Below, one piece after another: positions 1 to 64,000 of a stretch of DNA of 64,000 nt. The stretch is from the IMG/VR virus record IMGVR_UViG_3300030202_002001, positions 31,561 through 95,560 of that record. One strand, written 5' to 3'. Both the position numbers and the translations under genes were made by a program. The notes under the pieces were generated by a model. That model was not told the DNA's origin, did no database searches, and was given only the letters and a program-made list of their open reading frames with translations. Each line of letters opens with the position of its first letter. Position 1 is the stretch's first letter. Origin of the DNA: a virus.

Positions 1-927
1 TCTACAATCAATAACAACCAAATTAAGGTTGTGTCGATTGATGAACAGGGTGAGGGATATTCATTTCTATCATCTCCAATCGAATTAGATATTCTAGGAG
101 ATGGTACTGGTGGCAAAGTTAGGGTACAAACAAATACTAACGGACAAATTATTTCCGCAACTGTAACTGCTGGAGGCCAGGGTTATAGTTTTGGACGAGT
201 AAATCTTTCCAGTATTAACAGTGCTGCAACTAAGTTTGCAAGATTAACTCCAATCATTCCTCCTTCCAGAGGACATGGTTTTGACTTGTACAAGGAACTT
301 GGAACTGATAAGGTTCTAATTTACTCTAGATTTGATAATTCTTCTTACGACTTTATCTCTGACACCACTTTTGCTCAAATTGGTGTTATTAAAAACCCAG
401 TTTCTGCAGGTGCTGGTTCTACAGCAGTTATTAACACATCCGAATTTTCTTCTACAAAATCTCTTAAATTCACTGGCAATACTACACAAACTCTTGCCAT
501 TGGATCTCAGATTCAGCAGGATATTTCTGGGGTAGGAACTGCAAAGGCATATGTCGCCTCTTATGATACTAGCACTAGAGTAATTAAGTATTTCCAAGAT
601 AGAAACCTCTATCTCAACCCAAATCTTTATGATTCTACCGATAGTATCGGTGTTGGTGGAGATGCTGATGTTTTGGACTTTAGTTCAACTGGAAACGCTG
701 TCACGGGTCCTAGTGGTTTCAGCGTTAACATCGACTCTGGGTTTACTGGCATCTCAACAACTACACCAGCAGGTAAGGTTGTTGACTTGGGAGTACAATT
801 TACTAATGGTCTTGCTCCAGAGGAAATAAATAAAAGGACTGGTGAGATACTTTACCTTGATAATAGACCATCTATTACAAGAAATGAGCGTCAAAAAGAA
901 GACATCAAAATCGTTTTAGAATTCTAA
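1..927 (+). CDS. gp8: Baseplate wedge subunit (T4 gp8-like), 5'-truncated by window edge
   Basis: Frame open from base 1; C-terminus GEILYLDNRPSITRNERQKEDIKIVLEF typical of cyanophage gp8; position upstream of VrlC-like gene. Confidence 0.8.
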   Translation, partial: STINNNQIKVVSIDEQGEGYSFLSSPIELDILGDGTGGKVRVQTNTNGQIISATVTAGGQGYSFGRVNLSSINSAATKFARLTPIIPPSRGHGFDLYKELGTDKVLIYSRFDNSSYDFISDTTFAQIGVIKNPVSAGAGSTAVINTSEFSSTKSLKFTGNTTQTLAIGSQIQQDISGVGTAKAYVASYDTSTRVIKYFQDRNLYLNPNLYDSTDSIGVGGDADVLDFSSTGNAVTGPSGFSVNIDSGFTGISTTTPAGKVVDLGVQFTNGLAPEEINKRTGEILYLDNRPSITRNERQKEDIKIVLEF

Positions 928-931
928 GAAG

Positions 932-3900
932 ATGCCACAACAGACTAACCTCAATGTAAGTCCGTATTATGATGATTTTGACCCTAATAAGGGCTATCAT
1001 CGTGTCCTGTTTAAACCAGGATTTCCAGTACAGGCTAGAGAACTTTCTACCTTACAGTCTATCCTGCAGAATCAGGTAGAAAAATTTGGTAGTCATATCT
1101 TCAAAGAAGGATCCATCGTAGTTCCAGGATCCGTAACTTTTGATGGACAATATTATGCAGTTCAGGTCAATCCAACCCACCTAGGAACTGATATTGGTGT
1201 ATATGCCGATAAGGTAATTGGGAAAATTATTAAGGGACAGACTACAGGAACAACTGCAAAAGTAATTAACTTTATTAGTGCTTCACAGTCAGATAATGAC
1301 TATGACACTTTTTATGTTAAGTACATTAATTCAGCATCCACTGGAGATTTTAATTTCTTCTCTGATGGTGAAATTTTAGTTGCAGAAGAATCATTTACAT
1401 ATGGTGGCACAACTATTAATGTCGGTGGTACTTTTGCTTCTACTATTGATTTAGATGCGTGTAGTATTGGTTCTGCTGCATCTGTTGATGAAGGTATCTA
1501 TTTTCTTAGAGGTTGTTTTGTAAAGGTAGAAAAGCAAACAATTATTCTAGATCAATACAACCCACAACCATCCTTTAGGGTTGGATTGAGAGTAGTCGAG
1601 ACAAATGTATCTGCTAAATCCGACGAGAGCCTTTACGATAATGCAAAGGGATTTTCTAACTTTGCTGCTCCTGGGGCAGATAGGCTTAAAATTAATCTTG
1701 TCTTAGATAAAAAAGCAGTATCAGATTTTAACGATACGGATTTCGTAGAGATTTTACGAGTTAGCAACGGCGAAATCTTATCCATTAAGAGAGAAACAGA
1801 ATATTCTAAAATTAGAGAGTATCTCGCAAAAAGAACTTTTGACGAGTCTGGTGACTATACTGTTAACAAATTCCTGTTAAACATTACAGAGTGTCTTAAT
1901 GACAGGAAAGGTAATAATGGAGTTTATTTCTCTGATCAAACAACCTTTGATGGGAATCAACCAGATGATGATCTTGCTTGCTTAAAAATTAGTGCTGGTA
2001 AGGCATATGTCAAAGGATATGAAGTATCAACTGATGGTCCTACAACCATCGACTTCTTCAAACCAAGAGAAACTGGAGAAGTAAAGAACAAGTCTTTCCC
2101 ATTTGAGATGGGAAATAAGTTTATTGTCAATAATGTAAGTGGTATTAGTACCTTTACCAACAGAATTAATCTGATGGGAGGTCCCAATAGTGGTGGTAGT
2201 GCTAATGTAGCAGGCACTGCATCTAAAATTGGTGATGCTAAAGTATATAATCTTGGTTTAAGAGATAGAGTATATAAAGACGCATCTACGGAATTCGATA
2301 TGTATCTGTATGATATACAGACATATACGACTCTGCAACTGAACGACTATGTTAGTAATTCTGAGTTAAACGAATCAGCATTTATTGTTGGTAAGGAAAG
2401 TGGAGCAAACGCATTTGCAGTAACCGCAGGTGCTGGTTCTAGTACCATTCAAGTTACTCAGACATCTGGTACTTTCAGGAGAGGAGAAGAAATTCTCATT
2501 AATGGAACTGATGCTACTCCTAGAACTATTGAGGGTGTAACCCCTTACGGCATCAATGATGTTTTCTCCTTCGCTCAAAGTGGTAATAGTTTTACTGCTA
2601 ACAAGAAGTTAACCGATAGGATTCCTCCTAGATTAGGAAATGGTAATGTAAAAATTACAAAGGCTGGTGCAACAGCAACTGTCACCGCACCTAGAATTGA
2701 CAGTTTCCAGAGATTCAAACCTGGAGATGTTATCAGGTTTGTGGAAGGTGGTAATCAATATCAGAATGTCGTATTGACAATTGCTGCTGACCTACAGTCC
2801 ATGACTGTTGGTGCAATGACAACAGTTGCAAATTTATTTGAGGGAACTGTTAAGACCTTTGAGGGACCAATCACTATTGGATCTCAAGATGGTAGTGATC
2901 AAAATGCATCTCTCATTACAGTAATTCCAGATCTCAATGTTTCTAATGTTGACTTTACTGGATCTACATTATTACTTTCTACTCAGATTCAAAACGAATC
3001 AACTAATGCTCTTGGGCAGTTAGTTATTCCTATTTCTTCAGTAGACATTCCAGATACATCATTTGCTGGATTTGATGAGGAAAGGTATCAAGTACAATAT
3101 TCAAACGGCAATATCGGTGTAATTGAGGATGATCAGGTAACAGTTACTGGTACACAGGTAACTATTACTGGTCTTCTTCCTTCGCAAACTGGGATGACTG
3201 TTAATGTCACAGTTATCAAAGCAGTTGTCAAGAATAAAGTAAAAGAGTTTAAGAGGTGCCAACAAGTCGCTGTCACAAGATCTAAAAACAAGAGATCTGG
3301 CACTGATCCAGCCACAAGTATCAATGATGGTTTGAATCATAGTGCTCTATATGGACTGAGAGTTCAAGATAGAGATATCTCTCTTAACGAACCAGATGCA
3401 GTTGATATTGTTGCTATCTACGAATCTTTAGATTCATCTGCTCCTATTCCAGATAAGTTAAGTTTTAGTTCTACTGATGATGTCTTTACAAGTGCTATCA
3501 TCGGTGAAAATATTTTCGGATCTACAAGCAAAGCAATTGCAAAGGTAGTTTCTGTTGATGCTGGTAATAGTCAGATTGATATTGTTTATCTGACTAATGA
3601 TAGATTCACTGTATTGGAACCACTGAAGTTTGAAGAGTCTAATACTACTGCTGTTCTCCAAGGATTCACCCCTGGAAAATATAGAGATATTACCAGCAGT
3701 TACATGCTGGATAAAGGTCAGAGAAATCAATATTATGATTATTCTAGAATTGTAAGAAACAGAGGAGCATACATTCCTCATAGACAACTTCTTATAATCT
3801 ATAACAGATATGATGTTCCCACTGGAGACACTGGGGATGTATTCACAGTTAATAGTTATAACGAAGAAAGATATACCAAGGATATTCCTCAAATTGGAAA

Positions 3901-6900
3901 CTTCCGTATTGAAGCGCATGATTGTTTAGACTTTAGACCTAGAGTTTCTTCTTACAATCCAGCCTCTGGATCAGTATCTCCCTTCTTCTATACTGCAAGA
4001 GACTTTGACGGCAAACCCGATAGAATTTTGACTCCTAATGAGTCAATGACATTTGACTATGATTTCTATCTTCCTAGAATTGATAAAGTAGTTCTTCTTC
4101 CAGACGGCAACTTTGATCTACTGAAAGGAAAGCCAGCAAGGCAACCAGTTCCTCCAGTTGTATCTGGACCTGGAATGGAAATTGGTACAATTCTTCTTCC
4201 CGCATATCTTAGAGATACTGATGAAGCAAGAGTTTATCTGAAGGATAATCGTCGGTACACGATGAGAGATATTGGTGATCTTGCAGATAGAATTGAAAAT
4301 CTGGAAGTTGTTACCAGTCTCAACCTTTTGGAAAAGAGTGCTGAGTCTTTACAAATCAGAGATTCGCAAGGTCTTACTAGATTTAAGTCTGGTTTCTTTG
4401 TAGATAACTTCAAGACCTTTGACTTTATGCATCCAAGTTCCCCATGTGAAATTGATAGGGATCTTGGTGAATTAAGACCACTCAGAGAATTTGAATCTTC
4501 TGCACTGCAAGTCGCTGCTAAAGATGACCTTCCAGTATCTCAAATCGACTACAGTTCAAACTTCCTGTTGCTTGATGAATTAAACACTCAAAAAACAGGT
4601 AATCTTCTGTCTTTGAAATATGAGGAAGTTCAGTATATTAAGCAGGAATTTGCCACAAGAGTAAACAACATCAACCCATTCCATGTTGTTGCATTTACTG
4701 GTGAACTAAGACTTAATCCATCTATCGATAACTGGATCAATACCAGAGAGACTCAGAATGTTATCCGTAATACTATTGGTATTACAGTATTTAATAACCA
4801 AGTTGCTGCAAACTTCAGTCTGACTAGAGGTGGTGCTCTTGGTGGTTCTGCTTCTGTAACTACTAGAGAAACTGGTAGAACTGTACAGAGAGATGACATC
4901 AGATCTGAGAACACCTTTATTGCTGAAGAAACTTTTGATCCATTCTGTCGTTCCAGAAATATTGAATTCAATGCGATTGGTTTAAAACCATTCACTAACT
5001 TCTTCCCGTTCTTTGACAATCAAGGGGGTGTAGATATTATCCCCAAACTGTTAGAAGTTGCCAATGTATCTGGTTCCTTCCAAACAGGAGAGACAATTAG
5101 AGGTTCTATTATTGGTACAGGTGGTGGAACATCATTTGAATTTAGACTTGCTGCTCCAAATCATAAGAATGGACCGTTCAATGCTCCCACAACAACATAT
5201 ACGGTAAATCCCTACGATCCCACATCCACACTTCCTAATGGATATTCGCAGGCATCTACTGTCCTGAATATTGACATAACATCACTTTCTGCTCAAGCAC
5301 AAGGTGCCTTCTTTGGATTCGCTCCTACTGGAATGCTCATTAGAGGTCTTACCAGTGGTGCTCAAGCGGTTGTAGCGGGTGTTAGATTAGTGTCTGATGA
5401 CTTTGGTGATCTTTTCGGCTCTATCTTCCTGAGAGATCCTAACCAAACACCTACACCTCAAGTAAGAATTAGATCTGGTAACAGAGACTTTAGATTAACA
5501 TCAAGTCAGTCTAATGAAAATCCAGCACCAGGTTCTACTTTAATTTCTCATGCTACTGGTCGCTACACAGCAACTGGTACTACAAGAGTTGTCCAAACTG
5601 ATATTAGAATCACAACTCTTGAAACTACAACGATTACTAATCTCTCTACAATTGATATTAGAGGAACAGTACCTGAGCCACCTCCGCCGCCGCCCCCAGT
5701 TATTATCAACAACACCAGAGTTATTGATAGAACTAGAACGGTCATTAGAAACCGTACTAGAGTTATTGATAGGACTCGTACTATTCGTGTAAGAGAAAGA
5801 GATCCTTTAGCACAAACAATCGTAACTGGACCTGAGGGAGCATGGATTACATCTCTTGACTTGTTTTTTGCAACTAAGAATGCAGGAACAACACCCGTAA
5901 GAATTGAAGTTAGAACAGTTGAACTGGGTACTCCTACTCTGTTTATTATTGACAGAGCTGCTCAAGCAACTATTCGTCCTTCGGATATTCAAACATCTAA
6001 AGATGGTTCTGTTGCAACTAATATCAAATTTGATACTCCATTCTACTTAGATCCAGATGAATCCTATGCTATTGTTATCCTGTCGGATAGTGATGAATAT
6101 GAAGTATTCTGTGGAGAGATGGGTCAGAAGGCCCTGAACGCACAATCGCTGCCTTCTGCTAAGGGTAAGATTTACTCACAGCAGTTTGCTATGGGTTCAT
6201 TGTTCAAGTCACAAAACGGTGCAACTTGGACTCCTACTCAGTTTGAAGACCTTACATTTACTCTGTATAGAGCGAAGTACACATCAAGTCAAGGTCTGTT
6301 AACATTCTTCAACCCACCAGTAGAACCTAATAACGGTTTACTTCCTCCCCTTCCATTCGATCCTATTACTGCCCTTCCCAAGAAAGGTAAGTTGGGTATT
6401 GTTACAACCACAAATGCTGGTTTAATTGGTACAGTCTTTGCTCCTGGTCGTAAGATTAGTGAACAGACTTCTACATATCGCTATGGACATATTGAAAACA
6501 AAGGTGGTCCTGCTACTGGTGTTGTCGGAATTCTGACATCTGGTAGTAACTATGGTACTCCTACCAACCCTGTCAGTACATACAATATTACTGGTGATGG
6601 TTCTGGACTGACACTAAATGCAACTGTTGGTTCTGGTATTTCTGCGATTACTGCAGTTACTATTGTTGGTGCTGGTAGAGGTTATAAAGTCGGTGATGTT
6701 GTTGGAATTGTTACTGCTGATATTGGTGGATCTGGTTCTGGTGTTCGCATCGGTATCAACTCTATTAATGGCATTGACACTCTGTATTTGACTGATGTTC
6801 AGGCAGAAACATTTGACACCACATCAGGTAACGAAGCCACTTATTATCATGAGGCAGGTTCAATTGTTGACACTGGTTTAGATATTATCAGTTTTGACAA

Positions 6901-8254
6901 TACTGGAAGTGTTTACACTGGAGAATACTTCAGAGTAAGTCATCGTAATCATGGCATGCACAGTGTTCTGAACAAAGTAATTCTGAGTGATATTCAATCG
7001 GATGTTTTACCAACGGAACTGTCGGTAGATGTTGCCTCAAATGAAACCTCAATTTCTATTGCATCAACTGAGCAATTCAATACTTTTGAAGGGGCTTTGG
7101 TTAGTGCTGCAAACACTGGTTATGCATTAATTAACAGTGAGATTCTTTCATACACTAGTGTTGGCGTCTCTAGTTTGGGTGGTGTTGTAAGAGGTGTAGA
7201 TTCCACTAACGCATTGAATCATCTTAAGGATGAAATTGTTCAAAAATATGAATATGCTGGTGTCTCTCTCTTAAAAGTGAATACTGAGCATGATGTACAA
7301 AGCATCCTTAGAGGTATTGATAACTACTATCTTAGAATTGACAGAGGATCTAGTAGATCTGTTGATGACAATGCCAACAATATTCCTCAGGTATCCTTTA
7401 AGGAAGAGGCTGCTGGTGGTGGTCAAGATGTACATGCTTCTAAGAACATCCAATTCGATGCTGTGAGACCCCTTCTCGATGCTTCAACCTTTGGACCCAC
7501 GGACTTCATCTCTCTGCAGATGAGAAGCGTTACAGGTACATCTGTTGATGGTAGTGAGACATCATTTGTTGACAACGGATTTGAAGATCTGAACCTCAAT
7601 AGAATTAATATTCTTGAGACAACAAGACTTCTTGCTGCTAGAACTAACGAGTCAGCTAGACTTGGATCATTACCAAGAAATAAGTCATTTACATTCACAG
7701 TCGAACTTGCAAATAGTGGAGATGAGTTTAACTCACCTACAGTCAACCTGGAAGGAGCAAATGCACTCTTCTATGAGAATAGACTGAACAACCCAATTGA
7801 GGATTACAGAATTGATCCTAGAGTCAAATCTAGATTCAATGATCCTCATGCTTCTTATTATATGTCTCAACCGATCTATATTAAGAACCCTGCAACTTCA
7901 TTGAAAGTTGTATTTGAAGCTCGCAGACCAATCGAATGTGATTTCCGTGTTCTCTACAGTATTCTCAAAACAGACTCTAGTGAAGTAACTCCTGACTTTG
8001 AATTATTCCCTGGACATTTCAATCTAATTGATACTGATGGCGATGGCCTTGGGGATCAAGTTATTGATGTTACCGAAAATGATGGTAGACCCGATGCCTT
8101 TGTTGCTGCGAATGAGATGACTTACAGGGAATATACATACTCTGTAGATGACCTGCCAAGTTTCAACGGTTTCCAAATTAAGATCGTATTCACTGGAACA
8201 AATCAGGCAAAACATCCTGTACTGAAGAATTTGAGAGCAATCGCTGTAGCATGA
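932..8254 (+). CDS. Large virion structural protein, VrlC/DUF4815-like (2440 aa)
   Basis: N-terminus MPQQTNLNVSPYYDDFD...RVLFKPGFPVQARELSTLQSILQNQ and NFAAPGADRLKI, RTFDESGDY, RFKSGFFVDNF motifs typical of this cyanomyovirus family. Confidence 0.8.
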   Translation: MPQQTNLNVSPYYDDFDPNKGYHRVLFKPGFPVQARELSTLQSILQNQVEKFGSHIFKEGSIVVPGSVTFDGQYYAVQVNPTHLGTDIGVYADKVIGKIIKGQTTGTTAKVINFISASQSDNDYDTFYVKYINSASTGDFNFFSDGEILVAEESFTYGGTTINVGGTFASTIDLDACSIGSAASVDEGIYFLRGCFVKVEKQTIILDQYNPQPSFRVGLRVVETNVSAKSDESLYDNAKGFSNFAAPGADRLKINLVLDKKAVSDFNDTDFVEILRVSNGEILSIKRETEYSKIREYLAKRTFDESGDYTVNKFLLNITECLNDRKGNNGVYFSDQTTFDGNQPDDDLACLKISAGKAYVKGYEVSTDGPTTIDFFKPRETGEVKNKSFPFEMGNKFIVNNVSGISTFTNRINLMGGPNSGGSANVAGTASKIGDAKVYNLGLRDRVYKDASTEFDMYLYDIQTYTTLQLNDYVSNSELNESAFIVGKESGANAFAVTAGAGSSTIQVTQTSGTFRRGEEILINGTDATPRTIEGVTPYGINDVFSFAQSGNSFTANKKLTDRIPPRLGNGNVKITKAGATATVTAPRIDSFQRFKPGDVIRFVEGGNQYQNVVLTIAADLQSMTVGAMTTVANLFEGTVKTFEGPITIGSQDGSDQNASLITVIPDLNVSNVDFTGSTLLLSTQIQNESTNALGQLVIPISSVDIPDTSFAGFDEERYQVQYSNGNIGVIEDDQVTVTGTQVTITGLLPSQTGMTVNVTVIKAVVKNKVKEFKRCQQVAVTRSKNKRSGTDPATSINDGLNHSALYGLRVQDRDISLNEPDAVDIVAIYESLDSSAPIPDKLSFSSTDDVFTSAIIGENIFGSTSKAIAKVVSVDAGNSQIDIVYLTNDRFTVLEPLKFEESNTTAVLQGFTPGKYRDITSSYMLDKGQRNQYYDYSRIVRNRGAYIPHRQLLIIYNRYDVPTGDTGDVFTVNSYNEERYTKDIPQIGNFRIEAHDCLDFRPRVSSYNPASGSVSPFFYTARDFDGKPDRILTPNESMTFDYDFYLPRIDKVVLLPDGNFDLLKGKPARQPVPPVVSGPGMEIGTILLPAYLRDTDEARVYLKDNRRYTMRDIGDLADRIENLEVVTSLNLLEKSAESLQIRDSQGLTRFKSGFFVDNFKTFDFMHPSSPCEIDRDLGELRPLREFESSALQVAAKDDLPVSQIDYSSNFLLLDELNTQKTGNLLSLKYEEVQYIKQEFATRVNNINPFHVVAFTGELRLNPSIDNWINTRETQNVIRNTIGITVFNNQVAANFSLTRGGALGGSASVTTRETGRTVQRDDIRSENTFIAEETFDPFCRSRNIEFNAIGLKPFTNFFPFFDNQGGVDIIPKLLEVANVSGSFQTGETIRGSIIGTGGGTSFEFRLAAPNHKNGPFNAPTTTYTVNPYDPTSTLPNGYSQASTVLNIDITSLSAQAQGAFFGFAPTGMLIRGLTSGAQAVVAGVRLVSDDFGDLFGSIFLRDPNQTPTPQVRIRSGNRDFRLTSSQSNENPAPGSTLISHATGRYTATGTTRVVQTDIRITTLETTTITNLSTIDIRGTVPEPPPPPPPVIINNTRVIDRTRTVIRNRTRVIDRTRTIRVRERDPLAQTIVTGPEGAWITSLDLFFATKNAGTTPVRIEVRTVELGTPTLFIIDRAAQATIRPSDIQTSKDGSVATNIKFDTPFYLDPDESYAIVILSDSDEYEVFCGEMGQKALNAQSLPSAKGKIYSQQFAMGSLFKSQNGATWTPTQFEDLTFTLYRAKYTSSQGLLTFFNPPVEPNNGLLPPLPFDPITALPKKGKLGIVTTTNAGLIGTVFAPGRKISEQTSTYRYGHIENKGGPATGVVGILTSGSNYGTPTNPVSTYNITGDGSGLTLNATVGSGISAITAVTIVGAGRGYKVGDVVGIVTADIGGSGSGVRIGINSINGIDTLYLTDVQAETFDTTSGNEATYYHEAGSIVDTGLDIISFDNTGSVYTGEYFRVSHRNHGMHSVLNKVILSDIQSDVLPTELSVDVASNETSISIASTEQFNTFEGALVSAANTGYALINSEILSYTSVGVSSLGGVVRGVDSTNALNHLKDEIVQKYEYAGVSLLKVNTEHDVQSILRGIDNYYLRIDRGSSRSVDDNANNIPQVSFKEEAAGGGQDVHASKNIQFDAVRPLLDASTFGPTDFISLQMRSVTGTSVDGSETSFVDNGFEDLNLNRINILETTRLLAARTNESARLGSLPRNKSFTFTVELANSGDEFNSPTVNLEGANALFYENRLNNPIEDYRIDPRVKSRFNDPHASYYMSQPIYIKNPATSLKVVFEARRPIECDFRVLYSILKTDSSEVTPDFELFPGHFNLIDTDGDGLGDQVIDVTENDGRPDAFVAANEMTYREYTYSVDDLPSFNGFQIKIVFTGTNQAKHPVLKNLRAIAVA

Positions 8255-8454
8255 GTTTGATTCCTGTAGAAGGACATTCTAGTCTTTATAGAGATTCTGA
8301 TACTGGTGCCATCGTTAATACCGATGACTCCAGTTATCATGCTTATTTGAGACAAAAGAATGCCAAAAAAAGTGAGAAAGAAGAACTTGATGAAATGAAG
8401 AAGGATATTGATGACATTAAAAAAATGTTAAGTAAAATAGTGGAAAAATTATGA
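8251..8454 (+). CDS. Conserved hypothetical protein with C-terminal coiled coil
   Basis: ATGA overlap with upstream gene; VEGHSSLYRD..TGAIVN motif. Confidence 0.7.
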   Translation: MSLIPVEGHSSLYRDSDTGAIVNTDDSSYHAYLRQKNAKKSEKEELDEMKKDIDDIKKMLSKIVEKL

Positions 8455-8615
8455 GTAGAAATCCTCACTCTGAATTTTTAAAATATCATGGCTTTGAATC
8501 ACAATCCATAGATGATATCTCATCTAATGACATCGAAATGCTAAAAGCAGATGTTCTAGAAATCAAAATGACCATGCAGTCTATATTACAGGAACTAAGG
8601 AAACTAAATACCTAA
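8451..8615 (+). CDS. Small hypothetical protein (54 aa; not in ORF track)
   Basis: Manual translation MSRNPHSEFLKYHGF...LQELRKLNT; ATGA overlap with upstream ORF. Confidence 0.55.
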   Translation: MSRNPHSEFLKYHGFESQSIDDISSNDIEMLKADVLEIKMTMQSILQELRKLNT

Positions 8616-8638
8616 TAGGATAATCCGTGATGTAAAGA

Positions 8639-8977
8639 ATGGCAGTTTACATTGCTAATCTCTCAGTCGATACAGGTGTTGATTTTCAACATGGGTTCAG
8701 TCTAGGAGATAACGACACAGGCACTTTTTTGAACTTAACAAACTATACCTGCACCTCTCAACTAAGAAAGTGGGCGGGGAGCTCTACTGCTGTTTCGTTT
8801 GCATCTACAGTCACCGATCCCGAAGCAGGTCAGATCCAGATATCTCTGGCATCTACGCTTACAGCTGATATTAAGCCAGGGCGATATGTATATGATGTGA
8901 ATCTTGAAGACTCTGGTGGATTTAAATACAAGGTCGTTGAAGGAATGGTCCTAGTCAGAGCAGGAGTAACAAGGTAA
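8639..8977 (+). CDS. Small virion adaptor-like protein (112 aa)
   Basis: Late-promoter-like CTAAATA at 8604-8610; GRYVYDV...KVVEG motif; directly precedes fibre gene. Confidence 0.6.
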   Translation: MAVYIANLSVDTGVDFQHGFSLGDNDTGTFLNLTNYTCTSQLRKWAGSSTAVSFASTVTDPEAGQIQISLASTLTADIKPGRYVYDVNLEDSGGFKYKVVEGMVLVRAGVTR

Positions 8978-9189
8978 TGCCATCATTACGAATAGGCACA
9001 TCTAATCAAGTAAAAGTTATTGCCAGCGGTGCCCTCGGAGGTGGCTCTGGCGGTAGACTGACATTGCTTGCTGATGTTGATGCATCAACACTAGAGGATG
9101 GAAGCATCCTGGTATATGAAGCGGCGTCGAACGCCTTCAAAACAACAAAAAATTTCCCTGCTGCCATCATTGACGGAGGTGTCTTCTAA
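8977..9189 (+). CDS. Small hypothetical structural protein ending in IDGGVF
   Basis: TAATG-coupled on both sides; C-terminal DGGxF motif shared with the fibre. Confidence 0.65.
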   Translation: MPSLRIGTSNQVKVIASGALGGGSGGRLTLLADVDASTLEDGSILVYEAASNAFKTTKNFPAAIIDGGVF

Positions 9190-12100
9190 TGTCCGCAACG
9201 ATTCTCTTAAAAAGGACACTTGGAACATCCCCACCGAATATTGCACCAGTTGGTACTGGAGTCTCATTTGGTGAACTTGTTTACGCATACGATACTAGCG
9301 ATGTAGGTGCTGGTAAGTCGTACAAGAAATTATATATTGGTAGTCCATCAGGTCCTGGTTTCGCACCTATTCCTATTGGTGGTGAATATTACACCAGCCT
9401 GTTCAATGACAATCCTTCCGATTACGGAAAACCTCAAGCATCTAAAGTCTTAATCTTAGATGATCAAGCAAAGGTTGCTTCCTGGTTTGTTGTAGATGAT
9501 TTCTACACAGCAGGTGTTGGTACAGTTGCTGGAAACTTTACTGTTGGTGGCAACCTTAATGTAACAGGAGACCTCGTTTATGATGAGGCAAATGCTAGAA
9601 ACTGGAATGTAACTGGCATTGCAACTGCTGCTACATTAGATGTTGGTGCTGCAGGATTCTCTACCCTAGGTGTAACTGACTTCCGTGCAGTTACTGGTGT
9701 TGTAACCACTCTTAGTGGTACAAGTGCTGACTACTACGAAGTAAATGTAGGACACGCACTTACTGCAAATAATGTAGAAGTTACTGGGGTATCATCCTTC
9801 AGTAATATTACATTCTCCAATGATATTATTAGAGTTGGTCGTGATGCTGCCGTAGGTCTTAGCAGTGCCGACTCTTCAATCTTTATTGGTGACTTTGCTG
9901 GGGCTGGTATTGGACAAACTGTCCTTAACCGTCGTAATATTGCGATTGGTGCCAGTGCAATGCAATATGCTGGTATTCTTTCCAGCAGTGACGAGTTAGA
10001 ATCTAACATCGTCATGGGTAACTTTGCAGGCTATCGCTTGCAAGGTACTAAGAACTTGATGATTGGTGATAAGGTAGGTTTTGCCTTATCTTCTAGCGGC
10101 AACGATGAGAACATCGCTCTGGGTAACCAGTCGATGTATGGTGAGACTTTCCCTGTTGTTGATGGGGTAACTCTCAGCGTAACTGTCGGAGAACAAACTG
10201 CTGTTGCAAATTATGATCAGACAGAAGATGTAACCGAAACCAGTGGATCTGGTGTTGGACTCTTAGTTAGATTACAGACTGGTAATACTGGTCTGATTAC
10301 TAACATCGAAATCATGGCCCCTGGCGATGGTTATGAGGTTGGTGATACATTCACCATGCCGTTTGGTTTCCAGACTCTTACAGGTAGCGTAACTAGCAAG
10401 AATGGTCGCTTCCTAGGTGGTGGTACAGGAACCAGACAGCAGCAAAGAAACATTGCTATTGGTCCTTACACTCTCTTCAGTGTAGACGGTAGTAAGAACA
10501 TTGCCATTGGTTACTCTGCTGGTAACGACACTCTTGGTAGTGGCAATGTCATCATCGGTTATGAACGAAATGTTGCTATCGGAGATAGCGACAACCAGCT
10601 CGTAATTGGTAATCAAAATATTAATTGGATCGACGGTAACCAACTTGGTTATGTCGGCATCGGCACCACACGACCATTCGGGTTGTTAGATGTTGGTGGT
10701 GTAGTAATTGTTGATAAAGGCACTGGTAACACAGTAATCGCTGGCGTAACATCTGTTCCGCAAATTGATGCTAATGATATTGGTGTTGAGGACATTAAGG
10801 TCACTGCTGGTTTAGCAACTGACTTTGCAATTACCAACGCTAAGATTCAGTCAGGTATTATTACTGACACTGTTGGTACTGCTGCAACTATTACGAATGT
10901 AGATTTCGTAAATGCAGACATTGAAGATGTCAAGATCACTGTTGGTCTTGCTACTGACTTTGCAGTAACTAATCTGAGATCTCAGGTTGCGATTGCAACT
11001 AACGCTTATATTGATGTAGGTGTTGTAACATCATTGGTTGGCACCTATGCCACAATCACAACCTTCGATTCTAACGAAGGTGATATCAATACCCTGAAGA
11101 CAGTTGCTGGTGTCGTTACATCACTGACTGGTTTTGGTGTAACTTACAATACAGCAGACTTTGAGAATCTTGACGCATTTGATGCGAAGATTACAACTGG
11201 TATTATTACATCTTTGGTTGGTACATATGTAACCTTCCAAGATGCTGACTTCCAGAAAGATGTCAGAGTTGGTGGAGCCCTTACTGTTGTTGGTGATCTG
11301 ACCGTCAATGGAACTACAAGTTTCGTTCAGAGTTCGGTTGTTCAAATCACCGATAAGAACATTGAACTTGGTTTCAGTTCTACTGGTGGACATGCTGATG
11401 CTACGGCCGATAATGGCGGTATCATCGTTAAGGGAACAACTGACAAAGAATTCTTATACGATCAAGCAAGAGAAGCATGGGAGTCTAATCTCAAGTTTAC
11501 TCCTAGTGCAGATGGAACTCTGGATATCGGTACTACTGATAGAGAGTGGAAAGACATCTACATTGATGGTACAGCACATCTTGACGCTGCTGACATCCTT
11601 GATGCCAAAATCACTGCTGGTATTATCACCAGTCAGGTTGGCACCTATGCAACCATTGGCACCGTTGATATCGAGACTCTCGATGCCAAGGATGTAAACA
11701 TCACTGGTCTTGCTGTAACCGATATTGTCGGTACTGCAGCAACAATCACGACCATCGATGCTACAGAAGGTGATATTGTTAATGCAAAGATTACCGCTGG
11801 TATTATTACCAGTTTGGTTGGTACTGCTGCTACTATCGGTGATGTTAATATCACTGGAGACCTCAGAGTTGGTGGAGCTACAACCTTTACTGGCAATGTA
11901 ACCTTCAATGGCGGTACAATCGGCCTTGGTGATTCCACTACTGATAACATCGTCTTTACTGGTGAAGTTGACTCTGATATCGTTCCTGATGATGACGATA
12001 CCTTTGATCTTGGTAGTGCCGCTAAAGAGTGGAAAGACATTTATATCGATGGCGTTGCTCGTGTTGATGACCTGATTGTTGATTCAACAGTCGGTACATA

Positions 12101-15100
12101 TGCGACAATCACAACTGCTGATATCGATGTACTCGATGCAAGACAGACAAATATTACTGGATTAGCAGTCACCGATATTGTCGGTACTGCTGCTACTATC
12201 ACGACAATTGATGCCACAGAAGGCGATATTGTCAACGCTAAGATCACTGCTGGTGTTGTAACCTCACTGGTTGGCACCTACGCTACGATCACCACGGTCG
12301 ATATTGAGACCCTGGATGCAAAGCAAACAAATATTACTGGATTAGCAGTTACTGACATTGTTGGTACTGCAGCAACTATCACTACGGTTGACTTTGAAGT
12401 TGCAGACATTCTAAATGCAACTGTCTCGGTTGGTATTGCAACCTCTGCATTCGTACAAGCTGGTTTCATTACCTCACTGTATGACTCCACTGGTGTAGTT
12501 GGTCTCAATACTCAGCACATGCTGAGCACCAATCCTGATGGCACAATCACCTGGCGTGAACCTGCACAGATTGGTATCGCTACAATCAATGCCAAGTTGG
12601 ATACATGGTTTGTATCTACTAATGGTGTTGACGATGATGATGCATCTCGTGGACGCACAGCAGAGAGGCCGTATAGAACTGTTGCATATGCTCTTTCACG
12701 AATTTCTCAGGTTGGTCCCAACGATGTCCTAAACATCTCCGCTGGTGTTTATGAAGAAGTCTTCCCACTGACTGTTCCAGCTGGTCTGACAGTCAAGGGT
12801 GCTGGTCTCCGTGCAACCAAGATTGTTCCTACCACTGCTACTAAGCAGAAGGACTGCTTCTTGATGAATGACAGATCAGTCGTCGAAGATATCACTATTG
12901 GTGATATGTTCTTTGACACTGCTGGCAATCAGGGTTATGCGTTTAAGTTTGCTCCTGGTATTGCGATTACAAGCAGATCACCTTATGTTCAGAGAGTCAC
13001 TGTATTCAACAAAGGTAGTAATACTACTGCTGCTGATCCTTATGGTTATGGATCTGCTGATTCTGCACCTTCCTCCTACATCGCTGGTGGTGGTGCATAC
13101 ATCGACGGTTCTGAGGTAGCATCAGGATCTCTTGAGGCTGCGTTCCTGTTCAATGAAGTTACTTTCATTGTACCGAACAGCAAAGGTCTGATTATGACCA
13201 ACGGTGCTCGTACTGAGTACCTGAACTGTTTCTCTTACTTTGCTGCTGAAGCAATCAAGGGTACTTCTGGATCTCTTGGTATTAGTTCTGCTGGTGAGAC
13301 AAGACTAAGACTGACTGGTATCACTACTGTTGGTGTTGGTAACACGATTACTGTCTTTGATACTGACGGAACTACTGGCGTTGCGACTGCTATTGTTGCT
13401 TCTTATGACGGCACTTACATAGGTGTAACTGGTAAGCAAACTGGTTTTGAACTTCTGAATGCTAGAACTGCTAAGGCAGTTACATTCAACGATGGTGCTC
13501 AATTAGACACAACTGTCAAGAAGTTTGGTAGTGCATCACTCGCACTTGACGGAACCAATGATTCTATCAGCGTTCCTTCTAGTGGTGATATTGGCTTTGG
13601 CACTAATATAGACTTCACGATTGAATTCTGGGCATACGCAAATACAACTGGTCTGACTAGCGCAACTCTCTTTGACTTGAGAGATAACGGCACCGATGCT
13701 GAAGGTATCAGTGTTGCATTCCGTGCTGCTGGTGAAGTTGATATGCGGGTTGGTACTACCACCGCTATCACTGGATCTGGTGCAGGCATCGCTACAGGCG
13801 TCTGGAAGCACTATGCACTTGCTAGAGACGGCACAAACACTAGATTATTCGTTGACGGTACTCAGAGGGGCATCAAGACCTCAGATACAACTGACTACGG
13901 TGCGTCTAAAGGTATTGTAATTGGTGCTGATTTTGATGGTGCAAGTCAAAATGTCACTGGTTGGATTGACGATTTCAGAATTGAAAGAGGAGTTGCCAAG
14001 TACACCGCTAACTTTACTGCTCCTACTGCTGCACATACTGGCGATAAGGACACTGTTCTCTTACTCGACTTTGATGGTGCAAGTGGAGTAACCACAACCA
14101 CTGACAATGTAATCCGCAATCAAGATATCCGCATCACTCAAGCGGGTGGCGGTATCGGAACTGCAACTAAGGTTATCCTTGCTGACTACAGCGAGTTCGG
14201 TGCGGACATGCGTTCGGTCGGATGTGCTGTTGAATATGGTCAGAAGGGTGTCATCGCTGATGGTGATGGCGTAAGTCTGAGAATGTTTGCCCTGAACTTC
14301 AACCATGTTGGTTCTGGTGGCGACTTCACAAACGATCCTAACCTGGCAATTCAGGCGAACGAAGTCACTGAACTAAACAACGGTGATGTATCTTTCGTAA
14401 GTATTGATCAAAGAGGAGACTTCAGAGTTGGTGACGCATTCTTCGTTGATCAAGAAAACGGTACGGTATCGTTCTCACAGCAGGTAACCAGCCTCCAAGC
14501 ACTTTCTTCTCTCCAAATTACTGACGGAACTAACAGCAGCACTGTTACTCCTACAAGCGGTACATTCGGTAATATCCAGATCTCTGGAAACAACATTGAA
14601 TCTACCTCAGGTGATATCAACATTGACCCTGCTGGTGCTGGTGATATCAACATCACTGGTGATGTCAATGTCCTGGGTATCCTAACTGCGACAACTATCC
14701 AACTTGACTCTTTCCAGAAGAACGATACTTCTATCGCTCTGGATGATTCTGGCGCTAACGGCACTATCAGATTCAATACTGATAATGTTGAGGGTATGCG
14801 TCTCGACGCTAATCAGAAGTTGGGTATCGGCACAGCCGCACCTAGACAAAGATTAGATGTTCTTGACACTGCTAAGTTTGAAAGACTTGATGTAACTGGC
14901 GTATCTACATTTGCTGAAAGAGTTGATTTCAACCTCAGCATTGACGCAGTTGACGCAAAGATTACTGCAGGTGTTGTAACATCGCTGGTTGGTACATTTG
15001 CCACCATCACTACTTTTGATACTGAGACCCTAGATGCTAAAGATGTAAACATCACTGGTCTTGCTGTAACAGACATTGTTGGTACTGCTGCAACAATCAC

Positions 15101-15956
15101 AACAATTGATGCAGAAGCACTTGATGCTTTTGACGCAAAACTCACTGGTATTGCTGTTACAAACGCAGTATTCACTGGCATTGCATCCTTTAAAGATAAT
15201 GCCAAACTGCACTTCGGTGATGATGATGACCTCTCCATTTACCACGATGAGAATAATTCATACATCGATGATTCTGGAACTGGCACCCTTGCAATCCGTT
15301 CTAATCAGGTAGAACTTCAGAAGTACACTGGCGAAACTCTTGCCAACTTTACTGCTGATGGTGCTGTTACTCTATTCTATAACAACGGCATTAAGTTCGA
15401 GACATTAGCAATTGGTGCTAGTATTCGTGGCGTAACTCAGACTGGAACAATCGATGTTGCTACTAATGCAAACATCCATTCCACTCTGACTGTAGATCAA
15501 GGAACAATTCTTACAGGAATTGTAACTAGTTCTGCTGGTATTGAAGCAATCAACATTAATGTCTCTGGCATTCTCACCACTAACAACTTTAGAGTTACTG
15601 GTGTAACAACGATCTCCGATGTCACGATTGGCGCTGGCTCTTCCTCAACCAAAATAAATACCAATACTGGAGAACTTGTTCTTGATTCTGCTGCTGGTCA
15701 GGTAACTGTCCAAGACAATCTGAGCATAATCGGTTACGGAACATTCCGTGACGGTCTATATTACAGATCGGATCAAGGCGGAATCAATGGTATTGGATAT
15801 AGCGGACCTAACGGTGTTGCATTCTTTGAAGCAGATGGAAGACTGGTTAGCGGTCTTAGCACTGTAGGATTCTTAACAACCTCCAATTACATGCTAACCA
15901 CAGATGAGAACAACATTCCAATTTGGTCTAACAGTGTTGATGGAGGAACATTCTGA
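9189..15956 (+). CDS. Tail fibre / receptor-binding-like protein (2255 aa)
   Basis: Gly/Thr/Val-rich; NIAIG-type beta-roll repeats; ~60-aa internal repeats; pectin-lyase-like segment (WFVSTNGVDD...PYRTVAYAL...GVYEE); LamG/ConA-like domain (DFTIEFW...WKHYALARDG...GWIDDFRI). Confidence 0.75.
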   Translation: MSATILLKRTLGTSPPNIAPVGTGVSFGELVYAYDTSDVGAGKSYKKLYIGSPSGPGFAPIPIGGEYYTSLFNDNPSDYGKPQASKVLILDDQAKVASWFVVDDFYTAGVGTVAGNFTVGGNLNVTGDLVYDEANARNWNVTGIATAATLDVGAAGFSTLGVTDFRAVTGVVTTLSGTSADYYEVNVGHALTANNVEVTGVSSFSNITFSNDIIRVGRDAAVGLSSADSSIFIGDFAGAGIGQTVLNRRNIAIGASAMQYAGILSSSDELESNIVMGNFAGYRLQGTKNLMIGDKVGFALSSSGNDENIALGNQSMYGETFPVVDGVTLSVTVGEQTAVANYDQTEDVTETSGSGVGLLVRLQTGNTGLITNIEIMAPGDGYEVGDTFTMPFGFQTLTGSVTSKNGRFLGGGTGTRQQQRNIAIGPYTLFSVDGSKNIAIGYSAGNDTLGSGNVIIGYERNVAIGDSDNQLVIGNQNINWIDGNQLGYVGIGTTRPFGLLDVGGVVIVDKGTGNTVIAGVTSVPQIDANDIGVEDIKVTAGLATDFAITNAKIQSGIITDTVGTAATITNVDFVNADIEDVKITVGLATDFAVTNLRSQVAIATNAYIDVGVVTSLVGTYATITTFDSNEGDINTLKTVAGVVTSLTGFGVTYNTADFENLDAFDAKITTGIITSLVGTYVTFQDADFQKDVRVGGALTVVGDLTVNGTTSFVQSSVVQITDKNIELGFSSTGGHADATADNGGIIVKGTTDKEFLYDQAREAWESNLKFTPSADGTLDIGTTDREWKDIYIDGTAHLDAADILDAKITAGIITSQVGTYATIGTVDIETLDAKDVNITGLAVTDIVGTAATITTIDATEGDIVNAKITAGIITSLVGTAATIGDVNITGDLRVGGATTFTGNVTFNGGTIGLGDSTTDNIVFTGEVDSDIVPDDDDTFDLGSAAKEWKDIYIDGVARVDDLIVDSTVGTYATITTADIDVLDARQTNITGLAVTDIVGTAATITTIDATEGDIVNAKITAGVVTSLVGTYATITTVDIETLDAKQTNITGLAVTDIVGTAATITTVDFEVADILNATVSVGIATSAFVQAGFITSLYDSTGVVGLNTQHMLSTNPDGTITWREPAQIGIATINAKLDTWFVSTNGVDDDDASRGRTAERPYRTVAYALSRISQVGPNDVLNISAGVYEEVFPLTVPAGLTVKGAGLRATKIVPTTATKQKDCFLMNDRSVVEDITIGDMFFDTAGNQGYAFKFAPGIAITSRSPYVQRVTVFNKGSNTTAADPYGYGSADSAPSSYIAGGGAYIDGSEVASGSLEAAFLFNEVTFIVPNSKGLIMTNGARTEYLNCFSYFAAEAIKGTSGSLGISSAGETRLRLTGITTVGVGNTITVFDTDGTTGVATAIVASYDGTYIGVTGKQTGFELLNARTAKAVTFNDGAQLDTTVKKFGSASLALDGTNDSISVPSSGDIGFGTNIDFTIEFWAYANTTGLTSATLFDLRDNGTDAEGISVAFRAAGEVDMRVGTTTAITGSGAGIATGVWKHYALARDGTNTRLFVDGTQRGIKTSDTTDYGASKGIVIGADFDGASQNVTGWIDDFRIERGVAKYTANFTAPTAAHTGDKDTVLLLDFDGASGVTTTTDNVIRNQDIRITQAGGGIGTATKVILADYSEFGADMRSVGCAVEYGQKGVIADGDGVSLRMFALNFNHVGSGGDFTNDPNLAIQANEVTELNNGDVSFVSIDQRGDFRVGDAFFVDQENGTVSFSQQVTSLQALSSLQITDGTNSSTVTPTSGTFGNIQISGNNIESTSGDINIDPAGAGDINITGDVNVLGILTATTIQLDSFQKNDTSIALDDSGANGTIRFNTDNVEGMRLDANQKLGIGTAAPRQRLDVLDTAKFERLDVTGVSTFAERVDFNLSIDAVDAKITAGVVTSLVGTFATITTFDTETLDAKDVNITGLAVTDIVGTAATITTIDAEALDAFDAKLTGIAVTNAVFTGIASFKDNAKLHFGDDDDLSIYHDENNSYIDDSGTGTLAIRSNQVELQKYTGETLANFTADGAVTLFYNNGIKFETLAIGASIRGVTQTGTIDVATNANIHSTLTVDQGTILTGIVTSSAGIEAININVSGILTTNNFRVTGVTTISDVTIGAGSSSTKINTNTGELVLDSAAGQVTVQDNLSIIGYGTFRDGLYYRSDQGGINGIGYSGPNGVAFFEADGRLVSGLSTVGFLTTSNYMLTTDENNIPIWSNSVDGGTF
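11604..12400 (+). repeat. Imperfect 180-bp (60-aa) coding repeats in the fibre; a further copy at ~14955-15150
   Basis: Unit AKITAGxxTSLVGTYATITTVDIETLDAKxxNITGLAVTDIVGTAATITTIDATEGDIVN; aatattactggattagcagt recurs at 12150 and 12330. Confidence 0.8.
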
Positions 15957-16777
15957 TGGCAAAACCAACAACTAGACAGGAACTCAAGGATTATGCCCTA
16001 AGGCAACTTGGGTATCCTGTCTTAGAGATCAATGTAGCTGATGAGCAAGTAGACGATCATTTAGATGATGCCCTTCAATTATTTTATGAGCGTCATTTTG
16101 ATGGCGTAGAAAGAGTTCTTCTTAAGTACAAAATCTCCGAAGATGACATCAAACGAGGCAGAGCAAGAGGCGCAAGCAACACTCTTGGTATTACTACTTC
16201 TACTACAACATCTGGAGACTTTGAAGAAAATTCAAATTTCTTAAATTTACCCGATGCAGTTATTGGTGTTGAGAAACTTTATCTTTTTGATTCTAGTTTC
16301 ATTGCCAACAACATGTTCAGTTTCAAATATCAATTGTTTTTGAATGATGTTGCATTTAATCTTGGATATAGTGGCCTTCTCAGTTATGCGATGACGAAAA
16401 CATATATTGAAGATATTGATTTCTTACTATCTACAAACAAACAGATCAGATATAACAAAAGAAATAATCGACTTTACTTAGATGTAGATTGGGGTGCTAT
16501 TTCTGCAGGAACCTACATAATTATTGACTGCCAAAGAATCATGGATCCTGCAAATTATGCTGGCGTCTATAACGATTCTTTCCTCAAAAAATATTTCACA
16601 TATCTCGTTAAGAGACAGTGGGGTCAAAATCTTATAAAATTCCAAGGAGTCAAACTTCCTGGAGGTGTTGAATTAAATGGTAGACAAATTTATGAGGATG
16701 CTGTAATGGAACTACAACGCATCGAAGATAAGATGCTTTCCACATATGAAGTCCCACCTCTTGATCTTATTGGGTAA
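15956..16777 (+). CDS. gp13: Neck protein gp13
   Basis: MAKPTTRQELKDYALRQLGYPVLEINV...KRQWGQNLIKFQGVKLPGGVELNG; synteny. Confidence 0.92.
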   Translation: MAKPTTRQELKDYALRQLGYPVLEINVADEQVDDHLDDALQLFYERHFDGVERVLLKYKISEDDIKRGRARGASNTLGITTSTTTSGDFEENSNFLNLPDAVIGVEKLYLFDSSFIANNMFSFKYQLFLNDVAFNLGYSGLLSYAMTKTYIEDIDFLLSTNKQIRYNKRNNRLYLDVDWGAISAGTYIIIDCQRIMDPANYAGVYNDSFLKKYFTYLVKRQWGQNLIKFQGVKLPGGVELNGRQIYEDAVMELQRIEDKMLSTYEVPPLDLIG

Positions 16778-18207
16778 TGGCGTTAAATCCTTTCTTTCTT
16801 CAAGGATCTCCTAATGAGCAAAATCTCATTCAGGAGATCATAGACGAACACCTAAAAATGTTCGGTCTTGATTGCTATTATATTCCTAGAAAGATGATTG
16901 TCACCGATGATGTTCTCGGTGAGGTGCAGTCATCCAAATTTAATGATGCATATATTTTAGAAGCATATCTCAATAACTACGAGGGATATGCTAAAGGTAG
17001 CGATATCATGACTAAGTTTGGTATCAATCTTCAAAATGAAATTACTCTAACTATTTCTAGGGAAAGATACGAAGACTTTATCGCTCCATTTGTAGTTACC
17101 CATAATGCAAAAAACGCTGGAAATGATATTGTTTTTGGTGAAAGACCTAAAGAAGGAGATTTAATCTACTTCCCGCTCGGTGAAAGATTATTTGAAATCA
17201 AACATGTAGAGTTTGAGAATCCATTCTATCAACTTGGTAAGAATTATATCTACGAACTTAACTGTGAACTATTCCGTTATGAAGACGAATACATCGATAC
17301 TGGCGTATCCACTATTGATGAGAGAGGAATGGAAGAGGGTGAGACAACCACTGTTATTCTTGCTGGTATTGGTTCTACTGCAACTGCAATTGTTGACTCC
17401 TTCGCTAGCCAAGGTGCATTAGGACAAATTTTCCTTAACGATGATGGATATGGTTATACTAGTGCGCCGACCGTCACTATCGCACCTTCTCCTGCTGGTG
17501 TTACTTCATCTAGGGCAGGTGCGTTCGCGTTTACAACAGAAAGATCAGGTTTGTATTCTGTCGAACAAGTAGTCCTACAAAACCCTGGATTTGCATACAC
17601 AGAATCACCAGCGTTCACATTTGGCGGTCCTGGTGTAGGTGCCGCGGCCACAGCATCACTTACAAATAGTGGTATTACTTCTATTCGTATTACTGATCTT
17701 GGGACAAATTATGTATCTCCTCCCATCATTACTATTCAACACCCCTCGGATGTTGGCATTGGTACATCAGGCGCTACGGTCGGTGTAAAAGCGGGTCAAG
17801 TACAAGCAACTGCAATTTCTATTCTTGATGGGGATAGTATTAGTAGAATATTCTTGACTAACGCTGGATCTGGATATGAGGGTGTACCAGAAATTAGTAT
17901 TGGCGACCCATTATCGCTTGGTGTGGGAACATATTTCTTCAATGAAAGGGTGGTTGGATCGCAATCTGGAGTAGAAGGATATGTGAGATCATTCAATACA
18001 ACTGATAGAAAACTAGAAGTTTCAATAAATACTGGTAAATTCTTCCCTGGTGAATTTATTACTGGAACGGCATCTTCTGCAAGATATCAAATATTAAGTC
18101 ATAGTGGAATTGATACTACTACCAATTTTACATTCAATGATGAGTTTGAGACTGAGGCAGATTCAATTCTAGATTTCACTGAAATTAATCCGTTTGGTAC
18201 TTTCTGA
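16777..18207 (+). CDS. gp14: Neck protein gp14 with internal repeat insertion
   Basis: MALNPFF...EQNLIQ, PKEGDLIYFPL, PFYQLGKNY, C-terminal DFTEINPFG. Confidence 0.9.
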   Translation: MALNPFFLQGSPNEQNLIQEIIDEHLKMFGLDCYYIPRKMIVTDDVLGEVQSSKFNDAYILEAYLNNYEGYAKGSDIMTKFGINLQNEITLTISRERYEDFIAPFVVTHNAKNAGNDIVFGERPKEGDLIYFPLGERLFEIKHVEFENPFYQLGKNYIYELNCELFRYEDEYIDTGVSTIDERGMEEGETTTVILAGIGSTATAIVDSFASQGALGQIFLNDDGYGYTSAPTVTIAPSPAGVTSSRAGAFAFTTERSGLYSVEQVVLQNPGFAYTESPAFTFGGPGVGAAATASLTNSGITSIRITDLGTNYVSPPIITIQHPSDVGIGTSGATVGVKAGQVQATAISILDGDSISRIFLTNAGSGYEGVPEISIGDPLSLGVGTYFFNERVVGSQSGVEGYVRSFNTTDRKLEVSINTGKFFPGEFITGTASSARYQILSHSGIDTTTNFTFNDEFETEADSILDFTEINPFGTF

Positions 18208-19007
18208 TGTTAGGCACTTATTTTTATCACGAGATTTTACGAAAGACTGTTATTGCTTTCGGAACTCTATTTAACGAAGTCCACATCCAAAAAGAGGATA
18301 AAAGTGGAAATACAATCAGTGATCTGAAAGTTCCTTTAGCGTATGGTCCTAGATCAAAGTTTCTTGCAAAACTTGAACAGCAGCAAGAACTTGCAAAGGC
18401 AACTGCAATCACTCTTCCTAGAATGTCATTTGAGATGAATAGTCTCTCATATGATCCTACTAGGAAAACTTCAGTAACTAAAACATTTAAAGCCGTTGAT
18501 AATAAAGATAGAGTAAAGAAAGTATTCCTCCCAGTTCCATACAATGTTGGGTTTGAACTTAACATAATGACTAAGTTGAATGATGATGCTCTACAAATTG
18601 TTGAACAAATTTTACCATTTTTTCAACCATCTTTTAATGTTACTGTAGATTTAATAAACTCTATTGGTGAGAAAAGAGATATTCCAATTGTATTAGAGAA
18701 TCTTACATTCACAGATGAGTATGAGGGTGATTTTTCTACAAGAAGAGTTCTCACATATACTTTGAATTTTAGTGCAAAAACATATCTATTCGGTCCTATT
18801 GCCGAGAGTACAGATGGACTTATCAGAAAAGTACAAGTGGACTACTACTCTGATACTGATAGACAGACTGCTAAGAGGGAAATGAGGTACACTGCTGAAC
18901 CAGATCCAATCACAGCAGAACCAGGTGATGACTTTGGATTCAGTGAAACTAATACATTCTTTGATGATGGTAAAGTCTACAGTCCTACTAGGCAGGAGGA
19001 TGTATGA
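18207..19007 (+). CDS. gp15: Tail sheath stabiliser/terminator gp15
   Basis: YFYHEILRKTVIAFGTLFN, VPLAYGP, LPRMSFE, QIVEQILPFFQP. Confidence 0.92.
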   Translation: MLGTYFYHEILRKTVIAFGTLFNEVHIQKEDKSGNTISDLKVPLAYGPRSKFLAKLEQQQELAKATAITLPRMSFEMNSLSYDPTRKTSVTKTFKAVDNKDRVKKVFLPVPYNVGFELNIMTKLNDDALQIVEQILPFFQPSFNVTVDLINSIGEKRDIPIVLENLTFTDEYEGDFSTRRVLTYTLNFSAKTYLFGPIAESTDGLIRKVQVDYYSDTDRQTAKREMRYTAEPDPITAEPGDDFGFSETNTFFDDGKVYSPTRQEDV

Positions 19008-19411
19008 ATGACTTTACTAAAATCGATGAGTCTTTAAATACGACTAGTGAACCCATCGATGTTACTCCCATAAAAAAAGAAAAACCAGATCGTCTTACTA
19101 AAGATGATATTACTAAAGATTACGAGTACACTAGGTCAAATCTATATTCTTTAATTGAGAAGGGACAAGAAGTATTGAACGGTATTATGGAACTTGCTGA
19201 GGAGACATCATCTCCTAGGGCATATGAAGTTGCTGGTCAATTACTAAAGAATGTCGCTGACAACACAGACAAATTAATGAAACTCCAAAAAGACAAGAAG
19301 GAAGTAAATGAAGAAGTTAAAGGTCCAACTAGTGTGACAAACAATGCTATGTTTGTTGGTAGCACTGCAGAGTTACAAAAGATGTTGAAAGAAATGAATA
19401 AAAAGTCATGA
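19004..19411 (+). CDS. gp16: Terminase small subunit gp16
   Basis: DYEYTRSNLY, SPRAYEVAGQLLK, NNAMFVGSTAELQKML. Confidence 0.9.
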   Translation: MNDFTKIDESLNTTSEPIDVTPIKKEKPDRLTKDDITKDYEYTRSNLYSLIEKGQEVLNGIMELAEETSSPRAYEVAGQLLKNVADNTDKLMKLQKDKKEVNEEVKGPTSVTNNAMFVGSTAELQKMLKEMNKKS

Positions 19412-19626
19412 ATGGCTTAGACCCAGATGAGTGGTATTGTAGTGTAAATATGGGGATAGATGAAGTAAGAGCAATGTATTCTCATCTAGTATATTCTTTA
19501 CAGATGTGGCCAGGTTCTCCTGCAAGACCAGCAGAGGAGCAGGAATTTTTAATAGCGATGAAAGAGAAGTATTTTGCTATGTTGATGGAATATAACTTCT
19601 CCGAAAACGATCCTATCGATAAATAA
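19408..19626 (+). CDS. Hypothetical protein
   Basis: ATGA overlap with gp16; WPGSPARPAEEQ motif. Confidence 0.6.
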   Translation: MNGLDPDEWYCSVNMGIDEVRAMYSHLVYSLQMWPGSPARPAEEQEFLIAMKEKYFAMLMEYNFSENDPIDK

Positions 19627-19646
19627 AAATGCCTCATTAATTAAAT

Positions 19647-20075
19647 ATGCCAGAAGAAGTCAAGAAGGAAGAACCTAAAAAGAAAAGTCTTCTGGGTAAA
19701 ATCAAGGAAGCAGCAGATGACAAGGAAGAACAGCTTGCAATTCTCTCTACTTTTGTCCGCCTTGGTATTCTTGTCTGGTCTGGGGGAATACTCACGCTGG
19801 CGTATATCAAACTTCCACCAGCACTCGGTATTCCAGAACAAAAACTAGATCCGACTTTCATAGCCAGTGTTTTTACTGGGGTTTTAGCTACTTTTGGTGT
19901 CCAGGCAGCAAAGGGTAAAGGAGAAGGTGGAGGTAATGGTGGTGGTATCACCAAAGAACAGATGGAAAGACTGATCGAGAAGGCAGCACAAACTGCGCCA
20001 TCACAGACCATTCGTTTTGAGCAGGGACCAATCAAAATTACTACTTCGGAATCGGACGAAAAATTTAAGATGTAG
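19647..20075 (+). CDS. Hypothetical membrane protein with two predicted TM helices
   Basis: Hydrophobic segments FVRLGILVWSGGILTLAYI and FIASVFTGVLATFGV; GATAAATA upstream. Confidence 0.7.
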   Translation: MPEEVKKEEPKKKSLLGKIKEAADDKEEQLAILSTFVRLGILVWSGGILTLAYIKLPPALGIPEQKLDPTFIASVFTGVLATFGVQAAKGKGEGGGNGGGITKEQMERLIEKAAQTAPSQTIRFEQGPIKITTSESDEKFKM

Positions 20076-20120
20076 AGGGAGTATTACTAAATAGTAGGCA
20101 GGAAGTTGCTTACTATAAGC

Positions 20121-20822
20121 ATGTCTATCAAATATTCTGAAATCTCTGCTTTTTTAACAGAGGCGAAAAAAAAGAAACCTCTAACTACAGGCGATTGTGA
20201 TGCACCTGGGGTAGACGATTCTGTCGCAAAAATTACTGAAGAGACAGACATGAGGTACTGTCCTAAGTGTGAGAAGATGGAAGTTAGGGAAGAATGTTCT
20301 TATGGTCCCGATTATTGGGATTCATTTGCTATTAAGAATGTCTCTCAGAAAGTAGAAGAGGGCATTGTTAATGAATTTGTTGGTGGCAAACCTGGGGACG
20401 GATATATTGGTCACCCCAATCTAGATATTAAAAATCCACTTGCTAGGAAACAGGTTAAAGGTCCCACTGGTAATAAAGGACTTGCTGGAAAACTTGGTGA
20501 TAGAAAGATGAGGATGGATTCCATGATGAAGCAGCTCAATCAATCTTTTGATCCTGAAGGTGAGACTATTGAAGAGAAGTCTGCTGCATGGCAACGCAGT
20601 TCTGGTAAGAACAAAGAAGGTGGACTTAACGAGAAAGGTCGTAAGTCTTATGAGCGGGCGAATCCTGGTAGCGACTTAAAGGCACCTCAACCTGAAGGTG
20701 GTTCTAGAAAGAAATCATTCTGTGCCAGAATGGGCGGAATGAAGAAAAAACTTACAAGTTCCAAGACAGCTAATGATCCTGATAGCAGGATCAATAAGGC
20801 TTTACGCAAGTGGAAATGCTGA
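20121..20822 (+). CDS. Late protein, putative internal head protein with basic C-terminal domain (DUF6321-like)
   Basis: CTAAATA at 20087-20093; ATG 20121 preferred over track TTG 20106; C-terminal AWQR..GKNKEGGLNEKGRKSY...SFCARM...SRINKALRKWKC. Confidence 0.65.
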   Translation: MSIKYSEISAFLTEAKKKKPLTTGDCDAPGVDDSVAKITEETDMRYCPKCEKMEVREECSYGPDYWDSFAIKNVSQKVEEGIVNEFVGGKPGDGYIGHPNLDIKNPLARKQVKGPTGNKGLAGKLGDRKMRMDSMMKQLNQSFDPEGETIEEKSAAWQRSSGKNKEGGLNEKGRKSYERANPGSDLKAPQPEGGSRKKSFCARMGGMKKKLTSSKTANDPDSRINKALRKWKC

Positions 20823-20974
20823 TGAAAACTTTTAAAGATTTTTGCCTAGAGGCTAAGAAAGAAAAAAAGAAATATCATTTGAAATTTGCTCCTATAGATA
20901 TGAATTATAGGAAATATAATATGCCGACAGCGCCTCGTGGAGATTACAAACCACCTAAGACTGTGGATGTGTAG
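20822..20974 (+). CDS. 50-aa protein with T4 internal-protein-like capsid-targeting N-terminus (not in ORF track)
   Basis: Manual translation MKTFKDFCLEAKKEKKKYHLKFAPIDMNYRKYNMPTAPRGDYKPPKTVDV; TGATG coupling. Confidence 0.65.
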   Translation: MKTFKDFCLEAKKEKKKYHLKFAPIDMNYRKYNMPTAPRGDYKPPKTVDV

Positions 20975-21028
20975 ACAGATACCTCTAAATAGACCTATAA
21001 TGTATCTGTAGGATAACCTATAGGAGTA

Positions 21029-21340
21029 ATGATGTCTGACAAAGAATTTTCAGATTTTAAATTAGAGCGTAAAGAGTGTGAAAAGTGTGGAGCAACCTGG
21101 ATCAATGGGACTCATATCTGGCGTGGCACTGGCGGTTCATCTAATACTAGTGAGCTTGACCTTGCTGGTCTTGTTTGTAATAAACTAGGTGATGAGAAAT
21201 GTATTAATCCCAAGAAGGGACAAGACGGAGGTCAGACTTGGGAGTATAGGATGGGATACATTGACGGAGTAATGAAGGAGAAAAAAGAGTCAATGGAGAG
21301 AATGAGAGACTTAGGAAATGATATGGGATTTGAGTTCTGA
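21029..21340 (+). CDS. Hypothetical Cys-containing protein
   Basis: AGGAG SD; CEKC...C..C pattern. Confidence 0.7.
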   Translation: MMSDKEFSDFKLERKECEKCGATWINGTHIWRGTGGSSNTSELDLAGLVCNKLGDEKCINPKKGQDGGQTWEYRMGYIDGVMKEKKESMERMRDLGNDMGFEF

Positions 21341-21404
21341 AACGCTGATATTTTCCTAGTGAAAGTATAAAAAGAGTGCTAGATAGTATAGTTGCAAACA
21401 CTCA

Positions 21405-21728
21405 ATGAAGTTATTTTTTGCACTACTAGCTACACTCTTTTTTGCTGCGCCTGTATGGGCAGTAGATGTGACTATGGGATCCAATGGAAACCTAGTATTT
21501 GAACCAAACGAAATTACAATTAAAGCAGGAGAAACCATCCACTTCGTAAATGGTATGCTCCCACCACACAATATTATTGTTGAGGGTCGAGCAGACCTTT
21601 CCAGAGAATCTTTAATGTTTAGTCCTGGTGAATTACAAGATATCAAATTTGCCGATGCTGGAGACTACGATTTTTTCTGTGGTCCTCATCAGGGAGCAGG
21701 TATGGTTGGCACAATTCATGTAGACTAA
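21405..21728 (+). CDS. petE: Plastocyanin (auxiliary metabolic gene)
   Basis: Signal peptide [19 protein letters not shown]; Cu ligands PPHN and [11 protein letters not shown]. Confidence 0.95.
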
Positions 21729-21732
21729 TAAA

Positions 21733-22023
21733 ATGTATTCAATTTTAATCAAGAAAGCAGACGGCACCGAAACCTCTTTCGATTGCCCAGATGATGTTTA
21801 TATTCTTGATGAGGCTGAGGATCAGGGTATTGATTTACCATACTCTTGTCGCGCTGGTGCATGCTCCTCATGTGCTGGTAAACTTGAGTCTGGAACCGTC
21901 AATCAAGAAGAACAATCATTTTTAGACGACGATCAGATGGCAGCAGGGTTTGCACTATTATGTGTTTCATATCCTACCTCTGATTGTGTAATCAAAGCGG
22001 AGGCAGAAGAAGAACTCTACTAG
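21733..22023 (+). CDS. petF: Plant-type [2Fe-2S] ferredoxin
   Basis: [16 protein letters not shown]...QSFLDDDQ...[11 protein letters not shown]...EEELY. Confidence 0.96.
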
Positions 22024-22048
22024 AATAGGAATGCTATGAAAATGACCA

Positions 22049-22264
22049 GTGTCACATAGAATGACTGAAATTAAACCTAGTCACTATCTGACAGAAGAAA
22101 AATGTCAGGAGATGATCGATGACGCAATTCGTAAGCACAACCGCAATGCTGGAATTATTTCTATGTGCGTGGGTTGGGTTGTTCTCGCTCTTTTTGCTGA
22201 GGGTCTCCTCAGGCTCATAGGAGTGATTGATCCACTCTTACCATGGTTAAAAATTACACTATAA
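22049..22264 (+). CDS. Small membrane protein
   Basis: MIDDAIRKHNRNA followed by a hydrophobic helix; GTG start, alternative ATG at 22061. Confidence 0.7.
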   Translation: MSHRMTEIKPSHYLTEEKCQEMIDDAIRKHNRNAGIISMCVGWVVLALFAEGLLRLIGVIDPLLPWLKITL

Positions 22265-22268
22265 TGTT

Positions 22269-22739
22269 ATGAAAGTAGGAATGATTGGTTTAGGTCGTAC
22301 TGGTGAAGGTATGGCCCGCCGTATGCTTGCAAAGGGAATTGAAGTCTGGGGTTACAGTAGTACTAACTACGAGAATGCCTGCGGACAATATGAGGCAGGA
22401 TACATCAGTGGATGTGTAACTTCACTAGAGTATCTTGTTCAAGCAGTTAAATCTGATGGACTTGTTCATACTAGTGCTGGTAAAATTCCTGGCATCTTTC
22501 AAATTACACTCCCAGAGCAAAAGGCAGAAGACACACTTGATGAGTTGCTACCTTTACTTCAGGAGGGTGATATCATTATTGATCATAGTACCAGTGACAT
22601 AGAAAAATGTCAGGAACTTGAGAAGTATTGCTCCAAGTTAGGTATCTCATACATTTTCTCTGGTACATATGGAGCAAATCATGCTATCAATGTTTGCTCT
22701 AAAATTTTCCAGAGTTTATCCCCAGGTAATGTTAAATGA
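22269..22739 (+). CDS. Degenerate 6-phosphogluconate dehydrogenase-like NAD(P)-binding domain only
   Basis: MKVGMIGLGRTGEGMARR Rossmann motif and EGDIIIDH; ends at LSPG; no C-terminal catalytic domain. Confidence 0.75.
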   Translation: MKVGMIGLGRTGEGMARRMLAKGIEVWGYSSTNYENACGQYEAGYISGCVTSLEYLVQAVKSDGLVHTSAGKIPGIFQITLPEQKAEDTLDELLPLLQEGDIIIDHSTSDIEKCQELEKYCSKLGISYIFSGTYGANHAINVCSKIFQSLSPGNVK

Positions 22740-22936
22740 TTTTAGCTGATGTACTTATTTGGATCACTATTCCATTTGTATTGATCACCCTTTGTTTTGG
22801 TTTCATCAAAGGCGATAATGTCTATTATGAATCGGATGCCTATGATGGTAATGGGACAGCACATCCTGTCCTATTTGAAAAGACCACCTGCGAAAGGAGG
22901 GAAACCACAAATGGATCAAGAAGAAATCAAGCATAG
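22736..22936 (+). CDS. ndhP: NdhP-like single-TM subunit of cyanobacterial NDH-1L, with C-terminal extension
   Basis: IPFVLITLCFG...YYESDAYDGNGTAH matches the recalled NdhP pattern (P.F...LFFG..NGFYDTDQYHGNGSAH). Confidence 0.7.
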   Translation: MILADVLIWITIPFVLITLCFGFIKGDNVYYESDAYDGNGTAHPVLFEKTTCERRETTNGSRRNQA

Positions 22937-23114
22937 ATATGGATTTGCGATGTGTGCATTTGCAAGAATGTACGGTGTTCCAACTGTCAATGGTTCAGAA
23001 TCTGTACATAAATTTTGTAAGAGATGGGCCGAATCTGAGGAGGATACTCCATCAGGGACACTAACAGAAGTCAACTTCTACTTTAAGGACAGATGGGATG
23101 TCTGGGGAAAATAA
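22911..23114 (+). CDS. Hypothetical protein
   Basis: AAGGAGG upstream of ATG 22911 (MDQEEIKHRYGFAM...); track start 22797 probably too long. Confidence 0.6.
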   Translation: MDQEEIKHRYGFAMCAFARMYGVPTVNGSESVHKFCKRWAESEEDTPSGTLTEVNFYFKDRWDVWGK

Positions 23115-23238
23115 AAAAATCAAAAAGACAAGATGGATTAGGAGTGCTGTTTGTGGGAGCATACCTTTCATACCAGACTCCGAATACAATGGTTCCATAT
23201 GTGAGTTAACTTGTAATGTAAAACAAAATGAGCCTTAA
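23098..23238 (+). CDS. Small hypothetical protein (46 aa; not in track)
   Basis: Manual translation MSGENKKIKKTRWIRSAVCGSIPFIPDSEYNGSICELTCNVKQNEP; fills the gap between neighbours. Confidence 0.45.
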   Translation: MSGENKKIKKTRWIRSAVCGSIPFIPDSEYNGSICELTCNVKQNEP

Positions 23239-23416
23239 AAAAGAAAATCGCAAATTGCGAGAAGAAAATTTTATGTTAAAACTTGAGATTTGGAAATTAG
23301 AAACAAAATTAGAAAGTTTAAAATCCGATAAATGGGGTCATTGGAAACACCCAAAATCATGTCTACATAATAAAGATCCATGGGAAAACTGGGACTATCT
23401 AAAAGATGAGAAATGA
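23228..23416 (+). CDS. Hypothetical protein, coiled-coil N-terminus
   Basis: Overlapping operon arrangement; WKHPKSCLH motif. Confidence 0.55.
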   Translation: MSLKKENRKLREENFMLKLEIWKLETKLESLKSDKWGHWKHPKSCLHNKDPWENWDYLKDEK

Positions 23417-23609
23417 AATTTTAAGAGCTCTTAAAGCAAATGCCACTGGTAACATTGAGAAGGCAAGACTCAATATTGAGATCTACCTCAAAAATCCTGT
23501 AGGCATTGGTGAGCATCCAGATGTTCTTGCTGCAATTCAAGATCAGGTTGATCTAATTGCTCATGAAGAAGAGCGTATTGAAGTCCTTCAAAAATATTTC
23601 GACTCGTAA
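23406..23609 (+). CDS. Conserved phage hypothetical protein
   Basis: NIEIYLKNPVGIGEHPDVLAAI motif seen in marine phages. Confidence 0.75.
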   Translation: MRNEILRALKANATGNIEKARLNIEIYLKNPVGIGEHPDVLAAIQDQVDLIAHEEERIEVLQKYFDS

Positions 23610-23610
23610 A

Positions 23611-23763
23611 ATGCTATTACAATTTGCAAGATTTTGCGGAACTGTATTAAACAACCCATGGGGATGTGGACTAATGGCCTGGTGCCTAGTCTTCGTTCCC
23701 ATTCTTGGTATGTGGGCAGTACATAATTATGGATGGCAACATTGGGAACCCTTTAAAAAGTGA
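23611..23763 (+). CDS. Small single-TM membrane protein (50 aa)
   Basis: ATG 23611 directly after upstream stop; LMAWCLVFVPILGMWAVHNYGWQHWEPF. Confidence 0.65.
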   Translation: MLLQFARFCGTVLNNPWGCGLMAWCLVFVPILGMWAVHNYGWQHWEPFKK

Positions 23764-23969
23764 ATTTAGTATTGCGTCCTCTTGATAGTGTTACTGACCC
23801 AGTATGGTCAGTAATCATTATGGTAATTCTAGCTGTAGCGTTAGCAATGGTATTCGTTGTCTACATATTAAGAGAAGCATTTGCAGAGTTAGAAGATGGG
23901 AGCAATGACACCGCCGAGCAGAAAGAGCTGCTACAACTTCCGAGTGACGGAGATCAATCGTGTCCTTGA
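23760..23969 (+). CDS. Small single-TM membrane protein
   Basis: GTGA overlap; DPVWSVIIMVILAVALAMVFVVYILREAFA hydrophobic helix. Confidence 0.6.
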   Translation: MNLVLRPLDSVTDPVWSVIIMVILAVALAMVFVVYILREAFAELEDGSNDTAEQKELLQLPSDGDQSCP

Positions 23970-24357
23970 TGGTGATACTATCGATGTCACTATTGACCTC
24001 GGGTTTGATTTATACAAGAAAGAAAGAGTTAGAATTGCAGGCGTTGATACGCCAGAGAAGAGGACGAGGAACTTAGAGGAGAAAGAACTTGGAATCGACG
24101 CAACCGAATGGCTCAAAGCAAAACTGGAAGGTACTTTGGCTGGTGATGATGAGTTGTCTATTAGGACTGAACTTGTTGGTGGCGTCGGCAAATATGGCCG
24201 TCTTCTTGGTTGGTTATACATTGGGGACGAGTCAGTGTCACTCAACGAACAAATGATTGAGCAAGGATATGCTCACGCATATGATGGTGGCACCAAGGAT
24301 ATGAATCTTGAAGCACTACGAGAAATCAGAAGAGCACATGGAACATTGGTAGATTGA
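23896..24357 (+). CDS. Staphylococcal-nuclease (thermonuclease)-like protein
   Basis: RVLDGDTIDV, RVRIAGVDTPE, GKYGRLLG, LNEQMIEQGYA. Confidence 0.88.
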   Translation: MGAMTPPSRKSCYNFRVTEINRVLDGDTIDVTIDLGFDLYKKERVRIAGVDTPEKRTRNLEEKELGIDATEWLKAKLEGTLAGDDELSIRTELVGGVGKYGRLLGWLYIGDESVSLNEQMIEQGYAHAYDGGTKDMNLEALREIRRAHGTLVD

Positions 24358-24358
24358 T

Positions 24359-26023
24359 ATGAGTAGTAACGAAATATACTTAGGTAATCCTAATCTAAAA
24401 AAAGCAAATACCCCGATTGAATTCTCACCAGAGAATGTTCAGGAGTATTTGAAGTGCAAAAATGATCCTGTATATTTTGCTAAAAATTATGTAAAGATTG
24501 TTTCTCTTGACGAGGGTCTTGTACCATTCAAGATGTGGGATTTCCAAGAGAAATTAATCAGAAATTTTCACGAGAAACGATTTAATATCTGTAAAATGCC
24601 TAGGCAGACAGGTAAGTCTACTACATGCGTGTCTTATCTCCTACATTATATTGTCTTTAACGATAGCGTCAATGTTGGTATCCTAGCAAACAAAGCAGCG
24701 ACGGCAAGGGAACTTCTCAGTAGGTTACAAACTGCATATGAGAACTTGCCTAAATGGATGCAACAGGGTATTCTATCCTGGAACAAAGGTTCTATGGAGT
24801 TAGAAAATGGCAGTAAAATATTGGCAGCATCTACATCTGCAAGTGCTGTCCGAGGTATGTCGTTTAACATCATCTTCCTCGATGAGTTTGCGTTCGTTCC
24901 AAACCATATTGCAGAGTCGTTCTTTGCCTCTGTTTATCCTACTATTACTTCTGGTAAAAGCACAAAGGTAATTATGGTTTCAACGCCTCACGGCATGAAC
25001 CATTTCTACAGATATTGGCACGACGCACAAAGAGGGAAGAACGAATATACAGCCACAGAAGTTCACTGGTCTGAAGTCCCTGGTAGGGATTCTAAATGGA
25101 AAGCACAGACCATTGCTAACACCTCAGAGCAGCAGTTCAAAGTTGAGTTTGAGTGCGAATTCCTTGGATCTGTTGACACTTTGATTAGTGTTGCTAAATT
25201 AAGAAACCTTGTTTTTGATGATCCAATACAGAATAATGGAAAGGGCCTCGTGGTATATGAAAAACCACAGAAGGATCGTGATTACATTGTAACTGTTGAC
25301 ACTGCGCGTGGCATTGATCATGACTATTCTGCCTTTGTTGTTTTTGATATCTCAGAGTTTCCGTATAAGACGGCAGCAAGATATAAAAATAATGAAATTA
25401 AACCTATGCTGTTTCCAAATATTATTTTGGATATGGCGAAGGCATATAATAATGCTTATGTATTAGTAGAAGTTAATGACATTGGAGAACAGGTTGCGAC
25501 AATTTTACAATACGATTTAGAATATGAGAATATGCTGATGTGTTCTATGAGAGGTAGAGCTGGTCAGCAAGTAGGCACAGGTTTCAGTGGCAAAAAAACT
25601 CAGTTAGGGGTCAGGATGACTGCTGCTGTTAAGAAAACTGGATGCTCAAACTTAAAAGCATTAGTGGAGGAAGATAAGTTAGTAACTAGCGACTATGATA
25701 TCATTGCTGAACTGACAACATTCATTCAGAAGAAACAATCGTGGGAGGCAGAAGATGGTTGTCACGATGACCTTGCAATGTGTTTGGTTATCTTTGCATG
25801 GTTAGTTGCTCAAGATTACTTTAGAGAAATGACGGACAATGATGTCCGTAAAAGAATCTATGAGGATCAGAAAGAACAAATTGAACAAGACATGGCACCA
25901 TTTGGATTTATTAGTGATGGTCTAGATGATGAGTCGTTTATGGAAGGTGGTGATAGATGGACTGTAGATAAGGAGGCTACGGCAACATATGGTGATATGT
26001 CATACATGTGGGAATATAATTAA
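24359..26023 (+). CDS. gp17: Terminase large subunit gp17
   Basis: PRQTGKST Walker A, IIFLDEFAF Walker B, VDTARG and HDDLAM nuclease motifs. Confidence 0.97.
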   Translation: MSSNEIYLGNPNLKKANTPIEFSPENVQEYLKCKNDPVYFAKNYVKIVSLDEGLVPFKMWDFQEKLIRNFHEKRFNICKMPRQTGKSTTCVSYLLHYIVFNDSVNVGILANKAATARELLSRLQTAYENLPKWMQQGILSWNKGSMELENGSKILAASTSASAVRGMSFNIIFLDEFAFVPNHIAESFFASVYPTITSGKSTKVIMVSTPHGMNHFYRYWHDAQRGKNEYTATEVHWSEVPGRDSKWKAQTIANTSEQQFKVEFECEFLGSVDTLISVAKLRNLVFDDPIQNNGKGLVVYEKPQKDRDYIVTVDTARGIDHDYSAFVVFDISEFPYKTAARYKNNEIKPMLFPNIILDMAKAYNNAYVLVEVNDIGEQVATILQYDLEYENMLMCSMRGRAGQQVGTGFSGKKTQLGVRMTAAVKKTGCSNLKALVEEDKLVTSDYDIIAELTTFIQKKQSWEAEDGCHDDLAMCLVIFAWLVAQDYFREMTDNDVRKRIYEDQKEQIEQDMAPFGFISDGLDDESFMEGGDRWTVDKEATATYGDMSYMWEYN

Positions 26024-26253
26024 TGGATCTGGGGGATGAGTTTGAATATGGTCACTTGTTTCTGACGGAAAGAAAATGTAGAGCATGTGGAAAAACAAAA
26101 AATCTCATGAGTGATTTTTATAGAACTCATAAAGATAGAGGAGATACCCCATCAGCATATTCGTATGAATGTAAGATGTGTACTAAAGAAAGAGTAGTAG
26201 AATATAGGAGAAATAAAGAAAAAAGAAGGGATTGGTTGTATCCAGATTGGTAG
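26023..26253 (+). CDS. Small Zn-finger-like protein (CxxC...CxxC)
   Basis: CRAC...YECKMC, ends YPDW; sits between gp17 and gp18. Confidence 0.7.
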   Translation: MDLGDEFEYGHLFLTERKCRACGKTKNLMSDFYRTHKDRGDTPSAYSYECKMCTKERVVEYRRNKEKRRDWLYPDW

Positions 26254-26292
26254 TGTTCATGACCAGTTTCCCCACTCAAAAAGGTCTAAACT

Positions 26293-26299
26293 CTAAATA
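26293..26299 (+). promoter_or_regulatory. Putative gp55-dependent late promoter upstream of gp18
   Basis: CTAAATA, a variant of T4 late TATAAATA; similar boxes at 8604, 20087, 20985, 29358, 31059, 35261, 54957. Confidence 0.6.
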
Positions 26300-26335
26300 T
26301 TAGTAGACAAATTTGGATTCTATTGGGAGTTAAAG

Positions 26336-28702
26336 ATGCCGCTCAACCTAGCATCTCCTGGAATTGTCGTAAGGGAAGTTGACCTGACCCAAGGTAGAGT
26401 AGATCCTACTTCTACCAAAGCTGCAGGTCTCGTAGCTCCCTTTGCAAAAGGACCAGTCGAGAAACCCACACTTATTGAAACCGAAGCGGATCTCCTGGAG
26501 ACCTTTGGTTCACCATACAGAGACAGTAATCATTACGAATACTGGCTTACAGCATCTTCGTATCTTTCATACGGTGGTGTTCTTAGAGTTGTCAGATCTG
26601 CTGACAGTCAGTTTAAGAACGCTTTCGTTGGAAGTGCAAGTAGCGTTATCATCAAAAGCGTAGATGATTATATTGATAAAGGTTATTCTGAGAATAACAT
26701 TTCCAGTGTAGTTGTTGCTGCTAGAAACCCTGGATCTTGGGCAAACGGAATTAAAGTTGCCCTTTTAGATGGTCTAGCGGATCAAACCCTTACGGGTCTT
26801 GATACAACCGCTATCCTTGGATTCTCTTCTACTGCCAATGGCGGCCTTGCTGCTGTTGCTGGTTATGAAGACGGTATTTCACCAATTGACCTCACTGTAG
26901 GTCTTGGCATTACTCAAGCAGTTCCTTCTGGAACAGTTGTTGCTGGAGTAGGTGCAACTTCACTTCTTGACGGATACCTTAAGGGTGTCATTACTGAAGT
27001 TGGATCTGGCGAGGTATCAGTTAAAGTAGTATCTCATGTCAGTGCTGCTGGTACAGAAACTGCAGTTGACTACACACCAGGTGGAGTTTATGAATTCCAG
27101 AATTCTGGTTCATTCTCTTTGCATGTTCAATCTGCTGTCGGATCTGGTCAACTTGGATGGACTGCTAGCACCGTTTCTTACGGATCTAGTTTCGCCAATG
27201 CAGACTTCCTTACCGCTCTAACTGGTGCTGGTGTCACTGCTGGTGATGCTCGCTATGTTGCTGCTGCAGCATATGACGGTAATGTAGATTACAGTGGAGC
27301 AAAGGATTGGTTTGATAATCAATCAATCACTCTTAGCAACGGCAACACTATTGCTTGGAACTCTCTCGCAGATAGACCTGGAACTTCCTCGTTTGCTGCA
27401 GCAAGAAGTGCTAAAAATGATGAGGTTCATGTAGCTCTAATTGATGACGCTGGTAAGATTACTGGCAATGCTGGAACACTCCTTGAAAAGTATATTTCTG
27501 CTTCTAAAGGTAAAGATTCGGTTTACTCTGCTGGTTCACCTTCTTATTGGAGAAAACTTCTTGAAATCGCTAGCCAATATGCATTTGGTGGTGGAGCTCC
27601 TTCTGGTGTAGTTACGACAGATCTTGATGCAAACTTTGATCCTAAGACCGATGTTGCATGGGATCAAGACACCGAGAATGTCTCCTTCGCTGCTATTGGT
27701 AACTATCAAGCATCATTTGCGGGTGGATTGGATTATGGCGGTAAGACCTCAATCAGTGCTACTGATGCTTTGAAGGTAACCGTTGGTGATCTTTCTACTG
27801 GTTACGATCTCCTTGCTAATAAAGATGCATACGAACTAGACTTCTTGATGATGGGTTCTGCTGCTCATGGCAGAGAAGCCTCGCAAGCACTTGCAAACAA
27901 ACTTATTTCAGTCGCAGAACTTAGAAAGGACTGCGTAGCATGTATCTCGCCGTTTAGAGGTGCTTTCCTTGCTACATCTGGTGATGGAGAGGATCTTACT
28001 CTTAAGTCCGATACAATTACTTCAGCGGTAACTGCATTCTACTCTTCTATCACATCATCTTCTTACGCTATCCTTGATAGTGGTTACAAGTACATGTATG
28101 ATCGCTTCAGTAAAGCGTTCCGCTATGTACCTCTGAATGGTGACATTGCTGGCGTTTGTGCTAGAAATGACATCAACAACTTCCCTTGGTTCTCACCAGG
28201 TGGTACGACAAGAGGCGCAATCCTCAATGCTGTAAAACTTGCATATAATCCTTCACAGGCAGAGAGAGACAAGTTGTACTCTTCAAGAGTCAACCCAGTA
28301 ATCTTCTCGCCTGGTGCTGGTATTATTCTGTTTGGTGATAAGACTGGTCTTGGCAAGTCTTCCGCTTTCGACAGAATCAATGTTCGCCGTCTCTTCATCT
28401 TCCTTGAAAAAGCAATTTCTGCAGCGGCAAGAGACCAACTCTTTGAGTTTAATGATGAAATTACGAGACTTAACTTCTTGAACATTGTAGAACCTTTCCT
28501 CAGAGATGTACAATCTAAGAGAGGTATTACCGATTTCGTTGCAGTTTGTGACGAAACAAACAACACTGCAGCGGTAATCGACAACAACGAATTCGTTGCT
28601 GACATCTTTATCAAACCTGCTAGGTCGATTAACTTCATCGGTCTAACATTCGTTGCTACTCGCACGGGCGTTAGTTTTGAAGAAGTTATTGGTCGAGTTT
28701 GA
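26336..28702 (+). CDS. gp18: Tail sheath protein gp18
   Basis: LASPGIVVREVDLT, PWFSPGG, FDRINVRRLF, IKPARSINFIGLTFVATRTGVSFEE. Confidence 0.97.
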   Translation: MPLNLASPGIVVREVDLTQGRVDPTSTKAAGLVAPFAKGPVEKPTLIETEADLLETFGSPYRDSNHYEYWLTASSYLSYGGVLRVVRSADSQFKNAFVGSASSVIIKSVDDYIDKGYSENNISSVVVAARNPGSWANGIKVALLDGLADQTLTGLDTTAILGFSSTANGGLAAVAGYEDGISPIDLTVGLGITQAVPSGTVVAGVGATSLLDGYLKGVITEVGSGEVSVKVVSHVSAAGTETAVDYTPGGVYEFQNSGSFSLHVQSAVGSGQLGWTASTVSYGSSFANADFLTALTGAGVTAGDARYVAAAAYDGNVDYSGAKDWFDNQSITLSNGNTIAWNSLADRPGTSSFAAARSAKNDEVHVALIDDAGKITGNAGTLLEKYISASKGKDSVYSAGSPSYWRKLLEIASQYAFGGGAPSGVVTTDLDANFDPKTDVAWDQDTENVSFAAIGNYQASFAGGLDYGGKTSISATDALKVTVGDLSTGYDLLANKDAYELDFLMMGSAAHGREASQALANKLISVAELRKDCVACISPFRGAFLATSGDGEDLTLKSDTITSAVTAFYSSITSSSYAILDSGYKYMYDRFSKAFRYVPLNGDIAGVCARNDINNFPWFSPGGTTRGAILNAVKLAYNPSQAERDKLYSSRVNPVIFSPGAGIILFGDKTGLGKSSAFDRINVRRLFIFLEKAISAAARDQLFEFNDEITRLNFLNIVEPFLRDVQSKRGITDFVAVCDETNNTAAVIDNNEFVADIFIKPARSINFIGLTFVATRTGVSFEEVIGRV

Positions 28703-28738
28703 TCGCCTTAATAATAAACTCAAAGGAGAACCCAACTA

Positions 28739-29359
28739 ATGGCTATCAATTCACAAAATCCGCCAAAGACCGCCGACAGGACTATTGACAAGTTTAAGTC
28801 GAGACTGTCTGGCGGTATTGCAAGACCCAATCTCTTTGAGGTTGTTCTTGCTTTCCCAGATGGAGTAGTAGATGATTCTGTAAGTGATCTTGATGCTAAA
28901 GCAAGATTTCTTGTAAAGGCAGCAGCACTTCCTGCATCAAACATTGCTCCCATTAGCGTTCCTTTCAGAGGGCGCACCTTAAAAATTGCTGGTGACAGAA
29001 CATTCGATGAATGGACTATCACTGTTATTAATGATACCGACTTTGCTATCCGTTCCTCTTTTGAGAGATGGATGAACTCTATGTCGAAAGTATCCGACAA
29101 CTCTGGTACTACTAACCCAGAGGATTATACTAGAGACGCATATGTCTATCAACTTGGTAGATCTGCAGTAGCACCTGGTTCTCAGGAATCTGATCAGAAT
29201 CTGCCTGTTCTTAGAACATATAAATTCTATAGTGTGTTCCCAACAAATATTTCTCAACTTGATCTGTCGTATGATTCTGCAGATCAAACCGAGGAGTTTA
29301 CAGTAAGCCTCCAAGTACAATGGTGGGAAGCTGCTGGAAATGGTGGAGATGTCGCTTGA
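28739..29359 (+). CDS. gp19: Tail tube protein gp19
   Basis: GGIARPNLFEV, VPFRGRTLKIAGDRTFDEWTITVIND. Confidence 0.95.
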   Translation: MAINSQNPPKTADRTIDKFKSRLSGGIARPNLFEVVLAFPDGVVDDSVSDLDAKARFLVKAAALPASNIAPISVPFRGRTLKIAGDRTFDEWTITVINDTDFAIRSSFERWMNSMSKVSDNSGTTNPEDYTRDAYVYQLGRSAVAPGSQESDQNLPVLRTYKFYSVFPTNISQLDLSYDSADQTEEFTVSLQVQWWEAAGNGGDVA

Positions 29360-29395
29360 TAAATAGTCTTTGAATACAAAGACTCTATATTTGAA

Positions 29396-31060
29396 ATGTC
29401 GAAACTCTTCGGATTTTCTATTGATGATAACGAAAAGACTCCTAAGGGTGTAGTCAGTCCCATCCCCACTACTGGTGAGGGCGGGGCTGATTACTATATC
29501 CAAGGGGGTTTTTCTAGTCAAGTTGTAGATATTGAAGGGATCTACAAATCAGAACATGAACTTATTAGAAGATATAGGGAGATGGCACTCCACCCAGAGG
29601 TGGACAATGCTATTGAAGATGTTGTTAATGAGGCAATTGTTTCTGATCAGAATGATTCCCCTGTAGAAATTGATCTGGAGAATCTAAACTCTAGCGATGG
29701 TATTAAAAATATTATCCGCAAAGAATTTAAGCATATCAAAGATCTTCTTGATTTTGATATCAAATCCCATGAAATTTTTAGGAACTGGTATGTTGATGGT
29801 AGACTATACTACAACAAAGTAATTGACATCCAGAATCCACAAGAAGGATTACAAGAACTAAGGTATATCGATCCTCTCAAAATGCGCTATGTGCGTAAAG
29901 AGAAGAAAAAGGATGATAGAAACGATATCTTTAATAGTGGTGGTGTAAGGGAAGAGCAGAAAGTTTACTTCCCAGAAATCGAAGAGTACTTTATGTACAC
30001 TCCGAAACCACAATACCCAACAAACATTGCTGCTCCTGGTGGTAGCACTGCTATGAAGGGAATCAAGATTGCAAAAGATGCAATCACATATTGCACCTCT
30101 GGTCTTGTAGATAGAAATAAGGGTGCAGGACTTTCATATCTTCATAAGGCAATCAAGTCACTCAATCAACTTCGTATGATTGAAGACTCTCTAGTTATCT
30201 ACAGATTGTCACGCGCACCAGAGCGTCGTATTTTCTACATTGATGTTGGTAATCTTCCTAAGGTAAAAGCAGAGCAATACCTTCGTGAAGTCATGATGCG
30301 CTACCGTAATAAGTTGGTGTATGATTCCAACAGCGGTGAGATTCGTGACGACAAAAAGATGATGAGTATGCTAGAAGACTTCTGGCTTCCTCGTCGTGAA
30401 GGTGGTCGTGGTACAGAAATTACTACACTACCTGGTGGACAGAATCTTGGTGAACTTGCTGATATTGAATACTTCCAATCTAAACTCTACAGATCTTTAG
30501 GTGTACCTGAGTCTAGAATCGCTGGTTCTGGAGATGGTTTTAACCTTGGTCGCTCTAGTGAAATCTTGAGAGACGAACTTAAGTTCTCCAAGTTTGTTGG
30601 TCGTTTGCGTAAGCGTTTCAGTGCAATGTTCCTTGACATGCTGAAGACGCAATTGCTTTTGAAAAATGTTGTTACTCCCCAAGATTGGGAAGTGATGTCT
30701 GAGCATATTCAGTTTGACTTCTTATATGATAATCACTTTGCAGAACTGAAAGATAAAGAATTGCTTGAAGGTCGCCTTGGTCTTCTTGCAATGATTGAAC
30801 CTTATGCTGGTCGCTATTATTCTACGGAATATATTCGCCGTCAAGTTCTGCGTCAGCGTGATCAAGAAATCGTTGAGATTGACTCTCAGATTGAAGAAGA
30901 AATTGCTAGTGGTGTTCTCCCAGATCCTAACCAGCAGATGCTTGAAATGGAAGCTATGGGAGCTGAAGATCCAATGATGCAGGGACAAGAAGACCCCAAT
31001 GCACTGCCAGGTCAAGCTCCGCAACCTCAGTTGCCAAAAGCATCAGAAGGGGAGATCTAA
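29396..31060 (+). CDS. gp20: Portal vertex protein gp20
   Basis: YRLSRAPERRIFYIDVGNLPK, EDFWLPRREGGRGTEITTLPGGQNLG. Confidence 0.98.
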   Translation: MSKLFGFSIDDNEKTPKGVVSPIPTTGEGGADYYIQGGFSSQVVDIEGIYKSEHELIRRYREMALHPEVDNAIEDVVNEAIVSDQNDSPVEIDLENLNSSDGIKNIIRKEFKHIKDLLDFDIKSHEIFRNWYVDGRLYYNKVIDIQNPQEGLQELRYIDPLKMRYVRKEKKKDDRNDIFNSGGVREEQKVYFPEIEEYFMYTPKPQYPTNIAAPGGSTAMKGIKIAKDAITYCTSGLVDRNKGAGLSYLHKAIKSLNQLRMIEDSLVIYRLSRAPERRIFYIDVGNLPKVKAEQYLREVMMRYRNKLVYDSNSGEIRDDKKMMSMLEDFWLPRREGGRGTEITTLPGGQNLGELADIEYFQSKLYRSLGVPESRIAGSGDGFNLGRSSEILRDELKFSKFVGRLRKRFSAMFLDMLKTQLLLKNVVTPQDWEVMSEHIQFDFLYDNHFAELKDKELLEGRLGLLAMIEPYAGRYYSTEYIRRQVLRQRDQEIVEIDSQIEEEIASGVLPDPNQQMLEMEAMGAEDPMMQGQEDPNALPGQAPQPQLPKASEGEI

Positions 31061-31090
31061 TAAATAAGTTTATATCTCTGATTTATATCA

Positions 31091-31261
31091 ATGGAAGAAT
31101 TAATTAACATGATTGCGACGGATTCGTCAGCTGTGGATATCAGTGATCAAATCAAAGACCTTTTATATCAGAAGGCCGCAGGTAAAGTTGACACCATGCG
31201 TCAACCAGCTGCAGCATCTCTGTTCGGAGAACCAACTCAAGAAACTGAGGATCAAGAATAA
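31091..31261 (+). CDS. Small acidic protein, prohead-core region (56 aa; not in track)
   Basis: Manual translation MEELINMIATDSSAVDISDQIKDLLYQKAAGKVD...ETEDQE; late box AATAAATA at 31059. Confidence 0.7.
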   Translation: MEELINMIATDSSAVDISDQIKDLLYQKAAGKVDTMRQPAAASLFGEPTQETEDQE

Positions 31262-31530
31262 TGGCAAGAACTTTATGTAAAGGTGCAGAGGCAGCTCTGC
31301 CCACAACAACTGGTGCTGCTGTTAGTTTTACTCAAGCGACAGTTGTTCGTTTAGTTAATACTCATACTTCTGCTCATCTTGTTACTGTTGTAGAAACGAG
31401 AAGTGGAGATACTGTAGGTTCGTTTACCATGCCTGCAGGATCTGTAGAGTATCTTGAGAAAAACCCTAACCAGTGCGTGTTTGCTGCAAATGCTGGCGTC
31501 AAAGGTGCAAAAGTAGGATTTACCGCGTAA
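31261..31530 (+). CDS. Conserved hypothetical virion-region protein
   Basis: TAATG coupling; ATVVRLVN...GSFTMP...VGFT. Confidence 0.75.
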   Translation: MARTLCKGAEAALPTTTGAAVSFTQATVVRLVNTHTSAHLVTVVETRSGDTVGSFTMPAGSVEYLEKNPNQCVFAANAGVKGAKVGFTA

Positions 31531-31535
31531 AAACA

Positions 31536-32186
31536 ATGAAACTTATCACGGAAGAAATCGAACAGGTCGAACTTATCGTTGAAGAACGAAACGGTAAGAA
31601 GTCCATGTATATCGAAGGAGTATTCCTTCAGGGAGACATCAAGAACCGCAATGGTCGGATGTATCCTATGGATACCCTTCGTAGAGAGGTAGGCCGTTAC
31701 AACGAAAGTTTTGTCCTGAAAGGCAGAGCTCTCGGTGAACTGGGTCATCCCGAAGGACCGACTTTGAACCTGGATCGTGTCTCACATAAAATTACTTCTC
31801 TCAGAGAAGAGGGAACTAATTATATTGGAAAGGCAAAACTCCTCAACACTCCTATGGGCAAGATTGCTCAGAATCTTATTGATGAAGGAGTTAAGTTGGG
31901 TGTTTCTTCCCGTGGTCTCGGAACCTTAGCGGTTAACGAGGACGGTATTAAGATCGTTTCTACCGATTTTATGCTTGCAACTGCTGCTGATATTGTAGCA
32001 GATCCATCTGCACCTGATGCTTTTGTCTCAGGAATTATGGAAGGAAAAGATTGGGTAATGGATGGTACAGTCGTTCGCGAACGACTCGTAGAAAAGACCT
32101 ACAAGCAAGTTAATACCCTTGTAGATCAAAGAGCACTTCAAGAAAACAAGTTGGCACTGTTCAATAAGTTCTTGTCAAGTCTTTAA
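31536..32186 (+). CDS. gp21: Prohead protease gp21
   Basis: MKLITEE start at 31536; RALGELGHP, GVSSRGLG, DIVADPSAPDAFV. Confidence 0.95.
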   Translation: MKLITEEIEQVELIVEERNGKKSMYIEGVFLQGDIKNRNGRMYPMDTLRREVGRYNESFVLKGRALGELGHPEGPTLNLDRVSHKITSLREEGTNYIGKAKLLNTPMGKIAQNLIDEGVKLGVSSRGLGTLAVNEDGIKIVSTDFMLATAADIVADPSAPDAFVSGIMEGKDWVMDGTVVRERLVEKTYKQVNTLVDQRALQENKLALFNKFLSSL

Positions 32187-32188
32187 AT

Positions 32189-32196
32189 TATAAATA
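32189..32196 (+). promoter_or_regulatory. T4-type late promoter TATAAATA
   Basis: Exact consensus upstream of gp22/gp23. Confidence 0.8.
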
Positions 32197-32243
32197 AATA
32201 TAGATTATATCTAGAATAAACGATCTAATCGGAGAGTTCACCA

Positions 32244-33290
32244 ATGTCCGCTAAGGAATTACAAGAAATGGAAAATCCTGTAACAAGGGGTGCGAAAGCT
32301 GCTGAGGCTATGCCTCAACTTGCTGATCCTGGAACTGGTCTGGCTGCTGTAGAAGATTTGGGTGGTCCTACCCCCGATAACTATAAGCCCGACGATGATT
32401 CCGCGAAACTCGCAGAACCCAAAGTCAAAACTGTAAGAGATGTCGTCAATCGTGGCGCTAAAGCTGCTGAACCTATGCAATCTCTTTCTGCTGGCGATAC
32501 CGCTGAAGCAGAAGAAGGTCAAGAGGTTGTAGCTGAAGATGAGTCCACACAAGAGGAGGAAACTCCTTCTGTCGATATCGAAGAAGATCTTGCTGCCCTT
32601 TTCGGTGGTGAAGAACTCTCCGAAGAGTTTCAATCAAAAGCCCGTACAATCTTTGAAGCTGCTGTAACCTCTAAGGTAACCGAAGTTCAAGAGGCAATGG
32701 CTGCTGAATATGAGGCAACTTTAACCGAGCATCTTGAATCCGTTAAGTCGGAACTCGTTGAGCGCGTCGATGCATACCTTGAGTATGTTTCCGAAGAGTG
32801 GGTCAATGAGAACAAGATCGAAGTAGAGCACGGTCTTAAGACCGAAATGACTGAATCATTCCTGCAAGGAATGAAGAGTCTATTTGAAGATCATTATGTA
32901 TCAATCCCTGACGATAAGTATGATGTACTTGAGACTATGGTCTCCAAACTTGATGAAATGGAAGGCAGACTTAACGAACAGATTGCTTCTAACATTTCTC
33001 TTAACAAGCGCCTTGGCGAAACTACAGCTGATGGAATTTTCCGTGAAGTAACCGAGGGTCTGGCTGTAACACAAAGAGAGAAACTGTACGCATTGTCTGA
33101 AGGTGTTGAGTTTGAGGGTGAAGAATCATATCGTGGGAAGCTGGAAACACTGAAGGAATCTTATTTCCCCAGTGAGCAAAAGTCAGTTTCTAACAAAGTG
33201 GAAACACTATCTGAGGGCGTAACCTCAGAGACTGGAGTCGAAGCATCTGCTTCTATGTCCCAGTATTTGAAAGCCCTTGGGATGAAGTAA
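32244..33290 (+). CDS. gp22: Prohead scaffold protein gp22
   Basis: Acidic coiled coil; LSEEFQSKARTIFEAA, YLEYVSEEW; synteny. Confidence 0.92.
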   Translation: MSAKELQEMENPVTRGAKAAEAMPQLADPGTGLAAVEDLGGPTPDNYKPDDDSAKLAEPKVKTVRDVVNRGAKAAEPMQSLSAGDTAEAEEGQEVVAEDESTQEEETPSVDIEEDLAALFGGEELSEEFQSKARTIFEAAVTSKVTEVQEAMAAEYEATLTEHLESVKSELVERVDAYLEYVSEEWVNENKIEVEHGLKTEMTESFLQGMKSLFEDHYVSIPDDKYDVLETMVSKLDEMEGRLNEQIASNISLNKRLGETTADGIFREVTEGLAVTQREKLYALSEGVEFEGEESYRGKLETLKESYFPSEQKSVSNKVETLSEGVTSETGVEASASMSQYLKALGMK

Positions 33291-33320
33291 ACAAGTCCGC
33301 AAATTTAAACACTAATTCTA

Positions 33321-34766
33321 ATGTACAATCAAGAATCATTAATTGAGAAGTGGAGTCCGCTTCTCGACGCCGAAGGCGTAGATCCTATTAAGGACTCGCA
33401 TCGCCGTGCTACAACCGCAGTTCTTCTTGAGAACCAAGAGCGTTTCCTCAGAGAGCAATCTGCTTTTGAAACTGGCAACGGCATGCTTAACGAAGCTGCT
33501 CCTACTAACAGTGGTAACGCTGTAGGCGCTTCTGGTGCATTTGCTGGTGGTTCTGCTGCCGCTGGTCCTACCGCTGGTTTCGACCCCGTTCTGATCTCGC
33601 TGATCAGACGCTCCATGCCTAACCTGGTTGCTTATGAACTGGCTGGCGTTCAACCGATGAACGGTCCTACTGGACTGATCTTCGCAATGCGCTCCCGCTA
33701 CACCAACCAGAGTGGAACCGAGGCATTCTTCGACGAGCCCGATTCCGCATTCTCTGCCAATAAGGCTGGCACCAACATTGGTCAGGCAACTCAGGGTGAT
33801 TACACCGCTGCTGTTGATGACGACGGTACTGTTGGTTTCGGTTCTACTGGCACTCAGCGTGGTACTAACCCCGCAATCCTGGAAGGCGCTGCCTCCGATG
33901 CTGTCCAAGCTCAGTATTCACTGGGTCAAGGTATGGCGACTGGTGATTCCGAAGCTCTTGGCGACGGCACCAATGGTGATTTCAACGAGATGGCATTCTC
34001 GATTGAGAAGGTCACCGTTACTGCTAAGTCCCGTGCTCTGAAAGCAGAGTACAGCATGGAACTGGCACAAGACCTTCGCGCCATCCACGGCCTCAACGCC
34101 GAAGCAGAACTCGCTAACATTCTGTCTAGCGAAATCCTTGCTGAAATCAACCGCGAAGTTATTCGTACCATCTATAAGACTGCTGAAGCTGGTTCACAGG
34201 CAAATGTTGCCAACGCTGGTTTCTTCGACCTGGATGTTGACTCCAACGGTCGCTGGTCAGTTGAGAAGTTCAAAGGTCTTCTGTTTAACATCGAAAGAGA
34301 TGCTAACAGAATCGCCCAAAGAACTCGTAGAGGGAAGGGTAACATCATCATGACATCTGCTGATGTTGCTTCCGCTCTGACCATGGCTGGTGTACTTGAT
34401 TACACCCCTGCACTGAACGCCAACCTTCAGGTTGACGACACTGGCAACACCTTCGCTGGTACTATCAACGGTAAGTACAGAGTCTACATCGATCCTTTCG
34501 CTGCTAACTCTGCTGCTAACCAGTACTATGTTGTTGGTTACAAGGGTACTAGCCCCTATGACGCTGGTCTCTTCTATTGCCCTTATGTTCCCCTCCAGAT
34601 GGTTCGCGCCGTTGGTGAGAACACCTTCCAGCCCAAAATTGGCTTCAAGACCCGCTACGGTCTTGTCTCCAACCCTTATGCTGAAGGCACCGCTCAGGGT
34701 CTTGGTCGTATCACCTCTAACAGCAACCGCTACTATCAGCGTACTGTTGTTAAGAACCTCATGTGA
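33321..34766 (+). CDS. gp23: Major capsid protein gp23
   Basis: DPVLISLIRRSMPNL, GVQPMNGPTGLIFAMR, KSRALKAEYS, FQPKIGFKTRYG. Confidence 0.98.
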   Translation: MYNQESLIEKWSPLLDAEGVDPIKDSHRRATTAVLLENQERFLREQSAFETGNGMLNEAAPTNSGNAVGASGAFAGGSAAAGPTAGFDPVLISLIRRSMPNLVAYELAGVQPMNGPTGLIFAMRSRYTNQSGTEAFFDEPDSAFSANKAGTNIGQATQGDYTAAVDDDGTVGFGSTGTQRGTNPAILEGAASDAVQAQYSLGQGMATGDSEALGDGTNGDFNEMAFSIEKVTVTAKSRALKAEYSMELAQDLRAIHGLNAEAELANILSSEILAEINREVIRTIYKTAEAGSQANVANAGFFDLDVDSNGRWSVEKFKGLLFNIERDANRIAQRTRRGKGNIIMTSADVASALTMAGVLDYTPALNANLQVDDTGNTFAGTINGKYRVYIDPFAANSAANQYYVVGYKGTSPYDAGLFYCPYVPLQMVRAVGENTFQPKIGFKTRYGLVSNPYAEGTAQGLGRITSNSNRYYQRTVVKNLM

Positions 34767-34790
34767 TTTATATCTCATATACTTAACACA

Positions 34791-34817
34791 GAGACCCGCA
34801 AGGGTCTCTTTTTTTGT
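34791..34817 (+). terminator. Intrinsic terminator after gp23 (copy 1 of a 27-bp direct repeat)
   Basis: GAGACCC-GCAA-GGGTCTC followed by T7. Confidence 0.9.
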
Positions 34818-34833
34818 CTTTATGTAAAAGTTG

Positions 34834-34884
34834 TGTAACGATGAAACAAATGTTAGTGAACTAACACAAACTAACCTATATAAT
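34834..34884 (+). promoter_or_regulatory. Host-type promoter with palindromic CRP/NtcA-like boxes
   Basis: TGT-N9-ACA at 34834-34848; perfect palindrome TGTTAGT-GA-ACTAACA at 34851-34866; TATAAT at 34879-34884. Confidence 0.45.
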
Positions 34885-34956
34885 ACAGAATTAAAAGAAT
34901 CTTATGCATTAAAATTTTTCTTTATTATTTTCCTTAAAAAAGAAATGGTGAACGAA

Positions 34957-35133
34957 ATGCACAACCTACTATCTCGCGCTCAACTAAATGAGTGGCGACA
35001 CTTTGAAGATACAGTAGATGATCTCCAATTAGAACTACAGCAAAAAGAAAACGACTACTACGAATGTTTGATTGAATGTGATTCACTAAGTGCCCCTGAA
35101 TGCAAACGGATTTGCAAAGAGGTGCTTATGTGA
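34957..35133 (+). CDS. 58-aa protein with twin CX3C motif
   Basis: MHNLLSRAQLNEWRHFE...YYECLIECDSLSAPECKRICKEVLM; ATG 34957 preferred over track start 34831. Confidence 0.7.
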   Translation: MHNLLSRAQLNEWRHFEDTVDDLQLELQQKENDYYECLIECDSLSAPECKRICKEVLM

Positions 35134-35208
35134 TATAATAGAGGAGTCGGATGATTTGACCGACATTCATTAGTGTACAAGATCCTCCATTCGTGATATA
35201 ATATAGTT

Positions 35209-35258
35209 TCCGTGTGAAGGAAGTGAATAGTAGGAGACCCGCAAGGGTCTCTTTTTTT
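35209..35258 (+). ncRNA. Candidate ~50-nt small RNA
   Basis: TGTACA-17-TATAAT with extended TG (35174-35202) followed within ~30 nt by a terminator; no ORF between. Confidence 0.4.
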
Positions 35259-35260
35259 GT
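35234..35260 (+). terminator. Intrinsic terminator (copy 2, identical 27 bp)
   Basis: gagacccgcaagggtctctttttttgt identical to 34791-34817. Confidence 0.9.
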
Positions 35261-35277
35261 GATAAATAAAAATAAAA

Positions 35278-35808
35278 ATGTCTTTTCTTGGAAAGCAGAT
35301 TGCGAACAAGAATTACTTGTCGCCTGTTGGATTCAAATTTAATATCGTAAAGACACCTAAGGTAGACTTTTTCTCCAACAGTGCAAAGATTCCTGGTATC
35401 CAATTAGGGAATATCAAAGTTGGTAATTACTTAAAAGCGATTGATCTTCCTGGAGACAACATCCAGTTTGAAGATCTGACACTTCAGTTTATCGTAGACG
35501 AAAACTTAGAGAATTATCTAGAGATTCACAATTGGATCTATGGCCTTGGTTATCCTGAGAGTGTTGATGAATTCAAGCAACTCATTATTGCTAAGGATGG
35601 ATCAAAAGATCTTAAAGAACAATTTTGTGATGGAACACTTGCCATTTTAAATAGCAATTTTAATGTAAGTGCTCGTGTAAAATTTAAAGATTTATTCCCT
35701 GTATCACTGAGTTCTTTGGAATTTACTGCCACTGAAACCGATTATACATACTTTACAGCAACAGTGACATTTAAGTATCTGTTCTATACGATTGAAGTTG
35801 CGACTTAA
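35278..35808 (+). CDS. gp3: Tail tube terminator/completion protein gp3
   Basis: NYLSPVGFKF, FIVDENLENY..IHNWI, FKDLFPVSLS; position after gp23. Confidence 0.85.
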   Translation: MSFLGKQIANKNYLSPVGFKFNIVKTPKVDFFSNSAKIPGIQLGNIKVGNYLKAIDLPGDNIQFEDLTLQFIVDENLENYLEIHNWIYGLGYPESVDEFKQLIIAKDGSKDLKEQFCDGTLAILNSNFNVSARVKFKDLFPVSLSSLEFTATETDYTYFTATVTFKYLFYTIEVAT

Positions 35809-35811
35809 TTT

Positions 35812-36237
35812 ATGGATCTTGAAACTATACAAAGTATGTGGGAGAAAGACTCACAGATTGATCAAGACAATTTACATGACGAAGCAGCGAAGATTCCATC
35901 TCTTCATGCAAAATATTTTGACATCTACAACAATATCAAACTACTGAGGGAGAGAGCAACATCAGTAGAAAATAGAATTAAGTTAGAGCGTCATTTATAT
36001 TACACTGGTAAAGCAGATCCTAAAGTTTATGTGGATGATCCATTTCCATATAAAGTTAGGGAGAAAGATGCTGTCCAGAGATATATGCTAGCTGATGAGA
36101 AAGTTCAAACCGCTACTCTAAAAATTAAATATTATGATGTCATGTTGACATACCTGGAGGATATTATCAAACAGGTAAGTAATAGGGGATATCTGATTAA
36201 AAATATTATTGATTGGCACAATTTCCGTGCGGGGTAA
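35812..36237 (+). CDS. uvsY: Recombination mediator UvsY
   Basis: IPSLHAKY, YYTGKA, RGYLIKNIIDW. Confidence 0.9.
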   Translation: MDLETIQSMWEKDSQIDQDNLHDEAAKIPSLHAKYFDIYNNIKLLRERATSVENRIKLERHLYYTGKADPKVYVDDPFPYKVREKDAVQRYMLADEKVQTATLKIKYYDVMLTYLEDIIKQVSNRGYLIKNIIDWHNFRAG

Positions 36238-36239
36238 CG

Positions 36240-37709
36240 ATGACCAAAATTGTAGTATCCAAAAAGAACGAAGTCTTCTTAAAGTTGGAATCAGAACCTC
36301 ATGTGTATCAAGAATTATCTGAACATTTTTCTTTTGACATTGAAGGTGCGAAGTACATGAATCAGTATCGTAGAAGATACTGGGATGGAAAAATTCGTTT
36401 GTTCTCTACACACACTAGAGAATTATATGTTGGACTTCTTGATAAATTAATTTCTTTCTGCAAAAGACATGGTTATGAGTATGAATTTGTAAACAACAAA
36501 TACTTTGGAACTCCTTATGAAGAGAATGAATTTATTTCTCGTGAGGGAGTTAAAGATTATATGTCATCTATTTGCAATCGTCAACCTCGTAGCTATCAAA
36601 TTGAGGGAGTATTCGATGCTCTAAAACACAATAGAAGGTTAGTGATAAGCCCCACTGCCTCTGGCAAATCTTTGATGATTTACTCAATAGTACGCTACTA
36701 CGCAGAGCGCAAGCAAAATATTCTTTTAGTTGTCCCAACGACATCTCTGGTAGAGCAGATGCATAAGGACTTTGAGGATTATGGATGGGATGCCTCTTCA
36801 TACTGTCACAAAATTTATGCTGGTAAAGAACGCGAGGCAAAGGCACCTGTGGTGATTACTACCTGGCAATCTATCTATAAGTTGGAGAAGAGTTATTTTG
36901 AAAGATTTAATGTTGTGATTGGTGACGAGGCACACTTATTCAAAGCAAAGTCTCTCACACAAATTATGACCAAATTACATCAAGCAAAATATCGTTTTGG
37001 TTTTACTGGAACTCTTGATGGGACTCAGACTCATAAGTGGGTATTAGAAGGTTTGTTTGGACCATCTTATAAGTTAGTCCGTACAGAAGAATTAATGAAT
37101 AAAGGTTATCTTGCAAAATTAAATGCCAAGATTCTTTTATTAAAACATGATGAGAGAGTATTTGATTCCTACCTTGAAGAGATTGACTATTTGATATCTC
37201 ATGAGAAAAGAAATAAATTTATTAAAAATTTAAGTATAGATCTAAAAGGAAATACTTTGGTTCTTTTTGCAAGAGTTGAGGATCATGGGAAGATACTTTT
37301 TGATATGATAAATAAAAATATTGGATCCGACCGTAAGGTCTTCTTTATCCATGGTGGAGTGGATGTTGAGGATAGAGAGTTAGCCCGTTCAATTATTGAA
37401 ACTGAAACCAACTCGATTATCGTTGCTTCTTACGGAACCTTCTCTACTGGTATCAACATTAAAAACTTACATAATGTTATTTTTGCGTCACCTTCCAAGT
37501 CAAGAATACGAAATCTACAATCAATTGGTAGAGTACTTCGGAAAGGTACTAACAAGTTCAGCGCAACCCTATATGACATTGCCGATGACTGCACATTTCG
37601 ATCAAAAAGAAATTACACTCTGAATCATTTAATTGAAAGGATAAAAATTTATAAGGAAGAAAATTTTAACTATGACATGGTAACTATTAACCTACGAGGA
37701 AAAACATGA
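36240..37709 (+). CDS. uvsW: SF2 helicase UvsW
   Basis: SPTASGKS, DEAH, GFTGT, QSIGRVLR; ATG at 36240. Confidence 0.95.
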   Translation: MTKIVVSKKNEVFLKLESEPHVYQELSEHFSFDIEGAKYMNQYRRRYWDGKIRLFSTHTRELYVGLLDKLISFCKRHGYEYEFVNNKYFGTPYEENEFISREGVKDYMSSICNRQPRSYQIEGVFDALKHNRRLVISPTASGKSLMIYSIVRYYAERKQNILLVVPTTSLVEQMHKDFEDYGWDASSYCHKIYAGKEREAKAPVVITTWQSIYKLEKSYFERFNVVIGDEAHLFKAKSLTQIMTKLHQAKYRFGFTGTLDGTQTHKWVLEGLFGPSYKLVRTEELMNKGYLAKLNAKILLLKHDERVFDSYLEEIDYLISHEKRNKFIKNLSIDLKGNTLVLFARVEDHGKILFDMINKNIGSDRKVFFIHGGVDVEDRELARSIIETETNSIIVASYGTFSTGINIKNLHNVIFASPSKSRIRNLQSIGRVLRKGTNKFSATLYDIADDCTFRSKRNYTLNHLIERIKIYKEENFNYDMVTINLRGKT

Positions 37710-38137
37710 ACGATGACTTCTACGCAAGCATTAAATTAGTTTCTGGAGAGGAACTTTTTGCAATTACATCTTCCGAAGATGATACATTAATCCTACAGGA
37801 TCCAGTTTGTATTGAATCTATACATGGACCAAGAGGTTCTTTTGTAAGAGTAGAACCTTGGATGCATGTACCTAATGATCAATTTTACTTCATAGATAAG
37901 TCACAAGTTATTACTATGACTGAAGTTGAATGTGATCATGAAATGGTTGAGTACTATACAAATTATATTCTTGATGCAGCAGAAGATAGGATGGGGATCA
38001 ACACGCGATCGTCTGGGAAGGTCCGACCCTCAGAAAAAATGGGTTACTTAGGAAATGTAAAGTCTGCTCGCAAGACCCTAGAAGACCTATATGAATTAGA
38101 GTGTGATCCTAAAGCAGGGATTGCTACTCATGTATAA
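37706..38137 (+). CDS. Conserved hypothetical protein (possibly Sm-like fold)
   Basis: YASIKLVSGEELFA; position between uvsW and gp55. Confidence 0.7.
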   Translation: MNDDFYASIKLVSGEELFAITSSEDDTLILQDPVCIESIHGPRGSFVRVEPWMHVPNDQFYFIDKSQVITMTEVECDHEMVEYYTNYILDAAEDRMGINTRSSGKVRPSEKMGYLGNVKSARKTLEDLYELECDPKAGIATHV

Positions 38138-38208
38138 AAAAGAAGCTAAGCTACAGTGCTTCTGAACTTCGACAAAGTTATTCTACTCATAGTTTGCTAA
38201 GTTGTCAA
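38136..38208 (-). promoter_or_regulatory. Minus-strand sigma70 promoter and terminator enclosing a ~40-nt transcript
   Basis: Minus strand TTGACA(38208-38203)-17-TAGAAT(38185-38180); hairpin AGAAGC/GCTTCT (38163-38141) plus U-tract. Confidence 0.5.
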
Positions 38209-38221
38209 GCTGTGCTATAAT
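38194..38221 (+). promoter_or_regulatory. Sigma70-type promoter for gp55
   Basis: TTGCTA-16-TATAAT with extended TG. Confidence 0.6.
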
Positions 38222-38243
38222 GTACACAAGAACTTAACACGAT

Positions 38244-38717
38244 ATGCCTAAAAAAAGGTCCGAACACTATGTAAACAACAAAGAGTTGTTGGATGCGATG
38301 ATTGATTACCGCATCAAAGCACAGCGTGCAAAGGAAAATGGAGATCCCCCACCTTTAATCAGCAACTATCTTGGAGATTGTTTTTTAAAGATCGCAACTC
38401 ATCTCTCATACAAGCCGAACTTCGTTAACTACATGTTCAGGGAAGACATGATTGGAGATGGTATTGAGAACTGTGTACAGTATATACATAACTTCGATCC
38501 TGAAAAATCAAACAATCCGTTTGCTTACTTTACTCAAATTATTTACTACGCATTCCTTCGTCGTATTCAAAAAGAAAAGAAACAACTAGAAATTAAAACT
38601 AAGATCATTGAAAGAACTGGATATGATCAAGTGATGGTTGTTGAAGATGGAGCGAATGGATCTACCAGTGATTATAATACGATCAAAGATAACATTCAAT
38701 ACAGAACATCAAGATGA
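38244..38717 (+). CDS. gp55: Late-transcription sigma factor gp55
   Basis: HYVNNKELL, NFVNYMFREDMIGDGIENC, NPFAYFTQIIYYAFLRRIQKEKKQ. Confidence 0.96.
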   Translation: MPKKRSEHYVNNKELLDAMIDYRIKAQRAKENGDPPPLISNYLGDCFLKIATHLSYKPNFVNYMFREDMIGDGIENCVQYIHNFDPEKSNNPFAYFTQIIYYAFLRRIQKEKKQLEIKTKIIERTGYDQVMVVEDGANGSTSDYNTIKDNIQYRTSR

Positions 38718-38854
38718 ACGACAAAGAGCGTCTTACTAAGCAAGTAAAAGAATCAGACCCATGTCGAGATAATTCTGATAGGGGGTATTGGCGTAAAAGA
38801 CTTCGTGATCTAGAACAAGGTAAAGTAAATGAAACTGACTCAAAATCTAATTGA
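38714..38854 (+). CDS. Small hypothetical protein (46 aa; not in track)
   Basis: ATGA overlap with gp55; MNDKERLTKQVKESDPCRDNSDRGYWRKRLRDLE... Confidence 0.45.
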   Translation: MNDKERLTKQVKESDPCRDNSDRGYWRKRLRDLEQGKVNETDSKSN

Positions 38855-39047
38855 TGAAATAGCATGTGCCTTGGACATGCGTAAAAAGAATGGTGATCCA
38901 GTATGGGAAGATGGTGATGAAATTGCGATTGAGATAGCTGGTACATTTGCTGCAGATAAATTTATTGTTATTAAGAACAAAACTAAATCTCCAGTAATTT
39001 CATCCTTACCTATGGATAGAGAACACAAACCACATCATTTGAAATGA
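38829..39047 (+). CDS. Hypothetical protein
   Basis: ATGA overlap with gp47; IAGTFAADKFIVIKNK. Confidence 0.65.
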   Translation: MKLTQNLIDEIACALDMRKKNGDPVWEDGDEIAIEIAGTFAADKFIVIKNKTKSPVISSLPMDREHKPHHLK

Positions 39048-40096
39048 AAATTGGTATTATTACTGACCAACATTTTGGTGCCAGAAAAGGTAGCAAACTG
39101 TTTCATGATTACTTCTTGAAGTTTTACGATGGGACTTTTTTTCCTACGCTTCTTGCTGAAGGTATCACAACTCTTATCGATATGGGAGATACTTTCGACA
39201 ATAGGAGGAGCATTGACTTCTGGTCTTACAAATGGGCTAAGGAGAATTACTTTGACCGTCTCCGTGATATGGGGATTACTGTCTACACTGTCGTGGGTAA
39301 TCATACTACCTACTACAAAAATAATAACACAATCAATACTATCGATTTGTTATTACGAGAGTATGATAATATCATCCCTATCACTGACTACGCTGAGCAT
39401 GTGATTGGCGGAACTAGATTTGCTTTTATCTCTTGGATTAATCCTGAGAATGAAGAGCAAACTATGAAACTTATTAAGAAGAGTAAGGCAAAGGTTGCTG
39501 TTGGTCACCTTGAGTTGAATGGATTCGCTGCTTATCGTGGATTCACACAAGATCGTGGAGATGAAGCAGAGTACCTTAGAAAATTTGATAAAGTATTCAG
39601 TGGACATTATCATACTCGCAGCAACGACGGACAAATCTATTATCTCGGAAATCCATACGAAATGTATTGGAATGATGTTAACGATACTAGAGGCTTCCAT
39701 ATCTTTGATACTAAGACATACGATCTAAAGAGTATTGACAATCCAAATCATATGTTCTATAACATTTACTATGAGGATACACCTCATCAAATGTTTAATG
39801 CATCTGAATATTCTGGTAAAATTGTTAAAGTTATTGTTCGTAAAAAAACAAAACCAAAAGAATTTGAGAAGTTCATCGATAAACTTTACACAGTTGGTGT
39901 AGAAGAGTTAAAAGTTATTGAGAACTTTGACTATAATCAGGGTTGGTTGGTTAGTGAAGATCTTGAGATTAGTGAGGAAGAAAATACTATGTCTATTCTT
40001 AGCAAGTACATTGAAGATGCTGAAACAGAAATTGATAAGTCTAGAATTAAATCTTTGTTTGGTTCCCTGTATTCAAAAGCGTGTGAAGTTGAGTGA
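39044..40096 (+). CDS. gp47: Recombination endonuclease gp47 (Mre11/SbcD-like)
   Basis: TDQHFG, GDTFD, GNH, SGHYH metallophosphoesterase motifs. Confidence 0.95.
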   Translation: MKIGIITDQHFGARKGSKLFHDYFLKFYDGTFFPTLLAEGITTLIDMGDTFDNRRSIDFWSYKWAKENYFDRLRDMGITVYTVVGNHTTYYKNNNTINTIDLLLREYDNIIPITDYAEHVIGGTRFAFISWINPENEEQTMKLIKKSKAKVAVGHLELNGFAAYRGFTQDRGDEAEYLRKFDKVFSGHYHTRSNDGQIYYLGNPYEMYWNDVNDTRGFHIFDTKTYDLKSIDNPNHMFYNIYYEDTPHQMFNASEYSGKIVKVIVRKKTKPKEFEKFIDKLYTVGVEELKVIENFDYNQGWLVSEDLEISEEENTMSILSKYIEDAETEIDKSRIKSLFGSLYSKACEVE

Positions 40097-40365
40097 TGTT
40101 TCTGCTAACTGAAAAAGACAAGAAAGAAGAAGGTGCATATGCTGTAAAAGATAGGAGAGGTAACAAAGTACTTTTCATGTTTGAGGAAAAAGATGATGCT
40201 CTACGCTATGCTCAGTTACTAGAAGAAGATCATGGTGTGGAGATGTCAACTATAGAAATTGAAGAAGACCTTGCCATAAAGGCGTGTGAGCTGTATAATT
40301 ATAAGTATTCCGTAATCACCTCAGAAGACATTGTAATCCCTCCTTCACACGATGATAACATTTGA
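40093..40365 (+). CDS. Conserved hypothetical protein
   Basis: EGAYAV...FEEKDDALRYA...DIVIPP; between gp47 and gp46. Confidence 0.75.
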   Translation: MMFLLTEKDKKEEGAYAVKDRRGNKVLFMFEEKDDALRYAQLLEEDHGVEMSTIEIEEDLAIKACELYNYKYSVITSEDIVIPPSHDDNI

Positions 40366-42082
40366 AAAAATTAGATGGAAAAATTTCCTATCCACTGGTG
40401 ATCAATGGACTGAAATTATTCTGAATAAATCTCCCACGACTCTAGTTGTAGGAACGAATGGTGCTGGCAAGTCTACAATGTTAGATGCATTGTGCTTTGC
40501 TCTGTTCAATAAACCATATCGTAAGATTAATAAACCCCAACTTGTTAACAGTTCTAATGAGAAAGGGTGTCTAGTTGAGGTTGAGTTTTCTGTTGGACCT
40601 AAGAAATATTTGGTTCGTCGTGGTATCAAACCTAATGTGTTTGACATCTTAGTTGATGGTGAGATGAAGAATAAAGAGGCTGATGATAGAACAAACCAAA
40701 AAATTGTAGAGGATCAGATACTTAAACTTAACTATAAGTCTTTTACTCAAATTGTGATTCTGGGTAGTAGTAATTTTATTCCCTTTATGCAATTGTCTCA
40801 GGCTCATCGTAGGGAGGTGATTGAGGATCTGTTAGACATTCGTATTTTCTCTGCTATGAACAATCTTCTCAAAGAAGATATTCGACAGTCTAAGGAAATC
40901 ATCAAAAATCTTACATTAAAGAAATCAAATATTAAAGATAAGATCTCAATGCAGGAAGGATTTATTGAGGATCTTGAAAACAGACACAAGGGTAAGATTG
41001 AAGAGAATAAAATTAAAATTGATAAGTTGATTGAAGACTCTACAACAACTGATTCTAATAATATTAAAATCGTTGAAGAGATTGATGATCTTCAAAAAGT
41101 GCTGGCTAGTTACGAGTCTGCAACAGGACAACTTCGTAAACTTGGTAGTCTAAAAGGAAAAATTTCTCAGAAGGTATCGACCATTACTAAAGAGCATAAG
41201 TTCTTCTCACAGAATACGGTTTGTCCTACCTGCACACAACCAATTGAAGAAGAATTCAGACTAAATAAAATTAGTGACGCTCAAGATAGAGCAAGGGAAC
41301 TCCAAGAAGGTTTTCTTAAACTGGAAGAGTCCATACAATTAGAAGAAGATAGAGAGCGTCACTTTAAAAAAATAACTAAGGGGATTACTGAACTCACACA
41401 TGAGATTTCTCAAAACAATGTTAGGATTGCTGGATTTCAACAACAGGTCAGAGATTTACAATCAGAAATTCAAACTCTTACCAGTCAACTTGCAGACAGA
41501 AATTCTGAACATGAGAAACTAGATGGGTTTAAGAACGATCTTCAATTAATATTTGGAAAACTTGCTGAAAAGAACGAGGAAGTCAAGTACAACGATTTTG
41601 CGTACTCCCTTCTGAAAGACGGTGGAGTAAAGTCAAAGATAATCAAAAAGTATCTTCCCCTAATCAATAAGCAAGTTAATAGATATCTTCAGATGATGGA
41701 CTTCTATATTAGTTTCCATCTTGACGAAGAGTTTGGAGAAACTATTCAAAGCCCAGTTCACGATAAGTTCACTTATTCCTCTTTTTCTGAGGGTGAGAAA
41801 ATGAGAATCGACCTGGCACTTCTCTTTGCTTGGAGAGAAGTTGCTAGGTTTAAAAACTCTGCTAATACAAATCTTTTAATCCTAGACGAAGTATTCGACA
41901 GTTCTCTTGATACTGTTGGTACAGATGAGTTTACCAAGATCATTAGATTTGTCATTCAAGATGCAAATACTTTCGTGATTTCTCATAAAGCAGATATGCT
42001 AGATAAGTTTAATAATGTAATTGAGTTTTCCAAGAAGGCAGGATTCTCTTACATGAGTGAAAAATCAGGAGTTACTGGATAA
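40352..42082 (+). CDS. gp46: Recombination ATPase gp46 (Rad50/SbcC-like)
   Basis: GTNGAGKST, CPTC zinc hook, FSEGEKMRIDLA, LILDEVFDSSLD. Confidence 0.96.
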   Translation: MITFEKIRWKNFLSTGDQWTEIILNKSPTTLVVGTNGAGKSTMLDALCFALFNKPYRKINKPQLVNSSNEKGCLVEVEFSVGPKKYLVRRGIKPNVFDILVDGEMKNKEADDRTNQKIVEDQILKLNYKSFTQIVILGSSNFIPFMQLSQAHRREVIEDLLDIRIFSAMNNLLKEDIRQSKEIIKNLTLKKSNIKDKISMQEGFIEDLENRHKGKIEENKIKIDKLIEDSTTTDSNNIKIVEEIDDLQKVLASYESATGQLRKLGSLKGKISQKVSTITKEHKFFSQNTVCPTCTQPIEEEFRLNKISDAQDRARELQEGFLKLEESIQLEEDRERHFKKITKGITELTHEISQNNVRIAGFQQQVRDLQSEIQTLTSQLADRNSEHEKLDGFKNDLQLIFGKLAEKNEEVKYNDFAYSLLKDGGVKSKIIKKYLPLINKQVNRYLQMMDFYISFHLDEEFGETIQSPVHDKFTYSSFSEGEKMRIDLALLFAWREVARFKNSANTNLLILDEVFDSSLDTVGTDEFTKIIRFVIQDANTFVISHKADMLDKFNNVIEFSKKAGFSYMSEKSGVTG

Positions 42083-42612
42083 TGTATCTTGCCAAAAGCG
42101 TTTTAAAAAAAGGTGACATTGATCAACTTTATGGTCACCTGATGGGAGAATCCATCTGGAAGATTGGTGGAGCATATTCTGGTAGTGATGATCCTCTAAC
42201 CAACTATCCAAGAGCAGTTGCTATGGATGGTAATGGAATGCACAGTCCATTCCTTGCTGGATATTTTGTTGCGACAATGAATAGGCTTCGTGATATTGTA
42301 GAGGAAGATTATGGATTTGTTTTGCCTGTTGGTGGATTAGGTGCAGTTGGATTCAACGCACAGAGGAAAGGTAACATCCCTTTATTCCATACTGACGGTG
42401 ACACTAAAGGTCCATTTAAATGGAGTGCAGTTGGATTCTTAACCCCACAGTGGGATGAATCATGGGGAGGAGAATTGCAAATTGAAGATAAAACTTTTAT
42501 CTATGAACCAGGAGATTTTGTAGTATTTCGTTCGGATTTATATCACGATGCATTACCAATCAAGGTAGACACTCCTTTCTGGAGAGTTTCTGTAGCATGT
42601 ATGATGCGGTAA
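42082..42612 (+). CDS. 2OG-Fe(II) oxygenase family protein
   Basis: HTD...WDESWGGEL...H...R facial-triad pattern. Confidence 0.8.
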   Translation: MYLAKSVLKKGDIDQLYGHLMGESIWKIGGAYSGSDDPLTNYPRAVAMDGNGMHSPFLAGYFVATMNRLRDIVEEDYGFVLPVGGLGAVGFNAQRKGNIPLFHTDGDTKGPFKWSAVGFLTPQWDESWGGELQIEDKTFIYEPGDFVVFRSDLYHDALPIKVDTPFWRVSVACMMR

Positions 42613-42615
42613 TAC

Positions 42616-42623
42616 TATAAATA
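42616..42623 (+). promoter_or_regulatory. T4-type late promoter TATAAATA
   Basis: Exact consensus 21 nt upstream of the 42645 ORF. Confidence 0.75.
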
Positions 42624-42644
42624 TTTAAAAATTGTCTTTGAATC

Positions 42645-43196
42645 ATGAACTCAAAGGATTATAATCTATTTTCAGAGGCATATGCTGCCGTATATACTGA
42701 GCAGGCAACTACCGTAACTACTGTTCCTCCTGCAGGAGATTCCTTTAGAACTGGATCAAACAAAGCTCCAAAAGCACCAAAACTTCCAGCACCTAAAAAT
42801 TCTACTACTAAGAAGGAAGATGTGGATCTTTATGATCTTATGAAGGGTTATCTGATTGATGAGGGTTTTGCTGACACTGAGCAAGCTGCAGTTGCTATTA
42901 TGGCTAACATGAGCGAAGAGTGGAGAAATTATATTGTTGAAGGACCAATAGGAGAATTTGCTGATAAGGCTGCAAGAACCCTAGGATCAGGTGTTGGTGC
43001 TATTGAAAGAGGAATTAAGGATGGACCTAAGTACTTAATGCAAAAAGCAAAAAATGTAAAGAGTACTTTTGATACCGCAAGAGAAAGAGCCAGGGATAAT
43101 ACTCCTCCAAATGTGGTCAAAGCTAAAAAACCCGCAACACCCACAGCAAAACCGTACAATCAAGGCGGACCTCGCCTTCCTGGTAGAGATATGTGA
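42645..43196 (+). CDS. Late-expressed hypothetical protein, putative internal head protein
   Basis: Own late promoter; LFSEAYAAVYTE and YLIDEGFADTEQAAVAIMANMSEEWRNYIVE segments; Lys/Pro-rich linkers. Confidence 0.65.
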   Translation: MNSKDYNLFSEAYAAVYTEQATTVTTVPPAGDSFRTGSNKAPKAPKLPAPKNSTTKKEDVDLYDLMKGYLIDEGFADTEQAAVAIMANMSEEWRNYIVEGPIGEFADKAARTLGSGVGAIERGIKDGPKYLMQKAKNVKSTFDTARERARDNTPPNVVKAKKPATPTAKPYNQGGPRLPGRDM

Positions 43197-43197
43197 T

Positions 43198-43252
43198 CCA
43201 CTTTTTAAACTGTCCACTAAGGGGGTCTTCGGACCCCCTTTCCTTTTATAAT
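43198..43252 (+). promoter_or_regulatory. Phage promoter with upstream TGTCCAC box, overlapping a hairpin
   Basis: ccactttttaaactgtccact, then hairpin aagggggtc-ttcg-gaccccctt, TATAAT at 43247; no -35. Confidence 0.6.
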
Positions 43253-43277
43253 AGGTTCATACGAGAGGAGATGGACC

Positions 43278-45404
43278 ATGCTTCACGACATCAAAGGTAA
43301 ACTGGCACGACTGCTTGCTACAGAAAATTTGATTGTTGAGCATCGTTCCGTTGAGACTGCTCAGTTTGATGTTGTAAAGCGTGTTCTGACTCTTCCTAAC
43401 TGGAACCTGTCATCTATCGATGTGTATGACCTTCTGGTTGCTCATGAGGTCGGTCACGCACTGTTTACAGACCCTAGAGACTGGTCTAAAGAAGAGAAGT
43501 GGCGTGAGGTCCCTCAGACCTTTGTGAACATCACAGAAGATGCTCGCATTGAAAAACTTATGAGACGCAGATATGCTGGTCTCTCAAAAACTTTCTTCCG
43601 TGGATATAACGATCTTAATGACCAAGACTTCTTTGATATTGCAGATCAAGATTTAAATAAATTTTCTCTTGCTGATAGGATAAATCTACACTTCAAACTT
43701 GGTTCTCATGTGAATATTGAATTCAATGAGAAAGAAATGGTGGTTGTAGAGGCTACTGCAAATGCTGAGTCATTTGATGATGCTCTGATGGCAGCAAAAC
43801 TCTTGAATGAATTGATTACTGATGATAAAGATACACAAGAAACAGTAGCACCACAAGAGGGACAGAATACTGGAACTAGTGAGCAACCACAAATGCCAAC
43901 TTCTAGTCCAGAAGATAAAGAAAGTGATGAAGAATCAGAGGGAGATGAACCTTCTGAAAGTGATGGAGAGGAAGAAACTGATGACGAGACTATGGATGGT
44001 TTGGGTGGTAATGAGCCAACAGATGAAACCGAGTCTAAAACTTCTGAGTCTCTTGAGAACAAGTTGAAGAAACTTGCTGATATGTCACAGACTAGAGAAA
44101 ACTCCTACCTCACCTTTCCAGAAATTAGTTTGAATCATACTGTGATTCCCGCTGCAGAGGTTCATGCATATGCTCAATCTGAATGGGATGAATGGTTCAA
44201 AAAGATTGATTCTGATGTTGTAGATTATTACATGAAGGGATGGGATAGTACAAACCAACTATACAAAGAATTTAAAAAGAGTGCTACTAAAGAAGTAAAC
44301 TATCTTGTGAAAGAGTTTGAGTGTAAGAAGTCTGCTTCTGCTTATGCTCGTTCCACCACTAGTCGTACTGGAGTTCTTGATTGCTCCAAACTTCACACCT
44401 ATAAGTACAACGAAGATCTATTTAAAAAAGTTACTGTCACTCCTGACGGTAAGAATCATGGATTGATTTTTGTTCTTGATTGGTCTGGTTCTATGGCGGA
44501 AGTCCTTATTCCTACAATCAAGCAACTCTATAACTTGCTTTGGTTCTGTCGTAAGGTCGGTATTCCTTACGATGTATATGCATTTACTTCTGAATGGAAT
44601 TATAAAGCAAGTCGCTTCAATCCAATTCCAAAGCAAGCTGATAGTATTCATATCAGTGATGAGTTCTCGATGCTCAATCTATTGACTAGTAAGGTGAACA
44701 ATAAAACTGCAGAGTATCAAATGATGAATGTGTGGAGGTTGGCAATGTCATTTAGTACTCACTCTGGTCTTTGTCCTTCCCGTCTATACCTCTCAGGCAC
44801 ACCTCTTAACGAGGCTTTAATTACTCTCCACACAATCATTCCTGATTTTAGGAAGAGAAATAATGTTGAGAAATTGAACTGTGTTATTCTTACCGATGGA
44901 GAGGCATCAGTTCCCTCAGCAACTGTTATGATGAAACGGTCATGGGAGTCCGAACCTGAAATTCGTCATCGTAGGATTGGTGAAAATACTTTCCTTAGAA
45001 ATAAAAAGACAGGATCTATCACTCGTCTTTCATGGTGCTACAGTACATTTACAAAATGTATGTTGAATACTTTAAAAGAAACTTTCCCGTCTACTAATTT
45101 TATCGGGTTCCGTATTCTTGAACATGGTGGGCAATATTCAAATATGATTCGTCAATATACAAATACTTATGAGGAAGCAGAAGTTGCTTCGCGTAGTTGG
45201 AAAAAGCAAAAAAGTTTCACCTTGAGAAACTCTGGTTACGATTCATACTTTGTTCTTGGTAATTCAATTCTTTCCAATCAAACAGATTTTGATATTGATG
45301 ATGGTGCAACAAAGGTGCAAATTAAGAATGCATTTAAGAAGTCACTGTCTGGAAAGAAAATGAATAAATTGGTTCTTAATGAATTCATTTCCCTGGTCGC
45401 ATGA
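43278..45404 (+). CDS. Metallopeptidase-like + vWA domain protein (CobT-like partner)
   Basis: HEVGH zincin motif, acidic linker, DWSGSM MIDAS, GTPL, LTDGE. Confidence 0.85.
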   Translation: MLHDIKGKLARLLATENLIVEHRSVETAQFDVVKRVLTLPNWNLSSIDVYDLLVAHEVGHALFTDPRDWSKEEKWREVPQTFVNITEDARIEKLMRRRYAGLSKTFFRGYNDLNDQDFFDIADQDLNKFSLADRINLHFKLGSHVNIEFNEKEMVVVEATANAESFDDALMAAKLLNELITDDKDTQETVAPQEGQNTGTSEQPQMPTSSPEDKESDEESEGDEPSESDGEEETDDETMDGLGGNEPTDETESKTSESLENKLKKLADMSQTRENSYLTFPEISLNHTVIPAAEVHAYAQSEWDEWFKKIDSDVVDYYMKGWDSTNQLYKEFKKSATKEVNYLVKEFECKKSASAYARSTTSRTGVLDCSKLHTYKYNEDLFKKVTVTPDGKNHGLIFVLDWSGSMAEVLIPTIKQLYNLLWFCRKVGIPYDVYAFTSEWNYKASRFNPIPKQADSIHISDEFSMLNLLTSKVNNKTAEYQMMNVWRLAMSFSTHSGLCPSRLYLSGTPLNEALITLHTIIPDFRKRNNVEKLNCVILTDGEASVPSATVMMKRSWESEPEIRHRRIGENTFLRNKKTGSITRLSWCYSTFTKCMLNTLKETFPSTNFIGFRILEHGGQYSNMIRQYTNTYEEAEVASRSWKKQKSFTLRNSGYDSYFVLGNSILSNQTDFDIDDGATKVQIKNAFKKSLSGKKMNKLVLNEFISLVA

Positions 45405-45459
45405 CCAGTTGGTCAAGTGTCCACTTGGGCACTTATCCTACCCCACCCTGCACTATAAT
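45405..45459 (+). promoter_or_regulatory. Second promoter with TGTCCAC box
   Basis: ccagttggtcaagtgtccact, TATAAT at 45454; same 29-nt spacing as the 43198 copy. Confidence 0.6.
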
Positions 45460-45482
45460 AAGTACATCAACAAAGGAGATTC

Positions 45483-46562
45483 ATGCCTCGTCCCGCTCAA
45501 ATCGACATGATCCAACTGACCCAATATATCGAATCTAATTACGGTACTGAGTTTGGTGCCGATGCGATTCGTGACGCTGCTGGTCAAGCTGGATATTCTT
45601 ACCCCACCGTTGCAAAGCGTCTGGAGTGCTACAAGGTGGGTCATGGCAAGTGGAACCTCACTGTTCAGGAGAAACTTGAGCAAAACTACGAAGCACCTGC
45701 TGCCATGCCTGCTATCGAGCAGAATCTAATTCCTACAAAAGATCCTAACTATGTTCCCTTCGGTAACTTCACTGATGTCAAAAAGATCATCAAGTCTGGC
45801 GTTTTCTATCCTTGCTTTATCACTGGTCTTTCAGGTAACGGCAAAACTGTCTCTGTTGAGCAAGCCTGTGCTGCTCTAAATAGAGAGTTGATTCGGGTGA
45901 ATGTCACCATTGAAACCGATGAGGATGATCTTATTGGTGGGTTTCGTCTTGTTAATGGCGAAACTGTCTGGCATAATGGACCCGTCGTGGAGGCTCTTTC
46001 GCGTGGAGCAGTTCTTCTTCTAGACGAGGTTGACCTGGCATCTAATAAGATTCTATGTCTCCAATCAATCCTTGAAGGCAAGGGTGTCTTCCTCAAAAAG
46101 ATTGGTAAGTATGTTGAACCTAAGAATGGATTCAATGTAATTGCTACCGCCAATACCAAGGGCAAGGGTTCTGACGATGGTCGGTTCATTGGTACTAATG
46201 TTCTTAACGAAGCTTTCCTTGAAAGGTTCCCTGTAACCTTTGAGCAGTCTTATCCTTCACCTAAACTGGAACAGAAGATTCTTGAGGGTGTATGTGACGA
46301 AACTGAGTTCTGTAAGCGTCTTTGTGACTGGGCAGACATCATCCGTAAGACCTTCTATGATGGTGGTGTTGATGAAGTTATCTCCACCCGTCGTCTCGTT
46401 CACATCGCTCGTGCATATGCTATCTGGAACGATAAGCAGAAAGCAATTCAAGTGTGCTTGAATCGTTTCGATGAAGAGACTAAGAGTGCCTTCCTTGATC
46501 TCTATGATAAGGTTGATGCTGATGTAGATTTCTCTGCTGCTATTGCTGATGAAAGTTTTTAA
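45483..46562 (+). CDS. cobS: MoxR-type AAA+ ATPase (annotated CobS in cyanophages)
   Basis: GLSGNGKT, LLLDEVD, TANTKGKGSDDGRFIGTNVLNEAFLERF, ISTRRL. Confidence 0.9.
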   Translation: MPRPAQIDMIQLTQYIESNYGTEFGADAIRDAAGQAGYSYPTVAKRLECYKVGHGKWNLTVQEKLEQNYEAPAAMPAIEQNLIPTKDPNYVPFGNFTDVKKIIKSGVFYPCFITGLSGNGKTVSVEQACAALNRELIRVNVTIETDEDDLIGGFRLVNGETVWHNGPVVEALSRGAVLLLDEVDLASNKILCLQSILEGKGVFLKKIGKYVEPKNGFNVIATANTKGKGSDDGRFIGTNVLNEAFLERFPVTFEQSYPSPKLEQKILEGVCDETEFCKRLCDWADIIRKTFYDGGVDEVISTRRLVHIARAYAIWNDKQKAIQVCLNRFDEETKSAFLDLYDKVDADVDFSAAIADESF

Positions 46563-47121
46563 TCCTTTTGGTCCATCCATATATCAAAGTGAACTTTCTG
46601 ACGAGTTTCTTTCTTACCTTCAAGAGGTTGCTCGTTCGTCAGAGAAAGGTGAGAATGTTGGGTATGATCTTGCTGGTAACATAATCTCTCAAAAAAATGC
46701 AGTCATTGATCCCAAAAGATTTACGAATGAAATCTATCCACACATTCAAGGATACCTGGATCATAAATCACTTTCATTTCATCTTGGCAATGGTCCTTGG
46801 ATTAACTACATGAAAAAACATGAGTTCAACCCATTACATACTCATGATGGTACATTGAGTTCAGTTATTTTCATTGATGTTCCAGAAGAAATAGAAAAGG
46901 AGATAGAACAATGGGAGGGCAAAACTAATTGTCCTTGCGCTGGTGCCCTTGAGTTTGTTCATGCAAAATCATTTACATCTCCTGGCTACGCAAAAGTAAT
47001 TCCAAAAACGGGAGATATCTACATCTTTCCTGCTGACATGCCCCATACCGTTTATCCCTTCTCTAGTGATGTCATTAGAATCTCAATGAGTTTTAATGTA
47101 TTCAACTTGCAATTCAACTAA
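46549..47121 (+). CDS. Putative 2OG-Fe(II) oxygenase
   Basis: WINYM...NPLHTHD...FPADMPHTVYPF...RISMSFN. Confidence 0.8.
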   Translation: MKVFNPFGPSIYQSELSDEFLSYLQEVARSSEKGENVGYDLAGNIISQKNAVIDPKRFTNEIYPHIQGYLDHKSLSFHLGNGPWINYMKKHEFNPLHTHDGTLSSVIFIDVPEEIEKEIEQWEGKTNCPCAGALEFVHAKSFTSPGYAKVIPKTGDIYIFPADMPHTVYPFSSDVIRISMSFNVFNLQFN

Positions 47122-47133
47122 AGAGGTGTTACA

Positions 47134-47628
47134 ATGAACGCATGGGCTCTATTATACGACGAAATGTACGGACCTGACGACGCGATCAATGAACTAGAAT
47201 GGGTTAGACAAAACGGAGGTTTTGAATACACGCCAGAACCTACGGGTTCGGTTGAGATTACTGCAGACGGATTTGTCTGGCCCAAACAAAAAAATGACGC
47301 TGTTAAAGAATTTAGAGGATCTAACAAAAAGAAAACTGTGTTTAAATACAACGAAGACAAAATCCTTGAAGAGGTAAAAGATTACATCAATGGCACCTAT
47401 CGTGCTCACTACAATGCTTCCAACGGTATTCAGACACTTGATCTGATTGAATCCTGTGGAGACGGTGCTGCGTTCTGTCGCGGCAACATTCTTAAGTATG
47501 CATCCCGTTATAACAAGAAGGGATCTGCTAGAATGGACATTAAGAAGATCATCCATTATGCTGTTCTTCTCTATCACTTTTATGGCTTAGACCAGGAGAC
47601 TATCGAGCGTGGATATGAAACTTTCTGA
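47134..47628 (+). CDS. Conserved phage protein (DUF3310-like C-terminal domain)
   Basis: TYRAHY...FCRGNILKYASRY.KKG...DIKKIIHYA. Confidence 0.7.
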   Translation: MNAWALLYDEMYGPDDAINELEWVRQNGGFEYTPEPTGSVEITADGFVWPKQKNDAVKEFRGSNKKKTVFKYNEDKILEEVKDYINGTYRAHYNASNGIQTLDLIESCGDGAAFCRGNILKYASRYNKKGSARMDIKKIIHYAVLLYHFYGLDQETIERGYETF

Positions 47629-48286
47629 TAAAACAATCGACCTGCTTGAAAACTTTTCTTCTATTAACCAGTCGATTCTGGTCAAGAAGGGAACTAAACT
47701 TCGTACCATTTCGGTAATGAAGAACATCCTCGCTGAGGCAGAGGTTGATGAGAACTTCGAGAAAGACTTTGGCATCTATGATCTGCCTCAGTTCTTGAAC
47801 GGTGTGGGATTGATGAGCGATCCTGATATCGATCTCAAGCATGATTCTTACATGATCATCCGTGAAGGTAAAAGCACTAAGGTTAAGTTTGCCTTTGCTG
47901 ATCCTGAGGTTATTATTACTCCTCCAGACAAAGCGATTACACTGCCTAGTTCTGATGTATCCTTCCAACTTGAGAGTCAGCAACTTCAGAAACTGTTGAA
48001 AGCCTCTTCAGTTTATCAGTTGCCTGACCTTGCTGCTGTTGGTGATGGTGAAAGTATTACCCTGACAGTTCGTGACAAGAAGAATGATAACTCTAATGAG
48101 TTTGCTTTAATTGTAGGCAAGACTGACAAAACTTTTGAGTTTAACTTTAAGATTGAGAACATCAAACTGATCCCTGGATCTTATGATGTTGTGATCTCAA
48201 AGAAACTTCTTTCTAAGTTCACAAATTCTAGTTATAACCTTGATTACTTCATCGCACTTGAACCAGACTCAACCTATCAAGGTTGA
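47615..48286 (+). CDS. gp45: Sliding clamp gp45
   Basis: MKLSDKT...NFSSINQSI, FGIYDLPQFL, YFIALEPDS. Confidence 0.95.
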   Translation: MKLSDKTIDLLENFSSINQSILVKKGTKLRTISVMKNILAEAEVDENFEKDFGIYDLPQFLNGVGLMSDPDIDLKHDSYMIIREGKSTKVKFAFADPEVIITPPDKAITLPSSDVSFQLESQQLQKLLKASSVYQLPDLAAVGDGESITLTVRDKKNDNSNEFALIVGKTDKTFEFNFKIENIKLIPGSYDVVISKKLLSKFTNSSYNLDYFIALEPDSTYQG

Positions 48287-48788
48287 TCTGTTTAAGATTT
48301 CTGTAACTCAATATTTTATTAGAGAGTGGGAAAAGGTTAAGGAGAGCATTCTCCTTTCCATCCCTTCTTCAAATGATGCAGAAAAGCACATTGGATTTAC
48401 AGATTATTTTGAAGAGAACGATGCTAAGTATAAGAAAAATATTTTTAAAATATTAGAACCATACCTACAAGAATTCTGTAAGACATCACTTTATAAATTT
48501 ACTGGCATCTCTAATATGTGGTGTCAGAGGTACAACGCAAGAGATTATCATGTTCCCCATGATCATGGGGCTCTAGGGTACTCTTGTGTTTTTTATGCTA
48601 AAATGTCAGAAGAACACCCAGGTACTCTTTTCTTTTCTCCTTTCAATGATGAGACTGGAACTCATGCATGCAATTCCGTTGCATGCAAAGAAGGTGATTT
48701 AATAATCTTCCCTTCTAATCTAATGCATATGGCACCCCCTCACGATAGTGAAGAGGAGCGTGTGATTATCTCATTCAATTTGGTATGA
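48240..48788 (+). CDS. Putative 2OG-Fe(II) oxygenase (start uncertain)
   Basis: MWCQRY...HVPHDH...EGDLIIFPSNLMH...RVIISFN. Confidence 0.75.
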   Translation: MITSSHLNQTQPIKVDLFKISVTQYFIREWEKVKESILLSIPSSNDAEKHIGFTDYFEENDAKYKKNIFKILEPYLQEFCKTSLYKFTGISNMWCQRYNARDYHVPHDHGALGYSCVFYAKMSEEHPGTLFFSPFNDETGTHACNSVACKEGDLIIFPSNLMHMAPPHDSEEERVIISFNLV

Positions 48789-49297
48789 ATATCTTTGTTA
48801 CTGACCAAGACCCATGGAAGTGTGCTAGAGTTCTTCCCGACAAGCACATCGTCAAGATGCCCCTGGAGACCTGCCAGATGCTCTCTATAGTCGCCTCAGA
48901 CAAGTGGGGGCATGGTTATGGCACACTGCCCAAGAAAGATGGCACACCCTATGCTACGGACAAGGGAGCGTTCCGTAATCACCCTTGCACTATCTGGGCA
49001 AACGAGACTGTAGCAAACACTAGATGGTTGCTTACTCACGGCATTGCATTATGTGACGAGTATTATACTCGGTATGGAAAAAACCATACCTGCTTTAAGA
49101 CTTTACTTGCTGCTGATGAGATTATTCCCTGTGTAAAATGGGCTGACCACACTCCTTTCGTTCGTGCAATGCCTGAGGAGTATAAGTTTGACGATAGTAT
49201 TTCTACTATCGATGCATACAAAATGTACATTGCTTCTAAGCCTTGGGTGTGCGATAATTATCTTCGTATCCCAGATCGTAAACCTGATTGGATTTAA
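48785..49297 (+). CDS. Pyrimidine-dimer DNA glycosylase-like protein
   Basis: MNIFVT...DKHIVKMPLETCQML...NHPCTIWA...EYYTRYGKNH. Confidence 0.7.
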   Translation: MNIFVTDQDPWKCARVLPDKHIVKMPLETCQMLSIVASDKWGHGYGTLPKKDGTPYATDKGAFRNHPCTIWANETVANTRWLLTHGIALCDEYYTRYGKNHTCFKTLLAADEIIPCVKWADHTPFVRAMPEEYKFDDSISTIDAYKMYIASKPWVCDNYLRIPDRKPDWI

Positions 49298-49299
49298 TA

Positions 49300-50247
49300 A
49301 TGAGTCGTAATGAGTTCCTTTGGGTCGAGAAGTACCGTCCCAAAACTATTGATGAATGTATTCTCCCAGAGTCTACTAAGACTACATTCAAAGAATTCCT
49401 GAATAAGGGTGAGATCCCTAACATGCTCCTTGCTGGTCCTGCAGGTTGTGGTAAAACAACTGTAGCCCGTGCATTGTGTGAGCAACTTAAATGTGACTAC
49501 ATAATTATAAACGGTTCAGATGAAGGAAGATTTCTTGACACGGTGCGGAATCAAGCAAAGAACTTTGCTTCGACCGTATCACTTTCGTCAGATGCTAACC
49601 ACAAAGTCATCATCATTGACGAAGCTGACAACACAACCCATGATGTACAGCTCCTCCTTAGGGCAAACATTGAGGCATTTTATAACAATTGCAGATTCAT
49701 CTTTACCTGCAACTACAAAAACAAACTCATTGAACCTCTCCATTCACGCTGTGCCGTCGTCGAATTCGGTATTAATGGAACCAAGAAACCTGCCATCGCA
49801 GCAGAATTTTTCAACCGTCTCAGGACTATACTTGAGAATGAGGATGTGGCGTATGATCAAAAAGTTCTTCTAGAACTTATTAATAAGCATTTCCCTGATT
49901 GGCGTCGTGTATTAAATGAGTGTCAGAGATACTCTGTTAGTGGTAAAATTGATTCAGCAATCCTTGCTGAATTTGGAGATGTAAAGGTAAATGATCTTAT
50001 CCAGAAACTTAAGAACAAAGATTTTCAGTCGGTTAGGAAGTGGGTCGTTTCTAATTTGGACAACGATTCTAGTGTACTACTTCGCCGTGTGTACGATGCT
50101 CTGGTTCCATCCTTGGATGGTCCTTCTATTGCTGCTGCCGTTCTCATTATTGCTAAGTATCAGTACCAAATCGCGTTCGTAGCAGATCAAGAGATTAATC
50201 TCTTAGCCGCTTTGACAGAAATTATGGTGGAGTGTAAGTTTAAATGA
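49300..50247 (+). CDS. gp44: Clamp loader large subunit gp44
   Basis: LWVEKYRP, GPAGCGKTT, IIDEAD, PLHSRC. Confidence 0.96.
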   Translation: MSRNEFLWVEKYRPKTIDECILPESTKTTFKEFLNKGEIPNMLLAGPAGCGKTTVARALCEQLKCDYIIINGSDEGRFLDTVRNQAKNFASTVSLSSDANHKVIIIDEADNTTHDVQLLLRANIEAFYNNCRFIFTCNYKNKLIEPLHSRCAVVEFGINGTKKPAIAAEFFNRLRTILENEDVAYDQKVLLELINKHFPDWRRVLNECQRYSVSGKIDSAILAEFGDVKVNDLIQKLKNKDFQSVRKWVVSNLDNDSSVLLRRVYDALVPSLDGPSIAAAVLIIAKYQYQIAFVADQEINLLAALTEIMVECKFK

Positions 50248-51071
50248 AATCATATAAAACCCCACTGAGATATCCTGGAGGAAAGAGTCGTGCTTTGACT
50301 AAACTTTCCCAGTATCTTCCTAATCTTAAAGACTACACTGAGTATCGTGAACCTTTTCTAGGTGGCGGTAGTGTAGCAATTGAAGTATGTAAGATGAATC
50401 CTCATCTTGATATCTGGGTCAACGATCTCTATGAACCTCTTTATAATTTCTGGTGTGAATTGAGAGATAACGGACAAGAGATGAGAGATCAACTTGTCCA
50501 ATTAAAGAATCGTCATCCTGAACCAGTATCTGCTAAAGAACTATTCATTGATGCAAAGGAGAAAGTAAATGATCACTTCTTACCAGCTACGGCTCGTGCT
50601 GTCTCTTTTTATATTATCAACAAGTGCTCTTTTTCTGGTCTCACTGAATCCTCATCATTCTCAAAGCAAGCTTCAGAAAGCAATTTCTCCATGCGAGGAA
50701 TCGATAAACTACCAGGATATTCTCAAATAATTAAAAATTGGAAGATTACCAATGTCTCATATGAACAACTCCTTAGCGACAGCAAGTCAACCTACATCTA
50801 TCTCGATCCCCCCTATGAGATTGGATCCAATCTATATGGTAAGCGTGGGAGCATGCACAAGGGATTTGACCATGACCAGTTTGCTGGTGATTGTGACCGT
50901 TTTGTCTCTCCTCAACTTATTTCTTACAATTCGTCGCAACTGATTAGAGATCGTTTTAAGGATTGGAAAGCTGCTGAATTTGAACACACTTACACAATGC
51001 GTTCTGTTGGTGAGTATATGAGTGATCAGCAACAGCGTAAGGAACTGGTGCTAATGAACTATGACATTTGA
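50244..51071 (+). CDS. dam: DNA adenine methyltransferase (Dam/D12 class)
   Basis: PLRYPGGKS, EPFLGGGSV, YLDPPY. Confidence 0.92.
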   Translation: MKSYKTPLRYPGGKSRALTKLSQYLPNLKDYTEYREPFLGGGSVAIEVCKMNPHLDIWVNDLYEPLYNFWCELRDNGQEMRDQLVQLKNRHPEPVSAKELFIDAKEKVNDHFLPATARAVSFYIINKCSFSGLTESSSFSKQASESNFSMRGIDKLPGYSQIIKNWKITNVSYEQLLSDSKSTYIYLDPPYEIGSNLYGKRGSMHKGFDHDQFAGDCDRFVSPQLISYNSSQLIRDRFKDWKAAEFEHTYTMRSVGEYMSDQQQRKELVLMNYDI

Positions 51072-51591
51072 TAATGAACTTCATGTTCTAGATAATAAAT
51101 TTAGTAGGTGGCAACTAGATCATATTAATGATTGTGCTCTCAATGCAAAATATTCTTACAATCAATCTACAGATAGTAATTCTCCAGAAAGAGATTGTAG
51201 GTTTGCGGCGTTACTAGATTTGGATGAACTGGGTGAGTTGCACTTAGATGATATAATCATCGAAGCATTATCTGATTTCAAATTTAAAATTAATATTCAA
51301 GAGGCTTACTTCAATCATTATCCAATACATGCCTATGTGAACAGGCATATTGATGAAATCAATCCAGCATGTGCAACTGTCATTGTGTGTTGTAATAAGT
51401 ATTGGGATGAGTCTTGGGGAGGAGAGTTAAAAATATACGAGAACGATGGTCCCATACATAAAGTGATTGATTATTCTCCTGGAAGGATAATCATATTTGA
51501 TTCTAGATTAGAACATAAAGTTCTACCTATTACTCCATATGCAAAGAGTGATAGATTTACCCTTGCATTCAAAACTGAGATTGAATTATGA
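51061..51591 (+). CDS. 2OG-Fe(II) oxygenase (prolyl-hydroxylase-like)
   Basis: HID...WDESWGGEL...PGRIIIFDSRLEH...RFTLAFK. Confidence 0.82.
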   Translation: MTFDNELHVLDNKFSRWQLDHINDCALNAKYSYNQSTDSNSPERDCRFAALLDLDELGELHLDDIIIEALSDFKFKINIQEAYFNHYPIHAYVNRHIDEINPACATVIVCCNKYWDESWGGELKIYENDGPIHKVIDYSPGRIIIFDSRLEHKVLPITPYAKSDRFTLAFKTEIEL

Positions 51592-53288
51592 AAATCGTTG
51601 GAGTTTATGGAGCACTTGATTGGGACGCAAATATATTTGACAAACCAGGCACTTATATCCATGATGCTGGTGCAACATTATTTGTTAATGGGATTCATAT
51701 CAGAAGTATTAATGAAGAAAGACTGACTCGTCTTAAAGATGAGGGTAATTATCCTAGGAAATCTATTGAATATGTGCTAGGAGATTATAGTAAGGATGAT
51801 ATTGATATTGTTTGTTACTGCCCAAGTTATCCTGAGATTAGCAATAAGCAGTTAGTTGAAGGAATTGGAAAGAGAATGCTGCAGGAATCATTTCCTAATG
51901 CGGAAGTCTGGATGCTCTCGCATCATTTGTGTCATGCTGCTTCTACTGTATTCACATCACCATTCAATAGTGGAAGTTTCTTAACTATCGATGGTCTTGG
52001 TAGTGGAATTTGGGATTTTGCCAGTGCCATGACGAGAGGTGGTGAGAATAATAGTATTGGTTACTTTGATAAGCAGAAAAGAATCTTTAGATTTTTTAGA
52101 GGAACTGGTGATTTGGGTATGAACTCATTTGGTGAGTTCTACTGCAATATGTCTCAAATGGTTTATGATGCAAAACATAGGCAGTTGATGAGAGAAGAGT
52201 CTACTCTCCCCGAGGATGTGTTTAATAATATTCAGTTTGCTCAAAATTTTGATGTAACTCCTAAAGAGGGTAAGATCATGGGCATGTCTGCTTATGGTAA
52301 ACTCCTTCCAGAACAAGAGAGGCCAATGTGTGCATCAACACATTACGCAGAAGGGTTATTTGATATTGATCGCTGGGAATTTGGAATGCCAGAGGTCCAT
52401 TTTTATGACTATAAGATGGTCTACAGACATCTAAAAGGTTCTCCAGAAGACAAAGCTCACTACATTCAGTATTGGTTTGAGCATGCTTTGATGTATCTGG
52501 TAGAAACTTTGAAAGAAGATTACCTAGAAGATGACAATTGTTTTGCTGGAGGATGTTTCCTGAATGTTTGTGCAAATACAAGGATAAGATCTCTGTTTAG
52601 AAACATGCACATTCCACCATTCACCAATGATTCTGGAATTCACTTTGGAGCAGCTGCTTGGGGTGCATATAGATCAAAAGAATCTATTGAATTGCCATCT
52701 AATATTGCTTTGTTGGGTAAATCCTATGATGATTTTGTACCTGAAGAAGAAAATTGTAAGTACTACGAAGACTTTGATGACCTTTGTAATTTTGTTGCGG
52801 ATGAATTAAACGATAATAAAATTATTGGTTGGTTCCAAGGCAGGTCGGAATATGGTCCTAGGTCTTTAGGGTCTAGGTCATTGCTTATGAGTCCTAGAGA
52901 TTCTAAGAATAAAGATATTTTGAATACCAGGGTCAAAAAAAGAGAGTATTGGCGTCCTTTTGCTGGTATAATGCTAGAAGAATCAGTCGAAGACTACTTT
53001 GATCCTGGTTTTCCGAGTCCTTACATGCTGTATTCTCAGACTTCCATCACCAAAAAAATCCCTGCCATCACTCATGGTGACTTGACATGTAGAATTCAGA
53101 CTGTAAATGAGCAGCAAAATCCTAAGATGTGTCAACTACTCAGTAAATTTGATGTACCTATTCTACTGAACACATCCTTCAATAAAAGCGGAGAACCAAT
53201 TATTGAAACTCCAGAGGATGCCATTGCCTCTTTCAAACAAATGGATATTGACTATCTTGTTATTGGTAATTACATCCTATGGAACTAA
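51588..53288 (+). CDS. O-carbamoyltransferase (NodU/CmcH/TobZ family)
   Basis: HDAG, EERLTR.K, HHLCHA, DGLG, EGKIMGMSAYG, AGGCFLN, GRSEYGPRSLG.RS, KKREYWRPFA, RIQTV, LLNTSFN. Confidence 0.92.
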   Translation: MKIVGVYGALDWDANIFDKPGTYIHDAGATLFVNGIHIRSINEERLTRLKDEGNYPRKSIEYVLGDYSKDDIDIVCYCPSYPEISNKQLVEGIGKRMLQESFPNAEVWMLSHHLCHAASTVFTSPFNSGSFLTIDGLGSGIWDFASAMTRGGENNSIGYFDKQKRIFRFFRGTGDLGMNSFGEFYCNMSQMVYDAKHRQLMREESTLPEDVFNNIQFAQNFDVTPKEGKIMGMSAYGKLLPEQERPMCASTHYAEGLFDIDRWEFGMPEVHFYDYKMVYRHLKGSPEDKAHYIQYWFEHALMYLVETLKEDYLEDDNCFAGGCFLNVCANTRIRSLFRNMHIPPFTNDSGIHFGAAAWGAYRSKESIELPSNIALLGKSYDDFVPEEENCKYYEDFDDLCNFVADELNDNKIIGWFQGRSEYGPRSLGSRSLLMSPRDSKNKDILNTRVKKREYWRPFAGIMLEESVEDYFDPGFPSPYMLYSQTSITKKIPAITHGDLTCRIQTVNEQQNPKMCQLLSKFDVPILLNTSFNKSGEPIIETPEDAIASFKQMDIDYLVIGNYILWN

Positions 53289-53659
53289 AAGATTGGTTGA
53301 ACTCTATAAACTTTAATAAGGAAAATCTTATTAAAGAAAACCCCGATATCGTTAAACAATATCCTCCTTACATTGTTAATCGTTGTCTGTCTGGGCATAT
53401 TGATGCAATTATGTTTGCAAATGAGATGAATAAACAGAATCATTTGGACAAAGATATGCAGTACGAATTCCTTCTACATAGCATTAGGAAAAAGAAAAGG
53501 TTCTCTCCTTGGTTGCGCCAGGAGAAAATTGCTGACCTAGAACTAGTAAAGAAATACTATGGTTACAGCAATGAGAAAGCACAACAGGCTCTTAAAATTT
53601 TACTTCCCGAACAAATTGAGTACATGCGTAAAAAATTAGACACTGGTGGTATCAAATGA
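53279..53659 (+). CDS. gp62: Clamp loader small subunit gp62
   Basis: MELKDWLNSIN, YPPYIVNRCLS, RKKKRFSPW, YYGYSNEKA. Confidence 0.93.
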   Translation: MELKDWLNSINFNKENLIKENPDIVKQYPPYIVNRCLSGHIDAIMFANEMNKQNHLDKDMQYEFLLHSIRKKKRFSPWLRQEKIADLELVKKYYGYSNEKAQQALKILLPEQIEYMRKKLDTGGIK

Positions 53660-54495
53660 AAGTTCTTAGTATCGATATTGACTTCTGTTTTCCTAATGTG
53701 GAAGAATGGCCCAATGAAGATGGGGAACTTTGGGATGAGTGGCATCCCGCTACGAAGTGGACAAACTATTTTTCTAAGTATCCTGACCTTAATTGTAGAG
53801 AAAATATTGTACAAGAGAATTGTCTGGATTATATGCTAGACACTTTTACGAAAGCATTAGTTGCTAATCCAGATGTAACGGTTGCCTTTGGATGGGACCA
53901 TGATTATATCCTTGATAGCATACTTGATTTTGAAGATATTGAATTGGTAAACATCGACCATCATGACGACTTCCTTGCGGGATGTTATATTGAAAAAGTT
54001 CAAGAAGAACTCGATGATTATACTAATGAGACTTTTTTAGCACTGCATCTTTTAGAATATCACCACACTACAACATATGGGAAGGTAGATGAAGGTAGTT
54101 GGGGAGCTTATCTTCATGCTCTAGGAAAATTAAAATCTATGACTTGGATTCATAATGGAGAAAAGGCTGAGGAAGATTCTAGGAGTTCTGTAAATCGATA
54201 CATCTGTAATAATGTAGGAAAGTATTGTGAGTGGGGGTTTAAAGAACCACATGAGTATGATCATGGTGACTATAAGTATGATCATATTTTTGTATGCCTA
54301 TCTCCTGGGTATTTTCCTATGTCTCAGTGGGAACTTTTTGGAATCTTCTTAGGAATTTATGAAGATCATACTGGTAAGAGTTGTAATATAGGTGAGTGGT
54401 GGGACCAAAGATACATTAATAAAATGGCATATAGAAGTGCTTACGATATCGTCAAACCTGCTATGGAAAATGTCAAAAGAAGTTTAGCTAAATAA
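53656..54495 (+). CDS. UPF0489/arginase-deacetylase-fold putative metallohydrolase
   Basis: VLSIDIDF, DHD, VNIDHHDD, VDEGSW, FVCLSPGY motifs. Confidence 0.6.
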   Translation: MKVLSIDIDFCFPNVEEWPNEDGELWDEWHPATKWTNYFSKYPDLNCRENIVQENCLDYMLDTFTKALVANPDVTVAFGWDHDYILDSILDFEDIELVNIDHHDDFLAGCYIEKVQEELDDYTNETFLALHLLEYHHTTTYGKVDEGSWGAYLHALGKLKSMTWIHNGEKAEEDSRSSVNRYICNNVGKYCEWGFKEPHEYDHGDYKYDHIFVCLSPGYFPMSQWELFGIFLGIYEDHTGKSCNIGEWWDQRYINKMAYRSAYDIVKPAMENVKRSLAK

Positions 54496-54516
54496 TAAAA
54501 AGTTGTTATTCTTGCT

Positions 54517-54960
54517 ATGAGCGTTGTTGTGGAACCGACCGTTGAGTGGTCGCCTGAGAAAATGATTGAGGTGTGCCTCAGTGAACCTGATGATTTTCTA
54601 AAAGTACGAGAAACACTTACCAGAATTGGAGTAGCATCAAGAAAGGAAAAGAAACTATACCAATCTTGTCATATCTTGCATAAGCAAGGAAGATATTACA
54701 TTGTTCACTTCAAAGAACTTTTCGCACTTGACGGTAAGAAAGCAAATCTTACTGTAAATGATGTACAAAGAAGAAACAGAATCTCTCAATTGTTGGCTGA
54801 CTGGGGATTGATTTCTGTAGTTGATGCTGAGATGATTCAGGACATCGCTCCTTTGAATCAAATCAAAGTATTATCATATAAAGATAAAGGTAACTGGGTT
54901 TTAGAAACAAAATATAACATTGGTAGAAAAACCAAGACTGAAGGACAAGAGGACTCCTAA
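54517..54960 (+). CDS. regA: Translational repressor RegA
   Basis: PDDFLKVRETLTRIGVAS, LYQSCHILHKQGRYYIVHFKELFALDG. Confidence 0.97.
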   Translation: MSVVVEPTVEWSPEKMIEVCLSEPDDFLKVRETLTRIGVASRKEKKLYQSCHILHKQGRYYIVHFKELFALDGKKANLTVNDVQRRNRISQLLADWGLISVVDAEMIQDIAPLNQIKVLSYKDKGNWVLETKYNIGRKTKTEGQEDS

Positions 54961-54965
54961 ATAAA

Positions 54966-55038
54966 TCGTCGCTCTTTCGTGCGCGACACGCTACAAAGGA
55001 ATATCGCTTGCAAGGGGGGTTGCCACCCTCCTTTTTTT
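54966..55038 (+). ncRNA. Candidate ~70-nt structured RNA with pseudoknot
   Basis: Late box CTAAATA 54957-54963; stem GTCGC/GCGAC whose loop can pair with ACAAAGG; ends in a terminator. Confidence 0.4.
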
Positions 55039-55048
55039 ATGCTATAAT
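55012..55048 (+). terminator. Intrinsic terminator overlapping a sigma70 promoter
   Basis: aaggggggt-tgcc-accctcctt + T tract; TTGCCA-17-TATAAT (55020-55048). Confidence 0.75.
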
Positions 55049-55052
55049 ATAT

Positions 55053-55140
55053 CTGTGGTTAACCACTGCGGTAGTCCCCTTTAATAGGTTCAGGACTAGC
55101 GGCGACAGGAACCTATTGTTAACTCTACAGCCATACGGCT
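55053..55140 (+). ncRNA. Structured leader RNA with H-type pseudoknot
   Basis: TAGTCC(55072-77)/GGACTA(55093-98); AATAGGTTC(55083-91)/GAACCTATT(55109-17); outer GGTTAAC/GTTAACT; hairpin AGCC-ATAC-GGCT. Confidence 0.55.
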
Positions 55141-55147
55141 TGTTATC

Positions 55148-56161
55148 ATGACAATTATCTCAATTCCCCTTTCGGGGGTGCCTAAGGAATTGCGTCAGCA
55201 GATCGAAGAACTTCTTCCTGAACCTCAAGAGGTTCCTGGTTGGAAGTTTGCAGGATATAAATGGCGTAAACTCACACAGATCAATACCAAGGACAGTAAC
55301 GGAAACACAGATAACTCTGTTAGGATTGCTGGAACTGGTGACAACCAGACTCTAGAAGTCTCCCTTGCAAAAGGCATTGACACATCCGTCCTTACTCCAT
55401 CAATCTACGGTATTGATGATCTCCTTAACGGTTTTAACAGGTTGAAGAACCTGAAGCAACTAGGATATAAGGAGTGGATCTTCGCTCAATACGAAGAGAA
55501 CGATCTCACCAAAACCGAATTCCAAGACTCCTTAAGGGAGCGTCTTCAAGATGCCCGTGCATCAATGAATAAGGGATTTGGACAAAAGGTAATTACCGTT
55601 ACCGAGATCGAAGAACTTGGTCGTGAGCGTTTTGAACATCGTGAAGACAGGGAAAAGGACACCATCAAACGGTGGATCTATACCCTTGACTTGAACCTGA
55701 GTCCTCAACAGGTAGAAGGTATTGCAGCAAAAATCTGTAAAGACTTTGCTCGTCGTGGTATCATCGACTCCTATAGTCGTACAGAGGCTCAACTGTTTCT
55801 CGATGAACTTGGCATTGGAGCAGACCTTCTAAACACCTATGGTATTAATGGTGAGAAAGCCGATCCTACTCGTGCTCTTCGTACCATCTATCAGGTGATG
55901 AAGAACTATGTTGATAATGTCGATACAATGAACATTGCTCTCTTCGATTCTCAAGCATCTTCTCACGAAGAACTTGAAGCAAATCGTCAGAGGACTATTG
56001 CTCTTCTCGATGAAATGGATCAACTTGTCTTGAATTATGCTGCAGCGCGTGTAGCAAACCTCAAGGTTCCTCCTTACAATGTGTTTGGTGCTATCCCCCA
56101 GGCAACTGGTAAGGAGCACAAGGATGTTGTAATGCAAGAAAAGAAGTTGATTGAGGTGTAA
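55148..56161 (+). CDS. Hypothetical protein with ParB/Srx-like N-terminal domain
   Basis: NSVR...LEVSLAKG...PSI...LLNGFNRLKNLKQLG resembles the ParB GxxR motif; has its own promoter and terminator. Confidence 0.6.
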   Translation: MTIISIPLSGVPKELRQQIEELLPEPQEVPGWKFAGYKWRKLTQINTKDSNGNTDNSVRIAGTGDNQTLEVSLAKGIDTSVLTPSIYGIDDLLNGFNRLKNLKQLGYKEWIFAQYEENDLTKTEFQDSLRERLQDARASMNKGFGQKVITVTEIEELGRERFEHREDREKDTIKRWIYTLDLNLSPQQVEGIAAKICKDFARRGIIDSYSRTEAQLFLDELGIGADLLNTYGINGEKADPTRALRTIYQVMKNYVDNVDTMNIALFDSQASSHEELEANRQRTIALLDEMDQLVLNYAAARVANLKVPPYNVFGAIPQATGKEHKDVVMQEKKLIEV

Positions 56162-56170
56162 CAACCGAAT

Positions 56171-56205
56171 AAAAAAGGTGGGGGTTTCAACATCCCCCTT
56201 TTTTT
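56171..56205 (+). terminator. Intrinsic terminator, possibly bidirectional
   Basis: A-tract, GGGGGT...ATCCCCC stem, T7. Confidence 0.7.
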
Positions 56206-56277
56206 ATGTAAATGATTAAATAGTATTGGATGCCGTAAGGGTCCACAAAAAATAAACTCGCTTACTAAGGAGCTACC

Positions 56278-56715
56278 ATGGTTAATAACCTAACAAAGTA
56301 TAATGCTGCGAACCTGGATCAATTAATGGACAGGATCACACGCAACAGTATTGGTATGGATGATTATTTCGACCGTATCTTTAAACTGCACGAGACCACT
56401 TCCAACTATCCTCCATATAACCTTGTAGATGTAAGTGCCGTTGAATCGAGACTAGAAATTGCTCTAGCAGGATTCAAGAAGGCTGAGGTTAATGTCTATA
56501 CGCAAGACGGGAAACTCTTCGTAGAGGGGCAGAAAGAGGACAAGGAGACCGAAACCAGTTACTTGCATAAGGGACTTGCTCAACGGTCCTTCACGCGGGT
56601 GTGGACGCTCTCTGATGAGACGGAGGTGAGGCAAGTGGAGTTTGAGGACGGTCTTTTGAGTGTGACGCTAGGGAAGATAATTCCAGAACATCACCAGCGT
56701 AAAACCTGGTTCTAA
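56278..56715 (+). CDS. hsp20: Small heat-shock protein Hsp20
   Basis: NYPPYNL, LEIALAGF, YLHKGLAQRSF, FEDGLL. Confidence 0.95.
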   Translation: MVNNLTKYNAANLDQLMDRITRNSIGMDDYFDRIFKLHETTSNYPPYNLVDVSAVESRLEIALAGFKKAEVNVYTQDGKLFVEGQKEDKETETSYLHKGLAQRSFTRVWTLSDETEVRQVEFEDGLLSVTLGKIIPEHHQRKTWF

Positions 56716-56719
56716 ATAT

Positions 56720-56756
56720 CGGGGGGTTGATCGCCCCCCTTTTTTCATGCTATAAT
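56720..56756 (+). terminator. Intrinsic terminator overlapping a sigma70-like promoter
   Basis: GGGGGG...CCCCCC stem + T tract; TTGATC-18-TATAAT. Confidence 0.7.
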
Positions 56757-56778
56757 ACCTAGAGGTAAGAAACTTACT

Positions 56779-57090
56779 ATGTCCGTTAGAGTAGCCATCA
56801 TTGGCACTGATTCTATCATTGCTGATATTAAAGAGTTGATTGATCCAGAAGACAAGGGTCGTCAATACATGTTTAACAATCCGTATCGCGTCATCATGCA
56901 ACCAACCATGTTGCTGACAGAAGATGCTGGAGAAACTGCAGAAAATACATCTCAAGTATCCCTTGCTACTTGGCAACCGCTTACGCAAGAGACTACATTC
57001 ATCGTAAATCCCAACTCTGTTCAAACTATTTTTGAACCAGTAGCTGATCTCAAGAACATGTACAAGGAGTTGATTGATGGCATTAGTTAA
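56779..57090 (+). CDS. Conserved hypothetical protein
   Basis: GAGGT SD; usual small gene between hsp20 and gp43. Confidence 0.75.
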   Translation: MSVRVAIIGTDSIIADIKELIDPEDKGRQYMFNNPYRVIMQPTMLLTEDAGETAENTSQVSLATWQPLTQETTFIVNPNSVQTIFEPVADLKNMYKELIDGIS

Positions 57091-57364
57091 AGTTATTGTC
57101 TTCAAAGAAGACTACATGTGTATTATCGCTGGCATCAAAGAGATTGGTGCTGATATCGGTGAACCCGATTGTGAGTTAGATAATCCATATGAATTCCTTG
57201 AGTTGGAAGAAGAACCCAAAGAATATAAGGATCGTCTCACACCTTGGAAAGTATTGAATAAGTCTTCTGATAAGAAGTGCAGAATTCAAAGTGATACTAT
57301 TCTGACTCTAGTTGATCCCGAGCCACACATCCTCCAAGCATACAACGAACTGCTTTCTGAATGA
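57077..57364 (+). CDS. Conserved hypothetical protein
   Basis: EIGADIGEPDCEL.NPY...SDTILTLVDP. Confidence 0.75.
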   Translation: MALVKVIVFKEDYMCIIAGIKEIGADIGEPDCELDNPYEFLELEEEPKEYKDRLTPWKVLNKSSDKKCRIQSDTILTLVDPEPHILQAYNELLSE

Positions 57365-59856
57365 AATTCTATACTAATGTACAAATGATCGGGGACCAGT
57401 TTCTCGTTCGTGCTTATGAAAATGGTGAGTACATTCAGTTCCGCGAAAAATACAAACCTACATTATTTGTTCCTTCTAAAAAAGAAACCTTCTATAAAAC
57501 TCTTGATGGTAATTATGTTGAACCCATTAAACCTGGGTTCGTATCTGACTGTCGAGAGTTTTTGAAGAGTTATGGTGATGTTGATAACTTCAAGATCTAT
57601 GGTAATGAAAGGTATATCTATCAGTATATCTCTGATAAGTATCCTCAAGACGAAATTAAATTCGATCCTACCAAGATTCGTCAGGTAACAGTTGATATTG
57701 AGACTCGTTCGGAAAATGGATTTCCAGATCCAGAGGTAGCAGATCAGGAGATCTTGCTGATTACTATTCAAGATTACAACACTAAAGAGATTACAACTTG
57801 GGGTCAAGGTCCGTTTAAGATTAAACAGGACAATGTTCGCTACATTCAGTTCAATAATGAGCGTGATCTACTCAACAGTTTTATCAACTGGTGGATGGAG
57901 AATACTCCTGATGTTGTGACTGGTTGGAACATCCAACTGTTTGATATTCCATTTATCACTAAGCGCATTGATCGTGTTCTTGGAGAAAAACTTGCAAAAA
58001 GATTATCTCCATGGGGTTTGGTATCTCAAAAGGAAGTCTTTATCAAGGGCCGTAAGCAGGTGTTCTATGATATTGGTGGTATAACGCAGTTAGATTACCT
58101 TGATCTCTACAAGAAATTCACTTATACGAACCAAGAATCATATCGTCTTGACCATATTGCTAATGTAGAACTGGGTCAAAAGAAACTTGATCACTCTGAG
58201 TTTGATACATTTCAAGATTTTTACACAAACGGGTGGCAAAAGTTCGTTGAATATAATATAATTGATGTGGAGCTCGTTGATCGTCTTGAAGACAAGATGA
58301 AGTTGATTGAGCTTGCTCTGACCATGGCATATGATGCTAAGGTGAACTATAATGATGTCTTCTATCAGGTTCGGATGTGGGATACCATCATCTACAACTA
58401 CCTGAAGAAGAAAGGTGTTGTTATTCCACCTAAAGAGAAAACTGACAAAGATGAAAAGTATGCAGGTGCCTATGTCAAGGAACCGATTCCAGGAGTCTAT
58501 GATTGGGTTGTGTCTTTTGACCTTAACTCTCTCTACCCTCATCTTATTATGCAGTACAACATCTCACCAGAGACCCTCCTCGACGAGAAACATCCAACGG
58601 TTACAGTTGATAAGATACTTGGGGAGGAACTAAACTTTGAGTTGTACAAAGACAATGCTGTCTGTGCAAATGGTGCCATGTTCCGCAAGGACAAGAAGGG
58701 ATTCTTGCCCGAATTGATGGAGAAAATGTATGGAGAGCGTGTTATCTTCAAGAAGCGGATGCTCAAAGCCAAGCAGGAGTATGAGAAGACTCCTACTGTT
58801 GCGTTACAGAAAGAGATCGCCAGATGTAACAACATTCAAATGGCGAAAAAGATTTCTCTTAACTCTGCTTATGGTGCTATTGGTAATCAATACTTCAGGT
58901 ATTTTAAACTAGCAAACGCTGAGGCAATTACATTGTCTGGTCAAGTCTCAATTCGTTGGATTGAGAACAAGATGAACGAATATCTAAATAAACTACTCTC
59001 TACAGAGAAGGAGGATTATGTCATTGCATCTGACACTGACTCAATCTATCTTAACCTTGGACCTCTTGTTACTAAATTTCTTGGTAGTAAGTCTGGCGAT
59101 AAAGCAGCAGTTGTGGGGTTACTTGACAAGATCTGTCAAGACAAATTGGAACCATACATCGATAAGTCGTATGAAAATCTGGCGGATTATGTCTCGGCAT
59201 ACGAACAAAAAATGCAAATGAAGCGGGAGAATATCGCTGATCGCGGTATCTGGACTGCTAAGAAGAGATATATCCTAAATGTATGGAACAGTGAGGGCGT
59301 TCAGTATTCTGAACCAAAATTAAAAGTGATGGGTATCGAGGCTGTCAAGTCATCGACACCTGCACCCTGCCGTCAAATGCTTAAAGATTCTTTTAAGATT
59401 ATGATGTCAGGATCAGAAGATAATATGATAGACTACATAGATGACTGCCGTAAGAAATTCAAGCAACTAACTCCAGAGGATATTTCCTTTCCAAGATCTG
59501 TCAGTGATGTTGCAAAATACAAATCCTCTTCGGACATCTATTCTAAGGGAACACCAATCCACTGTCGTGGTGCTCTTCTTTATAACCATTACATCAAAAA
59601 AGCAAAACTTACTAACAAATATTCTCTCATTCAAAACGGGGAGAAGATCAAGTTTTGTTATTTGAAGAAACCCAACATCATACATGAGAATGTCATTTCA
59701 TTTATTCAGGATTTTCCTAAGGAGTTGGGTATCAATAAGTATGTCGATTACGACACTCAATTCGACAAAGCGTTTTTAGAACCTTTGAAGACTATTCTTG
59801 ATGCTATTGGGTGGTCAGTGGAAAAAACAGTAAACCTAGAACTCTTCTTCACATGA
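57361..59856 (+). CDS. gp43: Family B DNA polymerase gp43
   Basis: DIET exonuclease, SFDLNSLYP, KISLNSAYG, SDTDS, KKRY. Confidence 0.98.
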   Translation: MKFYTNVQMIGDQFLVRAYENGEYIQFREKYKPTLFVPSKKETFYKTLDGNYVEPIKPGFVSDCREFLKSYGDVDNFKIYGNERYIYQYISDKYPQDEIKFDPTKIRQVTVDIETRSENGFPDPEVADQEILLITIQDYNTKEITTWGQGPFKIKQDNVRYIQFNNERDLLNSFINWWMENTPDVVTGWNIQLFDIPFITKRIDRVLGEKLAKRLSPWGLVSQKEVFIKGRKQVFYDIGGITQLDYLDLYKKFTYTNQESYRLDHIANVELGQKKLDHSEFDTFQDFYTNGWQKFVEYNIIDVELVDRLEDKMKLIELALTMAYDAKVNYNDVFYQVRMWDTIIYNYLKKKGVVIPPKEKTDKDEKYAGAYVKEPIPGVYDWVVSFDLNSLYPHLIMQYNISPETLLDEKHPTVTVDKILGEELNFELYKDNAVCANGAMFRKDKKGFLPELMEKMYGERVIFKKRMLKAKQEYEKTPTVALQKEIARCNNIQMAKKISLNSAYGAIGNQYFRYFKLANAEAITLSGQVSIRWIENKMNEYLNKLLSTEKEDYVIASDTDSIYLNLGPLVTKFLGSKSGDKAAVVGLLDKICQDKLEPYIDKSYENLADYVSAYEQKMQMKRENIADRGIWTAKKRYILNVWNSEGVQYSEPKLKVMGIEAVKSSTPAPCRQMLKDSFKIMMSGSEDNMIDYIDDCRKKFKQLTPEDISFPRSVSDVAKYKSSSDIYSKGTPIHCRGALLYNHYIKKAKLTNKYSLIQNGEKIKFCYLKKPNIIHENVISFIQDFPKELGINKYVDYDTQFDKAFLEPLKTILDAIGWSVEKTVNLELFFT

Positions 59857-60026
59857 CAGATCAAGAAAGGTGGAATAGGGGCCTTGACCTCTTTATTGAA
59901 AGCGTCCACAAACCAGATAGTGAGTTGCGGCAATGTGCTCATAACCAAAAATGCTTCAATGAATTAATGTCGGTGCGTGAAAATGTGCTAGAATACCTAA
60001 AGACATTGAGATGGGACGAACCCTAA
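59853..60026 (+). CDS. Small hypothetical protein
   Basis: ATGA overlap with gp43; WNRGLDLFIESVHKPD..LRQCAHNQKCFNELM. Confidence 0.7.
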   Translation: MTDQERWNRGLDLFIESVHKPDSELRQCAHNQKCFNELMSVRENVLEYLKTLRWDEP

Positions 60027-60146
60027 ATGATTAAAGTAAAGTATCAACTTAAAGAACATTTGGGTGTAAAACTTTTTAAGTTCTTTAAAACAAAAGACCA
60101 TGCTGAAAGTTTTAAATCTCAAAACCCAAACTACATTTTTGATTAA
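60027..60146 (+). CDS. Small hypothetical protein (39 aa; not in track)
   Basis: MIKVKYQLKEHLGVKLFKFFKTKDHAESFKSQNPNYIFD fills the gap before uvsX. Confidence 0.5.
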   Translation: MIKVKYQLKEHLGVKLFKFFKTKDHAESFKSQNPNYIFD

Positions 60147-60148
60147 TA

Positions 60149-61153
60149 ATGGATTTTCTCAAAGAAATTGTCAAGGAGGTTGGTGGTGAATACACACAAC
60201 TCGCCTCAGATATTGACGACTCTGAAACTTATGTGGACACGGGTTCGTACATCTTTAACGGACTCGTTTCAGGTAGTATATTTGGTGGTGTATCTGGGAA
60301 TAAGATTACTGCCATTGCTGGCGAGTCTAGCACTGGTAAAACTTTCTTCTCACTTGCTGTTGTTAAGAATTTCCTCGATTCTAATCCTGACGGTTACTGC
60401 CTGTACTTTGACACTGAAGCCGCAGTTAATAAATCCCTTCTCTCAAGTCGTGGTATCGACCTTTCTCGTCTCGTCGTTGTTAATGTCGTTACCATCGAAG
60501 ACTTCAGAAGTAAAGCACTGAAGTCAGTTGACTTATATCTGAAAAAGAACGCAGAAGATCGCAAACCCTGTATGTTTGTGTTAGACTCTTTGGGTATGTT
60601 GTCCACCGAGAAAGAGATCACTGATGCTCTGAACGACAAACAGGTTCGTGATATGACAAAATCACAACTGGTTAAAGGAGCGTTCAGGATGTTGACATTG
60701 AAGCTTGGGCAGGCTAACATACCTATGATAGTCACCAACCACACCTACGATGTCATTGGTTCTTATGTCCCTACAAAAGAAATGGGAGGAGGTAGTGGAC
60801 TCAAGTACGCTGCGTCCACCATCATTTACTTGTCCAAGAAAAAAGAAAAAGACGGCACCGATGTCGTTGGAAACCTTATCAAGGCAAAGACTGCTAAGTC
60901 GCGTCTGAGTAAGGAGAATAAAGATGTTACTGTTCGCTTGTATTACGATGAGCGGGGCCTTGATCGCTACTATGGTCTTCTTGAACTCGGAGAAATTGCG
61001 GGACTCTGGAAGAATGTAGCGGGTCGTTATGAGATTGATGGTAAGAAAGTTTATGCCAAGGCAATCTATAAAGACCCTGATCAATATTTCACCCCTGAGG
61101 TGATGGAAAAACTTGACGAGGTTGCTCGTAAAGAATTTAGTTACGGTGAGTGA
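60149..61153 (+). CDS. uvsX: RecA-like recombinase UvsX
   Basis: AGESSTGKT, YFDTEAA, VLDSLG, MGGGSGLKYAAS. Confidence 0.95.
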   Translation: MDFLKEIVKEVGGEYTQLASDIDDSETYVDTGSYIFNGLVSGSIFGGVSGNKITAIAGESSTGKTFFSLAVVKNFLDSNPDGYCLYFDTEAAVNKSLLSSRGIDLSRLVVVNVVTIEDFRSKALKSVDLYLKKNAEDRKPCMFVLDSLGMLSTEKEITDALNDKQVRDMTKSQLVKGAFRMLTLKLGQANIPMIVTNHTYDVIGSYVPTKEMGGGSGLKYAASTIIYLSKKKEKDGTDVVGNLIKAKTAKSRLSKENKDVTVRLYYDERGLDRYYGLLELGEIAGLWKNVAGRYEIDGKKVYAKAIYKDPDQYFTPEVMEKLDEVARKEFSYGE

Positions 61154-62529
61154 TGAGTGACAGGATTGAACTGACTATTCTAAGGAACTTAATTCATGAT
61201 GAAGAGTTCCTTAGAAAGGTTTTACCATTTGTAGAACCTGATTATTTTGATGAACGCAATGAACAACTTATCTTTGAGGAAATCAGTTCTTTTGTCAACC
61301 TATATGATAAGGTTCTGACTCCAGAGATTCTTAATATTGAAGTTCAAAACCGTGATGATATCTCTGAAACAGAATGCAGAGATGCTTTAAAGTTGGTTGA
61401 GATCCTAACTGAGAGTGAAACACACACTCAGTGGTTGCTTGATGCTACTGAAAAATGGTGCCGTGATCGTGCTATCTATTTGGCACTGATGGAATCTATT
61501 CAGATTGCAGACGGTAAGGATAGTAAAAAAACTAGAGATGCTATCCCAGGTATCATGCAAGACGCTCTTGCCGTCTCGTTTGATAACCATATTGGTCACG
61601 ATTATCTTCAGGATTATGAGGCAAGATATGACTACTACCACAAAGACGAGTCAAAAATCCCGTTCGACCTGGAATATCTTAACAAGATTACAAAAGGCGG
61701 CATGCCTAATAAGACACTCACTGTTGCTCTGGCTGGTACTGGTGTTGGTAAATCTCTCTTTATGTGTCATGTGGCAAGCTCGGTGCTACTACAGGGGAAA
61801 AATGTGTTATATATCACGCTTGAGATGTCTGAAGAAAAAATTGCAGAAAGAATTGACGCTAATCTTTTGGATGTTAACATTAGAGACCTAGCAGAACTTC
61901 CTCGTCAGTTATTCGACACAAAGGTTGCAAAGGTTGCTGCAAAAACTCAGGGAGCACTTATAATTAAAGAGTATCCAACAGCAAGTGCTCATAGTGGTCA
62001 TTTCAAGTCTTTGCTTAGCGACCTGGCACTTAAGAAATCTTTTCGCCCTGATATTATTTTCGTTGATTACCTTAATATATGCGCTTCCTCCCGCTATCGC
62101 GGAGCCATTGGTGTCAATTCATATAGCTACATCAAGGCTATTGCTGAAGAACTTAGAGGACTTGCTGTCGAAGCCGAAGTCCCTATCGTATCTGCCACCC
62201 AGACCACTCGTTCTGGTTATAGTAGCAGTGATGTTGACATTACTGATACCTCTGAGTCCTTTGGGCTCCCTGCTACTGCTGATCTTATGCTTGCCCTTAT
62301 TTCATCTGAAGATCTTGAAGGACTCGGGCAAATTATGGTAAAGCAATTGAAGAATAGATATGGTGATCCTACAGTTAATAAGAGATTTGTGGTTGGAATT
62401 GATAGATCTAAGATGCGTTTATATGATTGTGAACAGAGTGAAGGTGGTTCTCTTCTTGGGGAAGGTGACAATACCGTAGAGGATTCATTTAAAAAAGAAA
62501 ATAAATTTGAGGGATTTAAATTTGATTAA
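61153..62529 (+). CDS. gp41: Replicative helicase gp41 (DnaB-like)
   Basis: LAGTGVGKSLFMC, IKEYPTASAH, DYLNIC, SESFGLPATAD, KQLKNRY. Confidence 0.96.
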   Translation: MSDRIELTILRNLIHDEEFLRKVLPFVEPDYFDERNEQLIFEEISSFVNLYDKVLTPEILNIEVQNRDDISETECRDALKLVEILTESETHTQWLLDATEKWCRDRAIYLALMESIQIADGKDSKKTRDAIPGIMQDALAVSFDNHIGHDYLQDYEARYDYYHKDESKIPFDLEYLNKITKGGMPNKTLTVALAGTGVGKSLFMCHVASSVLLQGKNVLYITLEMSEEKIAERIDANLLDVNIRDLAELPRQLFDTKVAKVAAKTQGALIIKEYPTASAHSGHFKSLLSDLALKKSFRPDIIFVDYLNICASSRYRGAIGVNSYSYIKAIAEELRGLAVEAEVPIVSATQTTRSGYSSSDVDITDTSESFGLPATADLMLALISSEDLEGLGQIMVKQLKNRYGDPTVNKRFVVGIDRSKMRLYDCEQSEGGSLLGEGDNTVEDSFKKENKFEGFKFD

Positions 62530-63385
62530 ATCTAAGACCGATATCTGGGAAGAGATTTCAGGACTGAATAATCTTGAGATTGAGTTCCATATGTTGAATG
62601 GGAATATCCCTATTCTTATGGCGAAAGATGTATTCAAATACCCCGATAAAGTTCAAGAGTTTTTAAGTTCTTTAGATTATTGGGAGACTAAAAAATTTAG
62701 TTCAGATACAATCATTCGCCCTGGTTTAACTCATCAATTTGCAGAACCACTCTTTCCTTTTATAGCAAAAGAGTTTACTCCTGGACTGTCTAAACTTTTT
62801 GGTGTTAATAATTTACGACCAACTGACATTTACTGTAGTGCTTTCAGTGGAGATATGACTCTAGATCCCACTGGAGGATTATGCTGCTATCCTCATATGG
62901 ATAGTGATATGGATCAAACTGGACAAGAACAAGACTGTCCTTGTTTAGTGTTAAATTTAAATCTTACTAAAAGTGTTGATCCAGTTACTACTGGATTTTG
63001 GTCTTGGAGAGGAAAAACTAATTTCTTACAAATGGATAGAGACGATAAGAATAGTTTGAATAACTTCTATGATCGTCATGAAGATTTGACTATTGAAAAT
63101 TGGTTTCAAGTTCATGACTACGAAGATTTTAAAATTGAAACTCAAGCCGAAATGGTGTATAATAGTATGGTAGTGTACTTCCCTGGAGTCCTTCATAACC
63201 CATATATCAAACCTGAGTGGTTTGCAGATAATCATAGACTAATGATGTCAATCTTTTACAACTTATCTCCTGAGGGACTAGATTTTGAAGAAGGAGATTG
63301 TGAACTAGTCAGTGCCGCATGGGAGCATTTTAAGCTAGATACATTGTTCAACTATCATCCACAACTAACAGAACCCCAATTTTAA
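62507..63385 (+). CDS. Hypothetical protein, probable divergent 2OG-Fe(II) oxygenase
   Basis: YPHMD...TTGFW...YNSMVVY...LH...RL pattern; start uncertain (TTG). Confidence 0.6.
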   Translation: MRDLNLIKSKTDIWEEISGLNNLEIEFHMLNGNIPILMAKDVFKYPDKVQEFLSSLDYWETKKFSSDTIIRPGLTHQFAEPLFPFIAKEFTPGLSKLFGVNNLRPTDIYCSAFSGDMTLDPTGGLCCYPHMDSDMDQTGQEQDCPCLVLNLNLTKSVDPVTTGFWSWRGKTNFLQMDRDDKNSLNNFYDRHEDLTIENWFQVHDYEDFKIETQAEMVYNSMVVYFPGVLHNPYIKPEWFADNHRLMMSIFYNLSPEGLDFEEGDCELVSAAWEHFKLDTLFNYHPQLTEPQF

Positions 63386-63387
63386 TC

Positions 63388-64000
63388 ATGCCTACTTATT
63401 CTTCTGCTATCGCTGATGGAACGCCAGATCCCCAGAAACCCGTAGCAACTCCTCCTCGCCGTCCACGCGCTAAAGAATTTTGGGAGGTAGAACCTGGTGA
63501 TCCTGGAACTGAAGGTTGGTCCGATAACCCCGAAGATCCGACTGGTCCTCAAATTGGTAACCCTGCAGCAGCTGCTCCAGTAGTAGCACCAACTCCTCCT
63601 ACCCCACCTGCACCTGCGCCACAAATGCCTGTAGTAGTGACTGCACCACAATCAACAACTTCTAAAGATAAGTATGTTGAGTTTGTTAACCAGGTGACAA
63701 GCGAACCTTCCAAGGATCCTGCACAATTCATTTCTCGTATTGCCACACTTCAGGCAAGTGGTTGTGAAGTGCAGCGTCTTCTGACTGCTGCCGTAGGTAT
63801 GTCTGCTGAGGCAGGAGAGTTTACTGAGATTGTCAAGAAGGTTATCTTCCAAGGAAAGCCTTGGGATGCAGATAACATCGAACATCTGAAGGTTGAACTG
63901 GGTGATGTCCTCTGGTATGCTGCTCAAGCATGCATGGCACTCGATGTTTCTTTTGAAGAAGTGCAGGATCGTAACATCGAGAAACTGTCGAAGCGTTATC
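63388..64000 (+). CDS. mazG: MazG-like NTP pyrophosphohydrolase with Pro-rich N-terminal extension; runs off window end (not in track)
   Basis: Manual translation: ...LLTAAVGMSAEAGEFTEIVKKVIFQGKP...ELGDVLWYAAQACMAL...NIEKLSKRY. Confidence 0.9.
   Translation, partial: MPTYSSAIADGTPDPQKPVATPPRRPRAKEFWEVEPGDPGTEGWSDNPEDPTGPQIGNPAAAAPVVAPTPPTPPAPAPQMPVVVTAPQSTTSKDKYVEFVNQVTSEPSKDPAQFISRIATLQASGCEVQRLLTAAVGMSAEAGEFTEIVKKVIFQGKPWDADNIEHLKVELGDVLWYAAQACMALDVSFEEVQDRNIEKLSKRY

Follow-up and report, generated by a model that had tools for sequence, protein, structure and literature searches.

The unit analysed here lies on the plus strand between regA and hsp20 in a window of 64,000 nucleotides, the whole stretch of viral DNA that was examined, which is part of a 95.6-kb contig; all positions below are window coordinates. 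The regA unit ends in a stem-loop with a T-run, detected by a terminator scan at 55012..55033. The -35 hexamer of the next promoter is placed inside the loop and 3' arm of this stem-loop, so that the two form a PeSL-type composite of terminator and promoter, and the same layout is found 5' of homologous ORFs. The promoter itself, of sigma-70 type (TTGCCA-17-TATAAT, with TG before the -10 box), was located by the scan at 55020-55048 with 11/12 matches. From the predicted transcription start, a G at 55055, a 4-bp hairpin with a 4-nt loop (P0, 55055..55066; an inverted repeat of -4.3 kcal/mol) extends to the first C of an invariant CUGCGGU, with which the core of the RNA family begins. This core, an H-type pseudoknot at 55066..55117, was matched by the covariance model with 72.3 bits (E = 1.7e-17). 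A second small 4-bp hairpin (55129..55140, -4.8 kcal/mol) and an ATG at 55148 without a Shine-Dalgarno sequence follow, and the 337-aa ORF (55148..56161) is closed by an intrinsic terminator (56180..56205; stem 56180-56197 plus T-run, terminator scan). Thus, the promoter, the small hairpin before an ATG without a Shine-Dalgarno sequence, the ORF's own terminator and the position between regA and hsp20, all part of the original prediction, were recovered at this locus.

The original prediction also described the ORF as ParB/Srx-like. In an AlphaFold model (pLDDT 82), a ParB/Srx-fold domain is predicted for approximately residues 29-204, followed by a helical C-terminal half. For this model, the best Foldseek (E = 9e-4) and VIA-align (highest Z 9.2) matches were without exception to ParB-N, KorB, sulfiredoxin or Noc. 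The 20 top-ranked matches by Z (9.2 to 5.4 over residues 29-204) comprised ParB-N, KorB, sulfiredoxin, Noc, PadC, free serine kinase and one uncharacterised Pyrococcus protein, supporting the ParB/Srx assignment at the level of the modelled fold. In 15 homologues G95, F96 and R98 do not vary; this G95-F-N-R98 motif, a candidate for the GxxR nucleotide-binding loop of the superfamily, lies between a predicted strand (92-94) and a predicted helix (96-105). Sequence-profile searches with the ORF gave no significant match in Pfam (including ParBc), PHROG, NCBIfam or PDB relatives, and at least 182 homologues of the ORF were collected.

Fold and covariation of the RNA family

The core consists of 52 nt arranged in the order CUGCGGU, P1 5' arm, CCUU(U), P2 5' arm, A, P1 3' arm, AGCGGCGAYAG and P2 3' arm, with about 25 invariant joining bases between covarying helices. 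Helix P1 pairs 55072-55077 with 55093-55098 (span 55072..55098) and holds the 5' arm of P2 inside its loop, while the crossing helix P2 pairs 55083-55091 with 55109-55117 (span 55083..55117) into a 9-bp pseudoknot. Among 101 distinct homologues, double-sided changes were found at 3/6 pairs of P1 (about 99.8% of cells paired) and at 6/9 pairs of P2 (99.4% paired); for the two helices together, 99.6% of cells were paired and 9 pairs had changed on both sides. When the partner columns of P2 were slid, only 25-51% of cells were paired, and none of 500 shuffles matched the observed covariation score or percentage paired. These covariation data support the reality of both crossing helices, and the pseudoknotted leader of the original prediction is thereby confirmed. 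On the other hand, the nested minimum-free-energy fold was indistinguishable from that of shuffled sequence (z = -0.58), so that the case for structure is one of covariation and not of folding energy. The CUGC/GCGG extension of P1 is invariant across the family, and therefore covariation speaks neither for nor against it. The search pattern did not create the invariant blocks, because scans with half-patterns recovered one variant only.

The proposal that GGTTAAC/GTTAACT and CTGT/ACAG close the whole leader did not hold. Complementarity between the 5' and 3' flanks across the family was 4.89, against 4.84 with permuted partners, and these outer helices are mutually exclusive with two conserved and stabler local hairpins, P0 and 55129-55140. 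Moreover, the CTGT arm starts 5' of the predicted transcription start, and both GTTAAC copies of the supposed closing stem are parts of an 11-nt direct repeat around the inserted RNA. The outer closing helices are thus not a family feature.

P0 and the promoter are recurrent features of the family. A -10-like hexamer is present in 96/102 distinct members, and family-wide the P0 hairpin starts at the seventh base after the -10 box, with six bases between them. The stretch from the predicted +1 to the first C of CUGCGGU closes as a hairpin in 77/96 members, compared with 3.5/96 for shuffled sequences. P0 is otherwise variable, with 65 distinct sequences of 11-43 nt. A GNRA-type loop is frequent in it.

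The original prediction matched the leader to no RNA family, and the covariance models agree. Rfam 15 was searched permissively with 3.5 kb of the window, with the 101-nt leader by itself and with 9 loci homologous to it. No family was matched on the motif, where the best score was that of RybB at 11.8 bits against a gathering score of 40. The manA and wcaG models were detected elsewhere in these loci at 90-182 bits and never on the motif. The models of hammerhead, twister, twister-sister, pistol, hatchet and HDV-like ribozymes gave no match on the motif at E up to 10. By-eye threading, which gives no more than a lead, found no fit to HDV-like, hammerhead, pistol, guanidine-III, SRP RNA, anti-SD mimicry or T-loop. 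An analogy with T4 rnaC/rnaD was also set aside, as the arrangement differs and the covariance model has no match in the T4 tRNA region. A literature string search with four invariant words returned no paper, and a prior listing in Fremin et al. 2023 (PMC10690425) is possible. In the 200 of 438 supplementary files of Weinberg 2010 that were covered, only scattered chance words were found; in those naming Ocean-VI, CUGCGGU is absent and one file has a single AGCGGCGA. The motif is therefore a cyanophage RNA family that matches no Rfam 15 family.

Distribution and neighbouring genes

Members of the family were recovered from no fewer than 124 IMG/VR contigs and from some 14 cultured cyanophages, among them P-SSM2, S-SM2, Bellamy, ACG-2014f and S-SKS1; the harvest used exact sequence patterns, by which divergent relatives and extra weak copies may be missed. 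The phage-host pairs carrying the motif include P-SSM2/Prochlorococcus NATL1A, S-SM2/WH8017, Bellamy/WH8109 and S-SKS1/WH7803. The chance expectation for the sequence pattern is 0, and members scored 66.6-82.6 bits in the covariance model against at most 25.7 bits for everything else. In prokaryote genomes, at least 120 pattern matches were obtained, and all of those listed were chance matches (at most 22.2 bits). Each of 5 complete phage genomes has the RNA once, 57-59 cyanophage records have it at one place each, and the covariance model found only one match in the window and in the 95.6-kb contig. The exception is one contig with two copies, each at the head of a tRNA sub-cluster, which fits a cis role for transcription units.

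What follows the RNA is far less uniform. In 64/123 instances, tRNA-Arg(UCU) or tRNA-Pro(UGG) lies 1-4 nt after the knot (a gap of 3 nt by Infernal tRNA matches at 4 loci). In 54/123 instances the next element is an ORF, and these ORFs fall into no fewer than 19 families without relationship to each other. Besides the two tRNAs, genes for DUF6561, PurM, phosphomannomutase, peptide deformylase and HNH proteins occur downstream, along with many for hypothetical proteins. In every case the motif lies 5' of the gene that comes next, which has the same orientation, and most ATGs are 13-22 nt away. No protein family travels with the motif: within 3.5 kb, none was present in more than 40% of loci. 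These observations show that the RNA is a portable unit, with about one occurrence in each phage genome, and that its presence does not depend on the downstream gene. In 44% of instances there is no obvious determinant of a 3' end before the ORF, and there the RNA may simply be a cis-acting 5' UTR.

In the phage of the window, comparison with 48 loci carrying ORF homologues (38-72% identity) shows how the RNA is placed before the ParB/Srx-like gene. The pseudoknot RNA is absent from all 48 (0/48), which have a short native leader only. The hairpin at 55129-55140 is kept before the ATG in ORF homologues without the pseudoknot and belongs to the native leader of the ORF and not to the RNA family. 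Moreover, the RNA in the window is bracketed by the two copies of the 11-nt direct repeat (first copy at 55053-55063, second at 55113..55123; 82% identical, spacing 60), the second of which holds GTTAAC, and the homologues have a single related GTAAAC where the second copy stands in the window. Relative to these loci, the RNA thus sits as an insertion with the promoter on one side and the ORF's native leader on the other. In S-SM2, regA is followed directly by the hsp20 leader. The original prediction of an RNA-protein module, in which the leader senses for, binds or neutralises the downstream protein, is unsupported, because the ORF-homologue loci lack the RNA and have their own short leader, and the same RNA also precedes tRNAs and many unrelated ORFs. 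The 337-aa ORF is cargo and not the partner of the RNA.

Possible roles of the RNA

The combination of its own promoter, P0 at the predicted +1, occurrence once per genome and fusion to tRNAs or unrelated genes fits neither a riboswitch nor an ordinary leader. The reading that we prefer, tentatively and with somewhat less than an even chance of being right, is that of a self-contained early small-RNA unit acting through its invariant core. The RNA would be made early by the host RNA polymerase. With the 5' end buried in P0 and the 3' side locked by the knot, the product would be a compact and nuclease-resistant RNA of approximately 65-75 nt. In the tRNA-type instances RNase P would free it with a very short 3' tail, while in the ORF-type instances it may remain on the message or be removed by a cut in the AU-rich spacer. 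A conserved partner, probably a host or phage protein, would recognise the invariant core as a specific surface, and the RNA would act via this partner rather than by controlling the neighbouring gene. A further proposal is possible, though we hold it with appreciable doubt: that the motif represents a new class of marine-cyanophage RNA, either a decoy or sequestering RNA, released by tRNA processing and acting in trans on a conserved picocyanobacterial or phage protein, or a new self-cleaving ribozyme. If this were true, it would be a single-copy early 'RNA gene' riding on shuffled promoter cassettes.

Bacterial mRNAs are stabilised by 5' stem-loops and by obstacles to RNase E scanning. Accordingly, P0 and the knot could form a cis-acting 5' shield or insulator that blocks 5'-end-dependent entry or scanning by RNase E/RNase J, and that would, by analogy with xrRNAs and 5'-terminal stem-loops, stabilise or insulate any RNA placed downstream. 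The start of P0 at the predicted +1, the constant position 5' of a same-strand gene at 13-22 nt from most ATGs, the joint movement of the motif and its promoter, and the covarying helices with conserved joining bases, which are typical of xrRNAs, all speak for such a role. Nevertheless, we consider it unlikely. In more than half of the instances RNase P would sever the motif from the tRNA, so that no RNA would be left to shield. Moreover, occurrence once per genome before different genes is odd for a general stabiliser, the sequence conservation is stricter than a roadblock hairpin requires, and the motif lacks the elements of the coremin definition (PMC6546385).

A new class of small self-cleaving ribozyme, which would trim the 5' leader to leave a 5'-OH or separate segments of the transcript, is suggested by the small size, the pseudoknot, the approximately 25 invariant bases at helix junctions, the phage setting and the lack of consistent gene association. 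A further argument is the GNRA-type loop that is common in P0, and in other ribozymes, too, an upstream hairpin keeps leader sequence out of the fold. However, the ribozyme models of Rfam 15 have no match, the topology as we read it is without the extra helices of the HDV-like, pistol, twister and hatchet folds, and cleavage beside tRNAs is already supplied by RNase P, which makes this role rather improbable. It is quite improbable, too, that the RNA modifies RNA polymerase as a nascent element for processive antitermination or anti-pausing, like HK022 put, through tRNA arrays and terminator-rich cassettes. Its fixed place just behind the promoter, its position at the head of tRNA arrays and of early cassettes with terminator/promoter composites at their borders, and the conservation of both sequence and structure would suit this function, but the downstream units share no common feature, and a put-type element has to remain tethered, whereas RNase P would soon cut the motif loose from a tRNA that starts 1-4 nt after it.

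The first option of the original prediction, a riboswitch or other ligand-sensing leader controlling the downstream gene, has in its favour a compact aptamer-like fold, invariant unpaired bases and a 5' leader location. It is nonetheless very improbable: the downstream genes, half of them tRNAs, have no common function or pathway, and there is no expression platform in the form of conserved downstream pairing, a terminator after the knot or a sequestered start region. Finally, that the RNA partners the ParB/Srx-like protein as an autoregulatory operator or a type III antitoxin is scarcely credible, since their adjacency in the window and the binding of nucleotides by ParB/Srx folds are outweighed by the 48 ORF-homologue loci without the RNA, the presence of the protein downstream of none of the other 122 census instances, the lack of tandem repeats and a neighbour with a ParB/Srx and not a ToxN-like fold.

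Marine cyanophages shape the ocean's main primary producers, and few of their structured RNAs have been catalogued (manA, wcaG, PhotoRC-II), without assigned functions. The present motif is abundant (124 viral contigs or more), occurs in phage-host pairs that are in culture and has a size suited to direct biochemistry, which makes a possible new way of producing or using phage small RNAs directly testable. It also indicates that terminator/promoter cassettes shuffle RNA modules and not genes alone.

Comparison with known systems

The manA (RF01745) and wcaG (RF01761) motifs are RNAs of T4-like cyanophages (Weinberg et al. 2010, PMC2864571). Like them, the present family is an orphan conserved structured RNA confined to marine cyanophages and metagenomes. 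Both occur before auxiliary genes, within their 5' leaders, and in the hyperplastic regions that also hold our motif: manA lies between regA and purL in P-SSM2, and wcaG was found 0.6-1.3 kb downstream of the motif in four loci. On the other hand, the motif is without sequence or model similarity to either. With 52 nt plus P0 it is also the smaller RNA, its 5' end coincides with the predicted +1 of a promoter of its own, and in half of the instances a tRNA follows.

The stable RNAs rnaC/rnaD of T4 and the 3'ETS-leuZ of E. coli are stable or small RNAs with ends set by tRNA-processing enzymes. Like rnaC/rnaD, the motif is a small non-coding RNA within a phage tRNA transcription unit, and in T4 it is tRNA-Arg(UCU) that adjoins rnaC/rnaD. 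However, the T4 stable RNAs lie 3' of tRNA-Arg, while the cyanophage motif lies 5' of the tRNA, from which it would be released by processing.

Coremin and plant-virus or flavivirus xrRNAs, together with 5'-terminal stabilising stem-loops, resemble the motif in being compact, portable and context-independent elements 5' of the RNA to be protected. In xrRNAs too, a hairpin loop is pseudoknotted with downstream sequence and the joining bases are conserved. Coremin (xrRNA_C) is defined by a 3-bp hairpin with a YGAD loop, a conserved 10-nt spacer and a 4-bp hairpin (PMC6546385), and by direct reading 55055-55117 has no YGAD hairpin, spacer or second hairpin. The stretch at 55118-55140 (GUUAAC.., then the 4-bp hairpin) only loosely recalls the coremin spacer and second hairpin. 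Unlike xrRNAs, moreover, the motif would be separated from its tRNAs by RNase P.

The HK022 put RNA consists of two stem-loops (about 70 nt), directs processive antitermination and stays tethered to the polymerase; it is not known as an H-type pseudoknot of the motif's sequence. By analogy, put and the motif may be compared as phage structured nascent RNAs just 3' of an early promoter, put needing no phage protein, but the motif has a tRNA cleavage site 1-4 nt after it, unlike put. ToxI is likewise a pseudoknotted small RNA directly 5' of a protein gene in a phage-related context. It is, however, a tandem repeat array processed by its cognate ToxN-family toxin, whereas the motif is single and unrepeated, with a ParB/Srx-fold neighbour and no conserved pairing with it. 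The type III antitoxin of the original prediction is thus not borne out.

Finally, PeSLs are composite terminator/promoter cassettes of T4-type phages (PMC2839356, PMC4122927). The unit described here is similarly bounded by stem-loop/promoter composites and shuffled in the hyperplastic region between regA and hsp20. PeSLs are regulatory and recombination elements at the DNA level; the pseudoknot RNA comes in addition, as a transcribed module moving together with a promoter of this kind.

Conservation and covariation of a promoter-proximal pseudoknot

The window is a portion of a 95.6-kb T4-like cyanophage contig with an estimated completeness of about 50%. Between regA (54517-54960) and hsp20 (56278-56715), both identified by Pfam, lie a stem-loop with a T-run (55012-55033) whose 3' half holds the -35 hexamer of the promoter TTGCCA-17-TATAAT (55020-55048, TG upstream), the pseudoknot RNA, a 337-aa ParB/Srx-like ORF (55148-56161) and a terminator (56180-56197), in agreement with the sigma70 promoter, terminator and flanking genes of the original prediction. 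The inverted repeats named there were also found: helix P1 pairs 55072-55077 with 55093-55098, and helix P2, which crosses it, pairs 55083-55091 with 55109-55117. A hairpin, P0 (55055-55066; -4.3 kcal/mol), begins at the predicted +1, and the native leader hairpin of the ORF is located at 55129-55140. By nested MFE folding the leader is ordinary (z = -0.58), so energy alone proves nothing.

A blastn search with the 121-nt leader matched unannotated intergenic DNA of S-SKS1, P-SSM2, P-SSM5, S-SM2 and Bellamy, together with two single-cell marine virus assemblies. The contexts differ: the motif stands ahead of a small gene in S-SKS1, ahead of purM in P-SSM2, and 3 nt ahead of tRNA-Pro in S-SM2 and Bellamy. 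An alignment of five sequences already reveals compensatory substitutions in P1 and in P2. A search pattern of three invariant blocks matched once in the window, against 0 expected, and in at least 119 IMG/VR contigs. Among 101 distinct aligned homologues, standard pairs occupied 99.6% of the 1871 cells counted for P1, its CUGC/GCGG extension and P2; both sides had changed in three pairs of P1 and six of P2, whereas all four pairs of the extension were invariant, so that covariation speaks neither for nor against them. None of 500 shuffles equalled the real alignment in covariation score or in percentage paired, and pairing fell to 25-51% when the 3' partners were slid by 1-3 columns. It is evident that both crossing helices, proposed from a single sequence, covary among the leader homologues. 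Because the harvest pattern had forced the three blocks to be invariant, we rescanned with the 3' half only or the 5' half only; both halves were present in every true member found, the sole variant being a single A-to-G substitution, by which a U-A pair becomes U-G. Two covariance models built for the family scored members at 66.6-82.6 bits and all else at 25.7 bits or less.

Of 102 distinct upstream regions, 96 carry a -10-like hexamer ahead of the motif. With +1 set as the seventh base after this hexamer, the predicted start is G in 88/96, and the stretch from there to the first C of CUGCGGU forms a hairpin pairing its first with its last base in 77/96 (3.5/96 with the interior shuffled). 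These P0 hairpins comprise 65 distinct sequences of 11-43 nt, many with GAAA or GAGA loops. Since P0 closes from the predicted +1 to the C of CUGCGGU, the RNA apparently starts as a blunt hairpin that buries its 5' end, and the knot comes directly after it. The pseudoknot RNA, its promoter and P0 are a real, portable unit.

Downstream genes, copy number and possible role

In a census of 123 motif instances, a tRNA follows in 64 (43 tRNA-Arg(UCU) and 21 tRNA-Pro(UGG)), its first base 1-4 nt, mostly 3, past P2; the 3-nt gap was confirmed by Infernal tRNA matches at four loci. An ATG ORF follows in 54 instances, most at 13-22 nt, and these ORFs represent at least 19 unrelated families, including DUF6561, PurM, phosphomannomutase, peptide deformylase, HNH, a Phd-like protein, and function-unassigned proteins of 73 and 222 aa. 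Within 3.5 kb of the motif, no protein family is present in more than 40% of the loci. Exactly one strong copy is present in each of the complete S-SKS1, P-SSM2, S-SM2 and Bellamy genomes and in a 239-kb IMG/VR phage, and the contig of the window has one. One site per record was found in 57-59 cyanophage records, whose hosts are all Synechococcus or Prochlorococcus, and the 120 pattern matches listed for prokaryote genomes were all chance. Two strong copies were seen in a single contig, L066 (128-177 and 1302-1351 on the reverse strand), where one heads a tRNA-Arg/Gly/Asn/Val array and the other heads tRNA-Pro. The motif is independent of the downstream gene, and there is about one copy per genome.

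Among protein-coding genes immediately after the motif, DUF6561 is the most frequent, with 15 instances in two sub-clusters (L052:10354-10707, L120:2292-2555 and 13 further loci). In L066, P0 and the -10 box of the array-heading copy are embedded in the end of the upstream CDS. At another locus, a tRNA-Sec model match that just reaches its gathering score (47.3 vs 47; L007:3489-3574) lies inside a viral tRNA cluster.

We tentatively regard the motif as an early RNA unit kept for its own sake, possibly a small RNA with a conserved partner, because each genome has one copy however much the neighbours differ and because its strict sequence conservation exceeds the needs of pairing. The argument from copy number would be weaker were the motif one of a set of different leader modules in cyanophages. 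A further reason comes from the tRNA-type majority, in which RNase P would sever the motif from the tRNA and leave a compact RNA whose 5' end is buried and whose 3' tail is 1-4 nt long, a shape that would suit a stable small RNA binding a conserved partner. A cis-acting 5' element that shields or insulates against RNase E/J would agree with the hairpin at +1 and with the ORF class but is at odds with the tRNA class and the single copy, and we consider it rather unlikely. A new self-cleaving ribozyme is improbable, and slightly more doubtful still is a put-like modifier of RNA polymerase, which is weakened by the neighbouring RNase P site. A riboswitch has little to recommend it, since the downstream genes are without common function and there is no expression platform. 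Finally, the pairing of the RNA with the ParB/Srx-like protein as a module, as originally proposed, is not supported and hardly credible, the motif being missing from all 48 viral loci with ORF homologues of 38-72% identity (positive control, 71.6 bits).

The ParB/Srx-like gene and its native leader

The ORF has no sequence match in Pfam, PHROG, NCBIfam or PDB and at least 182 marine homologues. In its AlphaFold model (pLDDT 82; Foldseek E = 9e-4), residues 29-204 align on ParB N-domains, KorB, sulfiredoxin, Noc and PadC (Z 9.2 to 5.4), and the invariant G95-F-N-R98 falls at a strand-helix junction; the predicted fold upholds the earlier ParB/Srx assignment.

The native leader of the ORF homologues runs from a stem-loop/promoter composite through a short GTAAAC-containing stretch and a 4-bp hairpin to the ATG, and in the window P0 and the knot stand in place of the short stretch. 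An 11-nt direct repeat (55053-55063 and 55113-55123; 82% identical, spacing 60) flanks this insert; the ORF homologues have one related copy of the repeat, which has the look of a junction left by recombination or duplication. Immediately upstream, the promoter segment is the same, base for base, as in motif-bearing loci whose cargo differs. The outer helices proposed to close the leader (GGTTAAC/GTTAACT and CTGT/ACAG) draw on the two GTTAAC copies and cannot form together with P0 and the native hairpin, both of which are more stable; nor are these outer helices shared across the family. Except for these closing helices, the original observation was largely confirmed. In S-SM2 no cassette separates the end of regA from the hsp20 leader, the two being joined within 198 nt (GU071095.1, 120969-121166; vs window 54900-56300), so that the whole promoter-RNA-ORF-terminator cassette is, judging from this comparison, an indel in a hyperplastic region bounded by PeSL-like stem-loop/promoter composites.

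In the hsp20 leader (56224-56283) the ROSE_3 thermometer model matched only weakly (26.2 bits vs gathering score 43, E = 0.017), over a hairpin and then UCGCU facing AGGAG ahead of the ATG. By blastn, 56142-56300 is conserved in about 10 other cyanophages, at some sites without hsp20 annotation.

Comparison with known RNA families and cassette systems

At E values up to 10, Rfam 15 left the motif unmatched in 3.5 kb of the window, in the 101-nt leader alone and in 9 homologous loci, as expected from the original failure to match it to a known RNA family; manA and wcaG were detected in those 9 loci, but at other coordinates than the motif. A literature search with four invariant words of the motif brought up no paper, an anonymous earlier listing in a large viral csRNA catalogue (PMC10690425) being possible, and the files naming Ocean-VI in the Weinberg 2010 supplements are without any CUGCGGU, one having a single AGCGGCGA. 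The motif is a new, widespread and experimentally tractable cyanophage RNA family.

In P-SSM2, a manA RNA (181.6 bits; L002:1287-1484) fills the slot just after regA, which is that of the motif in the window, and the motif itself sits after hsp20, ahead of purM. In 4/9 loci examined, wcaG RNAs of 90-101 bits lie on the same strand 0.6-1.3 kb downstream of the motif (L001:3143-3240, L003:3777-3872, L004:3695-3794 and L012:150-249), a proximity that may come from shared synteny or mark a functional neighbourhood.

The motif fails the definition of coremin (PMC6546385). The native leader of the ORF family (window 55118-55140; L266-L273) loosely resembles the coremin spacer and second hairpin, with a GUAAAC-type stretch and a 4-bp hairpin ahead of the ATG, but has no YGAD hairpin. 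The promoter and the RNA look to have been moved together by cassette shuffling of the PeSL type (PMC2839356, PMC4122927), the likeness being a unit that lies between stem-loop/promoter composites and acts like a shuffled cassette.
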